From NCBI GenBank assembly GCA_042577605.1, contig JBHPDY010000002.1, positions 1-33,626 of the forward strand: a stretch of DNA of 33,626 nt, in the 5' to 3' direction. The DNA comes from Candidatus Margulisiibacteriota bacterium (GTDB lineage Bacteria > Margulisbacteria > Marinamargulisbacteria > JBHPDY01). A program made the translations under genes and the position numbers. Positions 1 to 33,626 of this stretch are shown here, piece by piece. The first letter of the stretch is position 1. Every line of letters starts with the position of its first letter. The notes beneath the pieces were generated by a model. It worked only from the letters and a program-made list of their open reading frames with translations. It was not told the DNA's origin and did not search any database.

Positions 1-983
1 GCGTATCTATTAATAATATTTTTCTTTGCCTGCGGTTGTCTATCTTTTTCATCCTGAACTTCCAAATATTTACAACTAAAGGCACTTAATGCTTTCTCTT
101 GCCAGCCAAACACCGTATACTCATTTCCATCATTTACAAGACCCATTTCCTTATAAAAAGCTTTTAATTCCTTTAATGTTTTGATTTTTTCATCCACTTC
201 CTTTTTTGCATGAGATAGTTTCTTTTTAGCCTCAATCATCACCAGATCGAATAAGTTTTTCAAACTTTTTATTTGCTTTTCAATTTTTTGATATTTTTCT
301 TGAATCACTTTAGCGTAATCTACATTATTATAAAAAAGCTTTAGCTTTTTTCCAGAAATTCTTACACTATTCTTTTGCCCGCCCTTATCGCTTTCCTTAA
401 TAAAACTCAATGCTTGATCAACAATTGTTATTCTCAGATTATTTTTCAACTCAATGCGCAAGATATTGTTTAAGCGAGCAGCAAAATAATCCTTATTAAC
501 ATCTCCATATTTAACCGTAAACTTCTTGTCTAGTTTTAAAAATTTCGCAAATTCTTTCTTCTGATTCACCATTTTTTCAATTGTTTTTAGAATCTCAAGC
601 TGCTTTTGAAGCCAAAACACTACAATCTTAAGGGCTTGATTAATAGTTTTGCTCTTCACTTTTTCATTAGCCTCTTTAGCCCTATAAATTATTATCTTTG
701 TTAGCTTGTTCGCCTCATTCAAAAGAGAGTCAGCATACGCTTCCATGAAAACAGTTTTGTTCCCAAAGGATTTTTTATATTCTAATACCTCTTTAGATAG
801 CGCTCTGAACACATATTTCTTTTTATTTAAAACAAGTGCTTCCTCGGGAAATTCAAAAGGCTCTTCTTTAACTTCATCCACTTTTTCCGGAAAAGCGGAC
901 ATATTCTCCAGCACCAGAACGCCTGGGGCCTCTTTAACCGCTATTATCTTTTTAAAAATTTCTTTAAACAATAATAAAACCAT
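1..983 (-). CDS. hypothetical Lys/Glu-rich (coiled-coil-like) protein; 3' end runs off the left edge of the window
   Basis: Not in the supplied ORF track. My reverse-complement translation from the ATG at 983-981 stays open for about 327 codons down to position 1 (MVLLLFKEIFKKIIAVKEAPGVLVLENMSAFPEKVDEVKEEPFEF...QAKKNIINRY). A purine-rich GGGTAAGAG lies just upstream of the ATG. The listed + ORF 706..1110 is its antisense shadow. No family motif recognised. Confidence 0.6.
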   Translation of the reverse strand, partial: MVLLLFKEIFKKIIAVKEAPGVLVLENMSAFPEKVDEVKEEPFEFPEEALVLNKKKYVFRALSKEVLEYKKSFGNKTVFMEAYADSLLNEANKLTKIIIYRAKEANEKVKSKTINQALKIVVFWLQKQLEILKTIEKMVNQKKEFAKFLKLDKKFTVKYGDVNKDYFAARLNNILRIELKNNLRITIVDQALSFIKESDKGGQKNSVRISGKKLKLFYNNVDYAKVIQEKYQKIEKQIKSLKNLFDLVMIEAKKKLSHAKKEVDEKIKTLKELKAFYKEMGLVNDGNEYTVFGWQEKALSAFSCKYLEVQDEKDRQPQAKKNIINRY

Positions 984-1120
984 CTCTTACCCTTTATTAT
1001 TAAAACACCTTACTTCATACACATATGTGCGCACGCGCGAAAAACAAAAACACATAAAATGTGTTATATGTATATCATGCAACAATCCCTTTATTAATTA
1101 TCGTAAATAATGCAAAAAAA

Positions 1121-1149
1121 TTGCATAATAAATTATTTTTTGTTATATT
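1121..1149 (+). promoter_or_regulatory. candidate sigma70-type promoter for ileS (-35 TTGCAT, 17-nt spacer, -10 TATATT)
   Basis: TTGCAT at 1121-1126 and TATATT at 1144-1149 with exactly 17 nt between them, about 55 nt upstream of the ileS ATG. AT-rich DNA gives many false hexamer matches. Confidence 0.3.
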
Positions 1150-1205
1150 CCCAAAAAAAGCCTCATTTAATATCTGCTGACAAATCACGCTATTAAAGGA
1201 TTCAT

Positions 1206-3962
1206 ATGCAAAATATCAATATAAAAGAAACTGTAAATTTACCATTCACGGACTTCCCGCTCCGTGCCTCACTGGCGGTAAAAGAGCCGGAATTATTAAA
1301 TTACTGGCAAGAACATAATCTTTATGAACAGATTTTACTAAAACAGAAAGATTATTCCAAATCATATTTCCTACACGACGGCCCGCCTTATCCAAACGGT
1401 GACATCCATATGGGACATGCTCTTAATAAAGTTCTAAAAGACATTGTTGTCCGGTCAAAAGTCATGGCCGGCTATAAAAGCTCTTTTCTTCCGGGATGGG
1501 ATTGTCATGGACTGCCTATAGAGGTCCAGGTCATTAAAGAACTTAAAAAAAACGATCTGGAACACAAAAAACACGACATTGCCTGGTTCAGAGAAAAATG
1601 CAAAGACTTTTCTCTGAAATATGTGGAAACCCAAAAAAAAGAATTTAAACGCCTGGGCATAATCGGAGAATGGGATAATCCCTATCTGACTTTAAATAAA
1701 AATTATGAAGCCAAAGTCCTGGAACTATTCGGCAAAATGGCCCAAAACGGTCTGGTGCATAAAGGCCTTAAGCCGATCCACTGGTGTTCAACCTGCCAGA
1801 CAGCCCTGGCAGAAGCAGAAATCGAATACAATGACCACCGTTCCCCTTCGATCTATGTAGCTTTTAAAGTAACAGGCGCTTCAGCTAAATTAGCTGAAAT
1901 CATTAAAAACCTTGAGGCCAATATTATGGTCTGGACCACTACACCCTGGACCTTACCTGCTAATGTTGCCATTGCTGCCCATCCTGAATTCAACTACCTT
2001 GTGGCTAAGACCGATGACAAAGCTATTGTCTTTGTTGAAGACTTAAAAGAAAAAATTCAAAAAGAACTGGGACTCTCAGAACTTACTATTTTGGGAAGCC
2101 TCTCCGGAAAAAAACTCGCAGGCACAAAAACCGAGCACCCTTTTATTGAGCGGACATCAGAAATCATTAATGCTGTTTACGTTACAAAAGAAGACGGCAC
2201 AGGTTTTGTCCACATTGCCCCTGGACATGGACAAGAAGACTATCTGGTTGGTCTGGAATATGACCTGCCTATCATTATGCCGGTAGATGAGAAAGGCCGC
2301 TTTACAGAAGAAGTAGAATGGGAAGGGCTGAAAGTCTTTGATGCCAACAAACCCATCTGTGAAAAAATGAAAGAAAAAGGAACCCTTTGGCACCTCAATT
2401 TTGTTTCCCATGCTTATCCTCATTGCTGGCGCTGTAAAAAACCGGTTATCTTCCGGGCTACTGAACAATGGTTTATCTTTATGGACAAACCATTCCCTGA
2501 CAGCCAGGACCAGACCCTCCGTGAAAAATCACTGGCCGAAATAAAAAAAGTCAAATGGCACCCCAGCTGGGGAGAAAACCGTATTTACTCTATGATCGAG
2601 AACAGGCCGGACTGGTGTATTTCCAGACAACGTTACTGGGGTATTCCCATTCCTGTTTTCCACTGCAATAAATGCGACCATATTGAAATGACAGGAGAGT
2701 TTAACAAAGCAGTAGTCGAACTGGTAAAAAAAGAAGGCGCCTTAGCCTGGTTCTCCAAAGATGTTGATGATATTCTGCCTAAACACCTAACCTGCAGCAA
2801 ATGTAATTCAAGGGACTTTACCAAAGAAAAAGATATAATGGACGTCTGGTTTGAGTCAGGCGCCAGTTTCGGAGCAGCGCTGGATGACCATCCTGAACTG
2901 AACAGCCCTGCCAACCTCTATTTAGAGGGTTCTGACCAGCATCGCGGCTGGTTTCAGTCATCACTTTTAATAGGTACCGGAACCACAAACCAGGCCCCTT
3001 ACAAAGAAGTGCTTACTCATGGCTTTATAGTTGACGAACATGGCAAAAAAATGAGCAAATCAATCGGTAATGTCATTTCTCCCCAAAAAATAGTCCAGGA
3101 ACACGGAGCAGATACCCTGCGGTGGTGGATCGCTAACACAGATTTTAAGAACGATATCAACATATCTCAAAATGTTCTTAAGCAGGCCAGGGACTCCTTC
3201 ACAAAGGTAAGGAACACCATCCGTTTCTGCCTGGGAAACCTTAATGACTTTGATCCGCAAAAAGACCTGTTAGAATACCAAGACCTAAGCGAACTGGATA
3301 AATGGGCCTTGTCCCAGCTTCACAATTTAATTACAAAATGCTCAAATGCTTACGCATCATTTGAGCTTCACCTCCTGACCCATTCAGTACATGATTTCTG
3401 TGCAGTTACTTTAAGCTCCTTATATCTGGATATGATCAAAGACCGGCTCTATTGCGACTACAAAGAAAGCAAACAACGCCGTAGTTCACAAACGGTTCTC
3501 TATCTTTTGGTGGACGCTCTTATAAAGCTGATAGCGCCGATCCTTGTCTTCACCAGTGAAGATGTCTACAAGTTCTTTAACAAACCAGACAAGAAAACCT
3601 CTATCCACTTAGAAGACCTGCCAAAAGCAAAAGAAGAATGGCTGAGCATTGACGCTAAAAAATGGCAGCTACTCATTAACATAAAAGACCAATGCTATCA
3701 AAAACTGGAATCCCTGCGCAGCCAAAAGATCATAGGCAGTTTTCTGGAAGCCCAGGTTGACCTGGTCCTGGATCAAGAAATTGATTTTGAAGATTGGGAA
3801 TCACTCTTGATCATCAGCCAAGCCAATATTTCTACGGGTAAAGAGCTAAAAATTGAAGTTTCCAAATCCAAAGAAGAAAAATGCGATCGTTGTTGGAAAA
3901 GGCTGCCCTTAAAAAATGGTATTTGTACCCGTTGCCAAGAAGCAATTGCAAATTCAAATTAA
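1206..3962 (+). CDS. ileS: isoleucine--tRNA ligase (bacterial type 1)
   Basis: 918-aa ORF with the class I HIGH-type motif (PNGDIHMGHALN) and KMSKS (GKKMSKSIGN). WCISRQRYWG follows a CP1-sized insertion. C-terminal Cys cluster CDRCW...CTRCQ. AAGGA lies 5 nt upstream of the ATG. Confidence 0.97.
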   Translation: MQNINIKETVNLPFTDFPLRASLAVKEPELLNYWQEHNLYEQILLKQKDYSKSYFLHDGPPYPNGDIHMGHALNKVLKDIVVRSKVMAGYKSSFLPGWDCHGLPIEVQVIKELKKNDLEHKKHDIAWFREKCKDFSLKYVETQKKEFKRLGIIGEWDNPYLTLNKNYEAKVLELFGKMAQNGLVHKGLKPIHWCSTCQTALAEAEIEYNDHRSPSIYVAFKVTGASAKLAEIIKNLEANIMVWTTTPWTLPANVAIAAHPEFNYLVAKTDDKAIVFVEDLKEKIQKELGLSELTILGSLSGKKLAGTKTEHPFIERTSEIINAVYVTKEDGTGFVHIAPGHGQEDYLVGLEYDLPIIMPVDEKGRFTEEVEWEGLKVFDANKPICEKMKEKGTLWHLNFVSHAYPHCWRCKKPVIFRATEQWFIFMDKPFPDSQDQTLREKSLAEIKKVKWHPSWGENRIYSMIENRPDWCISRQRYWGIPIPVFHCNKCDHIEMTGEFNKAVVELVKKEGALAWFSKDVDDILPKHLTCSKCNSRDFTKEKDIMDVWFESGASFGAALDDHPELNSPANLYLEGSDQHRGWFQSSLLIGTGTTNQAPYKEVLTHGFIVDEHGKKMSKSIGNVISPQKIVQEHGADTLRWWIANTDFKNDINISQNVLKQARDSFTKVRNTIRFCLGNLNDFDPQKDLLEYQDLSELDKWALSQLHNLITKCSNAYASFELHLLTHSVHDFCAVTLSSLYLDMIKDRLYCDYKESKQRRSSQTVLYLLVDALIKLIAPILVFTSEDVYKFFNKPDKKTSIHLEDLPKAKEEWLSIDAKKWQLLINIKDQCYQKLESLRSQKIIGSFLEAQVDLVLDQEIDFEDWESLLIISQANISTGKELKIEVSKSKEEKCDRCWKRLPLKNGICTRCQEAIANSN

Positions 3963-3972
3963 GCTTTATCCA

Positions 3973-4803
3973 ATGAAATTCTGGAAAAAATGCAATTTTT
4001 GGCTGTTAATTATCATTATTTTTATTAGTGGCTTTTATACGGCTACCATGAGCAGGTTATACTTAGATTATTCTTATGAAAAGCGTCTTTACAAAACAAT
4101 TGTTAATAGAGTTCTTAACAACCAGATGTCCAATGAAAATAAAATACTTAAATTATTAGAATTAACTCATCAACTACTTGGCCCTCCTAGAAAAGGATTG
4201 TTAATACCTGAAACCATAGGATTAAAAGAAAAGCTTCTTTTTTCTGCTGATGAAGCTTTAATAGGTGGTTACGCATGTGGCATGCACGCTCAAGTCCTTG
4301 GAATGCTATTAACTACTGCGGGATTTGATTTTCGTTTTTTTTCTATGGAAAAAGAAGGGCGCCTTCATCATGTTGGGCAGGTCTTATATGCTGGCAAATA
4401 TATTGCTATAGATCCCCTTTTCAATCAGACTTTTATTAAAGTAAACGGAGATTATGCTACGGTTAAAGAAATAAATAAAAACTGGGATTACTTTAAAAAC
4501 CAAGTAGGAAATAAATTGTTCTTTAAAAGACATAAAGATTATGACACTGTTTTTTACCAAAAACACTACAATTTCAACCCCCCAAAAGAAAGAATAAGTT
4601 TATTCAGAATAATAACAAATGCTCTCCTTGGTAAAAATAAAGCAGAAAAATTAGCAGTAAAAAGAAAACTAAGCCGCTATTTCTATTGGCAAATTAATTT
4701 GACGTGCTATTATGCATTTATGGTCTTCTGCCTTATGATAAACTTTGTCTTATATTATCTTCTTATTAAGAGAATGAGACATAAACCACATACCACAAAT
4801 TAG
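3973..4803 (+). CDS. membrane-anchored transglutaminase-like (Cys-His-Asp) protein, function unknown
   Basis: The track ORF starts at 3916 inside ileS. The in-frame ATG at 3973 (MKFWKKCNFWLLIIIIFISGFY) gives an N-terminal TM helix and begins 11 nt after the ileS stop. The core GGYACGMHAQVLGMLL...RLHHVGQVLYAGKYIAIDPLF has the spacing of the transglutaminase-like Cys...His...Asp triad. A second hydrophobic helix sits at the C-terminus (YYAFMVFCLMINFVLYYLLI). Confidence 0.5.
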   Translation: MKFWKKCNFWLLIIIIFISGFYTATMSRLYLDYSYEKRLYKTIVNRVLNNQMSNENKILKLLELTHQLLGPPRKGLLIPETIGLKEKLLFSADEALIGGYACGMHAQVLGMLLTTAGFDFRFFSMEKEGRLHHVGQVLYAGKYIAIDPLFNQTFIKVNGDYATVKEINKNWDYFKNQVGNKLFFKRHKDYDTVFYQKHYNFNPPKERISLFRIITNALLGKNKAEKLAVKRKLSRYFYWQINLTCYYAFMVFCLMINFVLYYLLIKRMRHKPHTTN

Positions 4804-4806
4804 CCT

Positions 4807-4840
4807 GGTTTTTTGTATCAAAAAGCCACTTTTTCTGTTT
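4807..4840 (+). terminator. weak AT-rich stem-loop plus T-run downstream of the 3973..4803 gene
   Basis: GGTTTTTT (4807-4814) pairs with AAAAAGCC (4820-4827) with one mismatch, followed by ACTTTTTCTGTTT. The stem is AT-rich and therefore weak. Confidence 0.25.
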
Positions 4841-4874
4841 CACCAATCAACAGGAAAAACCAGATCCAAACCCA

Positions 4875-4962
4875 AGAACCACACTCCATTTGGTTCTGTT
4901 GCGAAATAGCGATAACGCCGGGTAAATTTATGGCGAGCAAATTTCAAGGCATTTTGCAACAG
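4875..4962 (-). terminator. two adjacent stem-loops immediately downstream of atpC (candidate atp operon terminator; member of a hairpin family)
   Basis: CTGTTGCGAAATAGC (4896-4910) pairs with GGCATTTTGCAACAG (4948-4962), with an inner GCC/GGC pairing. AGAACCA (4875-4881) pairs with TGGTTCT (4891-4897). On the minus strand the second hairpin is followed by TTGGGTTTGG. The element starts 9 nt after the atpC stop. Confidence 0.45.
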
Positions 4963-4970
4963 GCCCCATT

Positions 4971-6846
<1,876 letters not shown>

Positions 6847-7707
6847 TTAGCCCGCCAGGGCTTCTACTCCGCTTACTATTTCGTTTATCTCTCTCGTAAT
6901 ATGCGCCTGCCTCGTTCTATTATAGACTAGCTGTAACTGGCCTATCATTTCCGCTGCATTATCTGTCGCAGCTTCCATGGCCATCATTCTTGCTGCTTCT
7001 TCTCCTGTATTGCTATCCAAAAGGTCTTTATATAACAGCATTACTAAGTAATGATGCAGATAATTGTATAATACACTTGGTTTACTTGGTTCATAAATAT
7101 AATCTGACAAGGGTTCTTCAGCTGTTTTTTCAAGCAAAATAGGCAGGTATTGCCTATGCACCAACTTACTGGTTAATGCAGATTGAAATTGATTAAAAAA
7201 AGCTTTTACAATGCCAATCTCACCGTTAACAAATCTCTCAAGAATCAAATCTATGGCATGTTCAACTTTATCAAAACCCAACTTATCCATAAAATAAGGG
7301 TAAGCTCCATATATCTCCCACTTTTTTCTTTTAAAAAAAGCACATGCTTTATTACCAAATAAATAAAGCTGTACATTCGTGCTCTTTTGGTCATTTAAAT
7401 AAGTCCATGCAGCTTTAAGTACACTGGTATTATACCCCCCGCACAAACCACGATCCCCGGTAATCACAATCACAACCTGCTTGGGCGAACCGTTCTTGCA
7501 GAAAAAGACCGGAAAAAAGTCTGGTTCTATCCGATTAGCCGTATCACTCAGCACTGCCTCTAATTCATCTACATATCCATCTACATTCTGGGATTTCTGC
7601 ACTGCCCTTTTAAATTTTGCCGCAGCTACCATTTTCATTGCCTGGGTCATCTTTCTGGTCTTAATAACAGAAGCAATACGCTGTTTTAATTCACGAATAT
7701 TAGACAT
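6847..7707 (-). CDS. atpG: F1 ATP synthase subunit gamma
   Basis: 286 aa lying between atpA and atpD. N-terminal IRELKQRIASVIKTRKMTQAMKMVAAAK and C-terminal NRTRQAHITREINEIVSG are the conserved gamma helices. Confidence 0.93.
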   Translation of the reverse strand: MSNIRELKQRIASVIKTRKMTQAMKMVAAAKFKRAVQKSQNVDGYVDELEAVLSDTANRIEPDFFPVFFCKNGSPKQVVIVITGDRGLCGGYNTSVLKAAWTYLNDQKSTNVQLYLFGNKACAFFKRKKWEIYGAYPYFMDKLGFDKVEHAIDLILERFVNGEIGIVKAFFNQFQSALTSKLVHRQYLPILLEKTAEEPLSDYIYEPSKPSVLYNYLHHYLVMLLYKDLLDSNTGEEAARMMAMEAATDNAAEMIGQLQLVYNRTRQAHITREINEIVSGVEALAG

Positions 7708-7709
7708 CT

Positions 7710-9224
7710 TTAATTGTTCTCAATAAAAATTCCTTGGCATTCTGTAATAGCAGCGGTCAACTTTTGTTTTATCCCATCATCCAATACTTTTTTACTCTCT
7801 ATTTCATCCAGAACTTCTGCAAACTGCATATTTAATATCAAGTTCAACTCCTGTTCAAACTGCCTGATACTATCTACAGGGATTTTATCCAAAAAACCGT
7901 TCACAGCCGCAAAAATAATTGATATCTGCAAAGCAATCCTCAGCGGTTTATATTGATCCTGCTTCAAGATCTCAAGCAACCTTTTCCCTCTATCCAATTG
8001 GGCAATGGTCGCCTTATCCAGATCTGAACCAAATTGTGAAAAAGCCTCAATCTCCCAATACTGGGACAAATCTATCCTCAAGCTGCCTGCTACTTGCTTT
8101 GTAGCCTTAATCTGGGCATTACCGCCTACCCGGGAAACAGATATCCCGGCATTTACAGCAGGTTTTATCCCAGCATTAAAAAGATCTGATTCCAGATAAA
8201 TCTGACCGTCTGTTATGGAAATTACATTAGTTGGTATATAAGCAGATACATCACCCGCCTGGGTCTCAATTATCGGTAACGCGGTCAGAGACCCACCTCC
8301 CTTTTCGTCAGAGTACTTTAAAGAACGTTCCAACAGCCTGGAATGAAGGTAAAAAATATCTCCGGGAAAAGCTTCTCTACCTGGAGGTCTTTTAAGCAAA
8401 AGGGACAACTGCCTATAAGCAACCGCATGTTTTGACAGGTCGTCATAGACAATCAGGACATGTTTTCCCTGATCCAGGAATTCTTCGCCCATGGCACAAC
8501 CGGCATAAGGAGCAATATATTGCAAAGTAGCTGACTCCGATGCCGAAGCGGTCACCACAATCGTATACTCCATAGCTCCAAAATCCTTCAAGGTTTGAAC
8601 TACCCTGGAAACCGTAGATTTTTTCTGTCCGATAGCAACATAAATACAAATAACATCCTGGTCCCGCTGATTTATAATTGTATCTATCGCAATAGCTGTT
8701 TTACCTGTCTTGCGGTCCCCGATTATTAATTCTCTCTGCCCGCGTCCTATAGGGATCATAGAGTCTAAGCACTTTAATCCTGTCTGCAAAGGCTCCTTAA
8801 CCGGTTGACGGTCACATACCCCAGGTGCAATACGCTCAATAGGCCGGCGTTTATCCGAATCTATCGGGCCTGAGCCATCAACAGGATTCCCCAAAGGATC
8901 AACTACCCTGCCCAAAAGATGTTCCCCTACCGGAACATCCAAAATACGCCCGGTCCGCTCTACCTGATCCCCTTCCTTGATTGCCTTGCCGTTCCCTAAA
9001 ATAACACAGCCGACATTTTCTTCTTCCAAATTAAATACCAATCCATAAACATTGCCCGGAAAAAGGATCATTTCTCCGGCCATAGCATTTTCCAATCCAT
9101 AGATTCTGGCGATACCGTCTCCCACCTGAATGATATAACCTATCTCTTTAACATTTACTGAAATATCATAATCTTCTATTTGCTTCTGAATAATTGAAGT
9201 TATTTCTTCCGGCTTAATCTTCAT
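7710..9224 (-). CDS. atpA: F1 ATP synthase subunit alpha
   Basis: 504 aa with Walker [16 protein letters not shown]. Typical alpha sequence ([22 protein letters not shown]). Confidence 0.97.
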
Positions 9225-9258
9225 TTAGCTACCTCTCTTTCGCAAAACTTTTATCTAG

Positions 9259-9807
9259 TCATCTGCCAGCAGGCTGGGAAACCATATGTTTTTTCAGTTC
9301 CAAGAGTGAATTAGCAACTGAAGCATCATATAAGATGTGGTCAACCTGAACTTTTAATCCCCCTATTAGGCTCTCATCAATAATAAACTCCGGTTGAATT
9401 ACTTGCTGAATTCTATTACTGAATTCCTTGATCAATATATCCCGGATGGCCTGGTTTAAATCTACCGCTGAAATAAACTTCACCTTTATAGCCCCCCTCT
9501 CCCTTAATATCCGCTCTGTAATAACCTCTCTGAAAAATATTGCTAAACCCAATCTGTTCTTCCTAGCAACCAAAAATAAAAAACTCTGTGTTTGTTTATG
9601 AATGGTATATTTATTTAAAAAAATTTCCAGCAGTTCCCGCTGTTGTTTCTTATTTGTCATATGGCTCTTTAAATAACCAAATACTCGATCTTTTGCCAAA
9701 TCACCCAAAACTTTCTCCAGGGCAGTAAGTTCCTTTTTTAGTTTTTCCTTTGGAAAACTAGCACAGAATGCATTTATATATCTTTTAGCTAAAATAAGGT
9801 CTTTCAT
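9259..9807 (-). CDS. atpH: F1 ATP synthase subunit delta (OSCP)
   Basis: 182 aa in the canonical position between atpF and atpA, with a 4-nt ATGA overlap with atpF. OSCP-like N-terminus (LAKRYINAF) and C-terminal GGLKVQVDHILYDASV. Confidence 0.8.
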   Translation of the reverse strand: MKDLILAKRYINAFCASFPKEKLKKELTALEKVLGDLAKDRVFGYLKSHMTNKKQQRELLEIFLNKYTIHKQTQSFLFLVARKNRLGLAIFFREVITERILRERGAIKVKFISAVDLNQAIRDILIKEFSNRIQQVIQPEFIIDESLIGGLKVQVDHILYDASVANSLLELKKHMVSQPAGR

Positions 9808-10289
9808 TTATCCTGTATAGTCCCTAAATAATCTTTCACTAAATCCTCCTGCGTTTTTTTATCTAGCTGCTTTCTAATTACTTTCTCAGCCAAATTAACT
9901 GTGATATCAGCCAAATAGCCTTTCAACTCCACTTTCGCACTGTTAAAATCTCTTTCAATTTCTTTTTTGGCGTTTTCTAATACCCGTTGGGCTTCGTTCC
10001 TGGTTTGATTTAACATTGCCTGGCGTTCTTTTTTGGTATCGCTTTCTGCTTTAGCAAGGATATCCCTTGCGTCCTGCCGTGCCTGTTTCAAATCACCTTT
10101 CTTGGTCTCCAATAACTCTTCCGTGCTTTTTTTATTAGCTTCTGCCTGGGCAATATTTTTTTTGATCCCCTCTTCCCTTTTGTCCATAAATTTTAAAAGA
10201 GGCCTGATCAAAAACCTGTTAAGCAGCCATAAAAGGATCAAAAAATTTACCATCTGCATTAGAATTTCATATATATTTGTACGAATCAC
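9804..10289 (-). CDS. atpF: Fo ATP synthase subunit b
   Basis: 161 aa with a single N-terminal TM helix (MQMVNFLILLWLLNRFLIRPL), then a long charged helix. Canonical operon position. Confidence 0.8.
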   Translation of the reverse strand: MIRTNIYEILMQMVNFLILLWLLNRFLIRPLLKFMDKREEGIKKNIAQAEANKKSTEELLETKKGDLKQARQDARDILAKAESDTKKERQAMLNQTRNEAQRVLENAKKEIERDFNSAKVELKGYLADITVNLAEKVIRKQLDKKTQEDLVKDYLGTIQDK

Positions 10290-10328
10290 CTTTTTCTCCG
10301 TTAATTAATTAATTTTCATAAAACAGAA

Positions 10329-10374
10329 GTCAGGAGTCAGGAGTTTAGTCTGAACTCTGAATTCTGAATCTGAA
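10329..10374. repeat. short tandem repeats in the atpE-atpF intercistronic spacer
   Basis: GTCAGGAGTCAGGAGT (10329-10344) followed by TCTGAACTCTGAATTCTGAATCTGAA (10349-10374). The two blocks are partly complementary to each other and could form a bulged hairpin in the mRNA. Confidence 0.6.
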
Positions 10375-10377
10375 ATA

Positions 10378-10629
10378 TTAGACTACAAATATTAATATCA
10401 AGGCAATTACCAGTGAATATATGCCTGTGGTCTCTGAAACAGCCTGCCCTATAAGCATAGTCCTCGTGATAAGGTTAACCTCATCTGGCCTCTTACCTAA
10501 AGATTCGCATGCTTTACCAGCGGCAAATCCTTCACCAATCCCAGGGCCTATAGCTCCAAATCCCATCGCAATCCCTGCAGCTAAAAGAGCAAAAGCCTTT
10601 ATAAACTCCGTACCTGTTATTCCGTCCAT
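10378..10629 (-). CDS. atpE: Fo ATP synthase subunit c (single hairpin), Na+-type signature
   Basis: 83 aa: [26 protein letters not shown]...[26 protein letters not shown]. Strong GGAGGT RBS upstream of the ATG. Confidence 0.93.
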
Positions 10630-10673
10630 AGCTTACCTCCTATATAAATTTTAAAGCAAAAAAACATCTTTAG

Positions 10674-11384
10674 CTAAACAACAAAAATCAAAATCAAAGC
10701 AATTACTGCCGAATATATGCTGGTGGTCTCTGTCACAGCCTGGCCAATAAGCATCGTCCTGGTGAGAATAGTCAACTCCCTCGGATTACGACCGACCGCT
10801 AAATTAGCAAACCTGGCCACAGTACCGCTGCCCATACCAGGCCCAATGGCTCCGAATCCCATCGCAATACCCGCACCAAGAGTAGAAAAAATCGCATAAA
10901 TCCCTTGTCCCGGATTAGAAATGATTAAAATCAAAGAAATAGTTAAAGCAAAAATACAAGCTGTCTGTGAAACCGCCTGTCCGATTAACATATGAAAAAT
11001 CAGAATATCCGCATTCCCCGGCTGGCGTCCGACCCCTTCACAAGCAGCACTCCCGGGCAAACCTGCCCCGGCCCCGGAACCGATTGTGCCAAGTCCCATT
11101 GCTAAACCTGCGGCAATGAAACAAAATCCCTTCTCAAATCCAAAATTACCTGCTTTTTGAAAAACTAAAATCAGAGCTACGACCAGAGCAAATATCGAAG
11201 CTGTCTCTGCAACTGCCTGGCCAATAAGCATCAACCGTAAAAGTTTGTTCTTAGCGCGAGGCTGCCTGCCAAGAGCTTCAATTGCCTTGGAAGCAATAAG
11301 CCCTTCACCCACAGCAGAGCCGATAGCTCCTAAGCCCATAGCTAATCCCGCCCCTAATATTGCGCTTATTCTAACAAATTCCAT
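10674..11384 (-). CDS. triplicated (three-hairpin, six-TM) F-type ATP synthase c subunit; the middle hairpin lacks the ion-binding Glu
   Basis: One uninterrupted ORF carrying three c-type hairpins. Each has a Gly-rich helix 1, an R(Q/N)P loop and MLIGQAV-x-(E/Q)-T in helix 2: AVAETASIF, AVSQTACIF, AVTETTSIY. The track starts at TTG 11393. I prefer the ATG at 11384 (MEFVRISAIL). Confidence 0.85.
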   Translation of the reverse strand: MEFVRISAILGAGLAMGLGAIGSAVGEGLIASKAIEALGRQPRAKNKLLRLMLIGQAVAETASIFALVVALILVFQKAGNFGFEKGFCFIAAGLAMGLGTIGSGAGAGLPGSAACEGVGRQPGNADILIFHMLIGQAVSQTACIFALTISLILIISNPGQGIYAIFSTLGAGIAMGFGAIGPGMGSGTVARFANLAVGRNPRELTILTRTMLIGQAVTETTSIYSAVIALILIFVV

Positions 11385-11406
11385 AGTATTCAACTTTTCT
11401 TCATTC

Positions 11407-11470
11407 TTTTAAAGCGCTTCGCACTTTAAAAAACTCAGGAAGATTTTTATTTAAGGGCTGCCGTCCTTAA
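11407..11470 (-). promoter_or_regulatory. two stem-loops in the atpB to c-triple intercistronic spacer
   Basis: TTTTAAAGCGC-TTC-GCACTTTAAAA (11407-11431, one mismatch) and TTAAGGGC-TGCC-GTCCTTAA (11451-11470). The function (mRNA processing or translation tuning) is inferred only. Confidence 0.35.
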
Positions 11471-11503
11471 AAATCCCCAATAAAACAAATTATAATTCTT
11501 TCC

Positions 11504-12358
11504 TCATTTTGCAGTAGCAATATAAGTTATGGCCAGCATAGTAAAAACAAAGGCTTGAATAATACCGGAAAACAAGCCGAAAAAAGCAAATAAACCCACT
11601 GGCAGCAAAAAATATCGTAAAAGCTCTGAAACAATTAAAATAATAATTCCCCCACCAAAAATATTACCAAAAAGACGGAAAGAATGAGACACTACATTAC
11701 TAAGCTGGGAAATAATGTTCAAATAGAAAAAAGGATTCAAAAAGAAAAAATATATCCAAGGCGGCTTGGAAGGTAAGGGCTCCATATAGCCTTTAAAATA
11801 TTCTACGATACCATTACACCGAACAGCATTGCTGTGGGCCACTAAAAATACAATTATAGCCACGGCAAAATTCGTACCTAAATGTCTGGTGGGAGAATTA
11901 ATTGCCGGGATTTTAAACAGAAAGTAATACCAGCTTTGAGGATCAGGAACTACAAAAACGTTTGTAACGCTTTCTGCTACAACCTCAACTGTCCCAGGTA
12001 CAATTAATTTATGTAATAAGGCTATTATCACGCCCAGGAACTCACATAAATTCGGTACGATCCCTATCCAGTTTGATAGAAGCACAAAAAGAAAAATTGT
12101 TATTATCAAAGGAGAGAACTTTTTACCTTCTTTTTCGCCCAGGGTGCTTACGGTAATATCGTTAACAAAATATAGGATCAGCTCAAAAAAACCCTGAAGT
12201 TTTCCGGGTACTGAAGATAATTTCCTTGTTGATAAGAAACCAAATAGAACCAGAAGAGAAGCCACCAGGAAGGTCATATAGAACATCTCAAGATTTACTA
12301 TGATTTCAAGCCCAAATAACTGAAAAGATTTTAAAGCTACAACGCCGATATCTTCCAA
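11504..12358 (-). CDS. atpB: Fo ATP synthase subunit a
   Basis: 284 aa, polytopic. Carries the conserved stator Arg context SHSFRLFGNIFGG. Canonical position upstream of the c genes. Confidence 0.9.
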   Translation of the reverse strand: MEDIGVVALKSFQLFGLEIIVNLEMFYMTFLVASLLVLFGFLSTRKLSSVPGKLQGFFELILYFVNDITVSTLGEKEGKKFSPLIITIFLFVLLSNWIGIVPNLCEFLGVIIALLHKLIVPGTVEVVAESVTNVFVVPDPQSWYYFLFKIPAINSPTRHLGTNFAVAIIVFLVAHSNAVRCNGIVEYFKGYMEPLPSKPPWIYFFFLNPFFYLNIISQLSNVVSHSFRLFGNIFGGGIIILIVSELLRYFLLPVGLFAFFGLFSGIIQAFVFTMLAITYIATAK

Positions 12359-12362
12359 TGTT

Positions 12363-12755
12363 CTATGCCCTCTTTTTATTTTTCTTTATGCCACGTAACA
12401 AAGAAATAGCAATAAAACCTGCTTGAAAAACAAATAAGAATATCAGAAGCACAGTCATATTAAAAGAGGATTCCAGCTTTAATGCAAGTATAACTGGCGC
12501 CGCATATAAAATTATCCTGATAAGAAAATTCACAAACACAGGCTTCAGGCTTCTGCCGCTCAATACGCTTTCAGAAACCCTCTGCATATTAACAGCTACA
12601 AAATAACTGAAAACTGCTCCTAATATACTTGACCACACAAAATCCATTCTTCCGATCAATATAGAGAAAATATTAAATACTATTAAAAATAGAAAAATAT
12701 ATTTAATTAAAACACTATTCAACAATAATATGTTCCTACTTTTTAGTATTTTCAT
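12363..12755 (-). CDS. AtpI-like small membrane protein (ATP synthase protein I family, by position and topology)
   Basis: 130 aa with about 4 hydrophobic segments, immediately upstream of atpB. There are no diagnostic motifs, so the call rests on size, hydrophobicity and operon context. Confidence 0.5.
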   Translation of the reverse strand: MKILKSRNILLLNSVLIKYIFLFLIVFNIFSILIGRMDFVWSSILGAVFSYFVAVNMQRVSESVLSGRSLKPVFVNFLIRIILYAAPVILALKLESSFNMTVLLIFLFVFQAGFIAISLLRGIKKNKKRA

Positions 12756-12993
12756 TGTTTAACATCAGCATTTTCTTCAAAGAAAAATAAATATAATAAA
12801 AACCGCAAATAATCCCGGCAATTATCATAAAAATAAGAAAAACACCCTTTAATTGAAATTTTTTCTCAACAAACAGGCCTATGAAAAAAAAGAATAAAAT
12901 AGAACCTGCCATCACTAAGCCAATTCTAGTGACTAACATGAAATAATCCGCTAATTCCTTTTTAAACTTTTGCTGGTCCGGTTGTTTGTTCAT
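12736..12993 (-). CDS. AtpZ/ATPase_gene1-like small membrane protein
   Basis: 85 aa with two TM helices (LVMAGSILFFFFIGLFVEKKF / VFLIFMIIAGIICGFYYIYF). It is the first gene of the atp operon and overlaps the next ORF by 20 nt. Call from context and topology only. Confidence 0.45.
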   Translation of the reverse strand: MNKQPDQQKFKKELADYFMLVTRIGLVMAGSILFFFFIGLFVEKKFQLKGVFLIFMIIAGIICGFYYIYFSLKKMLMLNNENTKK

Positions 12994-13008
12994 AAATTGT
13001 TCTACCTT

Positions 13009-13749
13009 TTAGGGCTTTACACTCAATAATCCGGTAAAATTATACCATTTAAAAAACGGTTCTACGATACTAAAACCAGCTTCTTTCAAAAGGCTGATAT
13101 TATCTGATAATTTCAAAGGCACCAGCACATTTTCCAATGAACGCTCCTTATTAAGGATTTCATTTTCCGAGTACCCGTTCTCTCTTTTTTTATTAAAATA
13201 CTCTCTCCTAAAGAAATCGTTCATTGCCTCACTCTCAGCTTGAACCTTCTCCACCAGAACTATACACCCCTGTCTATTTAGGCCTTTAAAAACCGTTTTC
13301 AGCACATCCAGTCTCTTCCCAGGGGCAACAAATTGTAGGCAAAGGTTCAGTACCACAATACTGGCATTTTCAATTTCCAAAAATTCTGCCAGGTCTTTAT
13401 GCAGAAAAGAAATATTTTTGTCCGGGCTAAAACCATGTAATTTTTTTTGTGCCTTTTTAATCATAGGCAAACTATTATCAACACCGATAAAATTAATATC
13501 CGGCTGCTCCAAAACCTCTGCCAGTTTGACAATGGTGGTCCCGGTTGAGCAGCCTAGGTCATAAATATTGGTTCCGCTTCTGGCAAATTGCCTGGCAATA
13601 GCGCATATCATATTTTGGATTTCATTATAAAAGGGTACACTACGCTCTAGCATGTTTTCAAAGACACCTGCAACCTCGCTATTAAACGAAAACTTTTTTA
13701 ACGCTGATACAGGATCCTCAAAAATCCTATCTTTCATTATCTCTCCCAT
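13009..13749 (-). CDS. cmoA: carboxy-S-adenosyl-L-methionine synthase (CmoA-type SAM-dependent enzyme)
   Basis: 246 aa, collinear by eye with E. coli CmoA: F..VA.VF..M..RSVP.Y, SAM motif I IYDLGCSTGTT, IENASIVVLNLCLQF, RENGYSENEILNKERSLENVL, and a C-terminal NFTGLL. Confidence 0.75.
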   Translation of the reverse strand: MGEIMKDRIFEDPVSALKKFSFNSEVAGVFENMLERSVPFYNEIQNMICAIARQFARSGTNIYDLGCSTGTTIVKLAEVLEQPDINFIGVDNSLPMIKKAQKKLHGFSPDKNISFLHKDLAEFLEIENASIVVLNLCLQFVAPGKRLDVLKTVFKGLNRQGCIVLVEKVQAESEAMNDFFRREYFNKKRENGYSENEILNKERSLENVLVPLKLSDNISLLKEAGFSIVEPFFKWYNFTGLLSVKP

Positions 13750-13792
13750 TCCTCATTCCCCATTTCACTAATGGCAGTAAGTCTCAATAACC

Positions 13793-13898
13793 GTAGGTAT
13801 TCAATTTTGAGGTAAGTTCAGTCAAATCACGTCAGGAGTTTACTCCTCATAAATGACCAGAGCGATTTGGCTGAAATTGCCCAAAAGTGAATACTTAC
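13793..13898. repeat. 106-nt imperfect inverted repeat (long hairpin) in the cmoA / M16 divergent intergenic region
   Basis: The left arm 13793-13830 and the reverse complement of 13861-13898 match at about 32 of 38 positions with one 1-nt bulge. The apex contains AGGAGT-TT-ACTCCT (13834-13847). Confidence 0.7.
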
Positions 13899-13937
13899 AT
13901 CTTTAATTTTATCTCCATACATCTTAAAATGTAACTT

Positions 13938-16565
13938 GTGTTAAAATTTAGAATAAGATTATACCATTATAAACTCTGCTTTGTTTGCATTTTTTTAATT
14001 ATAAGCTTTTTATTTAATAAATCTCTTATGTCCAAACCTAACTTAACTGAATACACTCTTAATAACGGGCTAAAGATCTTTCTAGTTAACGATCCCTCTG
14101 CTTCTTTAATTTCACTACGCGCATTTGTAAAGACCGGTTCCATAAATGAAAAAACATTCCTTGGATCTGGCATATCTCATTACTTGGAACATGTTGTCTC
14201 AGGAGGATCCACCTCAAAAAGAACAGAAACTGAATACAAAACAGCTATCTCCTTAATCGGCGGCGCAATGAATGCTTATACAACTACTGACCACACCTGT
14301 TATTACATAAATACAACACCAAAGCATACCCCGGAAGCTATTTCGCTTCTCTATGAATGGCTATTTCTTTGTTCTTTTAATAAAAATGAAGCTGATAGAG
14401 AGAAAAAGGTAATTATCAAAGAAATTGAAAAGAACGACGCCAACCTTGACAGACAGTTTTACAACCTATGCCAGAATAATTTCTATAAATACCATCCATT
14501 AAGATTGCCTGTCATTGGTTGTCTGAATAACTTTCAAGCTTTAACAAGAGCAGACCTGATTTCTTATTATAAAAACAAGTACACACCCTCTAATATGGTC
14601 CTGATCATCGGAGGGAACTTTAAGGAAAAAAATGTACTACAAAAAATAAAAAATACGTTCGGGAACATCCCAAAATATGCTCCGCCACTCACCACCCTCT
14701 CTTTTGAACCGCCTCCCTTTTCAACCCGTTTTGTACAAAAAGAAACCACAACTAACGTTACTAATTTCAGCATAAGGTTTGCCACTGTAGACCTCTTCTC
14801 CCCGAACTTATATCCTTTAGATCTTCTGGACTTTATCCTGGGCAATGGCGATGAATCATTGTTATACAAAGCCCTGGTCGAAGATCATAAACTGGCTTAC
14901 AACATCAGCTGCGCCTCATACACTCCGATCGAAACCACTGGCTACTTTGACATATCAATGGAAATAAACTACGAAAATCTGGAGGAAGCCAAAAACAAAG
15001 TATTCGAAATCCTGAACAATATTAAAAAAGGGAACTTTGATAAGAATTTCATTGAAAGGGCAAAAAAACAAAAACTGGCAGAAGATATTTTTTCCATCAG
15101 CACCATAGAAGACAAAGTAAACAGGATAGGTCAATCTTATGTCTATACTTATACTCCTGACTTTTTTGAACGCTATGTTGAATCTTTTAAAAAAATATCT
15201 AAGGAACATATCATAAAAGCTGCCCAAACATATTTTGAATTCAACAAAGCAGTTCTTACAGCTTTAATCCCGAAAGGGACAAAGAAAACCTCCACTCTAA
15301 CCTCCGGTTCCGCCGGGAACATGTCCCAAAAACCTAAGAAAATCGAATTGGCCAATGGCATTAAAGTGCTTCTATACAAAGAAGAATCGCTGCCTAGGGT
15401 CCACGCAAAAATATTTCTTTTAGGCGGTCTGAGGGCTGAATCAACCGCTAACAATGGTATCGGCCATTTAACAGCCGAGCTATTAGGTAAAGGATCTGAG
15501 GAATACACCAAGGATTACATCCAGAAAACCATTGAAGACAGAGGAGCAAGTCTATATGCCACCCTGGGAAATAATACAATATTTTATAACCTGGACTGCC
15601 TCTCCGAAGATTTGTCTGATCTGCTCCCTATTTTCTTCCATTCGTTCCAAAAACCGAAGTTTCAGACTGAGGATCTAAATGAAATAAAAAGAAAAACCTA
15701 CCAATGGATAAAACAAAGAAAAGACGACTGGTACTCATATTGCAAATATCATTTCCATAAAGCATTTTTTGGTGCACATCCCTTTGCGTTATCTCCAATC
15801 GGTGAGGTAGAAAGCATAAAAACAATTACCCTAAAAGATATTTATGCCTATCATCAAAAACTCTTCAATACCAATGATATGGTAATAAGCATCTTTGGCA
15901 AATTTGATGAAAAAAAAGTTCTTAAGATCATTAAATGGCAATTAGGATCCCTAAAAAAGACTGCTAAAGGACATAAATTCCTGAAGCCAATGGCCAGAAA
16001 ATTACACACTAAACCAAAAAGCAGCCTTTTAAATATCCCTCAAAATGTAGCCTCTGTTTTTGTTGCCTTTGACGGAGAATCTTTTTCCAATGTTAATGAA
16101 GGGCTGAAGCTCGACCTTCTGGACTCTGTGCTCTCCGGAATGAACTATCCGGCAGGACGCCTGCATAATATATTGAGAGAAAAAGGGCTTGTCTATCTAG
16201 TACATGGCGTCAATCAGTTGGGCTTAGAAAATGGTTATTATTTTATCTATGCCTTAACAAGCAAAGATAAAGCTGAAACAGTCAAAAACATAATCATTGA
16301 AGAGATCGATAAATTAAAAACATCTTATATAAATGACACAGAATTCAAACAAGCTCTTGCGCAATTAAATTTTTATAATAAAGATAGGATCAGCGCTATT
16401 GATTCACTAGCCATTATATCCTCTGCAGACGAGCTTTATAACCGAGGTTACGATCATTACCTTAAAACTCAGAAACTCACCCAAAATCTTTCAAAAGACG
16501 ATGTCCTGCAAACAGCCCAAAAATATCTCATTAATCCTCAGATATATATTTTTCAGAATAAATAA
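13938..16565 (+). CDS. tandem M16 (pitrilysin-family) zinc peptidase, secreted or membrane-anchored
   Basis: 875 aa. Inverted zincin motif HYLEH (GISHYLEHVVSGG) in the first half, and a second M16-like half without an intact HxxEH (GHLTAELLGKG). The hydrophobic N-terminus (CFVCIFLIISFLF) looks like a signal or anchor. The GTG start at 13938 is uncertain. Confidence 0.85.
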   Translation: MLKFRIRLYHYKLCFVCIFLIISFLFNKSLMSKPNLTEYTLNNGLKIFLVNDPSASLISLRAFVKTGSINEKTFLGSGISHYLEHVVSGGSTSKRTETEYKTAISLIGGAMNAYTTTDHTCYYINTTPKHTPEAISLLYEWLFLCSFNKNEADREKKVIIKEIEKNDANLDRQFYNLCQNNFYKYHPLRLPVIGCLNNFQALTRADLISYYKNKYTPSNMVLIIGGNFKEKNVLQKIKNTFGNIPKYAPPLTTLSFEPPPFSTRFVQKETTTNVTNFSIRFATVDLFSPNLYPLDLLDFILGNGDESLLYKALVEDHKLAYNISCASYTPIETTGYFDISMEINYENLEEAKNKVFEILNNIKKGNFDKNFIERAKKQKLAEDIFSISTIEDKVNRIGQSYVYTYTPDFFERYVESFKKISKEHIIKAAQTYFEFNKAVLTALIPKGTKKTSTLTSGSAGNMSQKPKKIELANGIKVLLYKEESLPRVHAKIFLLGGLRAESTANNGIGHLTAELLGKGSEEYTKDYIQKTIEDRGASLYATLGNNTIFYNLDCLSEDLSDLLPIFFHSFQKPKFQTEDLNEIKRKTYQWIKQRKDDWYSYCKYHFHKAFFGAHPFALSPIGEVESIKTITLKDIYAYHQKLFNTNDMVISIFGKFDEKKVLKIIKWQLGSLKKTAKGHKFLKPMARKLHTKPKSSLLNIPQNVASVFVAFDGESFSNVNEGLKLDLLDSVLSGMNYPAGRLHNILREKGLVYLVHGVNQLGLENGYYFIYALTSKDKAETVKNIIIEEIDKLKTSYINDTEFKQALAQLNFYNKDRISAIDSLAIISSADELYNRGYDHYLKTQKLTQNLSKDDVLQTAQKYLINPQIYIFQNK

Positions 16566-16757
16566 ACTAATTTAACCTGAGTTTTGGATAGGGCACACAA
16601 AGAAATGTTCATATTAAACCTAATTTAGCTAGATAGTAGTGAAATATCTTAATAATATTTGTGCTATTTTTGAGATTTTGGAGCGTGCTAGCTAGTTAAA
16701 TTAGGTTTAATATGAACATTTAGACTGTGGCTTATCCAAAACTCAGGTTAGTTTATT
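16561..16757. repeat. about 197-nt long inverted repeat spanning both stop codons of two convergent genes (MITE-like element or giant bidirectional hairpin)
   Basis: Perfect pairings: 16561-16570 with 16748-16757 (10 bp), 16575-16590 with 16732-16747 (16 bp), and 16603-16627 with 16696-16720 (25 bp). A partly matched 12-nt internal segment separates the 16-bp and 25-bp stems. The central loop is about 55 nt. Confidence 0.85.
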
Positions 16758-17161
16758 GAATCAATTTTTTTTTTACACTTAACCATTTCAGCAATATCCT
16801 GGAATGATGTGGTTCTGATTATGTCCTTATTAAATGATGTCCTTAATTTAACAATCTTTTTCTTTTTAACTAGTTTTTGCATATTCACAAATGCCGGTTG
16901 TATTAAAACAGGTGCTTTCATAAGCCTTTTTTTCTTCCCTTTAACCAATCCTCCCGCTATTTCTTGAAAGGACTTTTTATGATTCTTTTTACTTTTGCTC
17001 GAAACATTTTGTTTGTTTTTTGCAGTATAATAATTATTTTGTCCATTTTCCTTTGTAACCGATTGAAACTGAGATGCCTTCTCATACCAAAAGCATCCGT
17101 CTTCTGCATTTACAGGTATAGCTAGCACATAAAATATTAAAACTATTAATAATCGTTTCAT
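16748..17161 (-). CDS. hypothetical secreted, very basic protein
   Basis: 137 aa with a signal-peptide-like N-terminus MKRLLIVLIFYVLAIPVNA-ED. Lys-rich (KKNHKK, KGKKKR, VKKKKIVK). AT-rich. No family motif. Confidence 0.5.
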   Translation of the reverse strand: MKRLLIVLIFYVLAIPVNAEDGCFWYEKASQFQSVTKENGQNNYYTAKNKQNVSSKSKKNHKKSFQEIAGGLVKGKKKRLMKAPVLIQPAFVNMQKLVKKKKIVKLRTSFNKDIIRTTSFQDIAEMVKCKKKIDSIN

Positions 17162-17321
17162 AAGATCCTAAAAAATCTTTTTTTAAAATCCCTTCAAGTA
17201 TCGACCAAACCACAAAAAATCATCTCACATTAACTACAGGTTTTTTTTCACCGGTTTAAGTCTAGTATTAGTTTATTATAGGATTATTAGCTTTGCTTTA
17301 AAATTCAGCAAGTTTTTAAGA

Positions 17322-17690
17322 TTAAAAAAAATTCTTCATATGGGTAATTACTAAGCTGTTACGAACAACAATCAGATCAAATCTCAAAGAAACCTTATCA
17401 AAACCTTTGGCAATCAGATAAGATTCGGCTGTCTTCTCCATTCTGTCAATTTTCTTTTGGGTTATGCTTTCCAAAGGATGGATAAAACTATTTCTCTTAT
17501 AGGTCTTCACTTCAACAAAAACGATTTCATCCGGTTTTTCCTGCACGATCAAATCAATTTCCCCATACCTGGAATGAAAATTCCGTGCCAGGATTTGAAA
17601 TCCTTTTTTAATTAAATATTTAGCAGCCGCTTCTTCTCCCATCCGGCCTTTTTGTTGGATATTGGTTTGTCTTTCTTTGTTTTTTTCCAT
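17322..17690 (-). CDS. yraN: YraN-family (UPF0102) endonuclease-like protein
   Basis: 122 aa: GEEAAAKYLIKKGFQILARNFHSRYGEIDLIV...IVFVEVKT. This is the classic YraN signature, in the usual position downstream of rnhB. Confidence 0.85.
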   Translation of the reverse strand: MEKNKERQTNIQQKGRMGEEAAAKYLIKKGFQILARNFHSRYGEIDLIVQEKPDEIVFVEVKTYKRNSFIHPLESITQKKIDRMEKTAESYLIAKGFDKVSLRFDLIVVRNSLVITHMKNFF

Positions 17691-17797
17691 TTCTCATTTC
17701 CAATCAATTAGTTGGGAATTATGCGTGTTATTGTTAGATTCTAGCTTTGATTAGATTTCTTTCGATGCATTCCTTAATTTTTCGAAACAACGCCTTG

Positions 17798-17854
17798 TCT
17801 ACCGTCCCTCTCTTTTAAGAGAGGGAACGAGGGTGAGTTTCATTTCCCATTTCC
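17798..17854. repeat. intergenic repeat family 'C', copy 1 (core 57 nt)
   Basis: TCTACCGTCCCTCTCTTTTAAGAGAGGGAACGAGGGTGAGTTTCATTTCCCATTTCC is identical at 55 of 57 positions to 27528-27584. It contains an 8-bp hairpin CCCTCTCT-TTTA-AGAGAGGG. Weaker similarity extends on both sides (about 17781-17880). Confidence 0.9.
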
Positions 17855-17882
17855 GGTTCTCTCCGTTCTTTTCCTAAAGAGC

Positions 17883-17924
17883 CTGTCGCGAAATGCCAGA
17901 AAGATTTATGGCATTTCGCGACAG
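17883..17924 (-). terminator. perfect 16-bp stem-loop 4 nt downstream of the rnhB stop (same hairpin family as 4896-4962)
   Basis: CTGTCGCGAAATGCCA (17883-17898) and TGGCATTTCGCGACAG (17909-17924) are exact reverse complements with a 10-nt loop. There is no clear U-run afterwards, so terminator function is uncertain. Confidence 0.45.
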
Positions 17925-17928
17925 ACTC

Positions 17929-18501
17929 CTAAAACAATCTCTGCTGCTGCGTAAGATTAAAACTCTTCCTATGGATATCCGATGCACCATACTGAAAAAT
18001 ACTTTGATAATGCTCGGCTGTACCATACCCGCTATTACTTATAAAATTATATTGCGGGTATTTAACATGATAATCCCTCATTATTTTATCTCTCGTCTGC
18101 TTGGCAATAATAGAAGCAGCGGAAATTTCAGGAATGCTTTGGTCTCCCCTAATAATTGTACGGATTTTATAATCTGGTAAATCCGGCGCCCGGTCCCCAT
18201 CAATTAATACCTCATCCGGCCTTATCCCCAAAGCCGTAACAGCTTTCTGCATTGATAGCAGTGATGCCTGTAGAATATTTACTTGATCAATTACCGTCTC
18301 CCCCACAATCCCTAAACCAACATATGCAGAACCTTTCATCAAGATTTCATAAAGTTCTTGCCTTTTTTCTTTTGACAATGTTTTTGAATCTTTAAAAATA
18401 CTGGGATCTATCTCACCGAAAAAAACCACAGCCGCACTAACAACCGGCCCTGCCAATGCTCCCCGCCCGGCCTCGTCAACACCAGCTATTTTCAAAGACA
18501 T
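17929..18501 (-). CDS. rnhB: ribonuclease HII
   Basis: 190 aa: AGVDEAGRGALAGPVVSAAV and DSKTLS, then IIRGDQSIPEISAASIIAK. This is the RNase HII catalytic signature. Confidence 0.93.
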   Translation of the reverse strand: MSLKIAGVDEAGRGALAGPVVSAAVVFFGEIDPSIFKDSKTLSKEKRQELYEILMKGSAYVGLGIVGETVIDQVNILQASLLSMQKAVTALGIRPDEVLIDGDRAPDLPDYKIRTIIRGDQSIPEISAASIIAKQTRDKIMRDYHVKYPQYNFISNSGYGTAEHYQSIFQYGASDIHRKSFNLTQQQRLF

Positions 18502-18527
18502 TTATGTGATAAAAAATATCAAAATAA

Positions 18528-19763
18528 TTATCGATATTTACGTGCTACCAAAACCGCATTATGCCCACCAAATCCAAAAGAGTTAGAAATTGCGTATTCG
18601 ATATCTTTATTTTTTGCCTTATTCGGAGTGTAATTAAGATCACATTCCGGATCCGGAGTCGAATAATTAATCGTTGGTGGTATCAAATTATTCTGGATAG
18701 ATAAAGCCACAGCAATTAATTCAATCGCACCGGCCGCGCCCAGCAAATGTCCTGTCATTGACTTAGTAGAACTGATGCTTACTGTTTGGCTGTATTCACC
18801 AAAAACAGTTCTTATGGCTGTGCTTTCGTTTTTATCGTTTAAAGAAGTTGAGGTGCCATGCGCATTAATATAATCAATCTGCTCAGGTTTTACGCTTGCT
18901 AAATCCAAAGCCTGCTTCATCGCTCTTGCTGCACCAGCACCTTCCGGAGCCGGAGCAGTTATATGATAAGCATCACCGCTGCTGCCAAAACCTACAATCT
19001 CAGCATATATCTTAGCCCCTCTGGCCTTAGCATGCTCAAGCTCTTCTAAAATAAGAATTCCTGAACCGTCACCCATAATAAATCCATCTCTGTTTAGATC
19101 GAATGGCCTTGAAGCCCCTTTGGGATCATCATTTCGGGTCGAAAGCGACCTGGCCGCACAAAAACATCCCAGGCCTAACGGATGAATAGCTGCTTCGGTA
19201 CCCCCCGCTATCATAGCAACCGCTACTCCATCCCGGACAAGTTTATACGCATTACCAAGGGAATGAGTCGCAGAAGCACAGGCAGTAACAGAACACGAAT
19301 TAGGCCCTTTAGCGCCAAACTTAATCGCAACCATCCCCGAGGCCATATCACAGATCATCATCGGAACAGAAAAGGGGCTGATTTTTGAAGGGCCTCTTTC
19401 CTTCAAAACTATAGCTGCCTCCTGCAAAATCTCAATACCGCCAATCCCAGATCCTATTTCAACACCAATCTCGTCTGCTTCTTTTTCAATATCCAAACCA
19501 GAATCTTTTACTGCCTCTGCAACCGCCACCAAAGCATACAAGATAAACTTCGATGTCCGCCTAACTTCTTTTTTATCGAAATGGTCTTCCGGATTAAAGT
19601 TTTTGACCTGGGCCGCTATATGGGTAGTGAACTCCGAAACATCAAAATCTTCAATCTTGTTAACACAAGAAGTTCCACTGGATATAGTTTTCCAGTAACT
19701 ATCAACATTATTCCCGCCCGGATTAATGGTCCCTAATCCTGTAATAACTACACGCTTACTCAC
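18528..19763 (-). CDS. fabF: 3-oxoacyl-ACP synthase II
   Basis: 411 aa with active-site Cys in SVTACASATHS, and His residues in NAHGTSTSLND and KSMTGHLLGAAG. Follows acpP as in the canonical cluster. Confidence 0.95.
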   Translation of the reverse strand: MSKRVVITGLGTINPGGNNVDSYWKTISSGTSCVNKIEDFDVSEFTTHIAAQVKNFNPEDHFDKKEVRRTSKFILYALVAVAEAVKDSGLDIEKEADEIGVEIGSGIGGIEILQEAAIVLKERGPSKISPFSVPMMICDMASGMVAIKFGAKGPNSCSVTACASATHSLGNAYKLVRDGVAVAMIAGGTEAAIHPLGLGCFCAARSLSTRNDDPKGASRPFDLNRDGFIMGDGSGILILEELEHAKARGAKIYAEIVGFGSSGDAYHITAPAPEGAGAARAMKQALDLASVKPEQIDYINAHGTSTSLNDKNESTAIRTVFGEYSQTVSISSTKSMTGHLLGAAGAIELIAVALSIQNNLIPPTINYSTPDPECDLNYTPNKAKNKDIEYAISNSFGFGGHNAVLVARKYR

Positions 19764-19863
19764 AATGTATCTCCTTAAGACACTAAAATAGAAAACACAC
19801 TTACTAGAAAAGTCTAATATTCCTGCAAAATAAAAAACACAAGTAACAGACTATAACTATCTA

Positions 19864-20112
19864 TTACTTAATATTGCCGACAATATAGTCAACGGTCTTT
19901 CCTACGGTAACCAATTTTTCTGCTTCTTCATCAGCGATTTCAGTACTGAACTCTTCTTCCAAAGCCATAACTAATTCTACTGTATCCAGAGAATCCGCTC
20001 CTAGATCATCGGTATAGGAAGCTTCTTTTGTTACTTCTTCTTCTGAAACTCCTAACTGCTCCACGATAACGTTTTTAACCTTTGTATAAACTTCTTCTTC
20101 TGTTAATGCCAT
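19864..20112 (-). CDS. acpP: acyl carrier protein
   Basis: 82 aa, acidic, with the phosphopantetheine-attachment motif [19 protein letters not shown]. Confidence 0.95.
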
Positions 20113-20145
20113 TTATCTTTCCTCCTAATTTTTTAATACCTTAAA

Positions 20146-20889
20146 TTACATCAAAATACCACCATCAACATTAATAACCTGCCCGGTGATATAAGATGAT
20201 TGTTCCGAAACTAAAAAGGCAACTAAATCCGCAACATTTTGTACTGAACCTAACCGCCGCTTTGGAACCGCTCCTATTATATTATCAATATATTCTTTCG
20301 GTAAAGATTTAATCATATCAGTTTCAATAAAGCCCGGAGCAACCGCATTGCAATTAATGCCTTTGGCCCCAAACTCTTTAGCTACAGTTTTTGTAAAACC
20401 GACCATACCTGCTTTAGCTGCCGCATAGTTGGCCTGGCCCGGATTTCCCATTAATCCCACCACAGAAGCAATATTAACGATCCTTCCGGATTTCTGTTTT
20501 AACATTTGTCTGATTACAGCTTTTGTACAATAAAAAACCGAATTCAAATTAACGTTTATGACCTGTTCCCACTCTTCTGCTTTCATCCTTAACAGCAAAT
20601 TGTCTCTGGTAATACCTGCATTGTTCACCAGAATATCTATTCTCCCGAATTTCTGGCATACTGTCTCTACCATCTTCTGCACATCTTCAAAATTTGCTAC
20701 ATTAACTTTGATACCCAAAGCCTCAACACCAAATTTTGCCGACAATTCTTCTGCCGCTTTATCACAAACAGCTTCGTCTAAATCAGCGACAATAACTTTA
20801 GCCTTGTTCTGAGCAAGAGTAGAAGCAATAGCATAACCAATCCCTCTACCTGCCCCTGTAACAACCGCAACCTGTTCTTTCAAATCCAT
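20146..20889 (-). CDS. fabG: 3-oxoacyl-ACP reductase
   Basis: 247 aa SDR with TGAGRGIG, NNAG and the catalytic Y-x3-K (NYAAAKAG). Cluster context. Confidence 0.93.
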   Translation of the reverse strand: MDLKEQVAVVTGAGRGIGYAIASTLAQNKAKVIVADLDEAVCDKAAEELSAKFGVEALGIKVNVANFEDVQKMVETVCQKFGRIDILVNNAGITRDNLLLRMKAEEWEQVINVNLNSVFYCTKAVIRQMLKQKSGRIVNIASVVGLMGNPGQANYAAAKAGMVGFTKTVAKEFGAKGINCNAVAPGFIETDMIKSLPKEYIDNIIGAVPKRRLGSVQNVADLVAFLVSEQSSYITGQVINVDGGILM

Positions 20890-20899
20890 ATTACCTCCT

Positions 20900-21853
20900 T
20901 TAACCGGAAATTAAATCTTCCACCCGCTTGCTGCCGGAAAATTCTTCAATAAACCTTAAATACGAATCTTCATCAGATATATTTACGAGTTGAATATTTG
21001 GATTAATCTTCTTAATCAAGCCCGATAAAACCCTCCCCGGCCCGCATTCAATAATAACATCAACCTTTTCAGACATATAAAGCATAGAATCTATCCAGTT
21101 TACCGGAGAAATAATCTGAAGCGGAAGGTTATCTTTTAAAGCACTGGCCTTAGTCTCTGGAGAAGCTGTCCGGTTTAATACAATCGGAACAGTCGCATCT
21201 ATAAACTTAACTTCCTCCAGCGTCTCCCCAAACTCCCGGCTTCCTTTGCTCATCAATGGAGAATGAAACGGGCCACTGACATTTAAAGGCAACACTCTGC
21301 CGCCCTGCTCTTTGCATAATTGAACAGCATCAGCCACAGCCTGTTTTTCCCCGGAAATAACCACTTGGCCAGGACTGTTATAATTTGCCACCACAACTTT
21401 GCCAGAAACCTCTTTTACTAATTTTTCAACAGTTTTTACATCTAAAGTTAAAATAGCTGCCATTGCCGAATCCTCTGAAGGATATGAATTTGCCATAGCC
21501 CTAGCCCTTTTATCTATCACATTCAAGGCAGTTTCCAGGTCAAAAACACTGCTTACATAATAAGCTGTTATCTCACCTAAGCTATGGCCTGCAACCAGGC
21601 TTGGAACAATCCGGGCCTTCTTTAACAGTTCGGCAATGCAAACAGACACCAGAAAAATACTTGGTTGTGCATTAATAGTCTGCCTCAGCTCTTCATCAGG
21701 GCCTTCGAAACAAATCTTTGCCAGATCCCGGCCTAAAACTGAATTCGCACTTGCGAAAATATTCTTTATTTCCTCGTAATTATCAAAAAAAACTTTTCCC
21801 ATACCTGGTTTCTGAGAACCTTGCCCAGGAAAAACAAAGCCAAATTTAGTCAT
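20900..21853 (-). CDS. fabD: malonyl-CoA-ACP transacylase
   Basis: 317 aa with FPGQGSQ and the active-site GHSLGE. Confidence 0.93.
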   Translation of the reverse strand: MTKFGFVFPGQGSQKPGMGKVFFDNYEEIKNIFASANSVLGRDLAKICFEGPDEELRQTINAQPSIFLVSVCIAELLKKARIVPSLVAGHSLGEITAYYVSSVFDLETALNVIDKRARAMANSYPSEDSAMAAILTLDVKTVEKLVKEVSGKVVVANYNSPGQVVISGEKQAVADAVQLCKEQGGRVLPLNVSGPFHSPLMSKGSREFGETLEEVKFIDATVPIVLNRTASPETKASALKDNLPLQIISPVNWIDSMLYMSEKVDVIIECGPGRVLSGLIKKINPNIQLVNISDEDSYLRFIEEFSGSKRVEDLISG

Positions 21854-22847
21854 TTCTACCTCCCCAGCGTAATATATTTACCCCCCAGGTAAAACCAGCC
21901 CCGAAACCGACAAATAATAACTTGTCCCCATCTTTGACCCTTCCTTCGGCAAGTGCTTCTGTTAAAGCAATAGGGATTGAAGCAGCAGATGTATTTCCAT
22001 ATTTATTCAGATTTATAACCAGCTGTTCAGGACGCAATTCCAATTTTTCTCTTACATATTCTATAATCCTCAAATTTGCCTGGTGCATAATAAAATGGTC
22101 TATGTCCCCGGATTCCAAATCCGCTTCTTTCAAGATATCTTTTATCGCCTTCAATACTTTACTTATAGCAACCTTAAAAACCGCTTTGCCATCCATATAA
22201 ATATATTGTTCATTTTTATCTAAACGTTCTTTTGAGACCGGGTTCCTGGACCCGCCTGCCCTAACCTTTAAAATATCTTCCGCACTGCCATCCGCATATA
22301 ACTTGGAAGCCATTAAACCATACCCGGATTTTACATCAGATAAGATTACAGCCCCGGCACCATCCCCAAACAGCACACATGTAGAACGATCCTTCCAATT
22401 CAGGTACTTTGATAAACAATCTACGCCAATTACCAGCACGTTTTTAGCATAACCGGAAATTATGTACTGGGCAGCTGTGGTAAGGGCATAATTAAAACCA
22501 GTACAGGCTGCAGAAACATCAAAAGCGCCTACATTCCTTAAGCCAAGCTTATTCTGTAAAATACAGGCTGTAGACGGGAACACCTGATAATCAGGAGAGG
22601 TGGTGGCCACTATTATCAGATCAATATCTTCGGGTTTTAATCCGGCATTTTCCAAAGCAGCTTTCGCAGCCTCAAATCCCAGGTCAGAACTTGCAGTATC
22701 ATTGCCTGCTATCCGTCTTTCCTTGATCCCGGTCCTATCAGTAATCCAATCGTCTGATGTATCTAAGCCTAATTTAACAAAATCATTGTTTGTTACAATC
22801 TTTGGAGGCACAGATTTTCCACATCCTATTATACCTATCGACTTCAT
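21846..22847 (-). CDS. fabH: 3-oxoacyl-ACP synthase III
   Basis: 333 aa with Cys in DVSAACTGFNYAL, His in MHQANLRI and Asn in YGNTSAASIP. Overlaps fabD by 8 nt. Confidence 0.93.
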   Translation of the reverse strand: MKSIGIIGCGKSVPPKIVTNNDFVKLGLDTSDDWITDRTGIKERRIAGNDTASSDLGFEAAKAALENAGLKPEDIDLIIVATTSPDYQVFPSTACILQNKLGLRNVGAFDVSAACTGFNYALTTAAQYIISGYAKNVLVIGVDCLSKYLNWKDRSTCVLFGDGAGAVILSDVKSGYGLMASKLYADGSAEDILKVRAGGSRNPVSKERLDKNEQYIYMDGKAVFKVAISKVLKAIKDILKEADLESGDIDHFIMHQANLRIIEYVREKLELRPEQLVINLNKYGNTSAASIPIALTEALAEGRVKDGDKLLFVGFGAGFTWGVNILRWGGRND

Positions 22848-22872
22848 TTATTTTTCCTCAATTGATTAGAAA

Positions 22873-23859
22873 TTATTTTATTCCTTCCGAAATTCTTTCA
22901 ACAATATTGTTATTAATACTTTTCACACATATCTTAATAGCATTTTTTATAGCAATTGATTTTGATTTACCATGCGCTATTATGGAAATCCCGCTCACAC
23001 CTAAAAGAGGAGCTCCGCCATATTCGATATAATCATATTCCTTTTTAAATCGCCTTAAGGCCGGCTTTAAAAACAGCAAGCCAATTTTAGACATCAAAGA
23101 AGAACGGGCCTCATTTTTAAAAAAATCCGCAAATAAGTTGGTGGCCCCTTCCCCGAATTTCAGGATAGCGTTACCAACAAAACCATCGCATACAACAACA
23201 TCTACATGTCCGGACAAAACATCTTTACCCTCAATATTTCCGATAAAATTCAAAGAAGTTCCGCTTATAAGCGAGAAAGCGCTCTGGGTCAAAAAATTGC
23301 CTTTACTCTTCTCCTCGCCGATATTAAGCAACCCTACTTTAGGCGATTTGATATCCAAAACTATCTCGGCATATACACTGCCCATCTTTGCAAACTGGGC
23401 TAAATATTTTGCTTTGCAGTCCACATTGGACCCTACATCCAAGACAATAACCTTTCCATTTTTCCTCGGCAACACCGCTGCTATAGCAGGGCGGTCAATC
23501 CCAGAAATCCGGCCGAGTAACATTGTTGAAGCAAGCATTACGGCGCCGGTATTTCCAGCGGAAACAAATCCTTGAGCTCTTTTGTCTTTGATAAGTTCCA
23601 AGCCAATTCTGATAGAAGAATCTTTTTTCTTTTTAAAAGATTCCATGGGCGAATCGGACATTTCAACATTTTCCGAAGCATGAACAATAGAAACATTTTC
23701 ATAGGGAAAGCCGGGAATAGCAGATATAGCTTTTTCTAACCGCCCTTGATCTCCAACAAGTACAATTTCAATGGGATTTTCTTTTATCGCTAAGTGTACT
23801 CCTGCAATTATTTCACCAGGCGCGAAATCTCCTCCCATTGCATCAACTGCAATTTTCAT
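22873..23859 (-). CDS. plsX: phosphate acyltransferase PlsX
   Basis: 328 aa: MKIAVDAMGGDFAP... and CDGFVGN. Lies between rpmF and fabH as usual. Confidence 0.93.
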   Translation of the reverse strand: MKIAVDAMGGDFAPGEIIAGVHLAIKENPIEIVLVGDQGRLEKAISAIPGFPYENVSIVHASENVEMSDSPMESFKKKKDSSIRIGLELIKDKRAQGFVSAGNTGAVMLASTMLLGRISGIDRPAIAAVLPRKNGKVIVLDVGSNVDCKAKYLAQFAKMGSVYAEIVLDIKSPKVGLLNIGEEKSKGNFLTQSAFSLISGTSLNFIGNIEGKDVLSGHVDVVVCDGFVGNAILKFGEGATNLFADFFKNEARSSLMSKIGLLFLKPALRRFKKEYDYIEYGGAPLLGVSGISIIAHGKSKSIAIKNAIKICVKSINNNIVERISEGIK

Positions 23860-23867
23860 TAATCTAA

Positions 23868-24068
23868 TTATTCCTTCTTTTTACTACTTTTCTGCTTGAT
23901 CTGAACTACTTCTCTTCCTTTATAATCGCCGCATTCAGGACAAACCTGATGGGGCACAATCGGAGCGCTGCATTTGGAACATGTTTTCAAATTCGGTGCT
24001 TCCACTTTCCAGCAAGCTCTTTTAATCCTTTTTTTAGATTTAGAGCGCCGTTTTTTCGGTACAGCCAT
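23868..24068 (-). CDS. rpmF: 50S ribosomal protein L32 (zinc-ribbon form)
   Basis: 66 aa starting MAVPKKRRSKSKKR, with CSKC...CPEC. Confidence 0.93.
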   Translation of the reverse strand: MAVPKKRRSKSKKRIKRACWKVEAPNLKTCSKCSAPIVPHQVCPECGDYKGREVVQIKQKSSKKKE

Positions 24069-24157
24069 ATTTTTTCTAGTCCTCTCCTAGTTTTCTTGAA
24101 ATAAAGAGCATCATAATAAGAAGTCTCTTTTTGTTTGTCAACTCAGGGCCTGTATTA

Positions 24158-24240
24158 GAAATGGGAAATGGGAAATGGGGGAATAAAATAAGAGACAGAA
24201 TGGATAAAACCATCCGTAGAGACGTGATTCATCACGTCTC
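24158..24240 (-). repeat. intergenic repeat family 'B', copy 1 (minus orientation), ending in a 22-bp palindrome
   Basis: The reverse complement of 24158-24240 aligns with 27405-27500. Shared blocks are AGACGTGATG...AATCACGTC, then TTTT(A/G)TCCATTCTGT(C/A)TCTTATTTT and CCCCCATTTCCCAT. Identity is roughly 85 percent outside a 25-nt loop insertion in the other copy. The palindrome GAGACGTGAT-TC-ATCACGTCTC sits at 24219-24240, and (ATGGGAA)x3 at 24161-24181. Confidence 0.85.
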
Positions 24241-24277
24241 CGTACAACAAACAAAAGAAAAGAACCGGGGATTGTAA

Positions 24278-24298
24278 AGACGTTGCACTGCAACGTCT
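24278..24298. repeat. 21-bp perfect palindrome AGACGTTGCA-C-TGCAACGTCT
   Basis: Exact inverted repeat with the same AGACGT...ACGTCT outer arms as the palindrome at 24219-24240. It is followed by ATGGATAAAA and AAATGGGAAATG blocks that also occur, in swapped order, left of the first palindrome. Confidence 0.85.
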
Positions 24299-24424
24299 CC
24301 TGTATAGCAGACAACATGGATAAAATAATACAGTAAATGGGAAATGATACAAAATTTAGTATTCCTTTTATATATATATTTATGTTAAAATTCCATCCAA
24401 ACAAAAAGCAATAATTACTACCCC

Positions 24425-24447
24425 TTGAATTAAAAAAGGCAATTCAA
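24425..24447. promoter_or_regulatory. 7-bp perfect inverted repeat TTGAATT-N9-AATTCAA just upstream of the glnA RBS
   Basis: TTGAATT at 24425-24431 and AATTCAA at 24441-24447. The GGAG RBS is at 24452-24455 and the glnA ATG at 24463. Either an operator or a 5'-UTR hairpin is possible. Confidence 0.3.
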
Positions 24448-24462
24448 AAAAGGAGCCAAAAA

Positions 24463-25884
24463 ATGAAAATAAATACGCCGGAAGACGTAATTGCATTGGT
24501 AAAAAAGGAAAACATAAAAATAATTGACTTGAGGTTTACGGATCTACCCGGAACCTGGCAACATTTCTCTATACCTGCTTCAGCATTAGAGCCCAGCACA
24601 TTTGAACAAGGCTTAGGATTCGATGGATCCAGCATGCGTGCCTGGCAATCTATTAACGAGTCCGATATGCTGGTTAAACCCATCCCGGAAACCGCATTTA
24701 TTGATCCTTTTTATAAAGTAAAAAGTCTAGTGCTTAACTGCAACATTTTTGATCCTGTAACAGGGGAAGCATACGAAAAAGATCCCAGGAAAATTGCCCA
24801 AAAAGCAGAACTATACCTTATAAACAGCGGCATCGGAAATATCGCATTTTTTGGCCCTGAAGCTGAATTTTTTATTTTTGACGATATCAGATTTGATCAA
24901 AAAGAGAATAAAGGCTTTTACTATATTGATTCAGATGAAGGAAAATGGAACTCCGGAAAAGAAGAAAATCCGAACCTGGGTTATAAGCCCCGCTATAAAG
25001 AAGGTTACTTCCCCGTACCTCCCAGCGATAAACAACAAGACATACGCAGCGAAATGCTGCTAACTCTACAAGAAATTGGCGTACCAGGAGAAGCACAGCA
25101 TCATGAAGTAGCATCCGGGGGTCAGGGAGAACTCGCAATCAAATGTTCCCCTTTAGTACAAATCGCAGATAACCTGCTTAAATACAAATATGTTGTGAAA
25201 AATGTCGCCCACAAGCATGGTAAAACTGCCACCTTCATGCCCAAACCGATCTGGAATGATAACGGAAGCGGTATGCATGTCCATTTCTCAATCTGGAAAG
25301 ACGGCAAAAACCTTTTTGCAGGAGACGGTTACGGCGGAATGTCAGAACTGGCAATGTACGCTATCGGCGGAATCTTAAAACACGCACCTGCCCTGCTGGC
25401 GTTCACTAATCCCAGCACCAATAGTTATAAACGCCTGGTCCCAGGCTTTGAGGCTCCGGTTAATTTAGCTTATTCCCGGAGGAATAGAAGCGCAGCCATC
25501 AGAATCCCTATGTGCCATTCTTCTGAAAAAACAAAAAGATTTGAATTCAGGTGCCCTGATGCAACTGCCAATCCTTATCTATGTTTTTCAGCGATCCTGA
25601 TGGCTGGTATCGATGGCATATTAAATAAAATCAATCCCGGACAACCGTTGGATAAGGACATCTATGACCTGCCTCCTGAAGAACTGGAAAACGTCCCTCA
25701 AACACCAGCCTCACTTACAGATGCCCTGAAAGCGCTTGAAAAAGATTATGAATTTCTTTTGAAGGGCGATGTATTTACAGAAGAGATCATTGAAGCCTGG
25801 ATTAACTACAAACTAAAAAAAGAGGTAGAGGCTATTGAGTCAAGGCCTCACCCTTGGGAATTTGCGTTGTATTTTGACATCTGA
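24463..25884 (+). CDS. glnA: glutamine synthetase, type I
   Basis: 473 aa with GSGMHVHFS and [17 protein letters not shown]. The adenylylation-loop Tyr context DIYDLPPEE is present. Confidence 0.96.
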
Positions 25885-26011
25885 TTATATTAATTTAAAA
25901 AAAATATGAAATTTTTTTGGGATTTTGCCGATAACTTTATAGATAGGCTAAAAAGTATCTCTTAAAAAAAAAAATTCTAATAATAAAAATTCAAAGAATG
26001 CGAGTACAATA

Positions 26012-26482
26012 ATGAATATTAATAAACCTGTTATACTAACCTCTGAGAACGAAAAACGTTTCTATAACTTTATCGTTTTTGAACCTGCTTCTTCCAGGAT
26101 CAGCGAACAGGATATTCTGTTTAAGGGAGCCCAGGTCAAGCATACATTTGAAATAATCCAGAAAAAACTCTTAGTTTCTACTGATCTGAAAACACAAATA
26201 ATTCAGAACAGGCTGGCAAAAATTAATCAAATGCTAGAATTGCTTTCTAATCATGAAAACATTTTGATATCCAAATTCTTTGACAGGGTATGGAGGCGTT
26301 ACTCCCATATCAGCAACTTAGGTGAATACCTGCTGGACTTCACCACTTATATGACGTGCTTCCCGGAATACCATAACAAAAAAATGGGCCTCCTTGCCAA
26401 ACGCATTGACGCTTCCAGTTATGATGACTTTCAGGCCGCTGCTCAAGAACAACAAGATGACTTTGCTACAGTTGAAGAATAA
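26012..26482 (+). CDS. hypothetical protein with an acidic C-terminus
   Basis: 156-aa ORF. No motif recognised. Ends in QEQQDDFATVEE. Coding status rests on ORF length and position only. Confidence 0.45.
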   Translation: MNINKPVILTSENEKRFYNFIVFEPASSRISEQDILFKGAQVKHTFEIIQKKLLVSTDLKTQIIQNRLAKINQMLELLSNHENILISKFFDRVWRRYSHISNLGEYLLDFTTYMTCFPEYHNKKMGLLAKRIDASSYDDFQAAAQEQQDDFATVEE

Positions 26483-26526
26483 ATCTTGTTATTGTAGGCT
26501 AAACACACTCCAAAAATCATTCTCTA

Positions 26527-27363
26527 ATGATTAACAAGCTAGTACAAGTAAGTAAAAACATTGCCTATGGAGCTTGCTTGGGCATTGCCAACATAATCCC
26601 TGGTGTCAGCGGTGGCACTATGGCTGTAATACTTGGAATTTATAGCAAACTTATCCATGCTATCGGCAATTTCTTTTCCGACAGGAAAAACCGCAAACAA
26701 TACTTCGGTTTTCTTACTCAAATCGCCATAGGCGCAGGAATAAGTATCATCGTATTTTCTAGGCTAATTAGTTTTTTGCTTAAAAACGCACCCCATCCTA
26801 CCTTTTTCTTTTTCATGGGGCTAATTATGGGAAGCATTCCTATTATCTTTAAATCCTGCCCAAACCTTAAACTCTCTATTTCCAATTCCATATCCTTCAT
26901 AGTTGCTTTTGGTCTCATCATTCTTTTATCCTCTTTTAACCACTCTCTGGATACATCTTTTCATTTCACTGCTGTAACAGCAAAAGAAATACTAACTCTA
27001 TTTGTTTCCGGTTTTTTAGCTGCCGGAGCTATGGTTATCCCGGGTATCAGCGGTTCTTTTATTCTCTTGCTGTTAGGCTGCTATGGGACTATTATCCAAG
27101 CCGTATCAGAATTCAATCTCCCCATAATCTTCTACGTTGCCGCAGGTGCTGTTCCTGGTCTTTTATTTATCACAAAAATTATAGATATCAGTATCCGAAA
27201 ATACCCCACCCAAATAACTTCTGCTATATTAGGTTTAATCATTGCTTCGTTTTATCCTTTATGGCCAGGATTTACTTTTGACCTTTCCAGCTTAATGAGT
27301 GTTTTTGTTTTTGTTATAGGGGTATTCTTAGCTACCATACTTTCGAAAAAACCTGGCACTTAA
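26527..27363 (+). CDS. DUF368-family polytopic membrane protein (family recently linked to undecaprenyl-phosphate recycling)
   Basis: 278 aa, very hydrophobic, with the duplicated signature IPGVSGGTMAVILG (N half) and IPGISGSFILLLLG (C half), characteristic of DUF368. Confidence 0.7.
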   Translation: MINKLVQVSKNIAYGACLGIANIIPGVSGGTMAVILGIYSKLIHAIGNFFSDRKNRKQYFGFLTQIAIGAGISIIVFSRLISFLLKNAPHPTFFFFMGLIMGSIPIIFKSCPNLKLSISNSISFIVAFGLIILLSSFNHSLDTSFHFTAVTAKEILTLFVSGFLAAGAMVIPGISGSFILLLLGCYGTIIQAVSEFNLPIIFYVAAGAVPGLLFITKIIDISIRKYPTQITSAILGLIIASFYPLWPGFTFDLSSLMSVFVFVIGVFLATILSKKPGT

Positions 27364-27404
27364 AAACTGCTATCAGCCGCTTTCCAAACTATAAGTTTAA
27401 CAGC

Positions 27405-27500
27405 AGACGTGATGCCTGTCCTGAGCGTTAGCGTGAGGAAATCACGTCCCGCCAGATGTTTTGTCCATTCTGTATCTTATTTTCCTCCCCCATTTCCCAT
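27405..27500 (+). repeat. intergenic repeat family 'B', copy 2 (plus orientation)
   Basis: AGACGTGATG-[25-nt insert]-AATCACGTCCCGCCAGATGTTTTGTCCATTCTGTATCTTATTTTCCTCCCCCATTTCCCAT. This is homologous to the reverse complement of 24158-24240. Confidence 0.85.
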
Positions 27501-27527
27501 CCTATACCAGTCTTCGAATCATCCAAA

Positions 27528-27584
27528 TCTACCGTCCCTCTCTTTCAAGAGAGGGAACGAGGGTGAGTTTCACTTCCCATTTCC
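27528..27584. repeat. intergenic repeat family 'C', copy 2 (core 57 nt)
   Basis: TCTACCGTCCCTCTCTTTCAAGAGAGGGAACGAGGGTGAGTTTCACTTCCCATTTCC matches 17798-17854 at 55 of 57 positions. It lies 27 nt downstream of the family B copy in the same spacer. Confidence 0.9.
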
Positions 27585-27643
27585 AAATTAACTTTCCGTT
27601 TCCAACTTCCAAAGCTCTTTGGACTCTGATAAAATAACTCTCT

Positions 27644-30046
27644 ATGGTAAAAAATATTCTGCGGAAAATATTCAAAGGGATTCTTTCTTTAGACAAAACC
27701 TATCCCAGGTTTATCAGGATTGCTGACCATCTCTTTACCATACCCTGCTATACAGACAATAAAAGATTTGAACAGCTCTATCCTCAGATAATTGTTCAGG
27801 GCCTGGCAAATGCCAAAGTAATCCCCTATAATCCTAACCGGATCTGGCCCTTCTGGGTTTATCAGCAGCTTAATCCTGAAAGCCAAAGTTATAGTTCATC
27901 CGGTTTCCCTTTTGCTTTAATTAATACTACTCACCGGAACTGGTCTTCAATCAGTCTACCTTCATCTGATACTAATGCTATCATTGATCCCAGGGGCCTT
28001 ATTACACCTCTGGTTAGCGGTTGGTCAATGGATAACTGGATTAGGGTTTCCGGCAAGCTCTACTCTCCTGCAAAACTAGCTGATATCGAACAACAATACC
28101 TTTTAGAAAACAAGCCGATCATTATTACCAAATGGAAAGCAGAGCAGCTTAATATATGCTCGGAAACCTTTTTGAGCTCCTTTGAACAAAAAAGTATTGT
28201 CTTTAACCAACTGAGAGTTACCAATACCTCTGATGAGACTAAAAAATTCTCCCTATACTTTGCTGTCCGGCCTTATAACCCCGAAGGGCTTGCCCCCATT
28301 GACGAGATAGTATATACAACTTCCCAGGCTTTAATAATCGATGGCCGCCTTTCTGTGGTCTTTGACCAGAAACCTGACAACGTCATCTGCCTCAGGCATA
28401 AAGACGGTGATGTTTCAGAAGAACATGTTAAGAACTGGGAAATGATCCCGCATGCTAAGTGCAAAGACCACCTGGCATCTGCCTATGCTGAATACCGGCT
28501 TGTACTTCAACCAAATGAAGAAAAGGCTCTTACCTGTAAATTATTTAGTAATAATTCTTCCAGGCTGGTAAAAATGTTCCAGAAATCACTGCCTATTAGC
28601 CAGAAGGTCCAATTGCGCTCCAAAATTACTATGCTGCAAAAATTAAATTACCATACCGAAAGAATAAATATCAGAAGATACTGGCAAAATAACGCTTCCA
28701 GACTGGCTAGAATATCCATTCCCAATAAGAAACTGGAAACATGCTTTAACCAGAATATAGCCCATCTGCAAAATTTCGTAGGAAAAAAAGACATTTTTTC
28801 AGGCAGTTTCACAAATAAAAAACCATGGGTAACAGACTCTGTTCTATCCATATTAGCGCTTAACCGGATAGGCGCATTTGACCTGGCAAAAAAAAGCGTT
28901 GAGTCTCTACTGCGCAAAAAAAATCCATTCCGTATCTCATCTTCTGTGGACAAAGCAAAAAATCTGGATATTCTAGGTCAATTATTGTTTATCATCTATG
29001 ATTATTACAGTTTCACTAAAGATAAGGATTTCTTAGTACAGCATTTTTCCAATATCAAAGTCCTGACAACCAAGATAAAAAAATCTTTGTATAGTACCCG
29101 CTCCCAGAAAAAAGTAATGGGCTTAATGAACAAAACCTATTCCTGCGATAACCTGGGTTTACTGGACAATTATATGTGGGACAATTTCTGGACACTGGCC
29201 GGTGTAAAGGTCGCTAAAAAATTAGCCAAAATATTAGACAAAGAAGACCTTTTAACCCAACTCTCTGCCATGGAAACAAAGATTACAAATTATGTTGAAA
29301 AATACATATCACGCATTTCAGCTACTAAAAGTTCCACCCCTCATATCCCGGTTTCACCAAACAGGCTGATGGATTCCGCGCTCATAACTGCTCTGATCGG
29401 TATCCATCCCCTAAACATCCTGGATCCTCACTCTCATATCATCTCTAATACCCTATCCCAGCTAGAAAAACATTTCCTCTCTGATAATATCTATTTTAAT
29501 AATCTAAACCACACTGGTTTTAATATTGCTCACAACTGCCTATTAGCCCAAATCTATCTATATAGGCAAGATCCAAAACTATTCACCATTATAAGCTGGC
29601 TAATCAAAAACATCAGTGGTACAGGGGCCTGGCCCGAAGCTATTCATCCAAAAAGCTTAGGGGGCAGCGCAGGGGATGGGCATTATAGCACTGCTACGGC
29701 AGAATTTATTATGCTGATCCGGAATCTCCTCCTGAAAGAAGAAGAAAAAGTCCTGCATATTACGCCTATCCTGCCCAGAGAATGGCTTAAAAAGGACACT
29801 CCCTTGCAAGTAACAAATCTACCCACTCATTTTGGGATGGTCAGCTATGATTTATGCGCGGACAAAAACAATGTTTATGTGGAATTCGATAATAATTTTT
29901 CAACTCCTCCGGCAAGCATTAAAATTTCCCTGCCTCATTCCATTAAATACATTGTTGAAGACGGCAAGCAACAGGACGTTTATAAAACATCGGCCAGCAT
30001 TAGTCCACAAACCAAAAAATTAAAGATCGTACTCTTACCTGAATGA
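27644..30046 (+). CDS. large uncharacterised protein with a C-terminal (alpha/alpha)6 six-hairpin glycosidase-like region (GH15/GH63/GDE-like), tentative
   Basis: 800 aa. The N-terminal half looks beta-rich. The C-terminal half has patterns reminiscent of six-hairpin glycosidases (PWVTDSVLSILALNRIGAFDLAKKSVESL; NYMWDNFWTLAGVKVAKKLAKIL; GAWPEAIHPKSLGGSAGDGHYSTATAEFIML). No catalytic residues can be assigned by eye. Confidence 0.35.
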   Translation: MVKNILRKIFKGILSLDKTYPRFIRIADHLFTIPCYTDNKRFEQLYPQIIVQGLANAKVIPYNPNRIWPFWVYQQLNPESQSYSSSGFPFALINTTHRNWSSISLPSSDTNAIIDPRGLITPLVSGWSMDNWIRVSGKLYSPAKLADIEQQYLLENKPIIITKWKAEQLNICSETFLSSFEQKSIVFNQLRVTNTSDETKKFSLYFAVRPYNPEGLAPIDEIVYTTSQALIIDGRLSVVFDQKPDNVICLRHKDGDVSEEHVKNWEMIPHAKCKDHLASAYAEYRLVLQPNEEKALTCKLFSNNSSRLVKMFQKSLPISQKVQLRSKITMLQKLNYHTERINIRRYWQNNASRLARISIPNKKLETCFNQNIAHLQNFVGKKDIFSGSFTNKKPWVTDSVLSILALNRIGAFDLAKKSVESLLRKKNPFRISSSVDKAKNLDILGQLLFIIYDYYSFTKDKDFLVQHFSNIKVLTTKIKKSLYSTRSQKKVMGLMNKTYSCDNLGLLDNYMWDNFWTLAGVKVAKKLAKILDKEDLLTQLSAMETKITNYVEKYISRISATKSSTPHIPVSPNRLMDSALITALIGIHPLNILDPHSHIISNTLSQLEKHFLSDNIYFNNLNHTGFNIAHNCLLAQIYLYRQDPKLFTIISWLIKNISGTGAWPEAIHPKSLGGSAGDGHYSTATAEFIMLIRNLLLKEEEKVLHITPILPREWLKKDTPLQVTNLPTHFGMVSYDLCADKNNVYVEFDNNFSTPPASIKISLPHSIKYIVEDGKQQDVYKTSASISPQTKKLKIVLLPE

Positions 30047-31407
30047 GCCTCAAAATAGGTTCTCAAGACACTTGTAAAATCTCTAAACTGGTCTATAAAG
30101 GAACAGGCCTGGGACAGATCGGGAATATCAAAATATTCGTCCCCGGAACAGTACCTCAAGACGAAGTCAAAGTCCGGATCACTAAAAAGAAAAGGAATTA
30201 TTTAGAAGGAAAAGCAATTGAATTTGTTAAAAACTCACCGCTGAGGACAAATTCCATCTGTCCTAATAGCGGATCCTGCGGCGGCTGTCAGGTCCTGGAG
30301 GTGGACTATAAGAAACAATTAGAACTGAAAGAAACCATCATCCTGGACGCCATCCAATACTTCCTTCCGGAGGCTAAAGACAAACTCCTCCCTATCATAC
30401 CCGCCCCCCAGAATCTCTTTTACCGGAATAAAATGGAATTCTCGTTCGGCCAGGACCCTAATACTGCGAAAATATTCTCCGGGCTCAAAGTAAAAGGACG
30501 TTTCGATCAGATCATTCCTTTGCAAAAATGTTTTCTATTCTCTGAAAAATCAGATATCATCCGCAGTTTTATTTCAGATTTTTTGTCTAAACAACCTGAA
30601 ATAAGCGCCTGGGATTACCATAAAAACACTGGATTTCTGAGGTATCTGGTAATGAGGCACTCCAAAACTTTTGATAGATATCTTATTAACATTGTTGTAT
30701 CGGAAGACCGGAAAGAACTCCTGCAAAACCTGGCTGGGGAACTAAATAATAATTTCCCTAAAATAGAATCCATCTTATATTCAGTTAAGCCTGAAAAAGC
30801 TGATACTGCTTTCAGCCAGGAGATAAACATCCTTTCCGGCCCTGGATTCCTTAAAGAAACACTGGGCAACAAAACTTTCATCATTTCAGCCCTATCATTT
30901 TTTCAAACCAATACCTTGCAGGCGGAAACTCTATACCAAACAATAGCCCAAACAGCTGCTCTTAATTCAAAAGAAACTGTGATGGACCTCTACTGCGGGA
31001 CCGGGACCATAGGGCTCTTTCTGGCTGGTAAAGCAAAAAAGATCATCGGCATCGAAGAAAATCCCGAAGCCATAAAAAATGCTGAAAAAAACTCTGAATT
31101 AAACAAGGTACAAAACGCAATTTTCTATTCCGGCCGGGTAAAAAACATTTTAAAGTTCAACCAGTTTAATCCTGATGTCGTAATAACTGATCCCCCAAGA
31201 TGTGGAATGGTGCCCAAAGCCCTACAAAGAATGATCGACCTGAAAGCTAAAAAAGTCATTTATATTTCCTGCAATCCCATAACACTTTTGCGTGACTTAA
31301 AAACCATCTGTCAGTCAGGATATAAATTAGTAAGCTTACAACCAGTGGATATGTTCCCTAATACTTTTCATATTGAAAGTATTGCTTTAGTGGAAAGAAC
31401 CAGATAA
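30043..31407 (+). CDS. rlmD: 23S rRNA (uracil-C5)-methyltransferase, RlmD/RumA family (TRAM + Fe-S + SAM MTase)
   Basis: 454 aa with an N-terminal TRAM-like domain and the Cys cluster CPNSGSCGGCQ. SAM motif DLYCGTGTIGL, DPPRCG, and the catalytic Cys in YISCNP. A 4-nt ATGA overlap links it to the upstream gene. Exact target specificity is not determinable. Confidence 0.8.
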   Translation: MSLKIGSQDTCKISKLVYKGTGLGQIGNIKIFVPGTVPQDEVKVRITKKKRNYLEGKAIEFVKNSPLRTNSICPNSGSCGGCQVLEVDYKKQLELKETIILDAIQYFLPEAKDKLLPIIPAPQNLFYRNKMEFSFGQDPNTAKIFSGLKVKGRFDQIIPLQKCFLFSEKSDIIRSFISDFLSKQPEISAWDYHKNTGFLRYLVMRHSKTFDRYLINIVVSEDRKELLQNLAGELNNNFPKIESILYSVKPEKADTAFSQEINILSGPGFLKETLGNKTFIISALSFFQTNTLQAETLYQTIAQTAALNSKETVMDLYCGTGTIGLFLAGKAKKIIGIEENPEAIKNAEKNSELNKVQNAIFYSGRVKNILKFNQFNPDVVITDPPRCGMVPKALQRMIDLKAKKVIYISCNPITLLRDLKTICQSGYKLVSLQPVDMFPNTFHIESIALVERTR

Positions 31408-31469
31408 ACCTCTGTTATTTATCCTACTTTTCTTTGAAATAATTCACCTCATTGGGATGGTAGGAGAGC

Positions 31470-33479
31470 CTATTTATTAGATGTATTTTCATTTTCTGAA
31501 TCAGAAACATCAGATGTATCATCATCATCTTCTTCTTCAATTTTCTGAGCGATTATTTTTTTAAGATGCTCTATATATTCTTGGTTCTTATTCTTACGCT
31601 TACTCTTCCGTAGCTCTTTTAATTCATTTTTAGAAGTAATCTTTCCTTGTACAATTAGTTCCGCTTCTAACTTTTCTACTGCACTATAGTCTTTAGAATG
31701 TTTATTTACTATGTTTATGTACACTTCGGGCAACAGAGTATTAACCTCAGGCCTTTTTTTATAATCAATTTCAAGCACTTTCTGAATAAAATCGCAAAAA
31801 GCCTTATCTGCATAAGGATGGGATTTTAATCCTGCTATAAGCTTATCAACTATATTATATTTTTTCTTTGAGCTTTTCTGGGTATTTTGTTTTTGGTGTG
31901 TATTTTCATTAGCCCCTGCGTACGGCTCATAAAGTTGGCCAAGTTGAAATATTTTATTATAAGGATGCATAGTAAAAAAGGGATTCCTTGGATCTACCAA
32001 ATAAGCCAAAGTAATAGCAGCAGACCAAAGATCTCCTGTTTTGTGGATAATGCTTCCACTTGCCTCCTGCTGAAATTCAAATGCCCTTTCGGGAGGCATA
32101 AAATACGGACTAGCTTGCCCTTTATCTTCCTCTTTTAACGTCCCAGCAGAAACAGATGCACCAAGGTCGCCTAATAACAACTTCAATTTTTTCCTTTTTA
32201 CTAAGTCCAAAAATATTTCTTTTGTAAGTTTACTTTTAAAACCCTTTCCTAAAATATAAAAAAATACATTTCCTGGTTTTATATCAAGATGTAGCATCTT
32301 AGAAGTCTGAAAAACAGATACCGCTGTTAATAACTCATATGTTAAATACCACATCACTTTTCTAAATTCCTCTTTAGTAAATTTCCACAGCTTAAATACA
32401 TCTATGTCAGGAGGTTCTGATATTTCAAATTCGTCTAACTCTTGTATTGCCATTTCTGCATCTAACTTTTGTCTATATTCTTGATAAAAATCTTTTTTTT
32501 CGATTTGCTTTAACATCTTCCCATGTATTTCCCATAACCGCTTCTTACGATCTTTTCCTCCCCCGTCTTTACTTTTAAGTATTTTACTTAAATATTCTTT
32601 CTCCCATTTTTGTTTATCAATACGCCACATTACTTGCAGAATATCCTTTAAATCACCATTCATTTCCGGTGAATCTGCATATGTAATTATCTTCCCACCT
32701 ACTATTCCTATAGCATAATTCTCCAGCTTTAATACCTTGCTGTCCATTTTTCCTCTGAAGGTCCACAATTTCCTTGACTCCTCCAATGTGTCTAGCACTT
32801 GGCCAAAGCCTTTCTTAGTCACTTCAATACCTTCCCTGCTGAATTTAGTTACTAAATCAAGCTTCTTAATGCCAGGTTTGATTGTATTATTTCTCTTGGA
32901 AACTAGGCCAAAGCCTCCTTTACCTTTTAAGTCCCCTAATTTAAGCAGGAAATTCGTCCAGCTATCTATATGTGTAACTCTCTTATCCTTCTTATTTCCC
33001 GGTAAACTGCTATCAAAGAAATTAATAACAAAAGGATAATAATATGTAATCCCATTTACTTTTACTTCTGAAATATACTTCTCACAAGACTTCGATTTTT
33101 TTCTTCCCCCACCTTCGGAAGGCACATCCTGGAGGGACTTATGCACTATGATGCGCATCGTATCTCCTTCTGGACCAATTATCATTGTTTCATGCCCGAT
33201 CCATTCTTCAAATCTCTTTAGTTTAAGTGTTTTTTTAAATTTTTCAATTTTCTTGAGTGTTTTTCTATCTACACCACTTTTTTTTCTCCTGAATTGTTTA
33301 TAGTCATAAGGAAATTTATACTTTCTCCCAATAATCTTTCTTTGAAATACTTGTACACCATCTTTATCAACAGGATTCCTATCCCAGGTTTTTTTATATA
33401 TATAATTCACAGAAACTATCTTTTTAAGATTCATAACTTTTCCATTAAATAATCTTTTTACATATTGGAATTTTGTCAT
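31470..33479 (-). CDS. atypical Hanks-type (eukaryotic-like) Ser/Thr protein kinase with a novel basic N-terminal region and an acidic tail
   Basis: 669 aa. Gly-rich loop GKGGFGLV, catalytic loop HLDIKPGN, DFG-equivalent GDLGAS, APE-equivalent FMPPE, and subdomain IX GDLWSAAITLAYL. No TM, PASTA, FHA or TPR motif seen. C-terminal EEEDDDDTSDVSDSENEN. Confidence 0.7.
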   Translation of the reverse strand: MTKFQYVKRLFNGKVMNLKKIVSVNYIYKKTWDRNPVDKDGVQVFQRKIIGRKYKFPYDYKQFRRKKSGVDRKTLKKIEKFKKTLKLKRFEEWIGHETMIIGPEGDTMRIIVHKSLQDVPSEGGGRKKSKSCEKYISEVKVNGITYYYPFVINFFDSSLPGNKKDKRVTHIDSWTNFLLKLGDLKGKGGFGLVSKRNNTIKPGIKKLDLVTKFSREGIEVTKKGFGQVLDTLEESRKLWTFRGKMDSKVLKLENYAIGIVGGKIITYADSPEMNGDLKDILQVMWRIDKQKWEKEYLSKILKSKDGGGKDRKKRLWEIHGKMLKQIEKKDFYQEYRQKLDAEMAIQELDEFEISEPPDIDVFKLWKFTKEEFRKVMWYLTYELLTAVSVFQTSKMLHLDIKPGNVFFYILGKGFKSKLTKEIFLDLVKRKKLKLLLGDLGASVSAGTLKEEDKGQASPYFMPPERAFEFQQEASGSIIHKTGDLWSAAITLAYLVDPRNPFFTMHPYNKIFQLGQLYEPYAGANENTHQKQNTQKSSKKKYNIVDKLIAGLKSHPYADKAFCDFIQKVLEIDYKKRPEVNTLLPEVYINIVNKHSKDYSAVEKLEAELIVQGKITSKNELKELRKSKRKNKNQEYIEHLKKIIAQKIEEEDDDDTSDVSDSENENTSNK

Positions 33480-33626
33480 AAGTTAGTACCAATCCATTCT
33501 CCAAATCATTGGATCATTAAGTTATCGGAAAAAATCCAAAAAAATTGCATAATTCAAAATTTACTAACTGTTGTAAGGCCAAATTAAGAATGAAACAAAA
33601 CTCCAAATAATTGCGTAGAGTAAAAA

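Follow-up and report, generated by a model that had tools for sequence, protein, structure and literature searches.

A three-hairpin c subunit encoded beside a canonical Na+-type monomer in an F-type ATP synthase operon of Marinamargulisbacteria

The ion/ATP ratio of a rotary ATP synthase sets both the ATP yield of each ion and the ion-motive force below which synthesis stops. To our knowledge, the enzyme of Acetobacterium woodii is the only F-type ATP synthase shown to lower this ratio through a rotor position without a carboxylate, having one such blank and n = 3.3. Among archaeal A1Ao enzymes, the proteolipid of Methanocaldococcus jannaschii was reportedly found by Ruppert et al. in 1999 to be triplicated, with six helices and two carboxylates. 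The A. woodii ring contains nine c2/3 subunits and one c1, giving n = 3.3 (PMC9171764; PMC5662883), and the c1/c2 architecture of Clostridium aceticum is a further case of this type (PMC7911925). Archaeal proteolipids are known with 1, 2, 3 and 13 hairpins (PMC9171764), and the ProAD study names c/K subunits with 'two or more hairpin domains' in its text, its figures showing one- and two-hairpin c only (PMC11738941). Here we describe a c subunit of three fused hairpins that is encoded next to an ordinary c monomer, and compare it with these systems.

The window, by which we mean the whole analysed stretch of 33,626 nucleotides, holds a complete operon on the minus strand, running from 12993 to 4971 in the order atpZ-I-B-c3-c-F-H-A-G-D-C, where c3 is the gene of the three-hairpin subunit (triple-c). 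An atpZ-like gene (12736..12993; PF09527, ATPase_gene1, E=4.9e-10) is followed by an atpI-like gene for 130 aa (12363..12755), whose match to Pfam ATP-synt_I (E=4.5e-4) lies under the curated cutoff; relatives have an ATP-synt_I match at the equivalent position. Subunit a (atpB, 11504..12358, 284 aa; ATP-synt_A, E=2.5e-44) contains the stator arginine R228 in SFRLFGN. Downstream of triple-c (10674..11384), after a gap of about 44-45 nt with no terminator-like T-run, lies the gene of a canonical one-hairpin c subunit of 83 aa (10378..10629; ATP-synt_C) with a GGAGGT ribosome-binding site. Pfam assigns the next two genes to subunit b (atpF, 9804..10289, 161 aa) and subunit delta/OSCP (atpH, 9259..9807, 182 aa), and the F1 block (4971..9224) consists of atpA (7710-9224), atpG (6847-7707), atpD (5389-6801) and atpC (4971-5399). 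Subunits a, c, b, delta, alpha, gamma, beta and epsilon are encoded in the canonical F-type order, delta included, and the same layout and triple/monomer pairing recur in relatives. The gene order of N-ATPases is different (PMC11738941); operon content and sequence scores led us to reject both an N-ATPase and a V/A-ATPase reading. The spacer between atpB and triple-c (11385..11503) is 119 nt long, compared with 9-10 nt in relatives. It has two predicted stem-loops (MFE -23.8 kcal/mol) and no Shine-Dalgarno match; an Rfam scan of the whole window, spacer included, gave no match, and the stem-loop has no second copy within the window.

Triple-c is uninterrupted in a single reading frame. The ORF list gives it as 10674..11393, with 239 aa counted from a TTG; homologues start at the residue equivalent to the ATG at 11384 (MEFV, MDFV, VEFV or LEFA), and the product therefore has 236 aa, encoded with its stop codon by 10674..11384. 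It matches Pfam ATP-synt_C (PF00137) in three separate stretches (E=1.2e-42; 144.4 bits, cutoff 24), and AlphaFold2, given a 10-sequence alignment, predicts a six-helix protein folded as three hairpins (pLDDT 87.4, pTM 0.83). A first-pass annotation, made from the letters, had described one uninterrupted 236-aa ORF between atpB and the 83-aa monomer, composed of three c hairpins, the middle one without its carboxylate; it had expected an HMM scan to find three ATP-synt_C hits in one polypeptide and had proposed modelling the protein by itself. The ORF and start alignment, the three Pfam stretches and, at the level of prediction, the six-helix model agree with that description. Each of its motifs (GRQPRA, GRQPGN, GRNPRE, AVAETASIF, AVSQTACIF and AVTETTSIY) is present, and the middle hairpin indeed has Gln (Q140, CAG at 10965-10967) for the carboxylate and Ala at the helix-1 position 32.

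No gaps are needed to align the monomer with the three hairpins; ion-site positions are given in I. tartaricus numbering. Hairpin 1 (aa 1-76; 11157..11384) has E27 at position 32 and E60 at position 65 (codon 11205-11207), a predicted two-carboxylate Na+ site. Hairpin 2 (aa 83-156; 10917..11138) has A107 at position 32 and Q140 at position 65, a blank rotor position, and hairpin 3 (aa 161-236; 10677..10904) has S186 at position 32 and the carboxylate E219 (codon 10728-10730), so that the order across the protein is E-Q-E. Positions 32/65/66/67/70 read E/E/T/T/Y in the monomer (residues E33/E66/T67/T68/Y71), E/E/T/A/F in hairpin 1, A/Q/T/A/F in hairpin 2 and S/E/T/T/Y in hairpin 3. The Na+ motif was taken as [Q/E]32 ... 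E65-[S/T]66-[S/T/Q]67-x-x-Y70, with residues 66, 67 and 70 supplied by the preceding hairpin, as ProAD prescribes for multi-hairpin c (PMC11738941 supplement). By this rule the motif is complete in the monomer, and in hairpin 1 when hairpin 3 or a monomer precedes it; it is absent at hairpin 2 (A32/Q65) and incomplete at hairpin 3, where S32/E65 combine with T66/A67/F70 from hairpin 2, leaving the site without three of the five motif residues. In the proposed geometry, the helix 2 residues T61/A62/F65 of hairpin 1 would point at the dead site in hairpin 2, and T220/T221/Y224 in helix 2 of hairpin 3 would complete the site of the next ring subunit.

These features are conserved. Ten homologues from independent assemblies (66-82% identity) are all uninterrupted three-hairpin proteins, and their alignment has gaps only at one residue of the linker between hairpins 1 and 2 and at two short ends. 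E60, Q140, E219 and the Gly-rich helices are invariant in all ten; in homologues of the window's clade E27 of hairpin 1 and T220, T221 and Y224 of hairpin 3 are invariant as well, and position 32 of hairpin 3 varies between D, S and V. Gene structure, conservation, site residues and context identify triple-c as a real, selectively maintained three-hairpin c subunit in a canonical F-type operon.

The best match in the PDB, both by sequence and by fold (4bem_J, E=1.2e-7, rmsd 1.8 Å), is c1 of the A. woodii F1Fo (PDB 4BEM). Here as there, an F-type operon has a multi-hairpin c gene directly upstream of monomer gene(s) with a Na+ motif, hairpin 1 is active and hairpin 2 has Gln for Glu, Phe70 in hairpin 1 lies by the dead site, and the last hairpin presents T-T-Y. 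The gene features of an A. woodii-type hybrid rotor, a multi-hairpin c adjoining a single-hairpin c and one Glu-to-Gln hairpin, are both found in the window. However, c1 has two hairpins and one carboxylate (E-Q), whereas triple-c has three and two (E-Q-E); position 32 is Gln in c1, whereas hairpin 1 of triple-c has Glu and is of the two-carboxylate type; and triple-c has a third hairpin whose carboxylate sits in an incomplete Na+ environment. The 9:1 composition of the A. woodii ring is established. In a neighbor-joining (NJ) tree, the A. woodii c1 hairpins group, with weak bootstrap, with A. woodii c2, I. tartaricus and F. nucleatum, and the A. woodii c1 group has a one-residue deletion in helix 1 (AM-IAG versus AMGFGA) that no member of the fused-c family described below has. 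A. woodii c1 and triple-c are thus probably of parallel origin and probably not orthologous.

Other systems resemble triple-c in part. Compared by description, the M. jannaschii proteolipid likewise has three fused hairpins and only two carboxylates, with the same rationale of a lower ion/ATP ratio, but it is an archaeal A-type, K-type proteolipid in a homomeric ring and has no monomer gene, whereas triple-c is F-type by sequence and operon. The carboxylate-less hairpin in M. jannaschii is said to be the first (Q-E-E), whereas in the window it is the middle one. The V-type 16-kDa proteolipid and Enterococcus hirae NtpK are also duplicated hairpins in which one site is lost, with the site formed where helix 2 of one hairpin meets both helices of the following hairpin, and they match the fold over two hairpins (TM about 0.8) at about 20-25% sequence identity; they differ in belonging to V/A-type operons, forming homomeric or V-specific rings and working as pumps. 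The E32/E65/[ST]66/T67/Y70 set of F. nucleatum c11 (PDB 3ZK1; PMC3692424) is present in the window monomer, and we extend the likeness to hairpin 1, whose own positions 67 and 70 read A and F; F. nucleatum itself has single-hairpin subunits only, in a homomeric ring.

We then asked where the fusion came from. Sequence scores against the PDB rank A. woodii c1 first (5.8e-26), c2 next and then other single-hairpin F-type c subunits, with F-type c spanning 1e-26 to 1e-6 and V-type proteolipids at about 1e-5. Identity as a V/A-type proteolipid was rejected, since the nearest relatives are F-type c and the operon is F-type, and the first-pass annotation was right to derive the protein from an F-type c without capture of a V/A proteolipid. 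Its further proposal of a local duplication of the c gene does not stand. Hairpin 3 shares 63.2% protein identity with its own monomer, the same value as with the closest monomer from another phylum (the maximum), and synonymous positions between hairpin 3 and the monomer are close to saturation. The DNA identity of roughly three-quarters that had been estimated by eye is found in helix 2 (69/87 = 79%; third codon positions 15/29) and not across the whole of hairpin 3 (149/234 = 63.7%; third codon positions 35/78). Recent local duplication of, or gene conversion with, the adjacent monomer was rejected on these values of 63.2% (protein) and 63.7% (DNA), which are no higher than those for monomers of other phyla. 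The hairpin phylogeny that had also been proposed, for which hairpins were split with an HMM-based parser before alignment, groups them by position (first, middle, last and monomer) across phyla, although bootstrap is weak, the 'first' clade being recovered within ≤4 taxa in 65/200 replicates. This is suggestive of positional orthology of the hairpins across phyla. Because hairpins group by position and show no extra closeness to their own monomer, the fusion appears to be old and shared, and not to have been made in the window genome.

Fused c subunits are indeed widespread, contrary to the rarity implied at first. All 86 loci examined have a c gene with 2-6 hairpins, from at least ten phyla (among them Margulisiibacteriota, Cloacimonadota, Planctomycetota, Desulfobacterota, Hydrogenedentota, Verrucomicrobiota and Nitrospirales), and a score of E<=1e-30 is reached by 80 clusters (50% identity). 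The multi-hairpin gene is directly followed by a monomer with E32/E65/[ST]66/T67/Y70 in 85 of the 86, and the remaining locus (L015) ends within its multi-hairpin gene. The hairpin patterns are EQ, EQE, EQQ, EQQE, EQEE, EQQQ, EQQQE, EQQQQ and EQQQQQ. Judged by sequence, triple-c belongs to an old family of c subunits with 2-6 hairpins that spans many phyla and in which each is paired with a conserved Na+ monomer. In the full-text literature, taken without the review of hybrid-rotor distribution by Brandt & Muller 2015 (Biol Chem 396:1031), no F-type c of three hairpins or more was found described, a match on Heliorestis being irrelevant.

Residues at the ion sites co-vary in this family. Over 92 architectures, Tyr70 is found in 0/184 hairpins that precede a carboxylate-less site and in 27/62 that precede a carboxylate site (Fisher p=4e-19). 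The first hairpin has E65 in 82/92 and the second has E/D65 in 4/92, and the last hairpin has Tyr70 in 89/92, [TS]67 in 88/92 and [ST]66 in 90/92. This pattern fits ion sites built between neighbouring hairpins, a geometry drawn from F. nucleatum c11 (PMC3692424) and from ProAD (PMC11738941 supplement). Translation signals differ as well. In the window, the monomer's GGAGGT pairs with the anti-Shine-Dalgarno sequence at -11.5 kcal/mol, whereas triple-c has only a purine run, at -1.0 kcal/mol for either candidate start; the contrast of a strong monomer site and a weak triple-c site, already noted at first pass, extends to the whole family. Mean duplex energies are -9.4 kcal/mol for monomers versus -6.6 kcal/mol for multi-hairpin genes, and the monomer site is the stronger in 63/86 loci (Wilcoxon p=7e-10, over loci that are phylogenetically non-independent, many being Cloacimonadales). 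Start codons, chosen by script, are ATG in 85/86 monomers and ATG in 54, GTG in 20 and TTG in 12 multi-hairpin genes. The asymmetry is compatible with triple-c being a minor component of a hybrid ring.

We consider it probable that triple-c is a minor rotor component of a hybrid Na+ c-ring in a Na+-coupled F1Fo and lowers its ion/ATP ratio; the composition of the ring, the number of triple-c copies in it and its choice of ion are all inferred. Triple-c would be weakly translated and would probably enter the ring as one or a few copies, the bulk of the ring being the 83-aa monomer with its strong expression; in A. woodii, likewise, one c1 sits among nine c2/3. Ion sites would lie between neighbours, with residues 32 and 65 from hairpin n and residues 63, 66, 67 and 70 from helix 2 of hairpin n-1. 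Hairpin 1 and the preceding subunit would then form a complete two-carboxylate Na+ site, and hairpin 2 (Ala32/Gln65) would be a blank, carrying no ion past subunit a. At hairpin 3, the carboxylate would be kept in degraded surroundings (Ser32, with Ala67/Phe70 from hairpin 2), and this site is predicted to be probably still ion-translocating, with lower Na+ selectivity; the T-T-Y face of hairpin 3 would in turn make the following subunit's site complete. Every copy of triple-c in the ring would cost one ion per turn: an 11-hairpin ring, for example, would move 10 ions and not 11, which brings the ratio from 3.7 down to 3.3 ions per ATP. For Marinamargulisbacteria, genes of the Na+ pump Nqr have been reported (bioRxiv 10.1101/328856). 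A thermodynamic-limit rationale for the lower ratio is a poor fit, because they are described as capable of aerobic respiration (bioRxiv 10.1101/328856).

Alternatively, triple-c could form a homo-oligomeric ring of its own (e.g. 3-5 copies, 9-15 hairpins, 6-10 sites) that replaces the monomer ring in some conditions and gives two gear ratios from one operon, which we regard as unlikely. The known range of F-type c-rings does include 9-15 hairpins. Furthermore, the fit between hairpin 1 (E32/E65) and the T-T-Y face of hairpin 3 is as good as that of either to a monomer; since this complementarity is blind to whether the next ring subunit is a monomer or another triple, all-triple rings of 9, 12 or 15 hairpins would be geometrically and energetically possible, and the structured 119-nt spacer after atpB could permit separate regulation. 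However, triple-c and the monomer gene share one operon at close spacing with no terminator-like T-run between them, the weaker translation signals of multi-hairpin genes fit a minor component, and a mixed ring is the demonstrated case in A. woodii. In addition, homomeric EQQQQ or EQQQQQ rings would have 2-3 sites and ≤1 ion per ATP, and at a physiological ion-motive force that would not suffice to make ATP; that the gene pair is nevertheless kept in those genomes speaks for mixed rings family-wide.

A second alternative, which we hold to be rather improbable, is that the fused subunit mainly nucleates or stabilises assembly of the c-ring, or fixes its size, the Gln blank being a tolerated by-product. 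A covalent arc of three hairpins is a natural seed for ring assembly, and AtpI- and AtpZ-like assembly genes accompany the triple/monomer pair. Deletion of c1 in A. woodii is said to have left Brandt et al. (FEBS J 2016) with an unstable, poorly coupled enzyme. But Gln65 of hairpin 2 is invariant in the clade, 88 of the 92 architectures lack E/D there, and the flanking residues co-vary with the blank (0/184 Tyr70); conservation and covariation of this kind indicate selection on the ion-site pattern itself. Such a role would be compatible with an effect on stoichiometry, and to that extent overlaps with the hybrid Na+ ring that we favour. Finally, an artefact (tandem c genes collapsed in assembly or fused by a frameshift) or a decayed, non-functional relic is hardly credible and in practice excluded: the window comes from a single assembly and the ribosome-binding site of triple-c is very weak, but its hairpins are pairwise only 44-53% identical, beyond what an assembler would collapse, the ten independent homologues keep frame and linkers, the architecture recurs in 86 loci from many phyla, and the AlphaFold2 model is confident and the functional residues invariant.

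The window extends the mixed rotor of A. woodii to a three-hairpin version, for which the predicted effect of triple-c itself is modest, at one blank per copy. Subunits of this fused kind, with as many as five blanks, are encoded beside a canonical Na+ monomer in ten or more bacterial phyla. We tentatively entertain, at somewhat short of even confidence, the idea of an ancient 'gearbox' family of 2-6 fused hairpins and 1-5 blanks that arose independently of A. woodii c1, in which the number of blanks would grade the ion/ATP ratio in steps from ~3.3 to ~2 through the number of sites, with ring size unchanged. The carriers of fused subunits include environmentally important groups, such as sulfate reducers, anammox Planctomycetota and Cloacimonadota. 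If their rings are hybrid, bioenergetic models in which they spend 3.3-4 ions per ATP would have to be revised, and the family would provide a ready-made series in which to ask how many blanks in a row a rotary motor can bear.

A complete F-type ATP synthase operon lies on the minus strand of the window and runs from an atpZ-like gene (12736-12993, PF09527) through an atpI-like gene (12363-12755), atpB (11504-12358), a 236-aa c gene (the triple, 10674-11384), an 83-aa c gene (the monomer, 10378-10629), atpF (9804-10289), atpH (9259-9807), atpA (7710-9224), atpG (6847-7707) and atpD (5389-6801) to atpC (4971-5399). The mechanical ORF of the triple opens at a TTG at 11393, and all homologues begin at the residue equivalent to the ATG at 11384. 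Subunit a (11504-12358) has 284 aa in the window and close relatives and 224 aa in Desulfobacterales loci L003-L006. The window IleRS is nearest to proteins named Candidatus Margulisiibacteriota (58-62%) and is 71% identical to that of the closest operon-bearing contig, which places the window in the chromosome of a Margulisbacteria lineage. Five of its ORFs had no Pfam match at E ≤ 0.001: 800 aa (27644-30046), 295 aa (3916-4803), 156 aa (26012-26482) and 134 aa (706-1110) on the plus strand, and 137 aa (16748-17161) on the minus strand.

The triple matches Pfam ATP-synt_C in three separate stretches of one polypeptide (E=1.2e-42), as the first-pass annotation had expected, and its hairpins (H1, H2 and H3) align with the monomer without gaps. 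The six-helix, three-hairpin topology proposed there is reproduced by an AlphaFold2 model from a 10-sequence alignment (pLDDT 87.4, pTM 0.83), with connectors of 8 and 6 residues. Together, the ORF, Pfam, alignment and AlphaFold2 results confirm that observation in every sequence detail except the DNA identity between H3 and monomer: the three-quarters claimed holds in helix 2 (79%) but not over the whole hairpin (63.7%). At positions 32/65/66/67/70 (I. tartaricus numbering), the monomer has E/E/T/T/Y, H1 E/E/T/A/F, H2 A/Q/T/A/F and H3 S/E/T/T/Y. From site rules, H1 is predicted to be a complete two-carboxylate Na+ site, and H2, which lacks the carboxylate, would be a blank. H3 keeps the invariant carboxylate in surroundings that are degraded and variable among homologues, which carry D, S or V at H3 position 32; H2 supplies F at 70 and either A or S at 67. 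We infer that the H3 site would still carry an ion, with lowered Na+ selectivity.

The Na+ ligands in the rings of F. nucleatum and I. tartaricus are residues 32 and 65 of one subunit together with Val63 O and Ser66 of its neighbour; Thr67 holds water, and Tyr70 hydrogen-bonds Glu65 (PMC3692424). For multi-hairpin subunits, the ProAD rule takes residues 66, 67 and 70 from the preceding hairpin (PMC11738941 supplement). Covariation across 92 distinct residue architectures follows this rule, since Tyr70 is found in 0/184 hairpins before a carboxylate-less site vs 27/62 before a carboxylate site (Fisher p=4e-19). The following hairpin was rejected as partner: the pattern is absent, and Tyr70 is enriched beside carboxylate-less sites (89/151, vs 25/95 beside carboxylate sites). 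Tyr70, [TS]67 and [ST]66 occur in the last hairpin of 89, 88 and 90 of the 92 architectures, respectively; E65 occurs in the first hairpin of 82/92, and the second has a carboxylate in merely 4/92. Together, the covariation and residue counts indicate that the fused subunits are suited to, and by these residues built for, a ring in which the last hairpin would complete the full Na+ site of the next subunit.

A protein search with the triple found ten more cluster representatives of 230-236 aa, 66-82% identical to it; one homologue is from Candidatus Marinamargulisbacteria SCGC AAA071-K20. In an alignment with nine of the ten (P0114 was left out), E27, E60, Q140, E219, T220, T221, Y224 and the glycine-rich motifs of helix 1 are invariant, and gaps are confined to two short ends and one residue in the linker from H1 to H2. 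Relatives have an operon of the same make-up, and in the closest contig even the flanking genes agree (methyltransferase, M16 peptidase, RNase HII and fabF). Two records suggest mis-binning or mislabelling of MAG contigs: a contig labelled 'Alteromonas sp.' (L008, CAXPTH010000025.1) that carries the Margulisbacteria-type operon (66% identity), and an IleRS labelled 'Thermoproteota archaeon' (P0279) that is 61% identical to that of the window.

The search also gave hundreds of longer proteins, mostly from Desulfobacterales (e.g. Desulfosarcina ovata, Desulfatitalea), with four hairpins at ~323 aa (residue 65, hairpin by hairpin, EQQE, EQEE or EQQQ) or five at ~404 aa (EQQQQ, EQQQE). The Fo order in four such loci is atpZ-I-B-c(4x or 5x)-c(1x)-b-b', where the multiplier counts hairpins and L006 is without atpZ. 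The first-pass annotation had proposed a genome search for F-type operons with long c genes; with one genome scanned for each GTDB species, 324 relatives were found, of which the best 80 were parsed by HMM and combined with six loci fetched earlier. A c gene of 2, 3, 4, 5 or 6 hairpins was present in 86/86 loci, directly followed by a c of one hairpin bearing E(or Q)32/E65/[ST]66/T67/Y70 in 85/86, L015 ending within the multi-hairpin gene. By record labels, these span Margulisiibacteriota (Marinamargulisbacteria, Termititenax), Cloacimonadota, Planctomycetota (Brocadiaceae, Phycisphaerae), Hydrogenedentota, Verrucomicrobiota, Latescibacterota, Nitrospirales, Desulfobacterota, Spirochaetota, Bacillota and Anaerolineaceae. 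The 50%-identity representatives include 80 clusters at E ≤ 1e-30, and among the best 149 representatives 46 have three hairpins, ten of them E-Q-E.

The most extreme members seen are six-hairpin subunits (483-489 aa) with EQQQQQ, one carboxylate per twelve helices, in four Deltaproteobacteria MAGs (L025, L033, L082, L083; ~5240-7430 in locus coordinates), each followed by a canonical Na+-motif monomer. Other single polypeptides have carboxylates in nearly all hairpins: P0128 (968 aa, 11 or more hairpins), P0254 (1042 aa, 11), P0157 (524 aa, 7) and P0241 (447 aa, 5). P0128 and P0254 resemble fusions of a whole or half ring and recall the 13-hairpin proteolipid of Methanopyrus. A separate four-hairpin class (~34 representative clusters, ~315-321 aa, E-Q-E-D) is ~30% identical to the triple. 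Cloacimonadota E-Q-E triples (L022, L029, L037-L040 and others; 5986-6738) have Ile at H3 position 32, and at H2 position 67 Asp in most (L029, L037-L040, others) and Ser in L022; this Asp may be a second carboxylate relocated to serve the H3 site.

The asymmetry in RBS strength noted earlier was borne out. The monomer of the window has a well-spaced GGAGGT (-11.5 kcal/mol vs anti-SD), and the triple gene has no anti-SD match (-1.0 kcal/mol). Over the 86 loci, which are related rather than independent and whose starts were picked by script, the monomer RBS is stronger in 63 (mean -9.4 vs -6.6 kcal/mol for multi-hairpin genes, Wilcoxon p=7e-10), and starts are ATG in 85/86 monomers and GTG or TTG in 32/86 multi-hairpin genes. 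The direction of both signals agrees with a fused subunit that would be minor and sub-stoichiometric. The 119-nt spacer between atpB and the triple (11385-11503, minus strand; only 9-10 nt in relatives L001 and L007) has two predicted stem-loops (MFE -23.8 kcal/mol), one being UUUUAAAGUGC-GAA-GCGCUUUAAAA, with no trailing T-run, no second copy in the window and no Rfam match. The 88-nt spacer between monomer and atpF (10290-10377, minus strand) holds tandem repeats, TTCAGA x4 then CTCCTGA x2, predicted to form an imperfect hairpin (-17.7 kcal/mol).

The fusion had been attributed to local duplication of an F-type c gene, which did not hold up. H3 is no nearer its own monomer (63.2%) than the best monomer of another phylum (also 63.2%; mean for other organisms 58.7%), and third codon positions match at 35/78, near saturation given the 38% G+C genome; these values rule out a recent event. 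On average, the hairpins are nearer same-position than other-position hairpins of other phyla: H1 is 50.9% identical to first hairpins (45.7% middle, 43.6% last), H2 46.1% to middle (38.4% and 40.0% to the others) and H3 50.3% to last (42.0% and 42.4%). The monomers, which evolve slowly, form a central class of their own; H1 matches foreign monomers (51.1%) as well as first hairpins, and H3 is nearer foreign monomers (58.7%) than last hairpins. In an NJ tree, 104 hairpins fall into first, middle, last and monomer groups spanning phyla. Because bootstrap support for these groups is weak (~75 columns), orthology by position across phyla is suggestive. Fused subunits vary within Margulisiibacteriota (L010 EEE, L011/L012 EQQ, L060 two hairpins E-G); in the tree, the two L060 hairpins fall with window-clade H1 and H2, as if H3 were lost.

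Among PDB sequences, the triple best matches the two-hairpin c1 of Acetobacterium woodii F1Fo (chain 4bem_J, 5.8e-26), then A. woodii c2 and the F. nucleatum and I. tartaricus c subunits, with V-type proteolipids at ~1e-5; 4bem_J is also the best fold match of the model (E=1.2e-7, rmsd 1.8 Å over 158 columns), and no solved chain among the matches spans three hairpins. A. woodii c1 has Q/E/T/S/F and Q/Q/T/T/Y at positions 32/65/66/67/70 of its two hairpins, and thus the same site rules as the window family. The A. woodii ring contains nine c2/3 and one c1, with n=3.3 (PMC9171764; PMC5662883), and a two-hairpin arrangement of the same sort is present in C. aceticum (PMC7911925). Hybrid F-type rotors containing a hairpin that lacks the carboxylate are an already known kind of system, and the window system would work in the same way. 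The triple and c1 are probably not orthologous, however: c1 has Gln, not Glu, at position 32, its hairpins cluster with A. woodii c2 (NJ tree, weak bootstrap), and in helix 1 they lack one residue, a deletion also present in the c subunits of Ilyobacter and Fusobacterium and absent from every window-family member.

The most likely reading is a hybrid Na+ c-ring to which each triple would add one blank; for illustration, an 11-hairpin ring with one triple copy would have 10 sites and 3.3 ions per ATP. A homomeric ring of triples could be built with E-Q-E subunits but appears rather unlikely, since the gene pair is retained in EQQQQ and EQQQQQ relatives, where such a ring would carry no more than 1 ion per ATP. 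A role of the fused subunit chiefly in structure or assembly overlaps with the hybrid ring and, on its own, seems quite improbable. An artefact is barely credible, as hairpins only 44-53% identical to one another rule out assembly collapse. Both the Na+ pump Nqr and aerobic respiration have been reported for Marinamargulisbacteria (bioRxiv 10.1101/328856), which supports Na+ coupling and weakens the usual 'thermodynamic limit' rationale.

In public databases these proteins carry the plain name 'ATP synthase F0 subunit C'. ProAD mentions c/K subunits of 'two or more' hairpins, and its illustrations for c show only one and two (PMC11738941). Our full-text literature search, whose coverage did not extend to Brandt & Muller 2015 on hybrid-rotor distribution, found no description of three-hairpin E-Q-E or 4-6-hairpin F-type c subunits; as paraphrased in a 2026 paper, Brandt & Muller refer only to 'multiple atpE copies' in Rnf-dependent anaerobes. 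The family-wide multi-hairpin pattern is a more interesting result than the window gene alone.
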